This document shows, piece by piece, positions 1-64,000 of a DNA stretch of 64,000 nt. The notes below the pieces were generated by a model, which saw only the letters and a list, made by a program, of their open reading frames with translations, made no database searches and was not told the origin of the DNA. Numbering within the stretch: position 1 is the first letter of the stretch; the number at the start of each line of letters is the position of its first letter. The stretch covers positions 1-64,000 of the forward strand of contig JALNJZ010000006.1 of the NCBI GenBank assembly GCA_023261845.1, read 5' to 3'. Source of the DNA: Candidatus Terraquivivens tengchongensis. Its GTDB lineage: Archaea; Thermoproteota; Nitrososphaeria_A; Caldarchaeales; Wolframiiraptoraceae. Made by a program: the position numbers and the translations under genes.

Positions 1-24
1 ATGACGTCATGAACTTTTTCAAAT

Positions 25-993
25 CTTGCCGTCTTCTCTTCTATTTTTGAGTCATTGAATCCCACACACACAACAATTTGTCATGACGATAATAAGAAAA
101 GACTTGCCGTCTTCTCTTCTATTTTTGAGTCATTGAATCATGACCGCCTCGATTTTTCCTCCGAGAAGCTCACTAAATCTTGCCGTCTTCTCTTCTATTT
201 TTGAGTCATTGAATCTTAAAATTGAGAGTTTGAGCGCGGACCCGAGAAGCCGGTTCACCTTGCCGTCTTCTCTTCTATTTTTGAGTCATTGAATCTCTGA
301 TATCCACGCGTTCCACGGATGTCCGTCGGACTGGCCTTGCCGTCTTCTCTTCTATTTTTGAGTCATTGAATCTCCGAAAACATCAGTAGAAAGCTGCTTT
401 TCTACTATCTTGACTTGCCGTCTTCTCTTCTATTTTTGAGTCATTGAATCCACACATCTCTCCAGCTCCACCCCCTCAATGGATAATATTCACTTGCCGT
501 CTTCTCTTCTATTTTTGAGTCATTGAATCATCAACCTTTTCGAATGTTTTTTACGCGAGAAAGCATATCTTGCCGTCTTCTCTTCTATTTTTGAGTCATT
601 GAATCGAGCGTGAGCGAGCCATCCCCATCCGAGCCGTTCAGATCGCCTTGCCGTCTTCTCTTCTATTTTTGAGTCATTGAATCATAGTAAAAGCTGGCTC
701 AGCCCTGACCGACGAGATGACTGTCTTGCCGTCTTCTCTTCTATTTTTGAGTCATTGAATCTGAAGTGCGGGGAGGGGGTGTATACTATTATCTATTATA
801 GCTTGCCGTCTTCTCTTCTATTTTTGAGTCATTGAATCGAAAATGAGCGAATTGAGAAAAATGTCACATTTTCACTATATCTTGCCGTCTTCTCTTCTAT
901 TTTTGAGTCATTGAATCCGCAAAAAGAATAGTCAGCCTCACGAGACCTGTCGAAGACTTGCCGTCTTCTCTTCTATTTTTGAGTCATTGAATC
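25..993 (-). CRISPR. CRISPR array: 13 identical 37-bp repeats and 12 complete spacers (39-43 bp); continues beyond the left window edge
   Basis: Plus-strand repeat CTTGCCGTCTTCTCTTCTATTTTTGAGTCATTGAATC starts at 25, 103, 179, 259, 336, 414, 493, 569, 647, 725, 802, 881 and 957. The minus-strand repeat ends in ACGGCAAG, resembling Csm 5' tags such as ACGGAAAC. The leader is on the right, so the array is probably transcribed from the minus strand. Confidence 0.98.
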
Positions 994-1240
994 CCGGCTA
1001 CTTTTTTCCGGCTTTTTGGTTAAACAAGCTTTCTCCCGGCTTTTCTGGAAGGGTTTTCTCGATTATTGTCAAATTGTAATTGGATTTATAAGCATAATCG
1101 AGGGGCAGCAAGAGAGGTGGAATGTAGTCTCGGCTTCCTGTATCATCGGCTGGAAACTGGCTGCCGAGCGTTGAACAACGAATTTTCCAGCCGACTCATA
1201 AATTAGGCGACTCAAATAGCTAGCCCATTCCTTCAGCCCC
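994..1240 (-). promoter_or_regulatory. CRISPR leader with a TATA-like box
   Basis: Non-coding stretch between the last cas gene and the first repeat. Minus-strand CTTATAAA at ~1085-1092. Three CCGGCT(T-run) motifs within 50 bp of the first repeat. Confidence 0.65.
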
Positions 1241-2398
1241 CTACATGACGATTATCTGCCCACACCCATGGGGCTTATAGGACCCAACCGCATAATACTC
1301 TAAGGCTGCCAGACTTAACGCAAGATCCAAGTTCCTAACCTCGCATATAAAATCGAATACGGAGCCCGGCGAGATAGCCGCTTTAATCTCACGTCTTCTC
1401 CCGGTCTTTAAAGACCAGCCACCATAAACCTCATCATCTAAAGCATAATTCACCAATTTAATCTCAGGCAACGATGGCTTTCCCTTGTGGAAAGCCCAGC
1501 TGTACGCTCTCCTAGCACACTCTAGTAAACTGGACTCATCCAAATATTTTCCATCCAAAATCATCGGAGAAACAAGTCTAACCCTAAACCTCCTAGTATC
1601 AATATCTTCTGCACGCCTTTCCAAAATAGACATATCAACTTCCTCAACCCGCAAATCCTCGACGGCAACCTTACCTAAACCCCTGGACTTCGACCCACCA
1701 ATCCCCTCATCAGGCAAGGCCCTCCCAAGAACGTTTTTCAGCACGTCGACAGAATCGCCAAGATCCTCATGAACAATAATCTCAAAACCAAAGACACTTC
1801 CGCTTTGAATGACCTCCAAAGTATGAATCGTTCCGGCTTTTTCACCAGTAAGCGCTGAAACCTGTGCAGCCGAGCATAACATTCTGTCAACAGCCGTTAA
1901 AGTTATGCGAGAAATTCTAACAGGCACATGCTCAAAATCACCACAGGAATCGCACCTAAAACCCCGAAGGGGCTTTATTGTTCCGTGCTCCTTACAGGAT
2001 TCGCATACAGCGGGCGCGACAAAAGCATCGTAGATTCTCCCACACTGCGGATTACCACACTTATGAAGCGTCCTAGCAACAGGCCTAAACAATCCGCCAC
2101 ATTTCACATGTAACGGATACGCATACCTAAAGAAGACCTTAGAAGACTTACCAACCTCCTCACCAAACAACTGGGCATAGAGGCACTCATTGAAATATTG
2201 GCAGCTCTCATGCTGAACCAAAGGCCTATCAATCTTACAAACAGACCTCATCAATGAGAGGCCGACAGCCCCACGAAGAACCGCCCCAGGAATGAAAGGA
2301 TAACAATGCTTGATAACACCAGTCCTAGCGCCTGAACCTATATGTAACGGTGTAACAGCCCTCAAAATGCCCTTAATCTTATAGCAAAACACAACCAT
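1241..2398 (-). CDS. Type III RAMP protein, Cas7-Cas5 fusion (Csx10-like), with a Cys-rich insertion
   Basis: N-terminal RAMP motifs TPLHIG, IPGAVLRG and GIGGSKSRGLG. Second RAMP with RLVSPM, PGSVF and the C-terminal G-rich loop GSYKPHGCGQI. ATG at 2398 is preceded by GAGGG; the ORF track starts at TTG 2413. Confidence 0.85.
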   Translation of the reverse strand: MVVFCYKIKGILRAVTPLHIGSGARTGVIKHCYPFIPGAVLRGAVGLSLMRSVCKIDRPLVQHESCQYFNECLYAQLFGEEVGKSSKVFFRYAYPLHVKCGGLFRPVARTLHKCGNPQCGRIYDAFVAPAVCESCKEHGTIKPLRGFRCDSCGDFEHVPVRISRITLTAVDRMLCSAAQVSALTGEKAGTIHTLEVIQSGSVFGFEIIVHEDLGDSVDVLKNVLGRALPDEGIGGSKSRGLGKVAVEDLRVEEVDMSILERRAEDIDTRRFRVRLVSPMILDGKYLDESSLLECARRAYSWAFHKGKPSLPEIKLVNYALDDEVYGGWSLKTGRRREIKAAISPGSVFDFICEVRNLDLALSLAALEYYAVGSYKPHGCGQIIVM

Positions 2399-2413
2399 CG
2401 CATAGACCCTCAA

Positions 2414-3118
2414 CTACACCATAAGCCAGCGCTTAGCATCTTCTCCAGAGACGACCTTCTCGCCCTCAACACCAAGATAATAGCCAGCTGTCCGCTCCCT
2501 AACACAATCAATAGTAATTTTCACTTTACCGAAGCCGCGGGTTGAAGAGCCGCCTAAAGCAGAATCCTCAACAGACTTTAAGGCAGCCTTCAAAAGCTTG
2601 AGCTCATCGTCAGACAGATTATCAGCCACAATCTCCAAGCCAAACTTTGCCCCGGCTGGAACAGCCTCAATTGTATACAACGCATGTTTAGCAACAGCCC
2701 CTGTCCCACGGTTAATCGCTATTCCAGTCCTCTCAAGAAGCCTTTCAACGTTTTCAAGTGGATAAGCATCCCTAAACTTAATTTTACTCGCTAACGATAT
2801 TTTGCCAGCAGTCCCAAAAATCTTACAGCAGATACAGAAATCTTCTACTCGACTCTTTTTTGAACCACACATGTTATCTACGTTCGGCGGTTCACAAATA
2901 TCCATACCCATCTTCCGCGCAATCCTCTCAGCCTCAGTTCTAACACGCCCTTTCAACGATGAGCCTGGAATATAGGGTTGGCCTCTAGGGTCCCTGAGAA
3001 CTGGCAGATCTACCTCACCTATTTCAACGTCTAATTTGCCAGAGCCTATATGTAGCGGCGTAATAGCCTCCAAAGTCCCCGAAATTATTATCCGCCTTTC
3101 CAGCTTTTCAAAAACCAG
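2414..3118 (-). CDS. csm3: Type III Cas7 backbone subunit (Csm3-like)
   Basis: TPLHIGSG, EVDLPVLRD (catalytic Asp position), PYIPGSSLKG, CxxC, LGGSSTRGFG. The frame is open to a CTG at 3118 that lies behind a GGAGGTGA Shine-Dalgarno. Confidence 0.93.
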   Translation of the reverse strand: MVFEKLERRIIISGTLEAITPLHIGSGKLDVEIGEVDLPVLRDPRGQPYIPGSSLKGRVRTEAERIARKMGMDICEPPNVDNMCGSKKSRVEDFCICCKIFGTAGKISLASKIKFRDAYPLENVERLLERTGIAINRGTGAVAKHALYTIEAVPAGAKFGLEIVADNLSDDELKLLKAALKSVEDSALGGSSTRGFGKVKITIDCVRERTAGYYLGVEGEKVVSGEDAKRWLMV

Positions 3119-3140
3119 CCTTTTTCACCTCCTTCTTTAC

Positions 3141-3674
3141 TCAATATTCAATCCATATCTTTAGATTTAAATTTGCAAGCTCACCTATGCCCTTTAGAGC
3201 ATGCTCAATCTCCATAGCCAATGGCTTTGGAGGACCATGTAAACCCTTAACTCTAATCTTCATTTCAAGGTCTTTGCCATATAAATTCATTGAAACGCCG
3301 CCATATGTGAGGCCGTGCCTCTCAACAATATTCTTAATCGTTTTTTCACAAGCAGCCTTTAACTTTAATGTTGGCTCCTTTTCGAAATAATCATACAACA
3401 TGTTAGCGTAGAGCAGAACCCTCTCAAGCGAAACCCTATCATTAGCATACTTCTGACACAAATCAAGAATCTTTAAGAAGCCATTAAGGCCACGAACCTC
3501 ACGCCCAATCTGCCTTTTAATATAGGCCTCAACAAACGGCAACGGATTAGTTCTAACGAGCTTATAGAGTGTCTGAAGTTGTTTAGCACCCATGCCAGAA
3601 TCAACAGCTATCTTAGCTAGCCCCTCTCCCTCTAGCTTTAGCTCCCTTTCTCTTTCTTCTAACATTTTAGCCAC
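3141..3674 (-). CDS. Putative type III small subunit (Cas11/Csm2-like) with an extra C-terminal domain
   Basis: Helical N-terminal ~100 aa with QL..LY and YIKRQIGR patterns. Located between cas10 and cas7, overlapping the cas10 stop. Confidence 0.65.
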   Translation of the reverse strand: MAKMLEERERELKLEGEGLAKIAVDSGMGAKQLQTLYKLVRTNPLPFVEAYIKRQIGREVRGLNGFLKILDLCQKYANDRVSLERVLLYANMLYDYFEKEPTLKLKAACEKTIKNIVERHGLTYGGVSMNLYGKDLEMKIRVKGLHGPPKPLAMEIEHALKGIGELANLNLKIWIEY

Positions 3675-5574
3675 CTCCTTTAAATAAATTGTAAACCATA
3701 AAAGCTTTCACAAGAAGACCAGAATTAAGATATGAAAGCAATCTCTCCCCATATTTCCAATCAATAATCTCTCTCCCCATAGAATATTGAATCAAGGCCT
3801 CAGCCTTAACTGGGTTTTTACAGGCAATCTCAACTATGCGCCTAATCTGCGAAGAGGGAACATCAGCCTTACTCATAAAACCTATGATTTCAAGCAGAGT
3901 ATCCATTTTAGACCACTCCATAGAATCAACTTCATCAAGTTCGCTAGGGGTTATCCCTGTTCCCCCAATAGCAGCAAAGGCAACCCTATTTTTTCCCTTA
4001 CTTTTAGCCTTAGAAAGCAAGTAATTAGCAGACTCAACCCCAACATAGACAGGCATCTTATAGTGGAAGAAGGCAATCCCAGCCGACATAGTGCATTCAT
4101 CAGCCATCTCGTCTCTAAACTTCAGGTAAACCTTTTTAGCGGCTTCCAAAGCACGCTCCCCTGGAACAAAAGCCAAGAGATCGTCTCCGCCAGCATAAAC
4201 AACTCTACCCTTAAACTCGCCTATAATCTTTTTAAACTCCCCCTCACAAGTCTTATGAAGCAAGTTGCTCAGCGTCGATATTCTCGAAGGTGTGCTGGCC
4301 TTCCCAGCCTTTTTAAACCCAGCTCCTGACATGAAAAATCCAATATTATCTCCATCAGCCTTAATGCACGCAACAAAATCAGACTCGCCTCTTATATCTT
4401 CCAGCCATACGCCCTTTCCCTTCTCTCTCAATTCTCGGCATTCATCACATAACCTTTCAGGTCTAGGCGAGGCATCATATGGCAAAATTCTTTCTTTATC
4501 TTCGCTACTCCAAGTCTTAGCTCTACATACGTCACACGTCTCAGCCCCCTCAGGTAAAGACACTTGCCGTACTGGAATACGTTTACTTTTTTCAACCCGC
4601 AAATTCAGTTGAGCTTTCTCCCAAACAGAACCAAAGTCTCCGCGAATTTCCTCACCTCCAGCTTTAACATAGCTGACAGTAATTGTAATTCTGCCACCGC
4701 TCACCTCCTCAAAACTCTTCTTAACGCCTTCTAAAGCAGCTTGAACTTTATCTAACGGGCATAAAGCCAAAATGCTCCCACCAGCAGCAAACAGGACACA
4801 TTCAGGCCCAAGAAGATCCACTAGAAAATTCTTTGCAGTCTCCGTTGCCTCTTTAACTAAATCGCTCCTAGCCCTTAAGTCTGGAAGGCGCAGGGACTCG
4901 CCTATAAACTTGGATATTTTATCTGCATCACCACTTAGGAGTGCAAACTCGTAGTTCTCGGCATCTCTCCCCCTCCAGCCGCTCAAATAGATACATGTGG
5001 CAAAAGCGGCCGTTAATTTCATATGATCCCAAAGGGAAACGTCGTTAATGGGACTTCTTGTATCCGCGGGAACAAGGCGTAGCTTAGATTCCCTCTCAAG
5101 AAAATCGAAGATTTTTAGATATGTTTCCTTAGGCTTTTCATAGAAATTGCTAGCGATAGATTTTAAGTTTCTAAGAGTTTCATGATAAATGTAGGTTAGA
5201 TTATGGGCATCAAGCTTACACCTAATACGATCCTTTGACAAAACATGACTCAGTTCTACTGACGGAGATGGCAACGGTGCCCCACGCTCTGGCTCCTCAC
5301 GTCTATCGGCACCAGAAGCAAAATTATCAGCCAAGCAAACTATCTCCTCAACTGAGCTCTTAGGATACCATTCACCTGGATAATACTGACTAAAGTGGTG
5401 GCGCATAGCATGAAGGGCAATATCCTCGCCTAAACATTCCCTAACAAACTCGTACGTATAACGAACATGATCACTCCAAGGTCTCCCCTCAGCCCAGCAC
5501 TCCAGCTTGCCAATATCATGGAGCAAGGCCGATACACGTAAAATATCGAGCTCACTCAAAACGTTCACACTCAA
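3667..5574 (-). CDS. cas10: Cas10 (Csm1-like) with HD nuclease and intact GGDD palm
   Basis: ALLHDIGK...HH...ADN (HD domain), SLWDHMKLTAA, CDVC/CDEC zinc finger, KADGDNIG, YAGGDDLL. Confidence 0.95.
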   Translation of the reverse strand: MSVNVLSELDILRVSALLHDIGKLECWAEGRPWSDHVRYTYEFVRECLGEDIALHAMRHHFSQYYPGEWYPKSSVEEIVCLADNFASGADRREEPERGAPLPSPSVELSHVLSKDRIRCKLDAHNLTYIYHETLRNLKSIASNFYEKPKETYLKIFDFLERESKLRLVPADTRSPINDVSLWDHMKLTAAFATCIYLSGWRGRDAENYEFALLSGDADKISKFIGESLRLPDLRARSDLVKEATETAKNFLVDLLGPECVLFAAGGSILALCPLDKVQAALEGVKKSFEEVSGGRITITVSYVKAGGEEIRGDFGSVWEKAQLNLRVEKSKRIPVRQVSLPEGAETCDVCRAKTWSSEDKERILPYDASPRPERLCDECRELREKGKGVWLEDIRGESDFVACIKADGDNIGFFMSGAGFKKAGKASTPSRISTLSNLLHKTCEGEFKKIIGEFKGRVVYAGGDDLLAFVPGERALEAAKKVYLKFRDEMADECTMSAGIAFFHYKMPVYVGVESANYLLSKAKSKGKNRVAFAAIGGTGITPSELDEVDSMEWSKMDTLLEIIGFMSKADVPSSQIRRIVEIACKNPVKAEALIQYSMGREIIDWKYGERLLSYLNSGLLVKAFMVYNLFKGGG

Positions 5575-5601
5575 AATATTATTATTTTTCGCTAAAAAGG
5601 G

Positions 5602-5610
5602 TATAAAATA
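5602..5610 (-). promoter_or_regulatory. TATA box of the cas operon
   Basis: Minus-strand TTTTATA ends 28 nt upstream of the cas10 start, which fits a leaderless transcript. Confidence 0.55.
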
Positions 5611-5709
5611 CTATCGATTCTCTTCTTTCAGCGAGAAAACTTGAGAGGGGCGCTACATGTTCTAATAAAATTATAGCCTAGAAATCTTTAAAATCGAATT
5701 CGTCCGGTT

Positions 5710-6062
5710 ATGCCTAAGTGGTACATGGTAAGAAGCTTACACTTACAAATCAAATACTTGGCTAGGAACGAGAAGGGCCAGCGCGACGAGATAGTCGCCT
5801 ATGCAGGCGTCGAGCCTGAGGCTATGTCTAGAAAGACGAGGGGTCCTAAAAAGCCTCAGCCTTTTAAGGAGCGATAGGGGACGGCTACAGGTTCACGGTG
5901 AAAGGTGTACGGTTATTCAAGAAGTGGTTGCCAGCATGGCGGGGTAAGCGAAAGGAGACCTCCAGCAGTGTAGTGAAAGCCTTAAAAGCGATAAAGGGGC
6001 TGAAGGACGGGAAGTGTATCACAGAAGGGTTGGGTAAACTGAAAACCGGAACAGGCATATAG
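5710..6062 (+). pseudogene. Frameshifted winged helix-turn-helix protein
   Basis: Removing one G from GGGG at 5840-5843 joins RDEIVAYAGVEPEAMSRKTR to VLKSLSLLRSDRDGYRFTVKG, a typical wHTH helix-plus-wing pattern. Confidence 0.45.
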
Positions 6063-6328
6063 AATCCGGGCTCAGGACTCCGTGAATCATGCGGAGAAGA
6101 GGTTTCGGAAAGGTACGTAGCGAGGACTAAATGGGATATTGGATTCTTCTGCAGAGTATGCATGAACGAATGGATAGCATAAGCTCGGATGTTAAGAGTG
6201 TTACGAGTTAATTTTCGAGTTTTAGGAGACTGAATTGAAGGTTGAATGCTAGCTATCAAATAAATGCTTCGATGTAAGCGTTCAAAGAATGCTCGAGGAA
6301 GAGCTAAAGAGGCTTAAGAACACTATCG

Positions 6329-7579
6329 CTACGAGTGCATGTATTCCCTCAATAAAGGAAGACATTCCTTTATTAGATGACCGCAACGCTGTCTTATCGA
6401 TCCGTCCTCATCGTTTAGGTACGCTTCACCTATCACCGTTATTAACTTACATAACTCCTTCATCATATCCTTCAGCTCAGCTATCTCGGAATTTTTCTTT
6501 TCGTCGAGCTCCAGGGCCACCTTTAGGTCCAAAGGTGCTCCGCACCTTCTGCAGAAGCTTATGCCAGGTGAGTTCTGTTCCTTACACCTTTGACATATTA
6601 TAAGCCTGAATTCCTTAACCTCCAGATCCTCCTCGATGGGCATCCCGCTTGCCCTTAACAAGGCTTTATCAAGATCCCTGCCGCTAAGATGTACGTATAC
6701 AGCAGCCATCTCAGAGTCTTGCTTCCAACCAAAGTACTCCTTCATCTGGGCCTCCGTAAGTATATTGGCCAGATGACTTGCCCTAGAATGTCTGAATAGA
6801 TGCGGATATATGTGCTTCTTTATTCCTGCTCTCTTTGCTAACGTCTTCAACATTTTTGCTGCAGCAGGATAGTCCAAAGGCTTAAGGTAGTTCTTCGTCC
6901 ACAATCCTATCCAGAGCGGCGCATCGGGATCATTGCGCAAAGGATGGTTATCTAGCCATTCTGCCAGCATGGGCGCTGAAGCTACTATCCTTATCCTTCT
7001 CATACCAGTCTTTCCGCTTACGATGATAGCAGCACCATATTCATCAAACGTTACGTTCTTGATCTTTAAGCCAAGCATCTCGCCTATTCGGGCACCAGAT
7101 TCATAAAGCACTAGGACAAAGGCCTTATCCCTAAGGTTTGTAGCCTTGCTTGCCATGAGCTTTACTTCCTCCTCGGTGAGGAGCTCTTCAGGAAGCTTGC
7201 ATTTTCCATAGCTCTTTATCTTAATCCAGCTAACCTCAGGCGGATTATCATTATCTCTTAACCATTTGTAAAATCTCCTGACCGCAACTTTGTAATCGTG
7301 CTTAGTCCAGTCGCTGTACCCTTTCTCTTCGAGGCTGGACAATGCAGCGCGTACATCAGATTCATTAACTTTGTCAAGAGCCTTCTTAACGATGCGTGCA
7401 AAGCTTACCATATGATGGGTGTATTTTATCATCCTTAATGGGCCTATACCTTCAGAGCGGAGAAAGCCAATGAAAGACCTTATGAGAGCTGCATTTCTCT
7501 TTCCGACCCGGTCCTCGAGTTTATCCAGTACAATCTTTAACCTATCTTCATGGCTGCGATGCTTACGTCCTTTATCCAT
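6329..7579 (-). CDS. Tyrosine recombinase/integrase with a C-terminal zinc ribbon
   Basis: SGARIGE, HLFRHSR and YVHLS catalytic motifs; CQRC/CRRC ribbon. Starts ~60 bp downstream of the tRNA-Thr 3' end (ORF track start 7624). Confidence 0.93.
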   Translation of the reverse strand: MDKGRKHRSHEDRLKIVLDKLEDRVGKRNAALIRSFIGFLRSEGIGPLRMIKYTHHMVSFARIVKKALDKVNESDVRAALSSLEEKGYSDWTKHDYKVAVRRFYKWLRDNDNPPEVSWIKIKSYGKCKLPEELLTEEEVKLMASKATNLRDKAFVLVLYESGARIGEMLGLKIKNVTFDEYGAAIIVSGKTGMRRIRIVASAPMLAEWLDNHPLRNDPDAPLWIGLWTKNYLKPLDYPAAAKMLKTLAKRAGIKKHIYPHLFRHSRASHLANILTEAQMKEYFGWKQDSEMAAVYVHLSGRDLDKALLRASGMPIEEDLEVKEFRLIICQRCKEQNSPGISFCRRCGAPLDLKVALELDEKKNSEIAELKDMMKELCKLITVIGEAYLNDEDGSIRQRCGHLIKECLPLLREYMHS

Positions 7580-7640
7580 TCTAATGGAGCAGTCCGCTTT
7601 TGCGTTATTTAATGCTAGCGGCATTTGAACTCAATTTAAG

Positions 7641-7713
7641 AGCCTCGGGCGGGATTCGAACCCGCGACCGCCGGCTTACCAAGCCGGCGCCCCGCCAGCT
7701 AGGCTACCGAGGC
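7641..7713 (-). tRNA. tRNA-Thr(GGT)
   Basis: GCCTCGG acceptor stem, CCGGC-TT-GGT-AA-GCCGG anticodon arm, GGTTCGAATCC T-arm. No intron. Confidence 0.95.
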
Positions 7714-7803
7714 CACCATAAAAAGCAGGGTCGAAAATTATTAGTTTTATCGTTGATACCACAAAAACAATTTATAAATGTGCTGAAGTAAAAAGCTTAT
7801 TCA

Positions 7804-7928
7804 GGGGGCGTGGCCCAGAGGAGCAGCATTCTCCGGGGAGCAAGGTCTACGGCGCCGGGCTCCAGATCTCATGAAACGAGTCGGATGCAGAGACCCGGAG
7901 ACCGCCGGTTCGAATCCGGCCGCCCCCA
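7804..7928 (+). tRNA. tRNA-Trp(CCA) with two introns (D-arm ~7819-7840; anticodon loop ~7866-7892)
   Basis: GGGGGCG/CGCCCCC-A acceptor stem, CCGGG-CT-CCA...CCCGG anticodon arm, GGTTCGAATCC T-arm. Removing the 22-nt and 27-nt inserts restores a normal cloverleaf. Confidence 0.85.
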
Positions 7929-7989
7929 TTTTGCTATTATGTTGAAGAATTCATGCAGTAAAATTCGAAAGGTGTGATCGCCACACTTA

Positions 7990-8796
7990 TTAGAACTGCA
8001 GCACCAATCTTATAGCGACGAGTAAGAGCGTAAGACCTAGTAACCTCTTGATCTTCACGTCGCCTATACGGTTGGATATACGCGCACCCACTTGGGCACC
8101 AAATATGCCACCTAAGCCTAAGAGAACGGCATACTCAAAGTATATGTTGTTTAACGCGGAATGTGTAAGGGAGCCGAATAGCGTTGTGAACACGAGTATA
8201 AAATGCGATGTGGCAGTTGCAACGTGGACAGGTATGTCGAGTACGTGTATCATGATGGGGACGTGTAGCACGCCACCGCCAATACCGAAGATGCTGGATG
8301 CAAAACCTGCTATGAAGCTCGTTACGAGTCCTAAGGGCACGTTAACAGAATATATGTAGACCTTGCCATTGGAATCGACTATCTTCCTTCCATATCCTCC
8401 AGTCTTTACGGTGCTGGACTGACCTGTATGTTTGAGTAGAAGGTAAAGCGATGCCCAAACCAAAAGGGCCGCAAAGATTAACCTAAACGTGAAGGACCCA
8501 AGATATCCTGCCGAATACGCACCTAAGATCGCGCCTGGAATCGTAGGAATCGTGAGTATGAGTCCAAGCCTAACATCGACCCTTCTTAACCTCAAGTATG
8601 AAATGCTTCCGGAAAGAACGTTTAAGAAAACGAAAAACAAGCTCGTCCCGACAGCCACTTTAGGCTCGAAGCCGTATAGCAATATCAGAGTTGGAACAAG
8701 ATACACTCCGCCACCTATTCCTATCAGCGTCCCCAATCCGCCTATCCCGAAACCAAGAGCTATTAGTACCAGACCCTCGTACCACAACATTCTCAA
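7990..8796 (-). CDS. Sulfite exporter TauE/SafE family membrane protein
   Basis: Duplicated GIGGG...VP motifs, AVGTSL/ATATSH, hydrophobic helices. Confidence 0.9.
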   Translation of the reverse strand: MRMLWYEGLVLIALGFGIGGLGTLIGIGGGVYLVPTLILLYGFEPKVAVGTSLFFVFLNVLSGSISYLRLRRVDVRLGLILTIPTIPGAILGAYSAGYLGSFTFRLIFAALLVWASLYLLLKHTGQSSTVKTGGYGRKIVDSNGKVYIYSVNVPLGLVTSFIAGFASSIFGIGGGVLHVPIMIHVLDIPVHVATATSHFILVFTTLFGSLTHSALNNIYFEYAVLLGLGGIFGAQVGARISNRIGDVKIKRLLGLTLLLVAIRLVLQF

Positions 8797-9035
8797 ACAC
8801 CTAAAACTTCACATGTGCGACGGGTGAAAAAGGGACTCCGTTTTTCTTTGTCCAACATGATCGCCTTGTTATTTACGGCAATCTTGATAATGATTTAAAT
8901 ATATCTTCAGGCGGGATAAAATTTTGAACATTAAGACGGTAAAATAGCGAATATATGTGAGCTTGTATGCCTCAGAGAACGTCCGCAAACCTTAAAAACA
9001 AGATGTGGTCGTAGTTTTCAATACGGTGGGTTAAT

Positions 9036-9170
9036 ATGGTCTATCCGGGTATATTATCAGTTGAAGAAGAGGAGGAATTCGAAGAAGAGTTTGAGGAGGA
9101 ATTTGAGGAAGAAGAGTTTGAAGAGGAGGAAGAATTCGAAGAGGAAGAGTTTGAGGAAGAAGAGTTTTAA
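9036..9170 (+). CDS. 44-aa acidic microprotein, MVYPGILSV followed by seven E(3-5)F units
   Basis: ATG to TAA frame. Mixed GAA/GAG and TTC/TTT codons keep an E/F-only sequence. Followed by a hairpin and T-run. Confidence 0.65.
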   Translation: MVYPGILSVEEEEEFEEEFEEEFEEEEFEEEEEFEEEEFEEEEF

Positions 9171-9185
9171 CGCTTGACGGTAACT

Positions 9186-9215
9186 GGTTAGTTTTCCGTT
9201 ACTAACCTTTTATTT
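9186..9215. terminator. Hairpin plus T-run between convergent genes
   Basis: GGTTAGT...ACTAACC stem followed by TTTTATTT. Confidence 0.4.
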
Positions 9216-9768
9216 ATGCGCTTTTCTTAAATTCTACCACACTTATTTCTTCGAAGAACAGCCTAACGGATTTGAGCATTTTGTGGTCGAGTTTTAGCCT
9301 TGAGGCTGCCCTCCACAACTTTCCTAAATCGGAAACGCTCGAAACTACCAACAGGACCCTACCGGAACGTGAAAGCACGTGACGGGCTTGGTTTAAGAAC
9401 TCTATCGATATTTCCACACCATGTTTACCACCGAATACTGAAGCGTCCTTTAAGCATTCGTCGGGAAGGTACGGAGGGTTAAAAACGATGAGGTCAAAAC
9501 CAGAACCTTCCCTGAAGGGTGAGAGGAGGTTGCAACAAACCACATCGGTGTTGGTCCTTTGACCGTGTTTACGGAGTCGTTTTAGCGTAGCATAACATGA
9601 GTTCAGATCTATGTCCGTAGCTATCACATAATCGGACTTATATGTCAACATTGCAGAGACCAGACCACTACCAGAACCTACTTCCACCGCCTTTTTAACA
9701 TAGGGCACATCCTTAATGGCATCCATTAGTAAGAAAGTATCCTCCGAAGGCAGGTATACCTCATTCAT
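9214..9768 (-). CDS. HemK2/PrmC-family release-factor glutamine methyltransferase
   Basis: VYLPSEDTFLL, EVGSGSG, FNPPY. The probable start MNEV overlaps the asnS stop (ATGA). Confidence 0.88.
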   Translation of the reverse strand: MNEVYLPSEDTFLLMDAIKDVPYVKKAVEVGSGSGLVSAMLTYKSDYVIATDIDLNSCYATLKRLRKHGQRTNTDVVCCNLLSPFREGSGFDLIVFNPPYLPDECLKDASVFGGKHGVEISIEFLNQARHVLSRSGRVLLVVSSVSDLGKLWRAASRLKLDHKMLKSVRLFFEEISVVEFKKSA

Positions 9769-11069
9769 GGATAAACCCTTGCGGGCGTCCTTGGAAATAG
9801 CGTTACGCTCCTGATGTGCACCATGCCGAGCAGCCACCAAAGCATCCTCTCTAAGCCGAGACCGAAGCCGCTATGCGGTATTGACCCGTACTTTCTTAAA
9901 TCCAAGTACCATTCATAGTCTGAGGGGTTAAGACCAGCCTCTTTGATTCGCTGGACAAGTAGCTCGTAATCATGAATCCTTTGACCTCCGCCAACTATCT
10001 CACCATAACCTCCGGGTGCTAAAAGGTCAGCGCTGAGTGTGACCCTCGGATCTGATGGGTCAGGCATATGGTAGAAGGCCTTTGCCTCTTTGGGGTAATG
10101 GGTGACGAAAAAGGGCTTGTTGAATTCCTTAGACAGCTCCCTTTCTTCGTCTGCCCCAAAATCTTGTCCCCATTCTATGTTGAAACCCTTCCTCCTTAGA
10201 ATTTCTAGAGCTTCGGCATATTTTATTCTGGGGTATGGAGGTTCCGCGACCGAGGGGTTTATACTCTTCCCTAAAATCTTGAGGTAGGGTCCAGCAGACT
10301 CCGCTAGCGCCTTAACAGTGTCGCCGACAAGTCTCTCAACAACTGCCATCATGTCTTCTAGCGTCGCGTTGGCCATCTCGGCCTCAACGTGCCAAAACTC
10401 GGTCAGGTGCCTTCTAGTCCTGCTGAGCTCAGCCCTAAAGCTAGGCTGTATCGTGTAAACCTTCTCTAATCCGAATATTGCCGCCTCTTGATAGAATTGG
10501 ACGCTCTGGGTCAAGTAGACGTTCCTGCCAAAGTAATCTACCTTAAAAAGCGTAGCACCGCCCTCGACGGCGGCCGTTATGAACGTAGGACAGTGGATCT
10601 CGGTAAACCCGTTCTTCCTAAACCATTCGTGGATGAGTCCGGTCAGCAAGGAGCGTATCTTCATTACTGCGGTAACCTTGGGACTCCTGAGGTGCAGGTG
10701 TCTATTGTCTAGTAAGAACTTAACGCTGGCACCGGGCTTTATGGGAAACTCAGCTATTGATTTACCTATGACCTTGAATGACCTGCAGTGTATTTCAGTT
10801 CCACCTGGCGCCCTCGGGTCCTTTTTTATGATACCTGTTATTACGACCGACGATTCCCTTGTAACGTCCAGGGCTTCCTTAAAGCTATCCTCCTCGGCAA
10901 ATCCACGCTTCACTGTAACCTGTATTGTTCCTGTGGAGTCCCTAAGCTCCAGAAAAACCAACCCTCCATGCACCCGCTTGTTCCTGACCCAACCAAATAG
11001 CTCAGCTTCCTCATTCTCCGGCGCTTCGAAGGCTTCGGCAACGTGTAACCTTCTGGCCAATTTAGACAC
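9765..11069 (-). CDS. asnS: Asparagine--tRNA ligase
   Basis: OB-fold N-terminus, YLTQSVQ, FRAELSRTRRHLTEF, GEIVGGGQR, PHSGFGLGLER. Confidence 0.92.
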   Translation of the reverse strand: MSKLARRLHVAEAFEAPENEEAELFGWVRNKRVHGGLVFLELRDSTGTIQVTVKRGFAEEDSFKEALDVTRESSVVITGIIKKDPRAPGGTEIHCRSFKVIGKSIAEFPIKPGASVKFLLDNRHLHLRSPKVTAVMKIRSLLTGLIHEWFRKNGFTEIHCPTFITAAVEGGATLFKVDYFGRNVYLTQSVQFYQEAAIFGLEKVYTIQPSFRAELSRTRRHLTEFWHVEAEMANATLEDMMAVVERLVGDTVKALAESAGPYLKILGKSINPSVAEPPYPRIKYAEALEILRRKGFNIEWGQDFGADEERELSKEFNKPFFVTHYPKEAKAFYHMPDPSDPRVTLSADLLAPGGYGEIVGGGQRIHDYELLVQRIKEAGLNPSDYEWYLDLRKYGSIPHSGFGLGLERMLWWLLGMVHIRSVTLFPRTPARVYP

Positions 11070-11112
11070 CTCCTCTAATGTTTAAGGCATGCTTTGAACG
11101 TTCCGGCAAAGC

Positions 11113-11460
11113 CTATAATACTTGGGACCCCTCCTTTACATCCCTTTCGGGAATTATCGGCGCTATGATGTCTTCCGACTCGGCAGCCGCTAATATCATG
11201 CATTCGGATACCTCGCCCCTAACGGTCTTTGGCTTGAGGTTCACCAAGAACACGAACTTCTTATTGATGAAGTGCTCTGGTTCGTATATGTGACCAAGGC
11301 CGGTTATTGCCCTTTTCTTGAAAGAGCCGAAATTGACGAGTAATTTTATAAGTCTGTCGGTCCCGACCACCCTTTCCGCATGTTCAACCAGGCCCACCCT
11401 AATGTCGAACCTTTTAAACTCTGATATGTCAACCTGCGACAACTGACTTCGAGCATCCAA
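11113..11460 (-). CDS. tRNA-binding OB-fold protein (Trbp111/CsaA/MetRS C-terminal-like)
   Basis: EFKRFDIRVG, VNLKPK...GEVSECMIL. Confidence 0.88.
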   Translation of the reverse strand: MDARSQLSQVDISEFKRFDIRVGLVEHAERVVGTDRLIKLLVNFGSFKKRAITGLGHIYEPEHFINKKFVFLVNLKPKTVRGEVSECMILAAAESEDIIAPIIPERDVKEGSQVL

Positions 11461-11588
11461 ATTCTAAATCACTTAAAAAGATTACCTAGCATAACAACTT
11501 CAGCGCTTTACTTTAACGTGTCGCTGTATTGTTACAAAATTCGAAAAATTTTTATAACAATAAATTTGTATAAAGATTGTGAATAAGT

Positions 11589-11702
11589 ATGCCAAAGAAG
11601 AAGGCTAAGAAGACAAAAACAAAGACAAAGACGAAGAAGAAAAAGGCTAAGAAGACCGAGGAGGAGAAGGCACCAGAAGCTCCCGCCCCTGAAGGGGGAT
11701 AA
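11589..11702 (+). CDS. 37-aa lysine-rich microprotein MPKKKAKKTKTKTKTKKKKAKKTEEEKAPEAPAPEGG
   Basis: ATG to TAA frame. BRE/TATA-like CGAAAAATTTTTATAA at ~11542-11557 upstream; T-rich terminator at ~11755-11769. Confidence 0.65.
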   Translation: MPKKKAKKTKTKTKTKKKKAKKTEEEKAPEAPAPEGG

Positions 11703-11782
11703 CTTGACTTAAAGAATCTTAGAGACGTTAAAACCCTAAAGCCGCCCCTTAATATTTTTACTTTTTTTTGTAGATTAGGTCT

Positions 11783-12295
11783 TCAGACGACTGCTGTCTC
11801 TTTGCGTGTTAAGAGAGTTGACGACAGGAACCCAAATACGCTTGAAAATGCCAAGACCACTAGATACGGTACCATAAGGTTGAGCGGTTGGGGCGGTATG
11901 AGGTTTTCTATGAACGTGTTCACCTTAACCAACCAAAATTGAGGGCCATAAACATCCGCAAAAACCACGCCCGTCAAGCCAAGCCATGATAAGATAATGG
12001 ACGAAGGCATTAACAACGATAGCTTTACGGAGGAAGAGAGTTTTCCAGCTACTAATCCGGCGAGTGCGGATGCGACCGCCCATATCATGAAACACACCAG
12101 ACCCTCACTACTGCTTATAAAACCCGTGGATAGAGGTAGCAAGAGTGCTGTGTATGCCTGAAGCAGCAACGAGAGTACTAAAAGCTGGAAATTCTCGGGC
12201 TCTGGCCATGATGGGCTATGACCCGTAAACAAGACGACAGACGCTAAGGTAAGCGTCGCCATACCAATGATGAAACCTGCAATCAGTCTAGCCAT
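11783..12295 (-). CDS. Hypothetical multi-pass membrane protein
   Basis: 170 aa with about five hydrophobic segments. Confidence 0.7.
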   Translation of the reverse strand: MARLIAGFIIGMATLTLASVVLFTGHSPSWPEPENFQLLVLSLLLQAYTALLLPLSTGFISSSEGLVCFMIWAVASALAGLVAGKLSSSVKLSLLMPSSIILSWLGLTGVVFADVYGPQFWLVKVNTFIENLIPPQPLNLMVPYLVVLAFSSVFGFLSSTLLTRKETAVV

Positions 12296-12434
12296 ACCAC
12301 CCGACCTGCGAGTTAGCCTATCATAAACCTTCCTTTAAACGCGCATAAAGCAGATTCCGAGCAGGCAGTCCCCCGTATTATGCGGGTAATGTTAAGCAAG
12401 ATTTTTATACTAAGTATTTTGTGCTAAACGTGGT

Positions 12435-12662
12435 ATGCAGATAGCCTATGTATTACTGACTGTGGAGCCCGGATACGAGGACGAAACATTAGCTGAGCTA
12501 AAACAAATAACCAATGTAAAGGAGGCTTGTAGGGTATACGGAGTTTACGACATAGTGGTCAGAATAGAGGCTGAGGACCATGAGAAACTTAGGACGATGA
12601 TATCCAGGATAAGACACATCCAAAGAATTAGGTCGACTACCACGCTCATAGTCTGGGAGTGA
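12435..12662 (+). CDS. Lrp/AsnC ligand-binding (RAM) domain protein
   Basis: AYVLL...VYGVYDIVV...IRSTTTLI pattern; no HTH. Confidence 0.88.
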   Translation: MQIAYVLLTVEPGYEDETLAELKQITNVKEACRVYGVYDIVVRIEAEDHEKLRTMISRIRHIQRIRSTTTLIVWE

Positions 12663-12873
12663 GCTGCCAATCTCTCCCTCTATTAGAACACGCAATATCC
12701 GAAATTTATCCATCCTTCCTGTAAAAACAGGGAGTAGCTTGACGGGGCTAATGTTATAAAGTGGAGCTTTAAAGTTTGGGTCTGATGTTTGGTTTAGCGC
12801 TTTCTTTTCCTGCTATCCTCGCGTTAAGGTTCTGATTAAAAGTTATTAAACTACTAACTTTTGATTAAAAACG

Positions 12874-14400
12874 ATGAGATTTGAAGTAACTTCGACAAAT
12901 TTAGAGGATGTAGAAGCAGATTCTCTTATCATCCAGTTCTTTGAGACTACTGAAGTTCCGGAGGCCATACTTACGCTACCCGAGAGTATCAAAGAAGAGG
13001 TAGCACCACCTATCGGGACGGGTGGTTTTAAGGCTAAACTTGGTCAAGTGTTACCAGTATATCCAAAATCGGCAGGCTCGATCCGTTGCTTTCTGCTATT
13101 GGGTCTGGGAAGCAAGCAGGATTTTAGTCTAGAGGCTATAAGACAAGCTCATGGTTATGCGGCCCTGAAGGTCAAGGAGCTAGGTAGCAGGAGCGTAGCT
13201 GTGCCCATACTCAGCATACCTCCCTATACCGCTCCCGAGATAACTGCAAGCGTCGTCGAGGCGATAAGTCTGGCTTTTTACAAATTTGACAAGTACAAGT
13301 CAAAGGTCGAGGATGGCAAGTATCCGGAGCTCGTCAGGCTCGTAGTGGACTCAGATATGAAAGGCATGTGCGACGCTGCGGCACGGGAGGCCACCATAGT
13401 CTCGGAGGCCGTAAAGCTTGCGAGGGACATAGCAAACATGCCGAGCAGCGACATCCCGCCCAAAAGGATGGCGGAGATAGCGACCGAGGTCGGTATGGCG
13501 AGCGGCTTCTCTACCAAGGTCTTCGAGATGGAGGTTCTTGAGAGGATGGGCATGAAAGGCATAGTTAGCGTCGGAAAAGGCAGCTCCAACCCGCCAGTCT
13601 TGATAGTCATGAAGTATGACGGGGGTGGCGATACCTACGCAGTTGTAGGGAAGGGAGTAGTGTTCGACAGCGGTGGCATATCCATAAAACCGTCGGAAAA
13701 GATGGAAGAAATGAAGTACGATAAATCTGGCGCGGCCGCAGTCATAGCGCTCATGAAGGCAGTAGCCGAGCTTAAACTTCCCATAAGGTTGATAGGCATA
13801 GTGCCGGTCGTCGAAAACCTGCCGAGTGGTAATGCGCTTAAGCCTGGAGACATTATTAAGTTTAGAAACGGAAAGACGGCAGAAATCATAAGCACAGATG
13901 CAGAGGGTAGGCTCATACTTGCAGATGCTCTTGCTTATGCGTCCGAGATGAAACCAAAAGCGATAATAGATCTGGCAACGCTAACTGGTGCCTGCGTCAT
14001 AGCCCTCGGAACGCATGCGAGCGGTTTATTCAGCAACAACGATGGGTTGGCTGATAGGCTTATAAAGGCAGGAGAAAAGACCGGAGAGAGGCTTTGGAGG
14101 CTTCCGCTCTGGAAAGAGTACTTCGAGCAGATAAAGAGCGATGTGGCAGATATGAAGAACGTCGGCGGTAGACCTGCTGGCGCGATAACCGCGGCGGCCT
14201 TCTTGATGAACTTCGTGGATAGTAACATACCCTGGGCCCATATAGACATAGCGGGGACTGCATGGACCCAAGAATCGTCACCTGAGAAGAGTTACATACC
14301 GAAGGGTGCTACGGGCGTCGGCGTTAGGTTGCTCGTGGAATTTTTAAAGTCAGAAATTAAGCAGGGTCAAGTCTCGCTTGCTGGGAACGCCAATACTTAA
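12874..14400 (+). CDS. pepA: Leucyl aminopeptidase (M17)
   Basis: VGKGVVFDSGG, MKYDKSG, STDAEGRL, DLATLTGA, HIDIAG. Confidence 0.95.
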   Translation: MRFEVTSTNLEDVEADSLIIQFFETTEVPEAILTLPESIKEEVAPPIGTGGFKAKLGQVLPVYPKSAGSIRCFLLLGLGSKQDFSLEAIRQAHGYAALKVKELGSRSVAVPILSIPPYTAPEITASVVEAISLAFYKFDKYKSKVEDGKYPELVRLVVDSDMKGMCDAAAREATIVSEAVKLARDIANMPSSDIPPKRMAEIATEVGMASGFSTKVFEMEVLERMGMKGIVSVGKGSSNPPVLIVMKYDGGGDTYAVVGKGVVFDSGGISIKPSEKMEEMKYDKSGAAAVIALMKAVAELKLPIRLIGIVPVVENLPSGNALKPGDIIKFRNGKTAEIISTDAEGRLILADALAYASEMKPKAIIDLATLTGACVIALGTHASGLFSNNDGLADRLIKAGEKTGERLWRLPLWKEYFEQIKSDVADMKNVGGRPAGAITAAAFLMNFVDSNIPWAHIDIAGTAWTQESSPEKSYIPKGATGVGVRLLVEFLKSEIKQGQVSLAGNANT

Positions 14401-14482
14401 ATTATACCAAGGACCTATTGGCTTCTGTTCAGTAAAAAGCCGTGTTTAGGTACTTGGATTTGTATCCGTAGGTGGGTCGGTA

Positions 14483-17224
14483 TTGCCTAGGGTCGCGGTT
14501 ATAGATTATGATTTCTGCCAGCCGACAAAATGCGGCCAGCCTTGCATATCGTTCTGCCCACCCGTGAGAAACAAGATAGAGGCGATCAAGCTCGGCGATA
14601 AGGGATTTCCAGTAATAAACGAAATACTGTGTATCGGGTGCGGCATATGCCTCGACCCGAACGCACCAGTGATAACGGATGCTGGCTTAAAGCCCATTAA
14701 GGAAATAAGAGCGGGCAATATGGTACTCACCCATAAAGGAAGGTTTAAGACAGTTATCTCGAAAAGCGTCAGGCTGTATACTGGGCCCCTTTATAAGGTA
14801 AGGGTTCGCGGCATACCGGACGTGGTAACGCTAACCGAGGAACATCCGCTACTCGTCGCCTCGAAAGGTCGAGAAGAGAACGATTTTACGTTTACGTGGA
14901 AAACCCCGCCTGAGCTGAAAGAAGGTGATTATCTTTGTGTTCCGATAATCATGGGCGACTGTGGTTTAGAAGAGCCTATCGTTACCGCCTCGGATGGATC
15001 GGCTCAATTGTTATCCCTTCAGTTAACGTTTGAGCTCGGCATGGTATTCGGCTACTACCTTGCTAGAGGAACCTTGGAGCATGGAAAAATCGTATTTAGG
15101 TTCGATGAAGAGGGGTTGACTAAGAAGGCCGAAGGATTTCTGGAGAAATGTTTTGGCGTGAAAACAATACGGGAGGGTTCAAACTCGTTCGCCGTCAGCT
15201 CAGAGTCGCTGGCCAACCTGCTCCACAGCCTTCTCGGAGATTCTGAAGATTCTAAGAGGGTGCCGGCGAGCCTTCTATCGGCACCTTTAGACTTCTTAAG
15301 GGGTTTCATCTCGGGATTCATGGAAGCCAAGGGTTGTCGTGAGATCCCATGCAACTCAACGAACGACGCATACATCTTAAAGTTGATGGGGGCTAGGGTC
15401 GGCTTACCGCTGTCAATAAACAAGGTTGCCAACGAGTACGTGATTTCGATTGGTGACGGCAGAGAAAGCATATCATCGCAGGGTTACCAACTACATCCAA
15501 TAGACTCAGTGAGTGTTGAGTGTGTAAAGGATTACTTGGTAATGAACTTGGAGGTCAAGGACGACGAGACATACAACGTAGCAGGACTTGTAGTCCACAA
15601 CTGCGTTAAGAAGTGCCCCTTCAAGGCCATCACGATAGTTAACCTAAGCGAAGAACTCGGTAAGGACCTAACGCATCAATACGGCGTGAATTCATTCAGG
15701 CTTTACAGGCTTCCGTACCTGGAGCAGGGGAAGGTCGTCGGCATAATAGGAAAGAACGGCATAGGCAAAACCACTGCGTTACAGATACTTGCGGGCCGAA
15801 TCGTTCCTAATCTGGGCAAGCTTGATGGAGAGGCATCTTTACACGAAGTTGCTAAAGTGTTCAGGGGTTCATTGATACAGGATTACTTGACGAAGCTTGC
15901 CAACGGTAACGTGAAAATCTCGTATAAGCCGCAATACATCGATATGATACCAAAGGTCGTTAAGGGTAAAGTGGGTACGATTTTATCAAAGATGGGGCCC
16001 GAAGAACGTGTTAACAAGCTAGTAGACATACTGGAGCTCCGTAACCTGTTGGACAGGGATGTTTCTGTGCTTAGTGGTGGTGAGCTCCAACGTCTTGCGA
16101 TAGCGGCTTGTCTTGCGAAGAATGCTAATACTTTCATCTTAGACGAGCCGACAAGTTTTCTCGACATCAAGCAAAGGTTCAGAGCCGCCTCGGCAATTAG
16201 AGATGCGTCACATGAGGGTATGGTTCTCGTATCCGACCACGACCTCGCTGTTCTCGATTACACATCGGACAAGATCTTCGTGTTTTACGGCGAACCCGGA
16301 GTATACGGCATCGTCGCAGGCCCTTATGGCGTTAGGGAGGGCATAAACATATTCATAGAAGGATACATACCAGACGAGAACGTAAGGTTTAGAAGCGAAA
16401 GAATATCGTTCCAGTTAAAGCCTCCAACGGAAACTTATGAAGAAGGTTATTTGACGCTTTGCTGGCCCAGCATGACGAAAACCTATGATGTCTTTAAGCT
16501 GGAGGTCGAGGAGGGGTGCATATATCCGGGCGAGGTAATCGGTATAGTTGGTCCGAACGGTATAGGCAAGACAACATTCATAAAGATATTGGCAGGTATC
16601 GAAAAGGCGGACAGAGAGTTTCAACTGCCTTACAGGACGATAAGCTACAAGCCCCAGTACCCAGAGGTAAAGGACGAGAATGTTGAAGCCGTTCTTAGGG
16701 AGGCGGCCAGGAGCAAGTTCGATACCGACCTTTACCAGTCAGAGCTGATTAGACCGTTAGGTTTGCACAAGCTACTTGAAAGGGAAGTTAAAGAGCTGAG
16801 TGGTGGCGAGCTTCAGAAGGTTGCGATAGCGGAGGCTCTTTCAAAGGATGCCGAAATTTACCTGATAGACGAGCCGAGCGCCTACTTGGACGTTGAGGAA
16901 AGATATACAATTGCAAAGTTGTTAAAGAGGATAACACGTGAAAGGAAGGCCTACACCTTCCTCGTCGAACACGACCTCATGGTGTTGGACTTTGCATCGA
17001 GCAGACTAATGGTCTTCTCGGGCGAGCCTGGTATCAACGGACGTGCCAGCAAGCCCATGGATCTTAGGTCAGGGTTCAACGCTTTTCTAAAAGAGATGGG
17101 TGTCACTTTCAGGAGAGACCACCAGACATTTAGGCCAAGGGCAAACAAACCTGACTCTAGGTTGGACAGGCAACAAAAGGCAATGGGAGAGTATTACTAC
17201 CCAGTGCCGACGTCCGAATTATAA
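14483..17224 (+). CDS. Ribosome recycling ATPase ABCE1/RLI, interrupted by an intein
   Basis: N-terminal 2x[4Fe-4S] Cys motifs, QYGVNSFRLYRLP, two ABC NBDs (GKNGIGKTT, GPNGIGKTT, LSGGELQ), RPRANK. The spliced length is 595 aa. Confidence 0.95.
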   Translation: MPRVAVIDYDFCQPTKCGQPCISFCPPVRNKIEAIKLGDKGFPVINEILCIGCGICLDPNAPVITDAGLKPIKEIRAGNMVLTHKGRFKTVISKSVRLYTGPLYKVRVRGIPDVVTLTEEHPLLVASKGREENDFTFTWKTPPELKEGDYLCVPIIMGDCGLEEPIVTASDGSAQLLSLQLTFELGMVFGYYLARGTLEHGKIVFRFDEEGLTKKAEGFLEKCFGVKTIREGSNSFAVSSESLANLLHSLLGDSEDSKRVPASLLSAPLDFLRGFISGFMEAKGCREIPCNSTNDAYILKLMGARVGLPLSINKVANEYVISIGDGRESISSQGYQLHPIDSVSVECVKDYLVMNLEVKDDETYNVAGLVVHNCVKKCPFKAITIVNLSEELGKDLTHQYGVNSFRLYRLPYLEQGKVVGIIGKNGIGKTTALQILAGRIVPNLGKLDGEASLHEVAKVFRGSLIQDYLTKLANGNVKISYKPQYIDMIPKVVKGKVGTILSKMGPEERVNKLVDILELRNLLDRDVSVLSGGELQRLAIAACLAKNANTFILDEPTSFLDIKQRFRAASAIRDASHEGMVLVSDHDLAVLDYTSDKIFVFYGEPGVYGIVAGPYGVREGINIFIEGYIPDENVRFRSERISFQLKPPTETYEEGYLTLCWPSMTKTYDVFKLEVEEGCIYPGEVIGIVGPNGIGKTTFIKILAGIEKADREFQLPYRTISYKPQYPEVKDENVEAVLREAARSKFDTDLYQSELIRPLGLHKLLEREVKELSGGELQKVAIAEALSKDAEIYLIDEPSAYLDVEERYTIAKLLKRITRERKAYTFLVEHDLMVLDFASSRLMVFSGEPGINGRASKPMDLRSGFNAFLKEMGVTFRRDHQTFRPRANKPDSRLDRQQKAMGEYYYPVPTSEL
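14648..15601 (+). mobile_element. 318-aa intein with a degenerate LAGLIDADG region, in ABCE1
   Basis: Begins CLDPNAPV, block B LTEEHPL, ends VVHN followed by +1 Cys. LAGLIDADG-like helices FGYYLARG and FISGFMEAKG. Confidence 0.92.
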
Positions 17225-17275
17225 ATTTTTTCAATGATAAGAAAAATTAAATATTTTTAAGTTTAGAGTTGAAAC

Positions 17276-19568
<2,293 letters not shown>

Positions 19569-19612
19569 AGGCTAGAGTTTTATAGCTGAGTCTAACCTCT
19601 TTTCTTTTATAC

Positions 19613-20089
19613 GTGGTAGGGTTGACGAAGCTTAGTTATGAGGATAAGCTAAAAGAATTGGGTTATTCGCTACCGGAACCACCCAAACCCATCGCATCGT
19701 ACGTTCCGAGCGTAAGGGTGGGCAAGCTGCTCTTCGTGAGTGGCGTCATACCACTAGTAAACGACAGGCTGCTGTACGCTGGCAAGCTGGGCAGAGAGGT
19801 TACAGTGGAGCAGGGATACGAGGCGGCTAGAGTTGCTGCGTTGAATGCCCTTTCTATCATAAAATCCTCACTCGGTAGTCTCGAAAAAGTGAGGAGGATT
19901 GTGAAGCTAGTTGGTTACGTGGCTTCGGCGGAAGGTTTTAGTGAGCAGCCGAAGGTCGTCAACGGCGCTTCAGACCTCTTAATACAAGTGTTCGGTGAGA
20001 GAGGGAAGCATTCGAGGGTCGCGGTTGGTGTCATAGAGTTACCGAGGGGTGCTCCGGTAGAGATCGAGATGATAGTTCAAACAAAATAA
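19613..20089 (+). CDS. RidA/YjgF family protein
   Basis: LLFVSG, VNGASDL, HSRVAVGV.ELP...PVEIE. Confidence 0.9.
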   Translation: MVGLTKLSYEDKLKELGYSLPEPPKPIASYVPSVRVGKLLFVSGVIPLVNDRLLYAGKLGREVTVEQGYEAARVAALNALSIIKSSLGSLEKVRRIVKLVGYVASAEGFSEQPKVVNGASDLLIQVFGERGKHSRVAVGVIELPRGAPVEIEMIVQTK

Positions 20090-20101
20090 GGTAGTGACAA
20101 C

Positions 20102-20749
20102 ATGCCCAAGCAAAAGCTGATAGTTTTCGATATAGACGGAACGCTCTACAGAAGCGACGATTACGAGAGGGAACTCCATAAAGAGATCGTGGAGCTGCTT
20201 GCTGAGAAACTTGGCTGTAGCACCGAGGAGGTTAAAGCCAAGCTCAGGGCTTTGAGGAAGGAAACTCCGAGCATAAGCTGGTGCTTGATAAAGCTCGGGA
20301 TAAACCTGAAGGAGTTTTATGAAGAGCTTGCTAGAAGGGCAAACCCCTCAAAGTACATAAGGGAGGCGAAAGATGTCAAGGCTTTGCTGGGAAAGCTCAA
20401 GGAGGCTGGATTCAAACTTGCAGCACACACAAATTCCGGTAGAGCGCTTGCCCTTAAGGTGCTCGGAGCCCTTGGGATAAACCCCTCGATGTTTGATATA
20501 ATGGTCACGAGTGACGATGCAGAACCGAAACCTTCCCCTGACGGCTACCTGAAGATTCTAGGACTTGCGGGCATAACCGCTGAAGAGGCCGTATACGTCG
20601 GCGACCGCTACGACGTCGACTTGAAGCCTGCGAAGGAGCTCGGCATTAGGACAGTCATCGTAGGAAAAGGCATAACCCCAAAGGACGTGGACTTCAAAGT
20701 TGAAAACATCCTCGAGATCGAAGACCTATTTCTGAAGACACAAGGATAA
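20102..20749 (+). CDS. HAD-family hydrolase
   Basis: FDIDGTL, KPSP, YVGDRYDVD. Confidence 0.9.
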   Translation: MPKQKLIVFDIDGTLYRSDDYERELHKEIVELLAEKLGCSTEEVKAKLRALRKETPSISWCLIKLGINLKEFYEELARRANPSKYIREAKDVKALLGKLKEAGFKLAAHTNSGRALALKVLGALGINPSMFDIMVTSDDAEPKPSPDGYLKILGLAGITAEEAVYVGDRYDVDLKPAKELGIRTVIVGKGITPKDVDFKVENILEIEDLFLKTQG

Positions 20750-20847
20750 GGCTTGTGTCGAGTAGTTGTGAATTCTTCAAATTCAAGTATAAAAGGAGCG
20801 GATGTGGAATAGTATTATTTTGAGCAGAAAGCCTGGGATGTAAACTC

Positions 20848-21432
20848 ATGAAAGCAGATTCTGACGTGCTAAAAAGGTTCATATCCGAATTGGAAAAGCT
20901 AGGAGCGACCGCCGAACTTCTTGAAACACGTACACAAGTCGTTAAACATCTTTCAGATTTCGTAAGGGAAAAAGGGGCAAAGATGGTGCTCGCATACGGT
21001 CTGGAGCGCATGCTGTCTTCTGAACTCTCAAAGGCCATAACATCGATGGGCATATCTTACTTTGATATAAACGATGTCGATAGACGGGACCTTCGTAAAC
21101 TCCTTGAAAGAGCCGATATAGGCATAACGGGTGCCGACTTAGCAGTCGCCGAGACCGGCTCGCTCATCATAACGAGCGAAAACGATGCGGCGAGGCTCTT
21201 ATCCTGCTTACCGCCGATCCACGTCGCAATACTTCCAAGGGAAAACATACTTGATAGCTTCTTGGATCTTGCCGAATGGCTTAGAAAGATGCAGGGTACA
21301 AGTAAGCGCACGGTATCCGTGATCACCGGACCGAGTAGGACAGCTGATATAGAGCTCGAGATAGTGTTGGGTGTCCATGGACCTTGTGAACTTCACGTCA
21401 TAATCTTAGGAGGTGCGTTGAGTGAAGGGTAG
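20848..21432 (+). CDS. LUD-domain lactate utilisation protein (LutC-like)
   Basis: AVAETGS, SCLPPIH, ITGPSRTADIE...GVHGP. Confidence 0.9.
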   Translation: MKADSDVLKRFISELEKLGATAELLETRTQVVKHLSDFVREKGAKMVLAYGLERMLSSELSKAITSMGISYFDINDVDRRDLRKLLERADIGITGADLAVAETGSLIITSENDAARLLSCLPPIHVAILPRENILDSFLDLAEWLRKMQGTSKRTVSVITGPSRTADIELEIVLGVHGPCELHVIILGGALSEG

Positions 21433-23551
21433 AAACTTAATCGCTGAGGTTTCAGAGGCGCTGAAGAACAAGAGTCAGATCGAGAACCTAAGGACCTCAA
21501 TGTTGTGTATGAGGGACAAAAGAGACGCTGCCATGGCAGGATACAGTGAGAAGGAATTGGCTGAGTTAAGAAACATAAGGCAGGCATCGCTAAGCTCACT
21601 CAACGAAAGTATCAAGATGCTTAAGGACAAGCTCGAAGAAAACGGTTGCGGTTTTTACTTCGCTAAAACTGCCAAAGATGCGTGCGAGTATGTTGTCAAC
21701 GTAGCAAAGACAAGGGGCGTTAAAAGAATCGTTAAGGCGAAGTCCATGACGACGGAGGAGATAGAGCTGAACAAGAGGCTCGTGGCCGAAGGTTTCGAGG
21801 TGATAGAGACAGATCTGGGCGAATGGTTGGTTCAGTTAGCTGGACAGAAGCCGTCGCATCTGACGGCACCGGCTATACACCTTTCAAGGTACGAAATATC
21901 CAAGCTCATAGAAGACAGATTGGGGGTAAGACTGCCAGCAGACCCAAAAGAGGTCACGAAATTTGTACGTGCATTCCTCAGAGAGAAGTTCCTCACAGCA
22001 GACATGGGGATAACGGGCGGGAACTTCGTGGTTGCAGAGACTGGAAGCCTGGTGCTCGTGACAAACGAAGGGAACGGTAGGCTCGTTACAGCGCTTCCAC
22101 GTATTCATGTTGCTATCGTGGGTGTCGAGAAACTTGTCAGAACTTGGGAAGATGCCTTGAAGATACTAAATGTTTTGCCGAAAAGTGCCACCGGACAGAA
22201 CATGGCCACGTACGTTACAATATTGAACTCAGGCTCTGAAACACCATCACTGGACGGTGGGTTTGTTGAACGGGAGTTCCATCTGGTTTTGTTGGACAAC
22301 GGAAGGCTTAGCGCGCTCCAAGACACGGTAATGTCCGAGGCGTTGAAATGTATAAGGTGCTCTGCATGCTTCAATGTATGCCCAACTTACAGAGTTTTAG
22401 GCGGCCACGTCTTCGGCTATATCTACAGCGGACCCACAGGCATACCCTGGACGTACATATCGCATGGTCTCGAGAATGCGGCGAGCTATGCACCACTCTG
22501 CATATCTTGTGGATTATGTCGGGAAACATGTCCGATCGGTATAGACATGCCGACTATGATCTCTGAGATAAAGCGGAGGTATGGGGAGCGTAATGGTTAT
22601 CGTTGGGTGGACAGAAGGCTTGCTGGATATGAGAGCCTTGTAAAGCTTGCAAGCAACACAGCACCCGTGTCAAATTTCTTACTTGGTACGAGTATGGCGA
22701 AGTGGATATTAGAAAAACTCATCGGCATAGATAGAAGGGTAAACCTTCCGAAGTTCTCAGGGAAGACTTTACGTGAGCTGTTGGACGGCGTGCTCGTTCC
22801 ACGTGCAGAAAGCGACAGAAAGGTTGCATACTTCGCGGACAGCATGGCCTACTACATTGACGTAGACGTAGGATTGGCTACCGTCAACGTACTCCAGAAA
22901 AATGGTTTCAACGTTGTCATGCCACCCCAGAAAGGCAGCGGCATGCCCTCATTCCTTTATGGTCTCCTAGACGATGCGAAGAAGCTGGCGGAGTACAACG
23001 TAAAGCAAATGTACGAGTACGTGTCTAAAGGTTACGACATAGTTTCTGCGGAGCCGACGGCCATCTACTGCCTCAGATTTGTCTATCCTAAGTTACTCGG
23101 AACAACAAAAGAGGTCCAAGAGGTGGCGGAGAGGAGTTATGAGTTATTTGGCTACCTTTTAAGGATGCTGGAGAGCGGCATGCTCGACCTAAGCTTTAAG
23201 CGATATAACGGTGTCAAGGCCGTTTACCATCTTCCGTGCCATTCCAGGCACTTGAGCAAGGATAGGCCTGTCTTGAAATTTTTGGAAATGCTCGGCATAG
23301 ATGCTGAGTTCATCGATTACGGTTGCTGCGGCATGGGCGGTACGTGGGGTATGGAGAAAGGTTACGAAGGGTATGAGATAAGTAAAGCAATCGCTGAGCC
23401 GCTTGTCATGGCAATATCTAAATCGGGCGCAGATTTTGTCGTTACAGAGTGCAGCCTCTGCAAGATGCAGATAGAGCGTTTTACCGGCAAAAAAGTCGTT
23501 CATCCGATACTTTTGTTAGACAAGGCATATAAGGGCCTACCCATGCCCTAA
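21422..23551 (+). CDS. LutB-like Fe-S protein fused to CCG (LutA/GlpC-like) domains
   Basis: KSMTTEE, ETDLGE, PSHLTAPAIH, CIRCSACFNVCP, CISCGLCRETCP, then YHLPCH and CCGMGG. Confidence 0.88.
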   Translation: MKGRNLIAEVSEALKNKSQIENLRTSMLCMRDKRDAAMAGYSEKELAELRNIRQASLSSLNESIKMLKDKLEENGCGFYFAKTAKDACEYVVNVAKTRGVKRIVKAKSMTTEEIELNKRLVAEGFEVIETDLGEWLVQLAGQKPSHLTAPAIHLSRYEISKLIEDRLGVRLPADPKEVTKFVRAFLREKFLTADMGITGGNFVVAETGSLVLVTNEGNGRLVTALPRIHVAIVGVEKLVRTWEDALKILNVLPKSATGQNMATYVTILNSGSETPSLDGGFVEREFHLVLLDNGRLSALQDTVMSEALKCIRCSACFNVCPTYRVLGGHVFGYIYSGPTGIPWTYISHGLENAASYAPLCISCGLCRETCPIGIDMPTMISEIKRRYGERNGYRWVDRRLAGYESLVKLASNTAPVSNFLLGTSMAKWILEKLIGIDRRVNLPKFSGKTLRELLDGVLVPRAESDRKVAYFADSMAYYIDVDVGLATVNVLQKNGFNVVMPPQKGSGMPSFLYGLLDDAKKLAEYNVKQMYEYVSKGYDIVSAEPTAIYCLRFVYPKLLGTTKEVQEVAERSYELFGYLLRMLESGMLDLSFKRYNGVKAVYHLPCHSRHLSKDRPVLKFLEMLGIDAEFIDYGCCGMGGTWGMEKGYEGYEISKAIAEPLVMAISKSGADFVVTECSLCKMQIERFTGKKVVHPILLLDKAYKGLPMP

Positions 23552-23569
23552 AAATCACCTGTAAAAAGG

Positions 23570-24133
23570 TTGAGGGTAGGATTGAAATACGGTAGCGGTG
23601 ACGATGGAACTACCGGGCTTTTAGGAGGAGTAAGGGTTCCAAAGGACGATCCAAGGGTTGAAGTTTTGGGAGCGCTCGACGAGTTGAACGCTATCATAGG
23701 TCTTGCCAGAACTTTAACCGGATACCAAGACGTGAAGGATGTTCTATTGAGCATACAAAGGTCACTGTATGTTGTGGGCGTTGAGGTAGCTTCTATCGGA
23801 ACGCCAGCATATAAAAAGACAGTTAGCGACGATATGTTAAAGGAGCTTGAGAACTTAATCAAGCGTTACGAGTCAGAGGTGCATGAGGTAACGGGGTTCA
23901 TAATACCTTATGGAGCTATGAGTAGTTTAGTACTGCATATGGCGAGGGGTGTTGCCCGAAGGCTCGAAAGGAGAGCCGTATCGTTAAAAACTAGTTTCAA
24001 CGTAAGTAAAACGCTTCTTGCATACTTGAATAGGCTTTCTACGTTCCTCTTCATCATGGCAAGGGTAATAAATGCCAGAGGGTATGTCGAGGAAGAAGTT
24101 TTGAAAATTAAAGACGTAGCTGATAAATTCTAA
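23570..24133 (+). CDS. PduO-type cob(I)alamin adenosyltransferase
   Basis: GDDGTTGL...RVPKDD, DELNA, ARRLER, YLNRLS. Confidence 0.9.
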   Translation: MRVGLKYGSGDDGTTGLLGGVRVPKDDPRVEVLGALDELNAIIGLARTLTGYQDVKDVLLSIQRSLYVVGVEVASIGTPAYKKTVSDDMLKELENLIKRYESEVHEVTGFIIPYGAMSSLVLHMARGVARRLERRAVSLKTSFNVSKTLLAYLNRLSTFLFIMARVINARGYVEEEVLKIKDVADKF

Positions 24134-24867
24134 CGACGTTCAGATTGCGCGTATTTATTCGCTTCCTTTTCTAACATATCTACTAACAGTAGCGATGCCA
24201 TTCCAAGCTCACGGGCTGGAAGGAACCTGTCAGAATTTGCGCTGAATGAAATGTTAGCCACCGCTGGTATGTACTCTTGTTTCTCAGCAGCCCAAAGTTG
24301 GCAAAGAATTCGAACCCTTGGAAGCATCACGAAAGAAAAACTCACACCTCCCAATTTTTCTCGTTTTCCACCAAGCATCTTGCAAGCATATTCGTATGCA
24401 TCCACCATGTTACCGAACTTCTTAGCTAATCGCTTTAGAACGAAGTCTTCAAACTCTCTGATGTATGGAACTGCGCCAGCGATATCCTTGTAGTTTACCC
24501 ATGTTGTTCCTAGCGGCGTACCATCACCAGTTACAAGGTATTTGAGGATTATATACTGGACGATTGTAGGTGCAAGTTTGTCGGTCAACAAGTCAACGAC
24601 ACGTTCTTCTGAAACCTCGAGCGAGTAGGTCCTGTTAAGGAAAGTTATTATGAACCTGCCCTTCATGTTCAACTCACGGGGAGGTATGTATGCGACGGAA
24701 CATTTTTTGGCGACTTCATCAAGGTTTCTTTGTGAGAGTTCAGCGAACGCCTTCTTGGTTTCAACAATTAATATATCGTCGGGCATCTTAATCGTACGGT
24801 AGCTCGACATCCCAGGCCGCAATTCAAAATTGACCAATGTTTCTATATGAATTTTGCTATCCGACAA
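24130..24867 (-). CDS. DUF3786-like protein
   Basis: ILKYL...WVNYKDI.G and LPRVRI...LW pattern recalled for DUF3786. Confidence 0.6.
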   Translation of the reverse strand: MSDSKIHIETLVNFELRPGMSSYRTIKMPDDILIVETKKAFAELSQRNLDEVAKKCSVAYIPPRELNMKGRFIITFLNRTYSLEVSEERVVDLLTDKLAPTIVQYIILKYLVTGDGTPLGTTWVNYKDIAGAVPYIREFEDFVLKRLAKKFGNMVDAYEYACKMLGGKREKLGGVSFSFVMLPRVRILCQLWAAEKQEYIPAVANISFSANSDRFLPARELGMASLLLVDMLEKEANKYAQSERR

Positions 24868-24920
24868 GTTTAAGAAAAGTTTTAAGGCATGAGTCGATAA
24901 GCATATCTTGGTGCTGATAG

Positions 24921-25751
24921 TTGACGCATAGGACCAAACATAAGCAAACCACTTTCGAGATAATATGTGTCGGAAATGAGTTGCTGATAGGCAAAGTTGT
25001 TAACACGAATGCAAACTGGTTGGCTAAAAAGATTACAGAGATCGGTGGATTTGTCAGGAGGATTATGGATGTTAGAGATGATTTGTCTGAGATCTCCTCG
25101 GCCGTGAGGGAGGCGCTGAAAAGGGGTACGGAGTGGATAATAACGAGTGGCGGTCTTGGACCTACCTTTGATGATATGACGCTGAACGGTGTTGCTAAGG
25201 CTATAAAGAGGCCGCTAAAGTTGAACAAGCAGGCCTACCAAATGCTCTTGGAAAAATACAAGGAGATGTTCGAGCGCGGCATCCTCAAGAGCCTCGACAT
25301 TACACCGGAGCGGAGGAAGATGGCCGAGCTCCCTGCAGGCGCCATTCCCTTACGGAACCGTGTAGGTACTGCACCAGGTGTGCTCATAAAATTCGGCCGC
25401 CAAAGGATAGCTTGCCTACCTGGTGTTCCGGCAGAGCTGATGGACATTTTCGAAAATGAACTGTTACCGATAATTCAAAAATCGATAAAGCGCGTATACA
25501 CAACCGAGAGAGTGTTGATCGCAAAGGATGTCATAGAGTCTGCGTTGGCTCCGGTGATAAAAGAGGCGATGTCAAAGCACCCTGAGGTTTATATAAAATC
25601 GCATCCAAAAGGTAGAGAATCTGGTGTATCTATAATAGAGCTGCATATAACGGCGACCGCTAAATCGTCCGAGAGAATCGAGAAGGAAATGGAGCAGGTT
25701 GTGCAAGAGCTAAAGGAAAAAATAGTAGCATTAGGTGGAACTGCCGAATAA
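24921..25751 (+). CDS. CinA-like molybdopterin-binding domain protein
   Basis: VGNELLIG.VVNTN, SGGLGPTFDD, LPGVPAE, YIKSHP. Confidence 0.9.
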   Translation: MTHRTKHKQTTFEIICVGNELLIGKVVNTNANWLAKKITEIGGFVRRIMDVRDDLSEISSAVREALKRGTEWIITSGGLGPTFDDMTLNGVAKAIKRPLKLNKQAYQMLLEKYKEMFERGILKSLDITPERRKMAELPAGAIPLRNRVGTAPGVLIKFGRQRIACLPGVPAELMDIFENELLPIIQKSIKRVYTTERVLIAKDVIESALAPVIKEAMSKHPEVYIKSHPKGRESGVSIIELHITATAKSSERIEKEMEQVVQELKEKIVALGGTAE

Positions 25752-26848
25752 TGAAGCTAGATGAGCTTAGCCTATATGAAAAACCCGAGTTGAGGGAATT
25801 CCTAGCCCAGCTGAGGACGGAACCGGATGGCTTCTTGGAAGGCATGGAGTCTGCTGAGGCCATTTCGCTCAAATTACGTCATGATGTAAGCTCCGTGGTT
25901 TTCTTAGGGGTTGGCGGCTCCGGGATAGTCGGCGACCTCTTATCGGATATCACAGCAAAGCGCAGGAACCTGCCGATCATCTGCCATAAGGACTACTCCT
26001 TTCCTCCATATCTAACGAAGGACGCGCTGGTCGTTGTCGTCAGTTACTCAGGCAATACCGCCGAGACATTGTCCGCTATGGTTAAGGCTTACGATGCTGG
26101 CTTGTCAATGTTCGCTATTACATCAGGCGGCTTAATGGGAAGAGTTTGCAAGAAGTCAGGAATACCGGTCGTCGAGATTAAAGCCGGTCTGTTGCCACGA
26201 ATGGCCGTCCCTCACATGCTCGGTGCTGCCATTTCTGTCTTGACGGGTGTTGGCATCATAAAGATGTCTACCGACGAATTAAGGAATGCTGTTGAAAGGG
26301 CGAAGCGTGCGCAAGCGTCAGTGGAGGTTCATGTAGGACTGGAGTCAAACGTAGCAAAGCAGGTTGCGAGTCGCATATACGATAAAACAGCATTCATATA
26401 CTCTCATGGACCCCTGTCTTCGGTTGGTTACCGTTTAAAGTGCCAGTTAAACGAGAATGCTAAGATGCTGGCGGTGAGTCAATGTTTACCGGAGATCTTA
26501 CATAATGATATAGAAGGGTGGAGTCCAGAGGTGGCTAGATGCTTGGCGGCCGTTATGCTAAGGTGTAAAGACGAGTATCCAGCCGTCAAGGAGGCGCTGG
26601 ATAAGATGGAAGCTGACCTAAGGGAGCGATTCGGTATCACGGTATCGAGGATAGAAAGCGACGAAGGGGATGAGGTTACCAAAATCTTCTCTACTATGGT
26701 TATATGCGACTACATGAGCTTCTACGCGGCAATCATGAGGGGGGTTGACCCCGTGAGGGTTGATAGGATAAAATCTATGAGGGAAGGTATCGTGAGCAAC
26801 ACGAAGTTACTCGAGCAAGTTGTAAGTAGGTTTGGGGTTAAACATTGA
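25751..26848 (+). CDS. Bifunctional phosphoglucose/phosphomannose isomerase
   Basis: GVGGSG, SYSGNTAET, PRMA, QLNENAK, PEILHN, GVDP. Confidence 0.9.
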   Translation: MKLDELSLYEKPELREFLAQLRTEPDGFLEGMESAEAISLKLRHDVSSVVFLGVGGSGIVGDLLSDITAKRRNLPIICHKDYSFPPYLTKDALVVVVSYSGNTAETLSAMVKAYDAGLSMFAITSGGLMGRVCKKSGIPVVEIKAGLLPRMAVPHMLGAAISVLTGVGIIKMSTDELRNAVERAKRAQASVEVHVGLESNVAKQVASRIYDKTAFIYSHGPLSSVGYRLKCQLNENAKMLAVSQCLPEILHNDIEGWSPEVARCLAAVMLRCKDEYPAVKEALDKMEADLRERFGITVSRIESDEGDEVTKIFSTMVICDYMSFYAAIMRGVDPVRVDRIKSMREGIVSNTKLLEQVVSRFGVKH

Positions 26849-27366
26849 TGACCGGTTCAATCACAATTAAGCGTAGAACGATTCTAGTCGCTATTACTAC
26901 AATAGCGCTGATGATCATTCTCCTACTTGGATCTTTTGCGACCTTAACTCGGGAGGAGAGTGAGGAGGTTATTCAACAGGTTAACGAGTTGCTTCGCGAT
27001 ATAGACGTCTGGAAGATCTTCTTTAACAATTTTCAGATAGCTTTGCTGATGTTTATTCCAGCAGTCGGCACTTTCATTGGCGGGTACATCATCTACTCAA
27101 CAGGGATAGTCTTCGCGGCCTACTCGCTTCAGTCAAGCATACCCTCCATATACCTCGTGGGGTTTGCCATATTGTCGCCTTACGGCATCTTAGAATTCTT
27201 AGGATACGGGCTGGCTACGTCCGAGGGGTTGCTAATAATCTACGCCGCTTTTAAGAAAAGGCTCAGGTCAGAGGTTAAAGCGCTTCCGTTAATAATTTTG
27301 GCAGTAGCTGGTTTATTGCTTACAGCAGCGGCTTTAGAGATGCTAATGGTAGAGTTATACGTTTAA
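26845..27366 (+). CDS. SpoIIM-family membrane protein
   Basis: IFFNNF, PYGILE, AAALE; hydrophobic. Confidence 0.75.
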   Translation: MMTGSITIKRRTILVAITTIALMIILLLGSFATLTREESEEVIQQVNELLRDIDVWKIFFNNFQIALLMFIPAVGTFIGGYIIYSTGIVFAAYSLQSSIPSIYLVGFAILSPYGILEFLGYGLATSEGLLIIYAAFKKRLRSEVKALPLIILAVAGLLLTAAALEMLMVELYV

Positions 27367-28082
27367 ACACCAAACAACCTGTGGAATATTATGCCCAATA
27401 TGTCACCATAGAATACAGAGACTACGAAGCCGCCGGTTATAAAGACCAGTAAAGGTACGCCCGGTGTGAGCCATGCTCTATCCCTATCAACTTGCGGCTC
27501 AATGTCAACAAAAATGTTGAACGTAAATCTGCGCTTACCATCAAAAACACCCTCCATCGGCATCCAGAACTTTTTAGCCTTCGCATCGTCGCATAACGTT
27601 CCAATGAAGCACACCAAAGCTTTCCTCGAGATAGGTTCATACTCTAGCCCCTCGAATATCTTGTCGCCCTTGAGTATGCGTATAAGGTTATAGACTGCAA
27701 AGCTTATCGGTAAAGCAGCGGATATCAGCAAACCGTTCATGAGGGAATAGATTGCCGTAAAGGGATGTATGGCAGCTGTCGGCCAGTATATGGGCATTAT
27801 CACTGAGATCACGGTCAAAGCTTTTGCATCAGCTCCGCCATAAAGCCTAGCATAATATAGACCGAAGGATATGGCGGCGCTTACACCTATTGAAATTAGA
27901 CATAAAAAAGTGTAGCTAGGTAGTCCTGTAGTCACGAGGTCGTACGCCGTTATGAGTGCGCCGATAGAACCAAAAACCACCCATAGTTTGTCGCTAACCT
28001 CCCTGAACCTCAAATCGCTATAGGACGCATAGCACATCATCACCAGTATCAGGACTATTCTAAGGGTATCTAGCGTTAGCAT
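27363..28082 (-). CDS. Prepilin/preflagellin peptidase (A24, FlaK/PibD-like)
   Basis: SYSDL..REV, GGADAKAL, WLTPGVPLL. Confidence 0.88.
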   Translation of the reverse strand: MLTLDTLRIVLILVMMCYASYSDLRFREVSDKLWVVFGSIGALITAYDLVTTGLPSYTFLCLISIGVSAAISFGLYYARLYGGADAKALTVISVIMPIYWPTAAIHPFTAIYSLMNGLLISAALPISFAVYNLIRILKGDKIFEGLEYEPISRKALVCFIGTLCDDAKAKKFWMPMEGVFDGKRRFTFNIFVDIEPQVDRDRAWLTPGVPLLVFITGGFVVSVFYGDILGIIFHRLFGV

Positions 28083-28095
28083 GATCTTACCTTGG

Positions 28096-29346
28096 TTAAG
28101 GCCAGCTACCTAAAGACTTTACCGCTTCCGCAACCCTTTTCACCGCGACGACCATAGCCGTCAGCCGTGTATTCGTTTTATACTCTTTGGCGAACTTCAT
28201 AACCTCGTCAAACGCTTTCACCATTTTCCTCTCTAAGTTCGCCCTAACCTCTTCTATGGACCACTTGGTACGTGTAAGGTTTTGAACCCACTCGAAGTAG
28301 CTGACAGTCACACCGCCAGCGCTGGCTAGGATGTCCGGTACGATGAGTATTCCTTTTTCGAACAATATCCTATCGGCCTCGGGAGTTGTCGGTCCGTTGG
28401 CCGCTTCTATTACGGCTGATGCCTTAATCCTGTCTGCATTCTTTGACGTTATCACGTTCTCGATGGCGGCAGGTATTAGGAAGTCGCACTCTAATTCTAG
28501 AAGCTCCTCGTTCGTTATGTTCTTGGCCTTTTCGTAGTTTATAACGGAGCCTGTCATCTTTTTATGGTTTAAAACTTTTTCGACGTCGAGTTGTTCGTTA
28601 GAACATATGCCACCCTTTGAGTCACTTACGGCTATGATCCTACAACCCATCTCTTGGAGCAGCTTAGCCGATATGTAGCCTACATTACCGAACCCCTGCA
28701 CGACTACCCTAGCACCCTTCAGCGGTTTCCCCAAATACTTGCTGACCTCCCTTGTGAGAATGGCTACGCCCATCCCTGTTGCCTCATTTCTACCCTCACT
28801 TCCACCTAAAGTGATGGGCTTACCAGTTACAACGGCAGGTGCTGGTTCGTTTTTTATCTTGCTATAAGTGTCCATTATCCAGGCCATAGTCTGTGCGTCC
28901 GTGTAGACGTCAGGGGCAGGTATGTCCAAATAGGGACCTATGACGTTTGCAATCGCCATCGTATATTTTCTAGTGAACCTTTCGAGCTCCGCCTGGCTCA
29001 TGTTTTTCGGATCGCACTTTACCCCTCCTTTTGCACCACCGAATGGTATGTCAACCACTGCACACTTCCAAGTCATCAGCATGGCCAGTGCCGTGACTTC
29101 CTCCAAAGTTACGTCTGGATGATACCTTATACCGCCTTTGTACGGCCCCCTCGCTGAATTGTGTTGAACCCTGTATCCTGTAAAAACCTTGAGCTCGCCG
29201 TTGTCCATTCTACAAGGCAAGGATACTATGATGCTACGCTCAGGCTTCTTCAAAACATCGCACAAGTCTTGGCTTAGGCCTATGGTCTGCGCCGCTTCAT
29301 CAAACTGTTTCATTACGTAAGATAGAAAAGATATGTTTGACGTCAT
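28096..29346 (-). CDS. gdhA: Glutamate dehydrogenase
   Basis: RGPYKGGIRY, WKCA, GGAKGG, PAPDV, GFGNVG, SYFEW. Probable start MTSN at 29346. Confidence 0.93.
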   Translation of the reverse strand: MTSNISFLSYVMKQFDEAAQTIGLSQDLCDVLKKPERSIIVSLPCRMDNGELKVFTGYRVQHNSARGPYKGGIRYHPDVTLEEVTALAMLMTWKCAVVDIPFGGAKGGVKCDPKNMSQAELERFTRKYTMAIANVIGPYLDIPAPDVYTDAQTMAWIMDTYSKIKNEPAPAVVTGKPITLGGSEGRNEATGMGVAILTREVSKYLGKPLKGARVVVQGFGNVGYISAKLLQEMGCRIIAVSDSKGGICSNEQLDVEKVLNHKKMTGSVINYEKAKNITNEELLELECDFLIPAAIENVITSKNADRIKASAVIEAANGPTTPEADRILFEKGILIVPDILASAGGVTVSYFEWVQNLTRTKWSIEEVRANLERKMVKAFDEVMKFAKEYKTNTRLTAMVVAVKRVAEAVKSLGSWP

Positions 29347-29390
29347 GTTTAATAGAAATTCAGCAAAACATAAATAGTTATCGTAAGAAT

Positions 29391-30638
29391 TTACAAATCC
29401 TCGATCCTCCACATATATTCCTCCAGATCTTCACGAGCGTATGCCTCCGTGGCTACGTCTATGGCACCCTCTCTCAACAGCATTGCCTTTTTGACTCTTC
29501 TCTTTGCTACCTCTTCGGCAACACTCCTAGGCGGGTGGTTTGAATGTACTGACTCTATCAAGACCCTCTTTACATTGGTAGTTATCTTATACTTGATCAG
29601 CTCAAATGCCTGTATCTCGGTTCCGCCTATATATTCAACATAAGAACCGATGACACCGCCTGCGTTCACAAGAAAGTCAGGCATTATCCATACACCGTTT
29701 TCCCACAATATTCTTTCTGCTTCTTTCGTCGTCGGTATGTTTGCAGCCTCAACGACCATCTTCACTTTAGACGAGATAAGACTGTATGCTGCTTGCTCAT
29801 TTATCGTGTAAGAGGCCGCGGCAGGTATGAATATATCAACTTCTTTCTCAAATATTTTGTCCCTAGGTTCTTTTAAACCGGTCTTCAAATCATTGAGCAT
29901 AGGAGCTTTCATTTTTGTTCTTAAGAGCTTTAGCTCTTCCATTATCTTCGGTATATCCAAACCGTTTGGGTCGCATATACAGGCTGAGGCGTCGTTTATA
30001 GCAACAACTTTGTATCCCATCTCGTCGAGGAACTTTGCCGTAAATGAACCCACGTTACCGAATCCCTGTATGGCAACCCTAGCCTCCTTCGGTTCTATAT
30101 TCAATATGTTTAACTTATCCAGAATCTTGACTGACAAGTCTGTTGCGATTGCTACACCGTAGCCCGTGGTACCGAGTTCATGCGGTATGCCTCCTAACTC
30201 CGTAGGCTTACCGGTGCATGCTTTCATGTCACCTATCTCATGTGCAAATATAGCCATATCCATCTCCGTCGTTCCCATATCCGTAGCAGCTATGTATTGC
30301 AGCGGAACGTATGGTTTAATGGCCTTTGCAAACGCTCTAACCCAAGCTACTCTATCAACTTCTAGAGGATTGCCCCTAATGCCTCCTTTTGCTCCACCAA
30401 ACGGTAGCCCAGCTATAGCACATTTCCAAGTCATAACCCTTGCGAGTAGAAAAACCTCTTGGGGCGTTACAGTCGGCTGGAACCTTATTCCACCTTTTCC
30501 TGGACCCATGGCCGTGTTGTCGATTACCAAGACGCCCTGCATCTTCGTATGCGGGTCGTAAACCTGTATGACTTTCTCTGGCCCCCACTCGTCAGCTAGA
30601 CTCCACACATCATCCTTTTTAAAATTCTGACCTGACAT
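29391..30638 (-). CDS. Second Glu/Leu/Phe/Val dehydrogenase
   Basis: GPGKGGIRF, WKCA, GGAKGG, GFGNVG, PDFLVNAGGV. Confidence 0.9.
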   Translation of the reverse strand: MSGQNFKKDDVWSLADEWGPEKVIQVYDPHTKMQGVLVIDNTAMGPGKGGIRFQPTVTPQEVFLLARVMTWKCAIAGLPFGGAKGGIRGNPLEVDRVAWVRAFAKAIKPYVPLQYIAATDMGTTEMDMAIFAHEIGDMKACTGKPTELGGIPHELGTTGYGVAIATDLSVKILDKLNILNIEPKEARVAIQGFGNVGSFTAKFLDEMGYKVVAINDASACICDPNGLDIPKIMEELKLLRTKMKAPMLNDLKTGLKEPRDKIFEKEVDIFIPAAASYTINEQAAYSLISSKVKMVVEAANIPTTKEAERILWENGVWIMPDFLVNAGGVIGSYVEYIGGTEIQAFELIKYKITTNVKRVLIESVHSNHPPRSVAEEVAKRRVKKAMLLREGAIDVATEAYAREDLEEYMWRIEDL

Positions 30639-31015
30639 ATCATCCTCACCTCTTACAACCTCAGGAAGTCATCTCAGAGTTTTTCATGTTCTGCATCCCA
30701 ACTACCTTGCTAAGAGATTGATCTAGTATTTTTAACAAAGTATAAGAGGCATACAAACCATGAGTCCCTTTTATTATCATCCCTTGCGCATTTATCAACA
30801 TTTTTTCCATATAACGCTATTGTTGCACATATATCTAATTGAAGTGAACTTTTCGTAACTTATTTGATGTTGCAACACGCGATAAGTTGTATAAATAGCG
30901 TAAACCTTCTTTACGCTATATCAATATGAACGTTTTGCGGACATTTTACAAATTTTTAATGTTATGATGATCTTAGCGAAATTTTATATATGAACGTCTG
31001 AGTTTGGTTAAAAAG

Positions 31016-32845
31016 ATGTCTACATCCGCCCACAGGTTCAGAGGCAGGGATTTTGCACCAACCATTTCCCAAAGATTGCTCTTGGAAAAGCTCGACAGAG
31101 GTTACGCTAAGCTGGCTAAGGTTGACCAAAGAATGCTGCCTCTGTCGCATGAATCCGTGCCAGAACCTACAATATACGTTGACGGTAAACCAGCGTCCGT
31201 GCTCAGCATAGGTTCTGAGCTGAAGTTGGGAGAAGATGCTCAATTCGAAAAATTTTCTGCCGTCCGATGGATGACGGAGTTCGTCTCAGGACTTTATGGA
31301 CCGTTTAGAATGAATAAGTTGATAATAGACGAGGGTGGTCTAAAGTATTTGGCAAGCGATATTAGGACTATTCTGATGAAAGCAGGATTAGCACATCCAA
31401 TAGCCCAGCTCATGGCAGGCGCTGGTTTGGCGGTGTCCAAGACTGTGGGCGACGGTGCTGTGTATACCGTCATCTTAAGCGGTAAGATTTTAGAAAGATG
31501 TCAGGAGCTTATGCTAAAAGGGGTTAGCGTATCAACAATACTTGACGGGCTCCTAGAAGCGCTCAACCAAACCCTACAAACAGTGGAACGGCTGTCAATC
31601 GACGTTTCATCTCAACGCGAAAAGATGTTGATGTCGGTTATAGAAACGAGCATACTGAATAGGCTGCCTGAACACGTTCGGCATAAGTTTGCGAGTATTT
31701 TACACAAGGTGGTGGAAATTGTCGGAATAGATGAGTTAATGTCTGTTGACGTGGACAAAGTAGTTGACGTTAAAGCTGTCGAGAGCGGAACACTCGATGA
31801 ATCGTTAGTTTTAGATGGTGTTGCCGTTTTCAAAGAAATGGCACATCCAGACATGCCGAAAAAGATAAAGGCCGCGAGGGTTGCCGTACTCAAAGATGAA
31901 CTGCGAGTACATGAAAAAATTGGACGCCAACTAAACTATTCCTTGGAACTTGGTGATGTAGGATTAAAGGAGCTGCTAGACAATAAAAATGCATACGTAT
32001 CCGACTTGGTTAAAAAAATCATCGATCTGAATGTTGACTTCGTGGTTATCGAGAAAGGAGCAAACCCCATGGCTATTGAACAATTAGCAAAGGCAGGAAT
32101 TGGTGCTATATACGGACTTCCGCACCCAGAAGTTGAGTTGATAGCTAGAGCAGTTAACGCGCTGCCGACAAAAGTGATGCTCCTAGAAGAGTCAGACATT
32201 GGCTGGGCAGGAATCGTAGAGGAAGTTGAGTTTGATGGGAAGAAAACGATACTCATCCACGAATGTAAGAAGCCTAGAAGTGTTAGCATTCTGCTTAGGG
32301 GCGTAACGAACTTATTACAAAGTGACGTGGAGAGGAGTCTCAAGCACTCCCTTCCGATATTCTCCCTTGTTAGAGAGTGTTGTAAGGTTGTCTATGGTGG
32401 CGGTGCCTTCGAGATAGAGTTGTCGCTACGCCTTAAAGAGTATGCTGAGAGCATTCCAGACAAGAGGCAGTTGGTCATTAAATCTGTAGCGGACGCGTTC
32501 GAGGACGTAGTATCGATTTTGTCTAAAAACCTAGGTCAAGATTTTGTGGAGGTGTTAAGCAAGCTGAAGTCAGAGCACGTATCTGGAAAAATCGATGCAT
32601 GTGTTAATTATGAATGTGGTGTTGCGAGTGCTAAAGAGCTAGGCTTATACGAGTTGTCTGCTGTTAAGCAACAGGCCATTAAGACTGCCTTCGAGCTTGC
32701 ATACACCATCCTGAGAATAGATGGAATAATAACCGGTAGAAAGTTATCAGAGTCTGAATATTATTATGTAAAAAGGATTAAAGGGACTTCTCCAGAAAAA
32801 TTGAGGGAGCTTAAGAAAGAATACGGTCTTGAGACATTAGAATAG
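31016..32845 (+). CDS. Divergent group II chaperonin (thermosome/TCP-1-like)
   Basis: YGP.RMNKLI, HPIA, VGDGA, SILLRG, YGGGAFE, ILRID. TATA box at ~30983-30990. Confidence 0.85.
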   Translation: MSTSAHRFRGRDFAPTISQRLLLEKLDRGYAKLAKVDQRMLPLSHESVPEPTIYVDGKPASVLSIGSELKLGEDAQFEKFSAVRWMTEFVSGLYGPFRMNKLIIDEGGLKYLASDIRTILMKAGLAHPIAQLMAGAGLAVSKTVGDGAVYTVILSGKILERCQELMLKGVSVSTILDGLLEALNQTLQTVERLSIDVSSQREKMLMSVIETSILNRLPEHVRHKFASILHKVVEIVGIDELMSVDVDKVVDVKAVESGTLDESLVLDGVAVFKEMAHPDMPKKIKAARVAVLKDELRVHEKIGRQLNYSLELGDVGLKELLDNKNAYVSDLVKKIIDLNVDFVVIEKGANPMAIEQLAKAGIGAIYGLPHPEVELIARAVNALPTKVMLLEESDIGWAGIVEEVEFDGKKTILIHECKKPRSVSILLRGVTNLLQSDVERSLKHSLPIFSLVRECCKVVYGGGAFEIELSLRLKEYAESIPDKRQLVIKSVADAFEDVVSILSKNLGQDFVEVLSKLKSEHVSGKIDACVNYECGVASAKELGLYELSAVKQQAIKTAFELAYTILRIDGIITGRKLSESEYYYVKRIKGTSPEKLRELKKEYGLETLE

Positions 32846-32874
32846 GAGTTAAAATAAAAATGTTTGGAATTATT

Positions 32875-34284
32875 TTACACCGGAAGTGCAACCTTTAACT
32901 CCTCGAACTTTTTAACGTAGTAGTCGTTGTTGTCGGGAAGGTCCGGCGATAGGAAGTATCTCGTCATTTTTTGTTTATCCTCGACAGAGCCGAGGTCCCT
33001 GAGGTTGCCCCTCGGATGCGGCGTGCCCGTTCTGGGTGGCTCACCTGTCCAGAAGTGCTTGAAGTATACGTCAGGTAGGAATAGTGCATTCTGTAATCTT
33101 TCTGGTAGCGTAGCAAACTCCGGCTTATCAGGCCATATGACTTTCATCACTTCATCTATCGGCAAGTAAGTGCTCTTGCCCTCGTAGAACCAACCGTAGA
33201 ACTCGTCTCCCATGGCATTCTTATAATCCTCCCAAGCCCAAGCGGGCGTCGGATATCCTTGTTTAGTGTAAAGCATCTGCGTGTAAAGCTCGAGGTGCCA
33301 GTTGAGTAGCTTTATGCACTCTTCTGCAACCTCAGGTGAGACTAGAGAAGAGACATAGCCGGAGTTATACCAGAAGAATGGTCCATGCTGTAACGCTGCG
33401 TAGTATGCAGGCGTTCCAGCCTTTCTCGTATCGAAGCACACCGGCTGCCAAGTACTGGCTAGCCATACCTCCCTAGTTGAAAACAGCGTAACTATATCTC
33501 CATAGGAGAACCAGAAAGTCTTTATGAAGCCCTGCTTAACGTATGGTAGAAGATAGTTGAAAACTTTATCGACTTCCTCCGGAGTTAGATTAGTTATAGC
33601 ACCTGAAAACGTCATCTGCTCGGTTGCTTCCAAGTAGTTTGCAGTCTCGCTAAATACCGTAAAACCTTCGTCCTGCATTCCGGTCCTTCCTTTCCACTCC
33701 GGGTTCCAAAGTTCTGAATAAGCCAACGTCCTTTTAGTACCGCCACGCTCCTCATAAGGCACGAACTCAGGGAGGTACGTTACAGAGTCAAAGTTCCACA
33801 TGACTGGAACTGCTACAAGGGTCTTTCCAGGCTCCTTCCAGAGCAGGTAGTTGAACCTCTCTGCTTGAGCTGGCTTGAAGTACTTCTCGACATGGTAGAA
33901 CATGTCCAAGACCTTGTCCGCCCTCCACCTAGGCACCTTCTCAACAGGTATGGCTCTTGCTAGTCCCTCGGCTATGATGGGTCTGTACCTTCCAGAGGCT
34001 GCCACGTCCCATGCAGCAGGGTTGGCCAGTTGTTTCTGGGTCATAACAAAGAAGTCTAAGTAAGTGGTTTCTACGTCGATGCCTGTTAACTTCTCGTACT
34101 CTTTCTCAGCGTCGGGCGGGAAGTAGAACGGATGTGTTGAGTACCTAATCTTCGATGGTTTCGTAATTGTCGGAGTTGGTGGAGCGCTTGTATAGAGGTA
34201 CCATGCCAAACCACCGACAACAGCAGCGGCAGCAACTCCTCCAACAGCGGCTAGGAATTTCCTTCTAGATACTTTTTCCGACAT
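32875..34284 (-). CDS. ABC transporter substrate-binding protein (PotD-like) with a Tat signal
   Basis: SRRKFL twin-arginine motif and hydrophobic anchor; adjacent to permease and ATPase genes. Confidence 0.8.
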   Translation of the reverse strand: MSEKVSRRKFLAAVGGVAAAAVVGGLAWYLYTSAPPTPTITKPSKIRYSTHPFYFPPDAEKEYEKLTGIDVETTYLDFFVMTQKQLANPAAWDVAASGRYRPIIAEGLARAIPVEKVPRWRADKVLDMFYHVEKYFKPAQAERFNYLLWKEPGKTLVAVPVMWNFDSVTYLPEFVPYEERGGTKRTLAYSELWNPEWKGRTGMQDEGFTVFSETANYLEATEQMTFSGAITNLTPEEVDKVFNYLLPYVKQGFIKTFWFSYGDIVTLFSTREVWLASTWQPVCFDTRKAGTPAYYAALQHGPFFWYNSGYVSSLVSPEVAEECIKLLNWHLELYTQMLYTKQGYPTPAWAWEDYKNAMGDEFYGWFYEGKSTYLPIDEVMKVIWPDKPEFATLPERLQNALFLPDVYFKHFWTGEPPRTGTPHPRGNLRDLGSVEDKQKMTRYFLSPDLPDNNDYYVKKFEELKVALPV

Positions 34285-34359
34285 TATTGATTACTTTTTT
34301 ACAAGACATATTTAAATTTTTTTACGAAGAATTATTCATAATATGAGTTTGAGTTTCGT

Positions 34360-35181
34360 TTAACGAACTCTTCTGGACATTATGTAGGCGAATATTGCTA
34401 AGCCTATAAAGGCCACTATCGCGATGATCGTGCCGGCTGCAAACCACTTAGGGGTTATCGGGTTTATCGAAAGCTCGTTTTTGATGTAAGTTGCTAAGGT
34501 GCCCGTACCTTTCATGACGAATTGTGTTCTGATTACTTCGCCCCATGAGAGTAGGAAGCCTATTATAGCTGCCGATATGACCTCGAATATTATCAAAGGC
34601 AACGTTATGCGTCTGAATACGCTGAGGGGACTTGCTTTTAATACGCTAGCTGCGTACTCGTATGTGGCTAGTTCAGGGTCAAACCTTGACATCATGAGTA
34701 TGAGGCCGAAGGGCACCGTGTAAACCGTAAGAATAGCCGCAACAGCTAAGAGGGATGATTCGATGCCGAAAAGCCTGAACATGAAAGTTACACCTAAGCC
34801 AAGCGCAACGCCGGGAACTATGAAGCCCAAGATGAACAAGTAGAATAGCAAGTCCCTACCCACGATTCTCTTTCTAAGAGCTAAAGCAGTCGTGGTAACC
34901 AAGAGGCATGTCAGCAACGCAGTGACGATCGATACGAATAGCGAGTTGTTCAAGGCCGTGAAGAAGTTCTTGTCATGCATTATCGAGATGTATGCGGAAT
35001 ATTCATAACCTGTCGGTGGTTTTATGTACCAGTCTAGCGTAAGGCCCTCTATGGGGAAGCTTATCCTAGCACCGCTCTTGAAGGATAGCAATATCATGAA
35101 GAATACTGGGAGATATATGAAGAGTATGATCAACGCGATGTAAACTTTTGCTAACCTATCTCCCCATCCCATTCCCAACAC
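34360..35181 (-). CDS. ABC permease (PotC-like)
   Basis: FIYLP, TLDWY, EAA-like loop EYAASVLKA. Confidence 0.88.
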   Translation of the reverse strand: MLGMGWGDRLAKVYIALIILFIYLPVFFMILLSFKSGARISFPIEGLTLDWYIKPPTGYEYSAYISIMHDKNFFTALNNSLFVSIVTALLTCLLVTTTALALRKRIVGRDLLFYLFILGFIVPGVALGLGVTFMFRLFGIESSLLAVAAILTVYTVPFGLILMMSRFDPELATYEYAASVLKASPLSVFRRITLPLIIFEVISAAIIGFLLSWGEVIRTQFVMKGTGTLATYIKNELSINPITPKWFAAGTIIAIVAFIGLAIFAYIMSRRVR

Positions 35182-35185
35182 CTCG

Positions 35186-36076
35186 CTAATACACTAACTT
35201 CTTTATATCAACCACCTTTAGAAGCACGTAAAGCACGAGTAGCGCTATTACCACCAAAATTGTCGAAAGCGCGGCGGCGTAAGGCCACACGAAGTTAGCG
35301 GCATAGTTCGCTACCGATAGACCAAGCGTCTGTATACCTCCGGCCCACAGGGCTGGCGTTATGTAGTCTCCTAAGGTGCTTACGAAGACGAATATGAAGC
35401 CCATCACAACGCCGGGAAGCGATAACCTGAAAGTTACGTCAAGGAAGACACGGTGCGGCGGAGCCTTTAGCACTTTGGCCGCATTTATTATATCAGGGTC
35501 TATTCTCGTCAACGCAAGATACGATGGGAATATCATCCAAAGTAGGTAGGTCTGAGGCCAGATTATGAGCAGGGTGCTACGTCCGAATAACAACTCTAAG
35601 GGCTCTTTGATCACACCTAAAGACATGAGGGCATAGTTGATTATACCGCTCTCTCCAAGTATCGGTAGCCAAGCAACAACACGGACGCTCCAGTCAATCA
35701 GGAAGGGTACGAGCAACAAGCTGACTATGAAAAACCTTGCGCGCGCACTCTTAACCCTAAACACCAGAAAGTAAGCCATAGGATAACCGAGCACGAACGA
35801 TATAAAACATGCAAGCAAGGACATCCCGAACGTGTTTAACAGTATTGTCGGCATTTGCGGCGATGTAAAGAATGCAATGTAGTTCTTCAGCGTGAAAGTC
35901 TCAGGACCTGCGATCGTAAACCTTTCAAAAAAGCTTATGCCTACTATCATGCTAAGAGGTATCAGCAAAAAAAGTAGCAAGAGTACAAATCCTGGAAGGA
36001 GCAATAGGTAGCGAGAGTACTTGGCAACCCTATCGATCAAACCCATCTTCAGCTGAGGGGCACTCAAGCCGCACAC
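35186..36076 (-). CDS. ABC permease (PotB-like)
   Basis: GYPMAY, GIIN, AAKVLKA, GDYITP. Confidence 0.88.
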   Translation of the reverse strand: MCGLSAPQLKMGLIDRVAKYSRYLLLLPGFVLLLLFLLIPLSMIVGISFFERFTIAGPETFTLKNYIAFFTSPQMPTILLNTFGMSLLACFISFVLGYPMAYFLVFRVKSARARFFIVSLLLVPFLIDWSVRVVAWLPILGESGIINYALMSLGVIKEPLELLFGRSTLLIIWPQTYLLWMIFPSYLALTRIDPDIINAAKVLKAPPHRVFLDVTFRLSLPGVVMGFIFVFVSTLGDYITPALWAGGIQTLGLSVANYAANFVWPYAAALSTILVVIALLVLYVLLKVVDIKKLVY

Positions 36077-37204
36077 CTACTTTCCGTATATCACTTCTTC
36101 TATGTCCAGCCCTTCTATCATGCACGGCTTCTCTATTAACAGAGCATCCTTTGCGCTCCATCCTAGGAGGTATGTGGACCCAAGCGTGAGGTTGCCTACC
36201 TTCTCGGTGGGAACCGAGACCTTTATCTTTGTATTACCGCCTGCTTGGAACACATACTCCATATAATGACCAAAGTAGTAATAGCTGACGAGTTTCGCCT
36301 CTATTTTGTTGTCGCATAGCCTGGCCTCTTCTCCTATCTTTACGCGTTCAGGTCTTACCGCATATGCTACCTTGTCGCCGGACGGTAAAGCATTCTTGTT
36401 TTTGGGATTTGCCTTGAGCTCGCCTATCTCGGTGTTAAGATAACACAATTCGCCATCCCAAGACTTGATTTGTGCTGAGAATAGGTTTATTTCACCGACG
36501 AACCTTGCGGCAAAGACCGTGGCAGGGTTGTTGTAGACTTCTTCAGGCTTTCCGATCTGTTCTATTACACCCGTGTTCATGACCATAACGGTATCTGCAA
36601 GGTTGAGCGCATGTTCCTGGACGTGGGTCGTCAAGATGAAAGTGTTACCTACTTTCCTGTGAATTTCCTTAAGGTCCTCCATTAGCTTTCTTTGTAGCCT
36701 ATAGTCCACATGGCTGAGTGGTTCATCGAGTAGAAGGATGCTCGGGTTGATGACAAGCGCCCTTGCCAGCGCAACCCTTTGTCTCTGCCCACCGCTCAGC
36801 TCGAGCGGCATCCTCTTCTCCAATCCAGCTAAACCGACTAGCTTCAGAGCTTCCTTTACCTCTTTCTCTATTTCCGATTTGTCCTTTCCTAGCATCCTAA
36901 GACCGAATGCTACGTTATCGAAGACGTTCATGTGGGGGAAGAGGGCATAGTTCTCCAACATCATTGAAACGTCCCTCTTGTACGATGGAACGTTTTTCAT
37001 ATCTACGCCGTTTATGTAAAGCTTCCCGGAGTCGTAATCCAGTATACCTGCGATGATTTTCAAGAGGGTACTCTTACCGCATCCGCTAGGACCGATTATG
37101 ACGAAGAAGTCCCCCGCATCTACGTCAAACGTTACCTTATTGAGTGCTAAAACCTCTTTTCCATACCATTTCACGAGCTCTTTGGTTTCTAAGGCCTTGC
37201 CCAT
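36077..37204 (-). CDS. ABC ATP-binding protein (PotA-like, with TOBE domain)
   Basis: GPSGCGKS, YALFPHM, LSGGQRQR, LLDEP. Confidence 0.93.
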   Translation of the reverse strand: MGKALETKELVKWYGKEVLALNKVTFDVDAGDFFVIIGPSGCGKSTLLKIIAGILDYDSGKLYINGVDMKNVPSYKRDVSMMLENYALFPHMNVFDNVAFGLRMLGKDKSEIEKEVKEALKLVGLAGLEKRMPLELSGGQRQRVALARALVINPSILLLDEPLSHVDYRLQRKLMEDLKEIHRKVGNTFILTTHVQEHALNLADTVMVMNTGVIEQIGKPEEVYNNPATVFAARFVGEINLFSAQIKSWDGELCYLNTEIGELKANPKNKNALPSGDKVAYAVRPERVKIGEEARLCDNKIEAKLVSYYYFGHYMEYVFQAGGNTKIKVSVPTEKVGNLTLGSTYLLGWSAKDALLIEKPCMIEGLDIEEVIYGK

Positions 37205-37363
37205 AGTGGCACCGCACCTTCTTTATTAACTACTTATACTTATATTTTTACAAATTTTAGCACGATTTCCGAGGATTTCTTGTTATGCGTTTTACAATCC
37301 ATTCATCGCACGAAAAACTTATAAGCGCATCTTCTTTCGTTTTGCCCGTCGGAGGAATTTAAA

Positions 37364-38416
37364 ATGAGAATCTTAAAGGAAAAAGAGCTAAAGGATATTG
37401 TATACGGAGCCACTCTACTTGGTGCTGGTGGTGGCGGTTCTCCTGAGAACGGAATGCAACTCGTTAAGAGCATACTGGAAATTAGTGAAGGAGTTCGGAT
37501 GGTAAGCCCGGAGGAAGTGCCGGACTATTGTATGGTAGCGGTCGTGGCGGGCATGGGTGCTCCGGAAGTATTGCTTAAAAGAGGGTGGAAAAACGAGGAC
37601 ATACCTGCCCTCAGATTGTTGGAACAGGTAGTTGGCAGGAAGATGGATTATATTATTGCGATTGAAACCGGAGGCTTTAACTCAATAACTCCGCTCCATG
37701 CTGCTGCGGCAAGCGGTGTTCCGGCAATCGACGGAGATGGGGTAGGAAGGGCCATACCACAGCTGGAGATGACGATGTTCTACGTGCAAAACGTGCCTTT
37801 AGCCCCAGTTACGCTGGCAGATGCTCACGGGAATTCGGCTATCCTTTACCCCGTAGACGCTCCGATGGCCGAAAAGATGGCTAGGGGCATAACCGTGGCT
37901 TTTGGCATGCAAGCCGGCATTGCATGTCACCCCATGGCAGGCTGGCAGATGAAGAAGGCAGTAATAAGCGGAACCTACACGATGGCCGAAAAGGTGGGCA
38001 GGGCCATTAGGGAGGCGAGGGATAAGGGTAAAGACCCCGTCAAGGCTGTAGTGGAAGTCACGAACGGTTTTGAGATCGCCAGGGGGAAGGTTACTAAGAA
38101 GGAAGTCGAAACCAAGGGAGGCTTTGACTATGGAAGGGTCTACGTCGCAGACATACGTGTAGACTATAAGAACGAGAACATGATAGCCTGGAGGGCAGGA
38201 AAACCCATAGCAATATCGCCCGACTTAATATGCTGGATGACGACGGACGGACGGCCCTTAACCAACGCTGATATAAAAGAAGGTTTAGAGGTTGCCGTGA
38301 TAGGAATAAAGGCTTACGAAAAGTGGAGGACGCCCGAGGGGCTTGCCGTGTTCCGTCCAGTCCTCGCCGAGCTGGGCTATACTGGCGAATACATACCCAT
38401 AGAAAAGCTCCTCTAA
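37364..38416 (+). CDS. DUF917-family protein
   Basis: GATLLGAGGGG, MGAP, ETGGFN, DGDGVGRAIP, PDLI. Confidence 0.85.
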   Translation: MRILKEKELKDIVYGATLLGAGGGGSPENGMQLVKSILEISEGVRMVSPEEVPDYCMVAVVAGMGAPEVLLKRGWKNEDIPALRLLEQVVGRKMDYIIAIETGGFNSITPLHAAAASGVPAIDGDGVGRAIPQLEMTMFYVQNVPLAPVTLADAHGNSAILYPVDAPMAEKMARGITVAFGMQAGIACHPMAGWQMKKAVISGTYTMAEKVGRAIREARDKGKDPVKAVVEVTNGFEIARGKVTKKEVETKGGFDYGRVYVADIRVDYKNENMIAWRAGKPIAISPDLICWMTTDGRPLTNADIKEGLEVAVIGIKAYEKWRTPEGLAVFRPVLAELGYTGEYIPIEKLL

Positions 38417-38481
38417 AATCGGAACCACAATACTGTAAAGACCCAAAACACCTTTTATCCTACTTTTTTGTTTACAAGTAT

Positions 38482-39234
38482 ATGCGAAAAGTAAGGGTCC
38501 TAGTAGTTCTTCCCATATTGAAGAATCCTGCTTTGGAGGAAGTTACGCGAAGAGAAATCGAGCAAATCCGAGATGAAAACCTTGAGGTGAGCTTGGTCAG
38601 CTTAGAACAAGGGCCGGCCTCTATTGAGTCAGAATTTGATGACAGGATAGCATCGCCTTGGGTTCTGGAGAAGGTTAAGGAAGCTGAGGTTAATGGTTTT
38701 GATGCCGTGTTCCTGGATTGTATGGGAGATATAGCCCTGAATGCTGCAAAGGAAATCGTGAGAATACCCGTGATCGGTCCGTGTCAAGCTACGATGGCGA
38801 TGGCGTCGATGCTCGGTGATAGGTTCTCGGTGATCACTATCTTAGAGAACGTAGTCCCACTTTTTTGGAGAAAGGCCAGAGAATATGGTTTCATACAAAA
38901 CCTTGCATCGGTAAGGTCCGTGGAGGTGCCTGTGCTCGAGTTGGATACGAAGAGAGAGTTAGTTAAGGAGAAGTTGGTCGAGGAATCAAAGATTGCGATA
39001 AAGGAAGATGGTGCTGATGTGATAATCTTAGGATGTACAGGGATGGTAGGTATGGCAAAAGACGTTCAGGAAGTTGTAGGCGTACCGGTCATAGACCCGG
39101 TACCGGTATCGATAAAGCTCGCCAAACTCATGGCGGAACTTAGGCTCATCCATAGTCGCAAAGCCTATCCAAAACCACCATCTAAGCTGAGAAAGTTCCC
39201 GGGGATGTCGGAGCTGCTACTCGAGAAAATTTAA
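38482..39234 (+). CDS. Hydantoin/Asp/Glu racemase family protein
   Basis: GPASIE, DCMGD, ILGCTGM, PVIDP. The start MRKVRV is at 38482. Confidence 0.88.
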   Translation: MRKVRVLVVLPILKNPALEEVTRREIEQIRDENLEVSLVSLEQGPASIESEFDDRIASPWVLEKVKEAEVNGFDAVFLDCMGDIALNAAKEIVRIPVIGPCQATMAMASMLGDRFSVITILENVVPLFWRKAREYGFIQNLASVRSVEVPVLELDTKRELVKEKLVEESKIAIKEDGADVIILGCTGMVGMAKDVQEVVGVPVIDPVPVSIKLAKLMAELRLIHSRKAYPKPPSKLRKFPGMSELLLEKI

Positions 39235-39257
39235 CACCAATCCAATTTTTTGAGGCA

Positions 39258-40892
39258 TTACTTTGATGCTTTGCTGAGCTCCTCTTCCCTCAAAAGCCTT
39301 CTATGAACCTTACCCGCAGACGTCAGAGGCAGCTCCTTTCTGAACTCCACCTCCCTCACAAGCTTGTACGGCTCCAGTCTTTCCTTCAGGAAGTTGATCA
39401 GCTCGTCCGCCGTCAGCTGGGCTCCGTCCTTCAACACAACAAATGCTTTTGGCACCTCACCCGCAACCGGGTCGGGCTTGCCAACGACCGCGCAAAGCTT
39501 CACGGCTGGATGTTCGTATATGACATCTTCGACCTCCCTCGGGTATACTGAATAGCCTTTATGTTTGATGAGGTCCTTCTTCCTGTCGACGATGTAGAAG
39601 TATCCGTCTTCGTCCATCTTTGCCACGTCGCCCGTGTATAGCCAGCCGTCCCTCAGCACCTCCCTAGTCTCTTCGGGCCTCTTCCAGTAGCCTAGCATGA
39701 CCTGCGGCCCCTTTATGACAAGCTCGCCTATCTCTCCGGGAGGTAACGTCTTGCTTCCAGTCTCAAGGTCAACTATCCTTGCATCTACATCAGGCCAGGG
39801 TAAGCCGATGGAGCCTATCTTGACGGATTTCATGCTGGGGTCAACCGGGTTTGTATGCGTTCCAGGTGAGCACTCTGTTAGACCATAGCCTTCCACGAGT
39901 ACGCCACCTGTAAGCTGGATGAATTTTCTCTGAACTTCCGGTGGGAGTGGAGAGCCGCCAGATATACAACATCTTATTGACCTGAGGTTATAAGATTGCA
40001 CCTCAGGTGATGCAACTATAAGCGCATACATCGTCGGCACGCCACAAAAAACTGTTACACCATAACTCTGAATTGTCTCCAAAACTTTCTTTACGTCAAA
40101 CTTTTGAAGTAGAACGATCGTTCCGACAGTATAGATTGGCGCATTCATCGATGTCGTCATCCCGAATATATGGGAGAGTGGTAGCACCGTTAGAAAGACT
40201 TCTTTTGCAGGTCTACATCTTGTCCAGACCGAGAACGCTATAGCATTCGATACCATGTTGAAGTGCGTTAGCATTGCCCCTTTGGGTGTACCCGTCGTTC
40301 CTCCAGTATACTGGAGACAGGCAAGATCCCTCTTCGGATTTATCTCGACTTTTGGTGGTTCCGGAGAGTATTTCGATAACACCACGTCAAACCAATGGTA
40401 ATTTCCTTCTGGGAGCTGGGGCGGTTTGTTTGTGTCACCACCTGTTACGAATATTCTCTTAACTTTGGTTGAAGATGCAACCTTAAGAAATGTAGGAAGT
40501 AAAGGCTCGTAAACGACCAAGCTCTCAGCCTCAGAGTCGTTAAGCTGGAAGAGCAACGTGTTCTCACGTGCCAGCGGGCTTATGGTTGTCACCACACAAC
40601 CAGCCTTAAGCGCACCATAGTATGCTATCAAGAACTGCGGCATGTTAGGTAAGAAAAGCGCAACCCTATCACCCCTGGCCGCATCCATGCTGATCAGCAC
40701 ATTTGCGAAGCGGGATGCTAATTCGTTCAGCTCACGATACGTCAACCTATACCCATTCTCGCCAGAAACGACCGCGATCTTTTCCGGATAGGCCGAGGCG
40801 GAGCGCTCCAACAGACCATGAAGCGGCATCTCTGGATAATCTATAGACCTAGGTACGCCTTCGGGGTAGAACCTGTACCAGGGCCGATCCAT
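39258..40892 (-). CDS. Long-chain fatty acid--CoA ligase (AMP-binding family)
   Basis: YTGGTTGTPKG, EGYGLTE, TGD, DRKKD. Confidence 0.92.
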   Translation of the reverse strand: MDRPWYRFYPEGVPRSIDYPEMPLHGLLERSASAYPEKIAVVSGENGYRLTYRELNELASRFANVLISMDAARGDRVALFLPNMPQFLIAYYGALKAGCVVTTISPLARENTLLFQLNDSEAESLVVYEPLLPTFLKVASSTKVKRIFVTGGDTNKPPQLPEGNYHWFDVVLSKYSPEPPKVEINPKRDLACLQYTGGTTGTPKGAMLTHFNMVSNAIAFSVWTRCRPAKEVFLTVLPLSHIFGMTTSMNAPIYTVGTIVLLQKFDVKKVLETIQSYGVTVFCGVPTMYALIVASPEVQSYNLRSIRCCISGGSPLPPEVQRKFIQLTGGVLVEGYGLTECSPGTHTNPVDPSMKSVKIGSIGLPWPDVDARIVDLETGSKTLPPGEIGELVIKGPQVMLGYWKRPEETREVLRDGWLYTGDVAKMDEDGYFYIVDRKKDLIKHKGYSVYPREVEDVIYEHPAVKLCAVVGKPDPVAGEVPKAFVVLKDGAQLTADELINFLKERLEPYKLVREVEFRKELPLTSAGKVHRRLLREEELSKASK

Positions 40893-40956
40893 TTTATTCT
40901 AAAAGAAAGAATTAGCGCACTATATAAGCTTAAGACGGGGTCGCTTTTTTATCCCG

Positions 40957-41004
40957 AATTAGTTCAGCACCGCAGAAATTTTTTTCCAGCATGCTGAACT
41001 AATT
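40957..41004. repeat. Perfect 13-bp inverted repeat with a 22-bp spacer
   Basis: AATTAGTTCAGCA (40957-40969) and TGCTGAACTAATT (40992-41004). Confidence 0.85.
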
Positions 41005-41119
41005 ACTCTATATACTCTAAGAACGAGTACCAATCAATACTTAATTATCAATTAGGGCGAGCATGGGTATAATGCAAATGCTTGGTTTAACTAAATCATA
41101 ATCCTAAATGGGCATTTTG

Positions 41120-41578
41120 TTAATATTTGATGCTGATGTACAAAAGAACGACGAGTGCCGCAAATGTGAATAGGTCGGGCAATAATGCAAACGGTCCCAG
41201 ACCGAACGGCCTAAACCCGCAAGCCCACATTATCAAAGGGTTAGAGGTAAGGGCGTATAGGAACAAGATTACCGAAAATATTATCAGCCCGACAGTAAAC
41301 TCAGACCTAGTTTTTCTGTATATGTCAACGTACACTATCAGCAAGAAGATTAAAAGAGCTATGTTGACAGTTGAGACAACAGTCTTCGCTATGTAGAAAA
41401 ACTCTATGTCTCCTGGGATGACGTACAGATGAAATCTAGGACGCCATGCAAGCTGGAAATACCAAAGCGTAGATGCCATCCACATAATAATCAACATTAC
41501 AGCTATCACAAGAATTGGCAGAAGTATGAATAATAACCAAGCCGTAGATCTTTGGCTCATTTTATCATTCATTTGCAT
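41120..41578 (-). CDS. Hypothetical membrane protein co-transcribed with the ArsR-like regulator
   Basis: About four TM helices; start uncertain (41602, 41578 or 41572). Confidence 0.7.
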   Translation of the reverse strand: MQMNDKMSQRSTAWLLFILLPILVIAVMLIIMWMASTLWYFQLAWRPRFHLYVIPGDIEFFYIAKTVVSTVNIALLIFLLIVYVDIYRKTRSEFTVGLIIFSVILFLYALTSNPLIMWACGFRPFGLGPFALLPDLFTFAALVVLLYISIKY

Positions 41579-41589
41579 CACCCCCTTTT

Positions 41590-41892
41590 CTACTTTTTCC
41601 AAATTTTCCTCACAATCTCTTCAAACAAGGCATAATTCTCCTCCATAATAGGGGATAAAAAATACGTAGTACCATAACCTTCTCCCGTAGACACTACCAA
41701 GTTGTTCCTTTCGAGGACCTCAAGGTGGTGCCTTATCGTTCTGTAGTCCATTTTGAGCCTATTCGCCAGCTGGTTCGCATTCTGCGGAGCTTCTTTTAAT
41801 GTCATGAGTATCTTCGCTCTCGTCAATCCGCCTCTCGTGCCTGCAATCAACCAGCCGAGCAAATACTTCAGAGGGTGTGCTTCACCTGACAT
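41590..41892 (-). CDS. ArsR-family winged-helix regulator
   Basis: GTRGG.TR..I, NANQLA..L.MDYRTIRHHL.VL. Confidence 0.88.
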   Translation of the reverse strand: MSGEAHPLKYLLGWLIAGTRGGLTRAKILMTLKEAPQNANQLANRLKMDYRTIRHHLEVLERNNLVVSTGEGYGTTYFLSPIMEENYALFEEIVRKIWKK

Positions 41893-41956
41893 TTATGCAA
41901 TCCAGCTTTGGTTGAAGCTTACATCATCCTGATTATAAACATGCTCCCCATTTCTG

Positions 41957-41988
41957 AATTTGGAAATGAATTGGAGTTAATTTTGGAA
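41957..41988. promoter_or_regulatory. Three phased AAT(T)nGGA direct repeats (candidate operator)
   Basis: TTGGA at 41960, 41971 and 41983, immediately upstream of a TTTAAT box between divergent genes. Confidence 0.45.
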
Positions 41989-42040
41989 AACGCTTTAATT
42001 CGAACGGGCCGTTAGCTTGGCGAAAGTGGAGGTGAAAAGT

Positions 42041-42523
42041 GTGGATAGGAAGAAGATGCTGATCGCCTCGCTGAGTATAGCTACCATAGCCGTAGCGGTT
42101 GCGATAATAGTGACATACCCAACCGTCAGCGCCGCATCTCTTTTCATCGAACAGAACAATCCTCCAGCATGGAACAACGGAAACCTAGGAATTGTACCGA
42201 ACGGATGGCCGCATAAGATGATGCGCGGACAAGGATGCTTTGGATTCTTCGAGGTTAGCGAGGGGTTTAAAGACAAAGTACTCAGCATAGCCAAAAGCGA
42301 CAAGGATGTGCAAAACCTGCTAAACGATGGGTACAGCGTTATTGGTGTAAGACCCATAGTGAAAGCCATAGTCGGGGATGATGGCAGTGTCACGATGAAG
42401 GCAACCGGAGCTATCGTAGTGTTAAGCAAAGATTCAGCGAGAACGTTTGTGAAGGTTGATGTGGAAAATTCTAAAGTAACGGAGATTATAACCTTGACAA
42501 AGACGGTGATAACGAAGCCTTAG
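42041..42523 (+). CDS. Hypothetical secreted or membrane-anchored protein
   Basis: GTG start after GGAGGTGA; N-terminal basic residues and a hydrophobic helix. Confidence 0.75.
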   Translation: MDRKKMLIASLSIATIAVAVAIIVTYPTVSAASLFIEQNNPPAWNNGNLGIVPNGWPHKMMRGQGCFGFFEVSEGFKDKVLSIAKSDKDVQNLLNDGYSVIGVRPIVKAIVGDDGSVTMKATGAIVVLSKDSARTFVKVDVENSKVTEIITLTKTVITKP

Positions 42524-42590
42524 AGATGCGTTTTTAACAAGTTCCTAAATTTTTTATGCTTATATAAACCTGGCCCTCAATAATGATGTG

Positions 42591-42643
42591 GGATGATGAG
42601 CAACGTCCGAGTTGATTTATGATACTCGACGGGCAGACTGACC
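42591..42643 (+). ncRNA. Box C/D methylation-guide sRNA
   Basis: C box ATGATGA 42593-99, 12-nt guide, D' TTGA 42612-15, C' ATGATAC 42619-25, 12-nt guide, D box CTGA 42638-41. TATA box TTATATAAA ~25 nt upstream. Confidence 0.78.
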
Positions 42644-42766
42644 TTATGTAATGAGTGACTTGTGCAGAATAATCGGTCTCAGAGCAAAAATCGCGGCATA
42701 GTTTATGTCAAAACTTAAAAAATATTGGTGAATTTTACTTGACTCTGTATAAACTCATCTCAGGGT

Positions 42767-44359
42767 TCAATCATCTAGCAGTATTGCCTCAATCTCATCT
42801 ACTCCGGATTCTTCTGCAAGCGGCATCCCAGTAGCTTTTGCCGCCCTCTCGCTCAACGCAAAGATATCATTTCTTGATATCAGGTATAGCTTGAATTTTC
42901 TCAAACCAGCGAGAAGTTGCTGCATCCCGATCTTAATCCTCTCCAAATAACTATAGACACCTAAGGCTCCACATGGAATCTTAGATACGTCTTGGACAAC
43001 ATTTTTCAATTCTGGTAATGCTGCGAAGAATTTTTCAGGAGTTTTGCCATAGTATTTCGTGAAGCTTTCTGGGATTTTCTCCTCCTTAGCTAATCTTGCA
43101 AAGTATTCTGCCTTCATCGCAGCGGTTAGCATTGCTCTACCTATTACCACGGCCTTAACGTATGGTTGGTCACCGAAGTTGCTCAAGGCTATTGCCTTCA
43201 ATATCTGCGTTTCATTGATGAAACCTCCGGCCATAACTATGTCTGGGACGTACCTACCCTTCTTGCTCAAGATTTGTGCGCATTTTAGGACCAACGCTTC
43301 CAAGTAGACAGTTGGGATTCCCATCTCATCCATCATTGGGACTGGGCTCATCCCGGTTCCGCCCTCGCATCCGTCGAAGGTTATATAATCTATTTTTGCC
43401 TCAGATGCAAGCTTAAGTGTGTAAGCTGTCGCCGCAGGCCTATAGGCTCCGGTCTTCAGGCTTATGTACTTCGCTCCGGCTTCTCTTAGTTTATCTATGC
43501 CTTCTAAGAACTCTTCTTTTGTTGCCATCCCAACCCTACTGTGCCTCTCAAAACCGTGTATTTGGCCGTTCTTGAATGCCTCTTGGACTGCTGGATCCTC
43601 CGGATCCGGTATGACAAGGTAGCCTCTTTTCTTCAACATTAAGGCCTTTTCCAGGTTGAAGACTCTGACCTCTCCGCCGATTGCCTTGGCTCCTTGTCCC
43701 CACTTTCTCTCGATTATGTTAACCTCGAGTTTGCTTATACCATAAATGTCCACTCCGAGTCTCTCATCCTCGACATTTGTTTGGAGAGCTATGCCGCCGT
43801 ACTTCCCATCCCAGAACTCCCTATATGCCTTAACTCTCTCTTCGAGAGCTGGTGATTTTGTAATCTTCCCACCGCTAATCACGGCATTTGGATCCATGCC
43901 TCCAACGTTCTCACCTATTGTAACAACTATGCCGGACAAGGCAGCACCGGCTGCAATGCTCCTCCAATATGTAGCGGCAACATCTGTCGAGCCTAAGGCT
44001 CCGGTGATTACTGGCATCTTTAGCTTTATTCCGCCGACCTTCGCCTCCACGTCAACGTTTGGGAATAACGCACTATCAGGGTCGGGCACAATCCCTTCAG
44101 CTCCTCGAACTTCGCAGTGGAAGTTAAAGTGACTCCAATCAAGGCCGTAATCCTTGACTGCACCGGCCGTAGCATGTCCGAAGAGGAAAGGAGCCGGATA
44201 TAGCGCTTCTCTTCCCCTAAAAGCCGAGAGGGATATTTCGCAGATAACCGGGCATTCATCGATGCAGAGAGGACACATTCCGGAAGTGGCTGCTGGATCT
44301 CTAACTCGAAGGGACGTCCAAGTCGTGGACTTTGAATTCAGATACCTTGAATCCATCAT
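42767..44359 (-). CDS. FMN-binding glutamate synthase family protein (archaeal GltB2-like)
   Basis: SGMC..C...C...CE, GALGST, IGENV, KWGQGAKAIGGE, DGCEGGTGMSP. Confidence 0.88.
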   Translation of the reverse strand: MMDSRYLNSKSTTWTSLRVRDPAATSGMCPLCIDECPVICEISLSAFRGREALYPAPFLFGHATAGAVKDYGLDWSHFNFHCEVRGAEGIVPDPDSALFPNVDVEAKVGGIKLKMPVITGALGSTDVAATYWRSIAAGAALSGIVVTIGENVGGMDPNAVISGGKITKSPALEERVKAYREFWDGKYGGIALQTNVEDERLGVDIYGISKLEVNIIERKWGQGAKAIGGEVRVFNLEKALMLKKRGYLVIPDPEDPAVQEAFKNGQIHGFERHSRVGMATKEEFLEGIDKLREAGAKYISLKTGAYRPAATAYTLKLASEAKIDYITFDGCEGGTGMSPVPMMDEMGIPTVYLEALVLKCAQILSKKGRYVPDIVMAGGFINETQILKAIALSNFGDQPYVKAVVIGRAMLTAAMKAEYFARLAKEEKIPESFTKYYGKTPEKFFAALPELKNVVQDVSKIPCGALGVYSYLERIKIGMQQLLAGLRKFKLYLISRNDIFALSERAAKATGMPLAEESGVDEIEAILLDD

Positions 44360-44413
44360 CTCGCCTCCAATTTTTTCCAAAAACTTAAAAGCACTGTGTT
44401 ATAAACTTCATTA

Positions 44414-44911
44414 TTAAGGCAATATCGTACGATTTTCGTAATTGCTGGCATTATTCTGATCCGTTATAGAGAATTTTTTAGTTCTTTCCCATGGTTCAAT
44501 TCCACCGTCTACCACTCTAAATACAGGATTAGCCTCCAATTCGTCGGTCGATAAATTTTTCAACTCACCAAATTTTTTCCTATCTCTCTTCTTAAGCTTA
44601 ATCAGCAAGTGCATAAACTCGAACTCAAGTTGCCCTCTAGTGACAGTTATCTCTCCTAACAAGATTATGGGCCTTATCTTTGACAGGTCGAACTTGTAGT
44701 TTCTGCGACTTGCTTCAAGATAAACCTGATATAGATATGCGTTTATTAGCTCCACCGGGTTCTTATACATCTTAAATCTCTCAAGCTGAGGGTGATTTGC
44801 ATAACCCCGAGTGCACCCCTCTAAAACCTTCTTCGCTAAGAGCCCCTCCCTCCAAAGTGCGACCAAACCTTTCACGTCCAAGTATTTTGGATGAATGGAC
44901 CACAACCTCAT
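44414..44911 (-). CDS. Pyrimidine-dimer DNA glycosylase/endonuclease V-like protein
   Basis: MRLWSIHPKYLD.KGLVALWREGLLA..VL, GY.NHPQL.RF. Confidence 0.8.
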   Translation of the reverse strand: MRLWSIHPKYLDVKGLVALWREGLLAKKVLEGCTRGYANHPQLERFKMYKNPVELINAYLYQVYLEASRRNYKFDLSKIRPIILLGEITVTRGQLEFEFMHLLIKLKKRDRKKFGELKNLSTDELEANPVFRVVDGGIEPWERTKKFSITDQNNASNYENRTILP

Positions 44912-44997
44912 TCAAATCCACCGGCACAATCGCCCATGTTGACCTCCTTGATTCTGGTGCAACATAGCTCGCAAACGTTTTGCTTAGCCGTAATTTT

Positions 44998-45669
44998 CTA
45001 TATAATTTTCATAGGACCTGTGAGGAGTAGCAAGGATACGAAACCGACAAGCGGGACCGTTATGTTGTCATCTATTAAACCAAACTCAAACCTCTCTACG
45101 ATGCTTGCGAGGGTTGCAGATATGAGGCCTGCGAAGTTAAAAATAGCAAATGCCATTGGCGCACATACTGCGAACATAGCTAAATTTCCCCACCATGACT
45201 TGGTCCTCTTTCGGTAGAGCAAATTCCTTACGATTCCTGTCACACCATCTCCAAAACTCATGAAGAGTATTGGGACTATGGCAATCCATATGTTATTGAT
45301 TAAGAACCCGATCATAATTACTAACCCCCACATCAATATGAAGTGAACCTCGTACATATTCTCTTTAACTTGGTACCAGTAAAACAACCTATTTTGCTTA
45401 TGTGGTAAATAGTTGCCGATTGCTAGAAAAATTACCATAACACCTATGGGTATGAAGCTTTTGTATAGAAAGGGAACGAGGATTGCAATCAGCCCGCCGG
45501 TCAACATATGTATGATCTTTCTGTTATAGTAGACGGCGACGTTATGTGTATATCCCCATGCGATGAATGCCTCGTAAGTTTTCTTGGTTAAGAAGAGGCT
45601 GACGAATAACACCCAGCCCACAAGCACAAAACTGATTGCGATCTCTTCGAGTGTTGGTATGGGAAACAT
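44998..45669 (-). CDS. Dolichol/phytol kinase-like CTP-dependent membrane kinase
   Basis: NRKIIH, FGDG, KSWWG, DDNITVP. Confidence 0.8.
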   Translation of the reverse strand: MFPIPTLEEIAISFVLVGWVLFVSLFLTKKTYEAFIAWGYTHNVAVYYNRKIIHMLTGGLIAILVPFLYKSFIPIGVMVIFLAIGNYLPHKQNRLFYWYQVKENMYEVHFILMWGLVIMIGFLINNIWIAIVPILFMSFGDGVTGIVRNLLYRKRTKSWWGNLAMFAVCAPMAFAIFNFAGLISATLASIVERFEFGLIDDNITVPLVGFVSLLLLTGPMKII

Positions 45670-45799
45670 GAAGCTTAATGCTAATTTTAAAGATATATAA
45701 TTTTCAAGGTCGCTCTAATCTATTCAGAAGCAGAATGCATCCTGAAGGAAACGCGAACTTCCGTCTAAAAGTGGGAGATTGTTAAACCTTTTTTAAGAT

Positions 45800-46105
45800 T
45801 TACCTATGTGTTGTCGCTTTTTTAATTGCCTCTATAGCCTGATCAACCGTTAACATAGGAACTACTTCAAAGTGAGCGTAGGGCATCCACGTAAGCAAGC
45901 GGGTGAAGAGTTCCGCTTCGTTTGCTGCTTCGCTAATTGTGTATCCGAAATCTCCACCTGCAGCCATTCCCCAGTCCTTCGTTACTCCAGCGTTCAAACT
46001 TGCTTTAACCATATCAAGCATTGAAAGCCAGACTTTAGCCCTTTGTTCAGCGTCAACTGGCACCTTAGTCGGCTCCAGCCACCATTTCACATAAAATTTG
46101 GTCAC
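45800..46105 (-). CDS. Small DUF3303-like hypothetical protein
   Basis: 101 aa, GTG start after GGAGGTGA; KDWG...GY.I.E...W.PY..FEV.P pattern. Confidence 0.6.
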   Translation of the reverse strand: MTKFYVKWWLEPTKVPVDAEQRAKVWLSMLDMVKASLNAGVTKDWGMAAGGDFGYTISEAANEAELFTRLLTWMPYAHFEVVPMLTVDQAIEAIKKATTHR

Positions 46106-46257
46106 TTTATTTCACCTCCTTTTTTGTGGACTCCACTAACGAGTAAAGAAAACTTTCTTAGCGTTCGCTTTACAAGCCAGCAGAGCTTGTTTATTTGTAG
46201 AGGGCATCTTAGATAAACCTTGCTGTTGGTCCTGAAATTCAGTAATACAGCCCAAGA

Positions 46258-46273
46258 TGCGGGGGTGGGATTT
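46258..46273. repeat. att site: copy of the tRNA-Leu 3' end
   Basis: TGCGGGGGTGGGATTT versus TGCGGGGGGTGGGATTT at 57657-57673 (one G shorter). Confidence 0.8.
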
Positions 46274-46470
46274 CAGCATTAATTTACCGGTAAATTATCT
46301 CTTATCTTCTTTGTCACCGTTTTTGGCGCTATCTCGATAAAATAACTTTTTCGGTAAAACATGCTCATAAAAGGTTACTATCCAAACGCTGAACTTATAG
46401 TTTTATGTTAACCTTCTAGGTTTTGTCGGCTGTGGCCTGCATGCAAATTGATTATCTGGCGATCTAGATT

Positions 46471-46881
46471 TTGAAAAAATTTTTTAAAGATTTTGATGGT
46501 TTGTTTTTTAGGGTTGCTCGCAGGTATTTGGGTGGTGTTAGGGACGTGGATGTGGTTGTTATGGTTGATGATTTGACGCTTGTTGATGGAGATTCGCCTC
46601 TAGCCTATAAAGCGCCTGAGGGTAGCGAGTGGGGTAAACAGAAATTTTCCAGTGAGGTTTTGGAGAGGGCTAGGGCTGTTAATGAGAGGTTTTTGGAGAA
46701 GAAGCTTAGGAATGGGCGGTATGGTGAGGTTTATTTGGCTATGGGGAAACAGTATGCCGCGGCCCTGCCAGACTTGGCAAAATACGGTGTGAAAGTGGTT
46801 TTTCCAACTAGCGGCGGACCCGGACCAAAAGCACAAGCACTAAAACAATGGATTTTGAGGGAAGAATCTAATGAGTTTTGA
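46471..46881 (+). CDS. DUF6884/YaaA-like small protein, possibly 5'-truncated
   Basis: FDGLFFRVARRY, LVDGDSPL, MGKQY, GPGPK.QALK.W patterns. Overlaps the MTase start. Confidence 0.5.
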   Translation: MKKFFKDFDGLFFRVARRYLGGVRDVDVVVMVDDLTLVDGDSPLAYKAPEGSEWGKQKFSSEVLERARAVNERFLEKKLRNGRYGEVYLAMGKQYAAALPDLAKYGVKVVFPTSGGPGPKAQALKQWILREESNEF

Positions 46882-49840
46882 GAGGTTTGTAGAAGAGAAG
46901 TTGCCATTAACTCTTTTGAATAAGCTTAGTGCTAAAGAGTCGGGTTTTATTCGGATTCCAAAAATTCATAATATCCATACGTGGTTTGCTAGGAGGCCAG
47001 CTGGCGCTGCTCGTGCATTGACTTTAGCGGCTGTATTGCCGAAACATGTTGAGGAGAATATTTACAATAAGATTTCGTCTCTGGTAGATGCTGAAAGATT
47101 AGATAAAGTAATTTATATTGTTAACCCAGACAGGGATACTATTAATAGTAAATTGAAAAGTTTCATCGGTAAAAGCGCAAAGGATGTTGTTGTTTGTGAT
47201 CCTATGGCTGGTGGTGGCAGTATTCCTCTTGAGGCTTTGAGGCTTGGTTTTAGGACTATTGCGGTTGAGTATAATCCTGTTGCCTATCTGGTTTTGAGGG
47301 CTTCTGTGGAGTTTCCAGCCAAATATGCTGATTCGGGGCTTTTTGAAGAAACATTGAAGGCTTCTAAAGAGTTTGTTAGTAGGGCTAGAGAAGAGCTTGG
47401 CAAGTATTATGGTGAGGATGCTGAGAACTACATTTTTGCTCGTGGTGTGAGGTGTCCATTCTGTGGCGGGCTTATTCCAATTCAGGGGATTGAACCGGCG
47501 ATAACTAAGGCGCCGAGGTTCAAGAAAAGGTTCTTGAAAATAACTTATGACAAGGAGAAGAAGACTTTCTCTGCTGAAACAACAGATAAAGCCATAGCAT
47601 CTGGAACCATTGCTAAACGTGGAAACAATATTAAATGTCCTTACGATGGCTGTGGAAAATGGTTCCAACTACGTGGGCAAGCGAAAGGAGAAACAACAGC
47701 CTTTGACCAATGGTTTTACGAACATGCAAAAATGATGGAAAGCATCGTTGAGGGTTTCGCTCCAATTACTGGCGAGCTTGAAGAGAAAATGCTTAACCTA
47801 CACATTTCACTGGTAAAGCAGGTTGGCAACAGTTTTCAAGCAATATGGGACGAAAGAATAGAAAAAGGAAAGTTTGTGGATGCTTTGCATGCTCTTAGCA
47901 ATGAGCTTTTAGAACTTCAAAACTACATCCCTCTGGACGAGATTTCGGCGGATAACGTTTGGGCTAGCACTGCGGTAAGCAAGGGATTGACGAAGTGGTA
48001 TATGCTCTACAACCCAAGACAACTACTGGCCATAGCGAAACTATCAAAAATTGTGGCTGAAACCGCCGAGAAACTAACTTCAAAAGATGGAGAGTTTGGA
48101 GCAGCAGTAGCCACATACATTGCATTGGCGTTAGACAAGATAATAGACTACAACACTATAGCCACCCATTGGCAAGGAACAGGCTTTAAAACTGGTATTG
48201 CACACACTTTGCGGGGTGAGAGCACCCTTGACTTCAGAAAAGAATACTGCGAAATAAAACGTGTAGACGAAGCATTGATGTGGACTTTGGAACCTGATGT
48301 CGCTGAATCAGACGTTCTAACAAAAACAACTGGTGGGGTTCTCCCAGTATTAAAATTCCTCTGCGATGAGTTTAGAAGCGCAGATGCTAAAGAAAAGGTA
48401 AACGTCTATTTGGGTGATGCCACTCAGCTTTCTTCCATTTTAGGCATAAAATCTATTGACCTTATTAATGTTGATCCACCCTACTTCGAGCAGGTAATAT
48501 ATAGCGACAGAAGCGAGTTCTTCTGGGTTATACTCCGCAGATCCCTAGCTCCAGCCCTAGAACTCTTATTCAAACCAAACCTCAAACTCTCCAATTGGAC
48601 ATGGACAAGCCCCACAGTGCCAAGAGAAAGAGAAGTTGTAACCTACGACAAAGAAGACACGCAGGGAAGATTCCGCAAATTCTTCACCGACTTCATAACA
48701 GAAACCTCAAAAGTCCTAAAAGACGACGGAGTCCTAACCCTCTGGTTCACGCATCCCACAGCACTAGCATGGCGGGTTGTCAGCGAATCCCTATACCAAA
48801 ACGGCTACGTAGTCCCAAAAGTCTGGCCCCTACAAACAGAAATGAAAACCCGCTACAAAAAACACGTAAACATAGTAGCTCAAGAAATGAGCCTAGTAAT
48901 AGTAGGCCGCAAATACCCACGCCAAAAACTACTGGAAGTGTCGCCCCAAGACGTTAAGGGAAGCCTTATGGAAAACCCCCTATTCACAAAGACAGTTGAA
49001 GAAACAGTAGAAGACACAAGAAAAATAATCATGGAAGCAAACGCCTCCCCAGCCGACACAGCCGCCCTAATGTTCGGAACAGCCCTCAGCGTAGCCTCCC
49101 GCTTCGAACTACCAATAGGCGCAACCTTCACAGACCTATACGACACAGCCATAACCGCCGTAATATCAAGATACACAGAACCCCTAATCTACAAGGTGCT
49201 AACCCAAATAGGACCCCAAAAACTAGACGAAAATACAGCCCAAAAAATAGCCAAAAATATAGCCCAAGCCATGCTATGGGACCCAGCAACCCGCTCATAC
49301 CTGACGTTATGGCTAATATCCCGCGTAGACCTCGCCACAGCAAAAATACGCCAAGAACCCTTAGGCTTGCATTTTGACCTCGTCCAAACAGTAGGCAAAC
49401 TATGCGGCTTCGGCATAGAAAACCTAAAACACTACAGCCTCATAACAGAAAAAACCATAAACAAAACAGGAAAAGCCTACTACCCCCAATTCCTAGAAAT
49501 GCTAACCCTACCAGGCGGACAAACCTACCCAGACAGACTAATGCAGGTAGCCCCAGGATTGGCGACAATCCTAGCCCGCATGGCCATGACAGAAAGCGGA
49601 GACCCAGCAGCCAGAGCAAAAACCATAAAGGCGAAAATGAGCATGCACAGCGACAGAGAACTCTCAAGCTGCGCCGCCCTAGCCACAATCCTACTAGAAA
49701 CCGCACGCGACCAAGACTTAGGCTATAGAATAACAGACAAAACAAAAATAACAGGATACTTCCCAGGCATGGACGAAAGCGAAATAGCAAAACTCGTAAG
49801 AGAATTAGCTATAAAAACCCTAACACACTTAGTCTTTTAA
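46871..49840 (+). CDS. DUF1156-type adenine-specific DNA methyltransferase
   Basis: IHTWFARRP, DPMAGGGSIPLE (SAM-binding), CPFCGG/CPYDGC zinc finger, YNPRQL, VDPPY. Confidence 0.92.
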   Translation: MSFERFVEEKLPLTLLNKLSAKESGFIRIPKIHNIHTWFARRPAGAARALTLAAVLPKHVEENIYNKISSLVDAERLDKVIYIVNPDRDTINSKLKSFIGKSAKDVVVCDPMAGGGSIPLEALRLGFRTIAVEYNPVAYLVLRASVEFPAKYADSGLFEETLKASKEFVSRAREELGKYYGEDAENYIFARGVRCPFCGGLIPIQGIEPAITKAPRFKKRFLKITYDKEKKTFSAETTDKAIASGTIAKRGNNIKCPYDGCGKWFQLRGQAKGETTAFDQWFYEHAKMMESIVEGFAPITGELEEKMLNLHISLVKQVGNSFQAIWDERIEKGKFVDALHALSNELLELQNYIPLDEISADNVWASTAVSKGLTKWYMLYNPRQLLAIAKLSKIVAETAEKLTSKDGEFGAAVATYIALALDKIIDYNTIATHWQGTGFKTGIAHTLRGESTLDFRKEYCEIKRVDEALMWTLEPDVAESDVLTKTTGGVLPVLKFLCDEFRSADAKEKVNVYLGDATQLSSILGIKSIDLINVDPPYFEQVIYSDRSEFFWVILRRSLAPALELLFKPNLKLSNWTWTSPTVPREREVVTYDKEDTQGRFRKFFTDFITETSKVLKDDGVLTLWFTHPTALAWRVVSESLYQNGYVVPKVWPLQTEMKTRYKKHVNIVAQEMSLVIVGRKYPRQKLLEVSPQDVKGSLMENPLFTKTVEETVEDTRKIIMEANASPADTAALMFGTALSVASRFELPIGATFTDLYDTAITAVISRYTEPLIYKVLTQIGPQKLDENTAQKIAKNIAQAMLWDPATRSYLTLWLISRVDLATAKIRQEPLGLHFDLVQTVGKLCGFGIENLKHYSLITEKTINKTGKAYYPQFLEMLTLPGGQTYPDRLMQVAPGLATILARMAMTESGDPAARAKTIKAKMSMHSDRELSSCAALATILLETARDQDLGYRITDKTKITGYFPGMDESEIAKLVRELAIKTLTHLVF

Positions 49841-49859
49841 ATAGAAAGAGGCAGTAGCC

Positions 49860-52800
49860 TTGAAAACCATAGGCCAAATTTTCCAACTGAAAGAATCCCT
49901 TCTAGAAATAAAGTCAGAACTAACACCAAGCTTCGACGAAGTAATAAGAAGCTACCTAGGCCAACATGTAAAAACAAAATTCAAAGACCCCGCCTACACA
50001 ACAGAAATCACATACCCTACACCTCCACTCCAAACCTTCATCAAAAGAATCCTTGAAGGCCTAACAATACCAACAGTTCAAGGCACATACCTAATAAGAG
50101 GATTCGGCTTCGGAAAAACCCACGCCATAATACTCCTCTGGCACATGCTAAACTCAAAAGAAGGAGCAAACTCCCAACTAGCCAAACAATTCGGCCTAAA
50201 AGAAAACATAGCCCAAGAAACCCTAGCCCTAGGAATAGACTTCAGCAAAGAACAACCCTTCCCCCACCTATTCAACCAGCTAGAAGCCATAGCAAAAAGA
50301 CAACCAGAACAATGGCAAATAAAAGACCCAAGGCTTTCCCAAGCCATAATAGAAGTAACCAGAGAAATAAGCAGAACCAAAGCCCTAGCCCTACCCTCAG
50401 AAGAACTCGCAAACCTAATAATCAAAATACTAGAAAAATATAGGGAAGCGAAAGCTAATCCGAGGCTTCTACTCCTAATAGATGAACTTGGAATAGGAAT
50501 AATCAGCAGACTTACAAGCTACATAGAAACCCAAAACGAGGAAAAATACGGCGAAATCGAATACATAACCAACTTCATAGAACAACTCTACACAAAACTA
50601 AGCGGAAAAGGCATACCAGCCTACATCATAGTCGCCCTCGCAGAACAAGACATCAGAGAAATAGACCACATATACCTCCAACAAGCAGACAAACCCATAA
50701 TCCAAACAAAAATAGACGGCCTAAGAAAACGCCTCAACATCCTAAAAGAACGACTAAGCAGAGCAGTCGGGGGCCTAGGCGAAGAAGCTGCACTATCCTA
50801 TGACCCAGAACACGCCATAAACATAGCAAAACACAGAGTCTTCAAAAAAATCGAAGAGGAAAAAGACATAGAAAAAACCCTAATAGCATACCTAACTCTA
50901 CAAGCCCAACAATACAACCTCCAAGAAACCTTCGAAACCTACAAAGAACAAATCAAAAACTACTATCCGCTTTCCCCAAGCATGATTTGGCTGTTCCGGA
51001 AAATCCTAAACCCCTACGACGCTCCTGGAACAGAATACGTAAGAACAACCCTAAACATACTCGCAGAAGCCGCCGAAAACGCCCTAACATACGAGCCCCA
51101 CAAGTCGCTAACCGTAAGCGCAAAACACCTCTCCATAGGACGGGCAGGCGTAATCGACCTCATGGGAGACTTCGAAGCAGAATGGGCCAGCACAGCCTCA
51201 GACATAGAACACGCCATAAAATCAGCAAATCCAGAAATACAAAAAGCCGTAGACATAGTCGCCAAACAAATACTTGCAAAAGGCACAACAGCCAACGTTA
51301 CAGCCCTCATAGAAGTAAGAGACATAAAAGAAATCAAAAGATACGCCGTTTCACCAGAAGAAATGCAAATAGACATACTAACCACGCTACCCTCAGAAGA
51401 AGCAACCAAAACCATAACACAACTCCAAGAGGCCATAGAATACCTAAAAACACAAAGCGCAAGAATCGAAGAAAAAGAACATGAAAAACAAAAATTCTAT
51501 CTGCCATCCCCAATGAGAACAATCTACGACAAACTTGCAGCCTTTGTAGCAGAACACAAAAGGATACTTGAAGAACCAACCCAATTACCAGGATACCTAC
51601 AACAAGCAAACCTGCCTAGCCTCCTATACAGCCCAAAAGCAGCAATACCATCAAGAGAAAAAGAAGTCACAATACTTCTAAAGGAATACAACACTGTCAC
51701 AAATGCTGAAGAACTCATAAACAGTGTGGACGTAAGAGATGCTCAAAACGAAGGAAACCTCTCCATAATAGTTGTCCCACCATGGGACGCCTTTCTCTTC
51801 AACGAACTCTACCAAAGAAAAACAGACTACCATACCCTCACAAACACAATAGCCCAAAAACTCCAAAGCATAAATCTGGCAGGAAAAATCAGCCACCCCT
51901 TACACCTATTAGTCCTCATACCAAACATAAACCAAGACAAACTGACACGACTAATAGACGACGTAATATCATACGCAGCCGTAAAAGACTTCATCAAACA
52001 CCTCGAAAACAAAGAAAAAATCCTAGAAGAAAAAATGTATGACTACGAAAGAACCGTCAAAAAGAGACTCACACTAAGGCTAACAGAGTTCTTAGAAGAA
52101 CAACGCAAAAAACTCGAGATAAGCCTTAAAAGCTCCATAGAACGACAAGTAAGAGACGCCAGATCATCCGCCCAAAAAGAACTCATAAAACTAACACGAA
52201 AAATAGCCACAAGTGCAATAGAACTCTACGAAGACGTAATCTATTACAGCCTACAATCCCAAAACTTCACAGCTCAAAGCCTAATCAAACTCTTCGGTGA
52301 ACTATCCGGAGAAGCCTCAAAACTAGAACAAAGCGGAAAATCCTCCCTGTCAGAATACTCTCTAATCGTAAACATGTTCTTCAGAAGAGTAACAGAATCC
52401 ACAGGATTCTCATGGGAGCCAGACACCATAGCAGAAGCCATATACAAACACTACAAGGCAGAAATTGAAAGTGGAGTAATCCGAAAACAAGACAGGATAA
52501 ACGAAATAGTTGAAAACTCACTTCTCGGCACATACGAAGTAAAACCACTAAGCTCTAAAGTAGTTCAAGAAGCCATCCAAAAACTAAACGGCAAAACAAT
52601 AGAAGCTGAAAACAAAAAAGTAACATTAAAAGTCGACGAAAAAACCAACCGGATAATCTTTAAAATAGAGGAAATAAAGCCGCCAGAAATAATAACAGAA
52701 GAAAAACCCACCGAAATACCACCAGAAGAAATACCCGTTCCAACAGAAGACCGCCCCGCAATTGCTGAAAAAACCCTTGGAGAAGTCATAATCGAAGTAG

Positions 52801-53123
52801 ACCAAAACTTCAATTATGAAGATTTCAAACAAAAATTAGACTCACTTTATCAAACCTATGGAACACTAATAAGCTCCATAAAAATCGGGACAAGCGGAAA
52901 CTTCATCAGAGTAACTTTTGACTTCCTAGGTTCAAAACACTCAACCACCACAATTATTAGCGCAGCAAGATTCCTCAGACAAATCTCAAACATGTATAAG
53001 GCCACCCCGCAACTTGAAATCAAGTTCACAAGCCCACTTCCAGAAGAGAAGCTCCAAGAAATACTCGGCTCATTCTTCACTAAAAAAGTGAGAAGAAGCT
53101 GGGATCGACTTCTACCGAGTTAA
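49860..53123 (+). CDS. DUF499/BrxC-like P-loop ATPase
   Basis: Walker A GFGFGKTH, Walker B LLLIDE, YYPLSP; long helical C-terminus and a P/E linker. Confidence 0.8.
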   Translation: MKTIGQIFQLKESLLEIKSELTPSFDEVIRSYLGQHVKTKFKDPAYTTEITYPTPPLQTFIKRILEGLTIPTVQGTYLIRGFGFGKTHAIILLWHMLNSKEGANSQLAKQFGLKENIAQETLALGIDFSKEQPFPHLFNQLEAIAKRQPEQWQIKDPRLSQAIIEVTREISRTKALALPSEELANLIIKILEKYREAKANPRLLLLIDELGIGIISRLTSYIETQNEEKYGEIEYITNFIEQLYTKLSGKGIPAYIIVALAEQDIREIDHIYLQQADKPIIQTKIDGLRKRLNILKERLSRAVGGLGEEAALSYDPEHAINIAKHRVFKKIEEEKDIEKTLIAYLTLQAQQYNLQETFETYKEQIKNYYPLSPSMIWLFRKILNPYDAPGTEYVRTTLNILAEAAENALTYEPHKSLTVSAKHLSIGRAGVIDLMGDFEAEWASTASDIEHAIKSANPEIQKAVDIVAKQILAKGTTANVTALIEVRDIKEIKRYAVSPEEMQIDILTTLPSEEATKTITQLQEAIEYLKTQSARIEEKEHEKQKFYLPSPMRTIYDKLAAFVAEHKRILEEPTQLPGYLQQANLPSLLYSPKAAIPSREKEVTILLKEYNTVTNAEELINSVDVRDAQNEGNLSIIVVPPWDAFLFNELYQRKTDYHTLTNTIAQKLQSINLAGKISHPLHLLVLIPNINQDKLTRLIDDVISYAAVKDFIKHLENKEKILEEKMYDYERTVKKRLTLRLTEFLEEQRKKLEISLKSSIERQVRDARSSAQKELIKLTRKIATSAIELYEDVIYYSLQSQNFTAQSLIKLFGELSGEASKLEQSGKSSLSEYSLIVNMFFRRVTESTGFSWEPDTIAEAIYKHYKAEIESGVIRKQDRINEIVENSLLGTYEVKPLSSKVVQEAIQKLNGKTIEAENKKVTLKVDEKTNRIIFKIEEIKPPEIITEEKPTEIPPEEIPVPTEDRPAIAEKTLGEVIIEVDQNFNYEDFKQKLDSLYQTYGTLISSIKIGTSGNFIRVTFDFLGSKHSTTTIISAARFLRQISNMYKATPQLEIKFTSPLPEEKLQEILGSFFTKKVRRSWDRLLPS

Positions 53124-53135
53124 AAGGGAAGATCC

Positions 53136-54551
53136 TTGACAGAATTAGAAGAAAAAATCCAAAAAACATTCGGAGAAGTAGCCGTCAACAAAGGATTAGC
53201 CCTACGCCACGAAGTTGCAAGACTACCACGCTTCATATCCGAATACCTAATATCCAAATACTGCGCCGCATACCCAGACTGCGAAACAGCCTTCAGCAAA
53301 CTCGCCGAAGTAGTAGCAGAAAACTTCCCAGAACCCAAAGACAAAGACCGAGTATTCTACAAGCTAAAACGTCTAGGCATAGTCCAATTAATGGACGAGT
53401 TCAAAGTAAGCATTGACCTAAAAAGAAACCTATACCTCTTACACATACCATGCCTACAAATTTACGACGCACTGGCTGACGAAGGAATAGTCAGAAAATT
53501 TGAAAGAACACTATCCGGAATGTGGGGCCTAGGAACACTAGAATATCGTCCAGACTTACCCGAAAACATGGACGAAACCCTCTCACCAATCCTGCTAATA
53601 GACATAGAACCCTTCCAAGTCTATAACATTGATGTTAAGGGCTTTATCGAGAACCGCCAAAAATTCACATTGGACGAGTGGATAGATCTAATAATAACAA
53701 CAATTGGGCTAAACCCCAACGCCTATTCTCCCAGACAGAAACTTTTGCAGCTAGCAAGACTAATCCCCCTCATAGAAGCAAACGTCAATCTTATGGAGTT
53801 AGGACCAAGAGCCACAGGAAAAACATATCTTTACAGGAATCTATCCCACTACACTCGCATATACTCTGGAGGTGCAATAAGTCCAGCTCGACTCTTCTTT
53901 GACGCCAGATTACGATTGGTTGGAGATATAGCAACACATGACCTTGTTGCATTTGATGAAGTAAGCAGAATCAGATTCACAAACCCAGATGAAATGGCTG
54001 GAAAACTAAAAGATTTTATGGTTGATGGTTTCTTTGAACGTGGCACCCTAAAAAGAGCCCATAGCGGTTGTTCTATAGTATTTCTCGGAAACATCGAAAA
54101 AGAAGAAGGCATACCAATTAAAGAAATAAGATACGCTCTGCCCGATATTATGCAAGATTCAGCGTTTCTGGACAGAATACACGGTCTCCTACCAGGCTGG
54201 GAAATGCCTAAAATAATGAAAAGTGAAGAACACTTGGCCCAAGGAATAGGGTTAGCGGCAGACTATTTCGCGGAGATAATTCATGAACTGAGAAAAGAAA
54301 GCTTTAGAGATGTAATAAACGCCCATGTAGAGTTTGGAAGCAGCTTCACAATAAGGGATGAAAATGCTGTCCGAAAATTAGCTTCAGGACTAGTTAAACT
54401 ACTATTCCCAAATCGAGAATTCAATAACAATGAACTAAGACAAGTGCTCAATTTAGCAGTAGAAATGAGACAGTACATTGTAGACGAATTAAGTGAGATG
54501 TCACCCGTTGAATTTCCGCGCAAACGTCTAGAGGTAAAAGTGAAAGGATAA
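53136..54551 (+). CDS. BrxL-like AAA+ ATPase lacking the Lon protease domain
   Basis: LPRFISEYL, GMWG, ELGPRATGKT, FDE, AFLDRIHG..PGWE, DYFAE, RDENAV. Ends at 471 aa. Confidence 0.88.
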   Translation: MTELEEKIQKTFGEVAVNKGLALRHEVARLPRFISEYLISKYCAAYPDCETAFSKLAEVVAENFPEPKDKDRVFYKLKRLGIVQLMDEFKVSIDLKRNLYLLHIPCLQIYDALADEGIVRKFERTLSGMWGLGTLEYRPDLPENMDETLSPILLIDIEPFQVYNIDVKGFIENRQKFTLDEWIDLIITTIGLNPNAYSPRQKLLQLARLIPLIEANVNLMELGPRATGKTYLYRNLSHYTRIYSGGAISPARLFFDARLRLVGDIATHDLVAFDEVSRIRFTNPDEMAGKLKDFMVDGFFERGTLKRAHSGCSIVFLGNIEKEEGIPIKEIRYALPDIMQDSAFLDRIHGLLPGWEMPKIMKSEEHLAQGIGLAADYFAEIIHELRKESFRDVINAHVEFGSSFTIRDENAVRKLASGLVKLLFPNREFNNNELRQVLNLAVEMRQYIVDELSEMSPVEFPRKRLEVKVKG

Positions 54552-54553
54552 GA

Positions 54554-55372
54554 ATGATGGTTAATTTTACAAGCGAACTTGAAGCTATAGTTAAAACGGC
54601 ATCAACCCTCAGCAACATGCCCGTAGAAGTATTCCACAGAATAATATTTTGCTCTTTCATAAAAGCTGGTCTATCAATTTACGGAGCCCAAAAAGAACAA
54701 GAAATAGAATTAGAAAACCTAATTAAAACCGTTGCTGCGCCATACCGTGGACTAGTGAATGGAAAATTATATTTGAGCGCCCTCCGCTTTGTAAAAACTT
54801 TTAACACTCTTTTAAAAAACAGCAAACGTGCAACTATACTTAAAGAGGCAGATCTTCAATATATCCTAAAATTTCTTGAAAATAAGATTGGTAAAGTTGA
54901 CACCGTGTTTGTTCTCGACTGCGCATCAATCCCAGAAATCATAGCAATAGCAAGTAAATTTTCTGCTTCAAGGCGTAATACAACATTCTATGAAGAAGTT
55001 TTCATAAATCCCGTTGGCATTACGCGTTTTCTAACCGGGCAGCTTGAATCATTCAATCGCGAAAGCTACCTAGTGCAGTATGCAAAACTGTTAAAGGAAA
55101 GACTAAACGCCAACTTCTTTACAAAAATCTCAAAGGTAGATCTTATAACACATCAGCACGGTTACACGTTAGATGGCTTTCTAAAATCCATCGAAATGCA
55201 GAAATTATTTGACCACATAAGCCATTTCGCAAAACAAAGCTCCGTGCTTATCACGTCAGACCACGGATATGACGTAGTCGCAGATGAGCATGGACTTTAT
55301 ATAACACATGGTTATAAAAAGGAATGCCCACTAAATTTCAGCAGAATAGCCCTATTCCTCGTAATCGACTGA
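54554..55372 (+). CDS. Compact PglZ-like alkaline-phosphatase-superfamily protein
   Basis: VFVLDC, VDLITH, ITSDHGY and THG candidate metal-binding motifs. Confidence 0.7.
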   Translation: MMVNFTSELEAIVKTASTLSNMPVEVFHRIIFCSFIKAGLSIYGAQKEQEIELENLIKTVAAPYRGLVNGKLYLSALRFVKTFNTLLKNSKRATILKEADLQYILKFLENKIGKVDTVFVLDCASIPEIIAIASKFSASRRNTTFYEEVFINPVGITRFLTGQLESFNRESYLVQYAKLLKERLNANFFTKISKVDLITHQHGYTLDGFLKSIEMQKLFDHISHFAKQSSVLITSDHGYDVVADEHGLYITHGYKKECPLNFSRIALFLVID

Positions 55373-55383
55373 GGGGACCAAAA

Positions 55384-55896
55384 ATGGAACACAGCTACTA
55401 CCTAATCTTCAAGACCAAAAAGAAAGGAAGCGAAATATCCTTCAACGTCGGGACCAAAGAAAAAACCACAACATTACTCAAATTCAGGGGACGCCGTACC
55501 GAAGAAATATTTAACAAAATTCTCAAGGCTCTAAGCAAAGTAGGATGCATAACACCCCTTCAAACGGGCAATCCTAGCGTATATTACGTAAGAGATGATG
55601 TAGGTCCAGTTTTAGGCACTTATCTCATTCTTATTCGGCGTGCACAAAAAATCGATTATTGGATAACCTTTTTAGATGAATTACTAACAGGTAAATATGC
55701 GAGACTCGGGGAAACATTCTCAACATTACTTGAGTCATCTATAGAATTGTCAAAAGCAACAATTTCAAAAAGCCAAAGGAAAGAATACACACTTTCACCT
55801 GTTATCGTTTCCTCTTTTTCATCGGCACTTAAAGTACTGGTCAAAAGGTTAAAATCATACGAAACTGAGCCCCCCGCTAAAACGTTTCATCATTAA
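55384..55896 (+). CDS. Accessory protein of the defence operon (possibly DUF3780-like)
   Basis: Last gene of the tightly packed operon. The family guess rests on size and context only. Confidence 0.55.
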   Translation: MEHSYYLIFKTKKKGSEISFNVGTKEKTTTLLKFRGRRTEEIFNKILKALSKVGCITPLQTGNPSVYYVRDDVGPVLGTYLILIRRAQKIDYWITFLDELLTGKYARLGETFSTLLESSIELSKATISKSQRKEYTLSPVIVSSFSSALKVLVKRLKSYETEPPAKTFHH

Positions 55897-56023
55897 ATCT
55901 ATAGCGTGTAGCGACATTAAAGTAAAACAGAAATGTTCTGTTAGTTGCATCTAAGCGAAAGATAGATTCCGCGATGGGTTTAGTTGATTTTAAGGTTCTT
56001 GAGGAGAGGCTACCACTTTTGAC

Positions 56024-57080
56024 TTAAAAGTTGTAGTTTTTCGAGTGTTTTTGCTGGTTTAGGTTTGGAGAGAAGCCTAAATCTTGCTTGAAAATAAACT
56101 TGGATTTTTGGTTGTTTAAAAGAGGTGTTAAAATCCCCAATTTTGGTATACATGCCAAATATGTTTTTCTTAGTTCTTCTTTGTCTATGTGGTGGTATAT
56201 GTCTATGGCTTCCCTGCGCCGGTCGCCTCTAAGCTCCTTCACGTATTCGCGGGGCATGTCGTTCCGTAAAAGCCAGGTTGTGAACCAGTGCCTGAAACAG
56301 TGGGGGCCGAAGTGGTCTTCTAGGCGGGGTGAGTTTGGGTTGTGGAAGCCAAGGCGCTTCGCGTATTTGACTATGGCTGTGTATAGGCCGTTTCTATCCA
56401 GCCTCCCAAGGCTTTGGTAACTTATGAAAAGCGCCTTTGTAGGCGGGTTCAGTTTCTCCCTAACCCTAAGCCACCTTTTAAGCGCGGCTGCGCATTCCTC
56501 ATCAAAGAAAACCGTGCGGTTGCTTCTTTTAGGCGTGGGCTTAAGCGTAATGGAATACTCAGCCCAATTTATGTCCTCAACATCAAGCCTCAAAAGTTCG
56601 CCCCTTCTTATTCCAGTCTTCGCCAGTAGCACTGCTATGGCTTTGTCCCTTGGATCCAAAATGGAGTTTACCAGTCGGCTCATCTCCTCAACGCTTAAAA
56701 GCCTCCGCTCAGGATCGTCATAGCCATCCTTATAGCGCTTAAGATACCGTTTTCTGAAGGGCAGAACAATGTTGCTGGTGATGTAGCCCTCAAAGGCCAA
56801 ATAATCGTAAAAGGCTGAAAGCGCAGAAAAATAATTCTCAACAGTCTTATGCTTTGCGTTCATAAACCACGTGCTGGAGAAAGTCCCTAAGCACCTTAAC
56901 ATCCACGTCACTTATGCTGAAACCTCGGCTTTCAAGAAATTCCATAAATATCTTCAGGCTTGAAACGTATCTTCTTATGCTTTCCTCGGTCATGCCCCTA
57001 AGCCTACAGTCTCGGCTGAAACCCTCAACCAGAACCCATGAGTTTTGAAGCGTTTTCAAGCTTAACCCGTCCACCGCCAA
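56024..57080 (-). pseudogene. XerC/D-like integrase split by a frameshift at ~56850-56860
   Basis: The N-terminal SAM-like part (57080-56847) stops at YERKA*. The catalytic part (KTGIRRGE, HCFRH, RGD, IYHH) continues in another frame. Confidence 0.85.
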
Positions 57081-57634
57081 CCCCTACCCTTATACTCAAC
57101 CAGCCCATAGGCTTCAAGGGCTTGAAGCTGCCTGTCAACAGCCCTAACCAAATCAACATCTGACGGATCGATGTTTAGGGCTGCCAAGATTTCCTTCTGC
57201 GTGTAAGATCCGCCCTTCCTCAACAAATCGATAAGGTCCTTGTCAAACTTTCTAACGCCCTCGAAGGTTTCCTGGAGGAAGGGCTGAGCCCTGTAACGCT
57301 TAAGCTCATTATCCAAGTTCTCCGCCAACCTCTTCAAAAGCCTATTCTCCTCGCGTAGGCTCTTCAACTCCTCCTCGGCGCTGCGTAAACGCTTAACAAG
57401 CTCAGCACGGCTCAAGTAGCCTTCTTCACCCTCCTCACGCCGGATAGAATCCTCAACACGCTCAACAACAAACCTAGAAATCGACACGCCCGCCTTTTCC
57501 GCCCGACGCCGCCAATCCTCAACCATCTCAACAGACGGTAGATAAACATAAACCGCCCGATCCTTAATTGTACACGTCTTACCCCTATTAGGCCTCGTCA
57601 CACCCACCAACAAAAATAACACACTTACGAGCAT
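57062..57634 (-). CDS. Integrase-associated regulator (RHH, coiled coil, wHTH)
   Basis: VYVYLPS...W...A...GVSISRFV RHH pattern; C-terminal LEAYGLVEY..RGWRW. Start uncertain. Confidence 0.75.
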   Translation of the reverse strand: MLVSVLFLLVGVTRPNRGKTCTIKDRAVYVYLPSVEMVEDWRRRAEKAGVSISRFVVERVEDSIRREEGEEGYLSRAELVKRLRSAEEELKSLREENRLLKRLAENLDNELKRYRAQPFLQETFEGVRKFDKDLIDLLRKGGSYTQKEILAALNIDPSDVDLVRAVDRQLQALEAYGLVEYKGRGWRWTG

Positions 57635-57656
57635 TTATAATTTACCAGCAAATTAG

Positions 57657-57758
57657 TGCGGGGGGTGGGATTTGAACCCACGAACCCCTACGGGACAGGG
57701 TCTCCCATCATAAAGGAATCTGAGCCCTGCGCCGTTGACCAGGCTTGGCAACCCCCGC
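57657..57758 (-). tRNA. tRNA-Leu(CAG) with a 17-nt canonical intron (57702-57718)
   Basis: GCGGGGG acceptor stem, CAGGG-CT-CAG anticodon arm, long variable arm, GGTTCAAATCC T-arm. The BHB helix CTCA/TGGG fits a 37/38 intron. Confidence 0.92.
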
Positions 57759-57805
57759 TCCCGATCTATTCTAGCTCATCAAAATTATGAGATCATCCCG
57801 TACTT

Positions 57806-58234
57806 TTACTTTAGCGTTTCTAAGGGAGCGTAGACATCTAGCTCGAATTCCGACAGGTGAGCTTTTCCGGAATCGGTCATGACCATGTGGTAGGTTGACT
57901 TTGGGGGTAGCTTTCTCTTTTTTAGACCGGCTTCCCTCACGATATCCTTAGAAACGGGCAGTCCGAGCTGGCCTGGTTCTACAACTATTAGCGGTGAGTC
58001 GTAGTCGAAGAACGATACGGGAACTCTGCTGTATCCAAGCCCTTTCAGTATGTTGTAGCGGTGGTGTCCGTCCAAGATTACCATGGTTTTGTAATCTACC
58101 GCCAAAGATTTCTTAAGGTACCCATCGCGGAGTATCTCTGCTTTCAGCTCCTCTAAGTGCACTGGGTCTATCTCCTCATGCTCGATAAGCTCGTCTATCC
58201 TTACAACCTTCACCTGCAAGGGCCGCAGCATCAT
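57806..58234 (-). CDS. Stand-alone ParB/Srx N-terminal domain protein
   Basis: L.EHE, ILDGHHRY, LPPKST.H. Confidence 0.8.
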   Translation of the reverse strand: MMLRPLQVKVVRIDELIEHEEIDPVHLEELKAEILRDGYLKKSLAVDYKTMVILDGHHRYNILKGLGYSRVPVSFFDYDSPLIVVEPGQLGLPVSKDIVREAGLKKRKLPPKSTYHMVMTDSGKAHLSEFELDVYAPLETLK

Positions 58235-58373
58235 TATCTACGGGGCAAAACATCACTTCTATTAATCTGTTTTCTCGAAAAATGCATTTAAGACACCTTA
58301 TGCTTAAAAACCCCAACCGACTACCGTTCTCGCAAGCTAATGTAGTCAGTATAGACTGAGAGGTCGTTATGGT

Positions 58374-58916
58374 TTGAAGAGTAGGACAAGGTCTTTAGCC
58401 GTTTCGTCCATTCTGGCATCTCTTTACGCAGTCTTAGTAGTAACACTTGCGCCCTTCAGCTTCTTACCTTTTCAGGTAAGGGTTGCCGACGCTCTTCTTC
58501 CACTTTCTATAGTATTCGGAATTCCAGCAGCCTATGGCCTATCCATAGGCTGTGCGGTCGCCAATTACGCCGGTGGTCTAATGCTTTTTGGTGGCGCATC
58601 CATAATAGACGTGACCGGTGGCGCTATAGCCAACTTTCTCGCATGCTATCTCGCATGGCTCATAGGAAGGCAGGGTGGCGTAAAGAGGAGGTTTGTCGCA
58701 AGCCTCGTCCAGACGGCAGTCATTACATTAATTGTTGGAAGCTATCTCTGGGTTTTAGTCGGCATGCCCGGCACTTATGATATCTTCGGCCTCGAACTGC
58801 CTGGTCTATTTGCCGTTATCGTGGGTGTGGCCATAGGTTCTGTGATAGCTATAAACGTCCTAGGATTCGCGCTGGAGGAGGCTGTTAGAAGGACGCTATA
58901 CGTAACGGATAAGTAA
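58374..58916 (+). CDS. QueT-family transporter
   Basis: ASLYAVL...LAPFSF.PFQVRVADAL, GC..AN. Confidence 0.82.
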   Translation: MKSRTRSLAVSSILASLYAVLVVTLAPFSFLPFQVRVADALLPLSIVFGIPAAYGLSIGCAVANYAGGLMLFGGASIIDVTGGAIANFLACYLAWLIGRQGGVKRRFVASLVQTAVITLIVGSYLWVLVGMPGTYDIFGLELPGLFAVIVGVAIGSVIAINVLGFALEEAVRRTLYVTDK

Positions 58917-58940
58917 GGACGATGCTTTGAGGGTTTTGGT

Positions 58941-59768
58941 ATGAGCGGTAGCGTGACCGTCGCTTTTCAGGGTGAACTTGGTGCTTACAGCCATATAGCC
59001 GCCTTGAAGTTCTTCGGGTCGATAGACGCCTTACCCCAGAAGACGATAGCAGACGTTTTCGAGGTCGTTGAGGCATCCGGTGCTAGATACGGCGTTGTAC
59101 CATTCGAGAATTCGCTGGAGGGTAGTGTGAACGAGACCTACGATATGCTTCTTGAGACCAACCTGCATGTCGTAGGCGAGGTGAAGTTGAGAATAATTCA
59201 CTGCTTGATAGCCAGCCCGGACACCACAACATCCGAAATAAAACGCGTTTACTCACACCCTCAGGCGCTCGCCCAGTGTAGGTCTTACATTAGGGCCATG
59301 GGCTGGGAAACCGTTCCATACTACGATACTGCCGGAAGCGTAAAGATGCTAAAAGAATTGAACATTAAAGACGCTGCGGCAATCGCAAGCGAGCTAGCCG
59401 CCGAGACATATGGGATGAAAGTTCTTCAAAAGGGCATAGAGGACTTTGCTGCGAATTACACGAGGTTCTTAGTGATTGGTAGGGATCGAGTTCCAAGAAC
59501 TGGCAGGGATAAAACTTCGATAATTTTCACGACGAAACACGTACCTGGCGCACTTTACATGGTTCTCGAAGAATTTGCAAAAAGGAACATTAACTTGACC
59601 ATGCTTGTGTCGAGGCCGACGAAGAGGACGCCTTGGGAGTACAATTTCTACGTAGACTTCGAGGGGCACGTTTCGGATGAACCCATAAGGCGCTGTCTGG
59701 AGGCGCTAAAGGATAGGACGGTATTCCTAAAAGTTTTGGGCTCATATCCAGCGGCGACCGATGCATAA
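58941..59768 (+). CDS. pheA: Prephenate dehydratase
   Basis: GAYSH, PFENSLEG, SHPQAL.QC, NYTRF, ACT domain SRP. Confidence 0.93.
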   Translation: MSGSVTVAFQGELGAYSHIAALKFFGSIDALPQKTIADVFEVVEASGARYGVVPFENSLEGSVNETYDMLLETNLHVVGEVKLRIIHCLIASPDTTTSEIKRVYSHPQALAQCRSYIRAMGWETVPYYDTAGSVKMLKELNIKDAAAIASELAAETYGMKVLQKGIEDFAANYTRFLVIGRDRVPRTGRDKTSIIFTTKHVPGALYMVLEEFAKRNINLTMLVSRPTKRTPWEYNFYVDFEGHVSDEPIRRCLEALKDRTVFLKVLGSYPAATDA

Positions 59769-59814
59769 TTGCTCCGTTAATCTTTTTAAGTAAACCCGAA
59801 GGCTTAGGTTGTCG

Positions 59815-60300
59815 ATGGTCAAGGTCGTTGTCCTCTCCGACACGCATACGTCTAGTTTGAATTCATTTCCAAGCAAGGTTTTAGATGAGATTGCCGATGC
59901 AGATTGGGTAGTTCATGCTGGAGACTTCACGGAGGTCAGCCTCGTTAACGAACTAAAAGCCTACGGTAACTTTAAGGGCGTTCGTGGGAATATGGATTCA
60001 CCGTCAGTGAAGGCTTTGCTTCCGGAGATAGAACTACTAGAAGTCGGCGGTTTCATCATAGGCATATGTCACCCTGCCGAGGGTGGGCCACCATTAAGAA
60101 TTGAGGATAGAATAAGGAAAAAGTTCGATAAGGTTGACGTCATAGTCTACGGCCATACCCATAAACCAAAAAATGAGGTCCGGGACAACATCCTGTACCT
60201 CAACCCAGGTAGCGCAACAGGTGCTTGGCCCGCTGCCCGCGCATCCTATGGCGTACTAGAGATTGAGGACACCGTTAGGGCCAGGATAGTCCAACTATAA
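59815..60300 (+). CDS. YfcE/MJ0936-type metallophosphoesterase
   Basis: SDTH, HAGD, GNMD, GHTH, NPGS. Confidence 0.92.
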   Translation: MVKVVVLSDTHTSSLNSFPSKVLDEIADADWVVHAGDFTEVSLVNELKAYGNFKGVRGNMDSPSVKALLPEIELLEVGGFIIGICHPAEGGPPLRIEDRIRKKFDKVDVIVYGHTHKPKNEVRDNILYLNPGSATGAWPAARASYGVLEIEDTVRARIVQL

Positions 60301-60335
60301 ACGCTTTTGAACATCTATAACAACTATATTTTGGA

Positions 60336-60794
60336 ATGGCTGTCTGGTACTTCGCTTACGGTGCCGACCTCAACAAGGATTTGATGAGAAAAAGAGTCGG
60401 TGAGTGGAAGGACTGTAAGAGGGCTACGTTGGAAGGCTATAGGCTAAGCTTCGGTGTCTTCTCAAAAAGCTGGAAAGGTGGTGCAGCTGATATAAGGGAA
60501 GAAAGCGGCTCCAGAGTTTATGGTGCGATTTATCTACTCGACGAGGAACAATTAAGAATGCTGGACAGGTACGAGGGTGTTCCGAACGTTTACCTCAGGA
60601 GGAAGGTTATCGTGAAGACGGATGACGGTGAGGTCGAGGCCGTGACCTACGTCGCCGCCAACCCGAAAGAGTTCGTTAAACCATCGGCAGAATACCTTGC
60701 GGTAATACAAAAGGGTTTAAAACAGCATGGCTACGGCGACGATGTTATAAGAAAGATTAGAAGGCTGGCTGAGGGGCTCGGGCCGAAGGCTTAA
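60336..60794 (+). CDS. Gamma-glutamylcyclotransferase family protein
   Basis: YFAYG, LDRYEG, PS.EY. Confidence 0.88.
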   Translation: MAVWYFAYGADLNKDLMRKRVGEWKDCKRATLEGYRLSFGVFSKSWKGGAADIREESGSRVYGAIYLLDEEQLRMLDRYEGVPNVYLRRKVIVKTDDGEVEAVTYVAANPKEFVKPSAEYLAVIQKGLKQHGYGDDVIRKIRRLAEGLGPKA

Positions 60795-60821
60795 TACAGA
60801 CTCCGTCGTGTTTCGATAACG

Positions 60822-61373
60822 TTGAAGATAGCGCTCGATCTTGATGGCGTCTTAGCGGACAGCATATCCGTGTGGCTGATGATATGGAATGCGTCGAAGG
60901 GTAGCTCGTTTGCGCTCGAGGATGTGAAATGTTGGGATTTTTGGAAGGAGCTTGGAATCACATCGGGCGAGTTTCATAGAATATTCTACAAAGCGTGGAA
61001 AAATTGGAAACTGATACAACCGACGGAACCGAGCCTTGTTTCTAAGGTCATCATGCTGGAAGAGCTAGGCAGGGTTGATATCGTGACCTCAAGACCGAAG
61101 AACACCAGAACGTACGTCTTAAAGTGGTTAGAAAGGTATGGGTTTGGTAACAAGAACATAGTCTTCGTTAAGAGCAATAAATCAGAACTCGACTACGACG
61201 TTTACATAGACGACTCCCCGATAAACGCTGAGGAGATCGCGTCTGCAGGAAAGTACGTAGCATTATACGACAGACCTTGGAATAGAGACGTGAAGGACAC
61301 CGATAGGATAAAGCGCGTCATGAACCTGGAAGGGGCGTACTTATTCATAAAGGGACATATATTAGGACGTTGA
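60822..61373 (+). CDS. 5'(3')-deoxyribonucleotidase-like HAD protein
   Basis: LDLDGVLAD, VTSR, YIDD, RPWN. Confidence 0.85.
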   Translation: MKIALDLDGVLADSISVWLMIWNASKGSSFALEDVKCWDFWKELGITSGEFHRIFYKAWKNWKLIQPTEPSLVSKVIMLEELGRVDIVTSRPKNTRTYVLKWLERYGFGNKNIVFVKSNKSELDYDVYIDDSPINAEEIASAGKYVALYDRPWNRDVKDTDRIKRVMNLEGAYLFIKGHILGR

Positions 61374-61392
61374 GACTCCACGCTAAAAGATT

Positions 61393-62808
61393 TTACGAGC
61401 CCCAATCGGTGTGGAACGTTCCCGGCTTGTCAATCCTCTCGTAGCCATGCGCACCGAAGCGATCCCTCAAAGCCTGTATGAGGTTTGCCGGCAGACGCTC
61501 ACGCCTAAAGCTATCGAAGTAGTCCAAAGCAGAGGCTATTGCAGGACAAGGAATGCCGCTAAGCTTTGCCGTGCTTATCAACGACCTCCATTCCACCTGT
61601 CTCTCACACAGTTCTTTTGCGTAAGCGCTATCGAGTAGGAGATTCGTCAGGTCCGGTCTTCTGGAGTAAACGTCCATTATCATGTTGAGTAGCCTCGCCC
61701 TTATGATGCATCCACCCCTCCATATCCTGGCCACCTCCCTGAGCTTCGTGGCATAGCCGAATTCCTTTGATGCCATAGATATGAGGGACATCCCTTGAGC
61801 AAATGCTATGAGCATCGTGCAATACAAAGATGACTTCGCCTCACTTATAAGAGATGGCTTGTCCACATGCCTCACATTCGTTGTACATGTTATGGTCTTC
61901 GATGCGGCAACCCTTTCTTCTTTCAACGCGGATACATTTCTCGCAGAGACTGCGGCATCGATTGTTGGCACAGGTACACCCAAGTCCATCGCCGTCTGCG
62001 ACGTCCACTTCCCAGTCCCCTTCTGGCCTGCCTTATCCAGTATTAACTCAACGAGTGGTCTTTTGGTCTCTTCATCGATCTTTGCCAAAACCTCAGAGGC
62101 TATCTCCAAGAGGAAGGAGTTTAGCTCACCCGCGTTCCACTCGGCAAATATCCTCGAAACTGCCGGAGCACCTAGTCCGAGTAGCACTGTGAAGATATCG
62201 TAGACTTCTGCTATAGCCTGCATTATTGCATACTCAATACCGTTGTGTACCATCTTTACAAAGTGACCAGCACCACCAGACCCCATGTAGCCGTAGCACA
62301 CATCGTCCTCAATCTTTGCGGCAATCTTTACAAATACAGGCCTCATGATTTCTTCGGCCTCCGGCGGCCCACCGGCCATTATGCAGGGTCCCTTCAGCGC
62401 ACCCTCCTCGCCGCCGCTTATCCCGACACCCATGAAGTGTATGCTATGTTCTTCTAGCATCTTCATCCTTCTTTCCGTATCCTTGAAGTGCGAGTTACCG
62501 CCATCTACAACTACGTCCCCCGACTCAAGATACACCAGCAACTGGTTGAGAAATTCGTCAACAGCCTCACCGGCTTTGACCATTAGCATTATCCTGCGAG
62601 GTTTATCGAGGGACTTGACAAAGTCTTCCATGGAAAAGTGCGCAGATATGTTTTTCCCTTTTGCCCTATGCTCTATGAATGCTTTAGTCCTATCCGCGGT
62701 CCTGTTATAAACGGATACAACGAACCCTTTGTCCTCGATGTTAAGGGCAAGGTTAGCACCCATCGTCGCAAGTCCTATAAGCCCTATGTCCGACTTCCGC
62801 ATAACCAT
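61393..62808 (-). CDS. gnd: 6-phosphogluconate dehydrogenase, decarboxylating (long GndA type)
   Basis: GLATMG.NLA, YNRT, GISGGEEGA, VKMVHNGIEY, KGTGKW, QALRD.FGAH. Confidence 0.93.
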   Translation of the reverse strand: MVMRKSDIGLIGLATMGANLALNIEDKGFVVSVYNRTADRTKAFIEHRAKGKNISAHFSMEDFVKSLDKPRRIMLMVKAGEAVDEFLNQLLVYLESGDVVVDGGNSHFKDTERRMKMLEEHSIHFMGVGISGGEEGALKGPCIMAGGPPEAEEIMRPVFVKIAAKIEDDVCYGYMGSGGAGHFVKMVHNGIEYAIMQAIAEVYDIFTVLLGLGAPAVSRIFAEWNAGELNSFLLEIASEVLAKIDEETKRPLVELILDKAGQKGTGKWTSQTAMDLGVPVPTIDAAVSARNVSALKEERVAASKTITCTTNVRHVDKPSLISEAKSSLYCTMLIAFAQGMSLISMASKEFGYATKLREVARIWRGGCIIRARLLNMIMDVYSRRPDLTNLLLDSAYAKELCERQVEWRSLISTAKLSGIPCPAIASALDYFDSFRRERLPANLIQALRDRFGAHGYERIDKPGTFHTDWGS

Positions 62809-62907
62809 ATTTGTTCGTCAAGGTAACAAAAAAGCTTATCGTATAACAGATCGATGGGTTAACGTAAAAACTATAATTCTGACCTTTCTTCATAAATTTC
62901 GAGAAAC

Positions 62908-64000
62908 ATGTCCCAAACCGTCAGCAGCTTAGGTTACATCAATCGGATATTCCAAAACATAGAGCTTGTTGATGCAGCTCAGCAGGAGAATTTCTATTAC
63001 AGCCTTGTGAAGAGTGGTGTGATAATTCCATCAGCCGAAGGCAGGTCCAAGGGTGCGTTGAGCATAGTGTGCAGCGAAATGGCCAAGATGAGGAAAGGAA
63101 AGATAATCGTGGATAGAAGCGATCTTGGTTTTCCAGGCAGGAGCATTTCTGAAGCGGCACCGATCCTGAAACACAGATACGGTTACGTAAGCCTGTTAAT
63201 AAACAGCGGCAGCGGTAAATCACTCATGCCCCTTATAGATGCCCAGAGCATGGCCCTTTATATAGAAAAGACAGGTGACGTCAAAAACTTCAGCATAGAC
63301 GTCATGACTTCAGATGCCAACTCACCAATTGGGAAGCTCGGTGAAAAGTATGGAAACATACTCATAATTAAGGGACGGGAGGAGAACAAGCGGGCGGAAG
63401 GTGAGACAAGGGAGTTTCAAACTTACGGTATACTGGAAGACGTGTTCATTTTGAGTAGCATGGTAGTGCTTTATGCTATGGCAGAGGCCATGAACGACGA
63501 TAAGCCAGCTGAGAAGATACAGGACTACATACGTCCACTTTCAGTGGAGATAGGCAACATGGTGGATGACATTATTAAATCAAAATTCTTTGAATTTCTG
63601 TTAGATAATTTAGAAGAGAGGAAAGCCTGCTTCTTTGCTGGTCTTGGTAGCGGTCAGGAAGTCGCTAGGATGACTGCCGTGAGGGTTGGACACGTGAAGA
63701 GGGCGATAGGTGACCATGTATATGTTGCAGGCGAGTCAAGCACACCCGCTCCGAGAGCTGGCGATATTTTGGTGGTTATTTCTCAAAGCGGTGAGACTGA
63801 GATAGTCTTGAGTTGGTGCAAGAACTTCAAGAGGTTGGGCGGCAAGCTCGCCGCCATAGTTGGGACACCTGGTTCGACGCTCCAGTCAATTGCTGACGAA
63901 TCTTACGTAATAAAGAGCGAAAGGGTTCCCGGCAAACCTAGCGACTTTTACGTTAAGGCTGCGTTCGCGTTAAGCCCCTTACCCATATACTTAGTTAGCC
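62908..64000 (+). CDS. Tandem-SIS protein resembling 6-phospho-3-hexuloisomerase; runs off the window end
   Basis: ATG at 62908 (MSQTVSS). First SIS: EGRS...NSGSGKS. Second SIS: GLGSG...VISQSGET...GSTL...AD. Not in the ORF track because there is no stop in the window. Confidence 0.75.
   Translation, partial: MSQTVSSLGYINRIFQNIELVDAAQQENFYYSLVKSGVIIPSAEGRSKGALSIVCSEMAKMRKGKIIVDRSDLGFPGRSISEAAPILKHRYGYVSLLINSGSGKSLMPLIDAQSMALYIEKTGDVKNFSIDVMTSDANSPIGKLGEKYGNILIIKGREENKRAEGETREFQTYGILEDVFILSSMVVLYAMAEAMNDDKPAEKIQDYIRPLSVEIGNMVDDIIKSKFFEFLLDNLEERKACFFAGLGSGQEVARMTAVRVGHVKRAIGDHVYVAGESSTPAPRAGDILVVISQSGETEIVLSWCKNFKRLGGKLAAIVGTPGSTLQSIADESYVIKSERVPGKPSDFYVKAAFALSPLPIYLVS

Follow-up and report, generated by a model that had tools for sequence, protein, structure and literature searches.

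Among the described type III CRISPR-Cas systems of reduced gene content, III-F has a Cas10 with an inactive palm and no cOA pathway. It is represented by Thermotoga lettingae Tlet_0097-0100, which a review table lists with the target 'DNA?' (PMC8036902). Systems of the subtypes III-G/III-H/III-I, as outlined in a 2025 census, are reduced and without adaptation genes, some of them using crRNAs from other loci, with the Cas10 palm inactivated or lost and the CARF/SAVED partners gone (PMC12669027). Of the larger subtypes, III-D carries csx10 as its mark, according to the account of the Synechocystis III-Dv system (PDB 8s9t; PMC11026444); SsoCsm (8bmw) is a second reference. Such systems have more than one Cas7, as paralogues or as fusions, and in many cases Csx19. 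III-A has a Csm4-type Cas5 and a Csm5-type Cas7, with solved reference complexes from S. epidermidis (7uzw), S. thermophilus (6nud) and T. onnurineus (6mur).

The locus described here lies in a window of 64,000 nucleotides (G000:C9:1-64000), the whole stretch of DNA that was analysed, and is a genuine type III CRISPR-Cas immune module, remarkable for its small size, from an archaeon of hot springs. It joins a III-A-like Cas10 to a III-D-like Cas5 and fully fits no subtype. Four minus-strand open reading frames (3667-5574, 3141-3674, 2414-3073 and 1241-2413) and the array are found where the initial annotation had placed them, with some adjustment of the gene starts (Table 1). Translation of cas10, whose orthologues align from residue 5-6, may begin anywhere in 5559-5574, and the gene of the 177-aa protein has its probable start at the ATG at 3665, residue 4 of the called frame. 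For csx10, the ATG at 2398 is probably the start, giving 385 aa like the 385-aa members of its cluster. The longest cas7 frame with a canonical start opens with the TTG at 3073; no ATG, GTG or TTG is present at the conserved N-terminus, which begins at CTG 3118 and is preceded by the Shine-Dalgarno motif GGAGGTGA. Cas7 thus probably starts 15 codons earlier than called, at this CTG.

Table 1. Features of the module, in order of transcription of the cas genes and with the array and upstream region; positions are those of the window.
Feature	Position	Strand	Basis
cas10 upstream region	5575..5662	minus	TATA-like TTTTATA at 5602-5608
cas10 large subunit, 635 aa	3667..5574	minus	profile matches, residue conservation in 35 orthologues
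small-subunit (Cas11/Csm2-like) candidate, 177 aa	3141..3674	minus	position, sub-threshold Csm2 signals
cas7 (Csm3/Csx7 type), from its probable start	2414..3118	minus	profiles, N-terminal conservation
csx10-type cas5, 390 aa as called	1241..2413	minus	PADLOC models, fold match, invariant Cys/His
CRISPR leader, 247 nt	994..1240	minus	sequence reading, spacer polarity, relatives' layout
CRISPR array	1..993	minus	13 identical 37-nt repeats (25-993)

Because position 1 of the window is the first base of contig C9, the array is truncated by the assembly. What is left comprises 12 whole spacers, all unique and 39-43 nt long, between the repeats, and, at the far end, 24 nt of a further spacer whose remainder was lost at the contig start. 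Among viral contigs and phage records, none was matched by any of the spacers. A TATA-like CTTATAAA occupies 1085-1092 of the leader, some 92-99 nt upstream of where the first repeat begins. The polarity of the leader is given by the strain-specific spacers that adjoin the repeat at 957-993, in agreement with related loci, where the array comes straight after csx10 on the strand of the cas genes.

Cas10 is of the Csm1 kind, scoring 215.5 bits against TIGR02578 (cut-off 170), and begins with an N-terminal HD nuclease domain, which is followed by palm 1, a zinc finger, the GGDD-bearing palm 2 and, at the C-terminus, a helical domain. The HD domain matches PF01966 (1.5e-6), with the HD motif at residues 19-20, and the second palm matches PF22335 (5.9e-35), with GGDD at residues 462-465; the palm/cyclase domains expected of a type III Cas10 are thus present. 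Among 35 orthologues, H59, H60, G462 and G463 are invariant, conservation is 90% or higher for H19, D20, D464 and D465, and the four zinc-finger cysteines are conserved as well, which upholds the earlier claim that this Cas10 retains both HD and GGDD. Its closest solved relatives are Csm1 chains, although these measure 757-791 aa against its 635 aa, and only a part of it is matched (4e-14) by a bona fide Csm2-linked Cas10 from the same phylum (G129), whereas its orthologues reach 1e-133 or better. It fits III-A models better than Cas10d (1.3e-35 versus 9e-17) and barely matches 8bmw_K (2.4e-4), in which it departs from III-D. With III-F the module shares a reduced four-gene layout, but the PADLOC Cas10a/Cas10f model reaches 7.3e-5 over 56 residues only, the GGDD is conserved and CARF effectors stand next to the module in relatives. 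The conserved GGDD of the palm and the CARF partners kept by relatives also set it apart from III-G/III-H/III-I, although it too is a reduced type III system without adaptation genes.

The two RAMP proteins are likewise those expected of a type III effector, namely a Cas7 with a catalytic acid and a Cas5 (TIGR02581, the Asp of VDLPV, PADLOC, Foldseek). Cas7, the sole backbone subunit gene, scores 135.3 bits against the Csx7 model TIGR02581 (cut-off 108) and carries its catalytic acid within the VDLPV motif. Of 24 orthologues, 16 have Asp and 7 have Glu at this position, and one lacks the acid. The last gene encodes a Csx10-type Cas5 that matches PADLOC Cas5_IIId models over its full length (2.4e-18), these being its best such matches, and has a Cys-rich zinc-ribbon insertion at approximately residues 100-165 in which Cys/His are invariant. 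Foldseek ranks the Csx10-containing chain 8s9t_A of the III-Dv complex first for its model (3.4e-19), ahead of Cmr3, type VII Cas5 and Csm4, and the model superposes on the whole of Cmr3 with a TM-score of 0.65 normalised to the target. The earlier assignment of this 390-aa protein as a Cas7-Cas5 fusion was therefore not borne out; we rejected a fusion on its size and the two-domain layout of a single Cas5, and it is also opposed by the absence of an Asp-x-Pro catalytic motif.

Despite a Cas5 closest to the Csx10 kind and a Csx7/Csm3-like Cas7, the module differs from III-D in having a single Cas7 gene rather than several paralogues or fusions, in lacking a Csx19-like or other conserved extra gene in 35/35 loci, as judged by gene content, and in the below-cut-off score of its Cas5 against the Csx10 model TIGR02674 (61.1 bits, cut-off 177.3). 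Its likeness to III-A extends from Cas10 to a Cas7 near Csm3, a faintly Csm2-like candidate small subunit and csm6 as the accessory gene of relatives. However, neither a Csm4-type Cas5 nor a Csm5-type Cas7 is found: TIGR01903 gives 14 bits on the module's Cas5 (cut-off 55), TIGR01899 reaches only 27 bits (cut-off 38.3), on its Cas7, and the RAMP family PF03787 matches only these two proteins in the whole genome, leaving no Csm5-type gene. In addition, the Pfam model of Csm2 finds no match in the candidate small subunit.

The AF2 model of this 177-aa protein (pLDDT 97.5) shows a five-helix bundle (1-119) followed by a beta-beta-alpha-beta domain (121-177). Profile searches returned no family match at threshold, and a Foldseek comparison with PDB folds gave nothing at E<0.001. 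One may hence ask whether the protein is a Cas11 homologue at all, and the alternative that it is not, which we regard as rather unlikely, draws on the failure of HMM searches and Foldseek to match Cas11, Csm2 or Cmr5 at threshold despite so confident a model, on the C-terminal domain, which is missing from Csm2 chains (121-126 residues), and on the small size of the family (52 representatives at 50% identity). What speaks against it is that Csm2 recurs as a weak match in three independent tests, with the same helices each time, that its conserved positions, QLR and Arg, line up with those of Csm2, and that the gene has the place and size of a cas11, always sitting between cas10 and cas7 in related loci. 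The family profile hit three Csm2 structures at E 0.03-0.15 over one shared region, all below threshold; hhalign against seven archaeal Csm2 proteins aligned the QLR motif with a probability of 38% (E 3.4e-4), again below threshold; and Csm2 is the Pfam family matched by most members, yet by 3/46 only. Predicted as a complex, Cas10 and the candidate small subunit scored 0.60 ('weak support'; best of three controls 0.00), with 100% contact agreement between runs and a partner pLDDT of at least 86. The pass mark is reached by 58/80 solved complexes and 2/110 mismatched pairs, and passes at or below 0.60 comprise 7 of the 80 solved complexes and both passing mismatches. Resemblance to Csm complexes that have been solved may also lie behind the pass.

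The four-gene arrangement is not peculiar to this genome. The order cas10, cas11-like gene, cas7, csx10 is kept in all 35 loci with full cas10 and csx10, drawn from 86 loci examined and including at least three pairs of near-duplicates; the count includes L024, a seeming exception that proved to be an ORF-picking artefact. Exactly two genes lie between cas10 and csx10 in every one of the 35, and the same order is seen in 7/7 genome loci having context. The proposal that four genes encode the effector thus stands, and since none of the homologous loci carries more subunits, its compactness is unrefuted. At 90% identity, the homologues that resemble Csx10 fall into at least 187 clusters, and related 37-nt repeats follow csx10 on the cas strand within 1.7 kb in 30/42 loci. 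Downstream, csm6 (CARF, 6H, HEPN) or another CARF gene is present in 16 of 21 related loci with enough room, while two further loci have a CARF gene just upstream of cas10 and some carry Csx1, an STIV B116-like (DUF1874) protein or phosphoesterase-Csm6 fusions. The carriers are mostly MAGs labelled Bathyarchaeia, and the family is common in those from hot springs; the 2025 census reports no CRISPR-cas loci among 23 complete genomes of the Bathyarchaeia phylum (PMC12669027). We read the locus, with a probability of roughly 80%, as a single copy from a conserved family of compact type III modules in thermophilic archaea, a family that apparently had not been described before.

Beyond about 5650-5663, some 80 nt upstream of cas10, the sequence is no longer homologous to that of related loci, and an integrase next to tRNA-Thr replaces the wHTH and DEDD-exonuclease genes usual in relatives. 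This break, together with an assembly in which no CARF gene was found, a Cas7 without a canonical start codon and the failure to find the system in any of six genomes of the same genus (0/6), might be taken to indicate that the copy in this genome is a decaying or orphaned remnant, moved by an integrase, deprived of its regulator, exonuclease and csm6, and by now without function. We consider this improbable, as all four frames are open with catalytic residues intact, 13/13 repeats are identical and the spacers unique, and the Cas7 CTG has its Shine-Dalgarno motif. In addition, in two further runs (X1 and X2), contigs that reach 4.9 and 8.2 kb beyond the first repeat carry nearly unchanged cas genes (10 differing letters between X1 and the window over 4,560 bases) beside arrays whose leader-adjacent spacers differ from those of the window, X1 having one spacer more than X2, which suggests recent acquisition.

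Helper genes were absent from the window for the models tried, just as the initial annotation had stated for cas6, cas1/2, Csm5 and CARF genes; that the module looks bare is mainly due to the assembly ending within the spacer array. Since csm6 or another CARF gene follows the array in relatives and the array is cut here, its absence from the window is uninformative, and to treat the lack of a CARF effector as a trait of the module was largely to describe an assembly edge. An ordinary III-A or III-D locus whose Csm5, further Cas7s, Csx19 and cas6 lie off the contig, compactness being an assembly artefact, is highly improbable: something was surely lost to the left, but where the contig of a relative continues beyond the array, what comes next is csm6 or some other CARF gene and no RAMP gene, the unassigned neighbours in relatives form no recurring family except the 115-aa STIV B116-like protein and loci-specific genes, and both RAMP genes that PF03787 finds in this genome belong to the module.

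The compact module would draw on genes in trans or beyond the array, as had been anticipated, and relatives bear this out, with csm6 or CARF genes following the array and Cas6 (TIGR01877) found in 6/9 carrier genomes, always on a contig other than that of the module. In the present genome, matches to Cas6, Cas1 and Cas2 occur only on contig C2, within a type I-D locus. In the 14-contig assembly (99.4% complete by markers) no CARF, Csm6 or Csx1 gene was found, PF09670, PF09651 and PF23400 being without a match, which leaves cOA signalling without a known receiver in this genome. The 37-nt type III repeat and the 24-nt I-D repeat are unlike, save for a loose 3' resemblance, and the leaders of the two arrays have nothing in common, which makes processing and adaptation by the I-D proteins no more than a proposal. 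Some spacers of the type III array overlap those of the I-D array, sharing a boundary.

Here we speculate, tentatively and with the odds against it, that the module represents an unnamed subtype-level lineage, combining a short III-A-like Cas10 with active HD and cyclase sites, a zinc-ribbon Csx10, a single Cas7 and a new small subunit, a Csm2-like bundle fused to an alpha/beta domain that could take the place of the missing Csm5 or Csx19. Such a lineage would live as a mobile cassette of effector, array and csm6, borrowing Cas6 and the PAM-selecting adaptation machinery of the resident I-D system; for adaptation, the spacer boundaries shared between the two arrays point that way.

The mechanism of the module is expected to be canonical; the stoichiometry of the complex, all its activities and the choice of Cas6 we infer by homology to Csm and Cmr complexes. 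The array would be transcribed from its leader on the minus strand, and its repeats would be cut by a Cas6 encoded elsewhere, the I-D Cas6 being the sole candidate in the genome. Cas10 and Csx10 would hold the crRNA 5' handle, several copies of the single Cas7 would form the backbone and copies of the small subunit a second filament, in a complex devoid of a Csm5-, Cmr1- or Cmr6-type cap and of Csx19. Binding of a complementary transcript would lead to its cleavage by Cas7 at 6-nt steps and would also turn on the HD nuclease of Cas10 and cyclic-oligoadenylate synthesis at GGDD, a signal that would activate a Csm6-type CARF-HEPN RNase, whose gene would here be positioned beyond the contig start.

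If RNA cleavage, HD nuclease activity and cOA signalling are all kept by four small thermostable proteins, the complex would be easy to reconstitute and could reveal which parts of Csm and Cmr complexes can be done without (the 3' cap subunit and Csx19) and how a divergent small subunit works. In addition, the spacer overlaps between arrays make it possible to test whether a type III array is supplied by a type I adaptation module.

The type III module at the left end of the window consists of cas10, a small-subunit gene, cas7 and a csx10-type cas5, followed by a leader and a CRISPR array. The genome comprises 1.22 Mb in 14 contigs and is 99.4% complete by marker genes, the window covering the initial 64 kb of contig C9, and the sequencing runs that contain this DNA are labelled hot-spring metagenomes. 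When 401 genomes of the phylum were scanned, near-full-length Cas10 orthologues with 40-78% identity were found in eight other genomes, and in none of the six congeneric genomes or the 24 from the same family; the distribution of the module within the phylum is patchy. A search of genome contigs for related loci with Cas10 as the sole query gave one truncated locus, and the order cas10, small subunit, cas7, csx10 was kept in all seven genome loci with context. A metagenome scan contributed 79 more loci, giving 86 in total, among which L035/L099, L050/L067 and L076/L077 are near-duplicates. A full cas10 and a full csx10 were present together in 35 of these 86 loci, and in every one of the 35 exactly two other genes lay between them. 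As such, the compact four-gene effector proposed by the initial annotation is borne out by all complete related loci, and the compactness of the module is real.

Coordinates of the type III module, of neighbouring features in the window and of the CRISPR arrays of the genome
Feature	Position	Strand	Remark
CRISPR array of the window	C9:25-993		13 identical 37-nt repeats, 12 unique spacers of 39-43 nt
Leader region	994-1240		247 nt between csx10 and array
csx10-type cas5 ORF	1241-2413	-	390 aa
cas7 ORF	2414-3073	-	ORF from canonical start
Small-subunit candidate ORF	3141-3674	-	177 aa
cas10 ORF	3667-5574	-	635 aa
Tyrosine-recombinase-like (integrase-like) gene	6329-7624		431 aa
tRNA-Thr(GGT)	7640-7713		abutted by integrase-like gene
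CRISPR array of contig C1	C1:31-995		
CRISPR array of contig C2	C2:34675-38755		
CRISPR array of contig C6	C6:63897-64813		

PF01966 detects an HD domain in Cas10 (1.5e-6) and PF22335 a second palm domain (5.9e-35), and the protein scores above the NCBIfam Csm1 equivalog cut-off (215.5 bits vs 170). It is short compared with the III-A Csm1 chains to which it is closest among solved structures (757-791 residues). The expectation that both the HD and the GGDD sites are retained is confirmed by an alignment of 35 orthologues, in which H59, H60, G462 and G463 are invariant and H19, D20, D464, D465 and the four zinc-finger cysteines are at least 90% conserved. The orthologues score 1e-133 or better, and the other Cas10 proteins of the phylum sample score 1e-13 to 1e-15 with partial coverage only; the clade is thus well separated, also from the Csm2-linked Cas10 of G129, another genome of the phylum.

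Cas7 scores above the Csx7 equivalog cut-off and is near Csm3. Its orthologues start 15-25 residues before the ORF called in the window, where the conserved N-terminus is encoded in frame from a CTG at 3116-3118 that follows a GGAGGTGA motif; none of ATG, GTG or TTG occurs at the conserved start position. The 98.7%-identical contig L027 gives only a 219-aa ORF from an internal start, so that the canonical start is apparently missing there too. The catalytic position is occupied by Asp in the window and in 16 of 24 orthologues, with Glu in seven and a gap in one.

The 390-aa protein had been taken for a Cas7-Cas5 fusion, a reading that we abandon, since the PADLOC Cas5_IIId models align with the protein over its full length (2.4e-18), its fold resembles that of Cas5 chains and it has no Asp-x-Pro motif. 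Its AF2 model (pLDDT 86) is closest to the Synechocystis III-Dv complex (chain A, E 3.4e-19), followed by Cmr3 (TM normalised to target 0.65), type VII Cas5 and Csm4, and its sequence likeness to Csm3 spans the common RAMP core. The protein lies under the TIGR02674 Csx10 cut-off (61 vs 177 bits) and has invariant Cys and His residues in an insertion at about residues 100-165. We interpret it as one Cas5 with two domains, of the Csx10 kind.

The 177-aa protein matched no family and belongs to a small family of its own, with only 52 representatives at 50% identity among 1.84 billion proteins; a search of the ESM Atlas returned only its own unnamed archaeal cluster. Its model (pLDDT 97.5) shows five helices in a bundle and, after them, a small beta-beta-alpha-beta domain, and nothing in the PDB matched it at E<0.001 in Foldseek. 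A likeness of residues 121-177 to the C-terminal domain of zinc transporters and MamM (best E 0.007) was set aside as a generic alpha/beta resemblance. Three Csm2 structures matched the same helices of the protein at a sub-threshold E of 0.03-0.15, hhalign of the family against seven archaeal Csm2 proteins gave a probability of 38% (E 3.4e-4) in an alignment that pairs the QLR motif, and Csm2 is the Pfam family matched by most members, namely three of 46, below threshold. In addition, the predicted complex of Cas10 with the 177-aa protein scored 0.60 ('weak support') against 0.00 for the best of three controls, with runs agreeing in 100% of contacts and a partner pLDDT of at least 86. The mark used for such predictions is met by 58 of 80 solved complexes and two of 110 mismatched pairs, and at a score of 0.60 or under by only seven of the 80 solved complexes and by both passing mismatches; the pass could mirror likeness to solved Csm complexes. 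The 177-aa protein is probably a divergent Cas11 with an added domain.

Bases 1-24 of the window are a piece of a further spacer, and hence the contig start truncates the array; the 37-nt repeat was absent from the other 13 contigs in exact and 18-mer searches, which places the far side of the array outside the assembly. The C1 array likewise begins at a contig end. An Rfam scan of positions 1-6500 (E up to 0.1) found neither CRISPR-DR nor any other family. In 30 of 42 loci, related 37-nt repeats on the cas strand, with the pattern G[AT]TTCAATGACTC...GAAGAC.G.AA[GC], begin no more than 1.7 kb past csx10.

Processing genes had been predicted to act in trans, in agreement with the location of Cas6 on C2 in this genome and its presence (TIGR01877) in six of the nine carrier genomes, that is, those with an orthologous Cas10, always on a contig other than that of the module; the three carrier genomes without a TIGR01877 match are 86-96% complete. 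This model was used instead of the narrow PADLOC model PDLC01127, which matched only two of the nine, and PF01881 missed the genome's own Cas6. A type I-D locus on C2 contains the genome's single Cas1 and single Cas2, along with Cas10d, Csc2, Csc1, Cas3, a Cas6 and an array with 68 repeats of 24 nt; Cas4 was not found in the genome. No cas6 or cas1/2 was found inside the related modules, nor did any further unassigned family recur there.

The suggestion that effector genes lie beyond the array stands for the relatives, but no csm6 or other CARF gene was found in this assembly. Among the 21 loci that reach at least 1.8 kb past the array-start point, a downstream gene for Csm6 (CARF, 6H, HEPN) or a Cas_APE2256 CARF protein was present in 16, a CARF gene lay directly upstream of cas10 in two, and three (L023, L076 and L077) had none. 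Five Csm6/CARF proteins of related loci gave no tblastn match in the genome, and the rest of the 14-contig assembly likewise yielded no CARF gene; as csm6 follows the array in most relatives and the array of the window is cut, csm6 is lacking exactly where the assembly ends. Some loci also have Csx1, a 115-aa STIV B116-like (DUF1874) protein or a fusion of Csm6 with a calcineurin-like phosphoesterase. The DUF1874 family, which we take to be ring nucleases, occurs as the 115-aa protein in six related loci, and the fusion is about 735 aa long with its calcineurin-like domain N-terminal (e.g. L049:6523-8718 and L062:10232-12442).

Upstream of cas10, a divergent winged-helix gene is present in 16 of 29 related loci and an exonuclease gene of the DEDD/RNase_H_2 type in 13 of 29, the pair being found for example at L025:6526-7994 and L005:8530-9995, and also in L028 and others; both genes are missing in the window. 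As pure speculation, the DEDD exonuclease might trim crRNA 3' ends where a system lacks Csm5. Homology with the closest related loci, L028 and L005, stops at about position 5650-5663. About 44 nt downstream of tRNA-Thr(GGT), including the first integrase codons, are found nearly unchanged beside tRNA-Thr(CGT) on C2 (C2:39420-39535), about 700 nt away from where the I-D array ends, and the type III and I-D loci thus both lie at integrase/tRNA-Thr junctions. The tRNA-Thr 3' end, searched for as a possible att site, has no second copy in the window. Farther along the window, the translation of a 913-aa ORF (14483-17224) has ferredoxin-type Cys motifs first and twin ABC ATPase blocks last, presumably the ABCE1 pattern, and it is interrupted by about 300 aa, starting with Cys and closing with HNC, that look from their sequence like an intein.

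Contigs from two other hot-spring runs, X1 and X2, have nearly unchanged cas genes and different spacers beside the repeat at 957-993; X1 has one 37-nt spacer after this repeat, then a repeat, then the spacer found directly after the repeat in X2. These strain-specific spacers identify the adjoining region as the leader, and the differences there indicate recent, polarised acquisition. Contigs of a metatranscriptome run (X14) cover parts of csx10, cas7 and the small-subunit gene in three pieces with 1-5 other letters, and as RNA-library contigs they are no proof of transcription.

The four arrays of the genome have four different, unrelated repeats (30, 24, 24 and 37 nt for C1, C2, C6 and C9) alongside the single cas1 and cas2. 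Of the 43 nt of type III spacer 3 (216-258), 34 (positions 225-258) are also present in an X2 contig, where the I-D 24-nt repeat lies to either side in reverse complement and the shared stretch has the same end base as spacer 3. Furthermore, type III spacer 11 (839-880) and I-D spacer 4 (C2:34879-34913) have 18 identical bases in common, in the same orientation relative to the repeats and with starts one base apart, where about 4e-5 such matches would be expected by chance by our own estimate (BLAST E 1e-6). One adaptation module might therefore feed both the type III and the I-D arrays from the same invaders, which we put forward as a hypothesis only, because there are just these two observations and the leaders of the type III, I-D and C6 arrays show no similarity. 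Two viral-contig scans with spacer cores and a blastn of the array against phage records returned no target, and the spacers had no self-match outside arrays in their own genome.

No account of this gene set came up in the literature searched, which included the text of the 2025 classification (PMC12669027); its figures and supplements may show one. In its text, that classification reports no CRISPR-cas loci in 23 complete Bathyarchaeota genomes. The module falls outside every named subtype tested. Unlike III-A, it has no Csm4, Csm5 or recognisable Csm2; in contrast to III-D, it has one Cas7, a III-A-like Cas10 and a Csx10 below the cut-off, and no conserved Csx19-like gene; and it differs from subtypes III-F through III-I in keeping a palm predicted to be active as well as CARF partners. 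We infer that it operates in the manner of a Csm-type complex, with cOA signalling.
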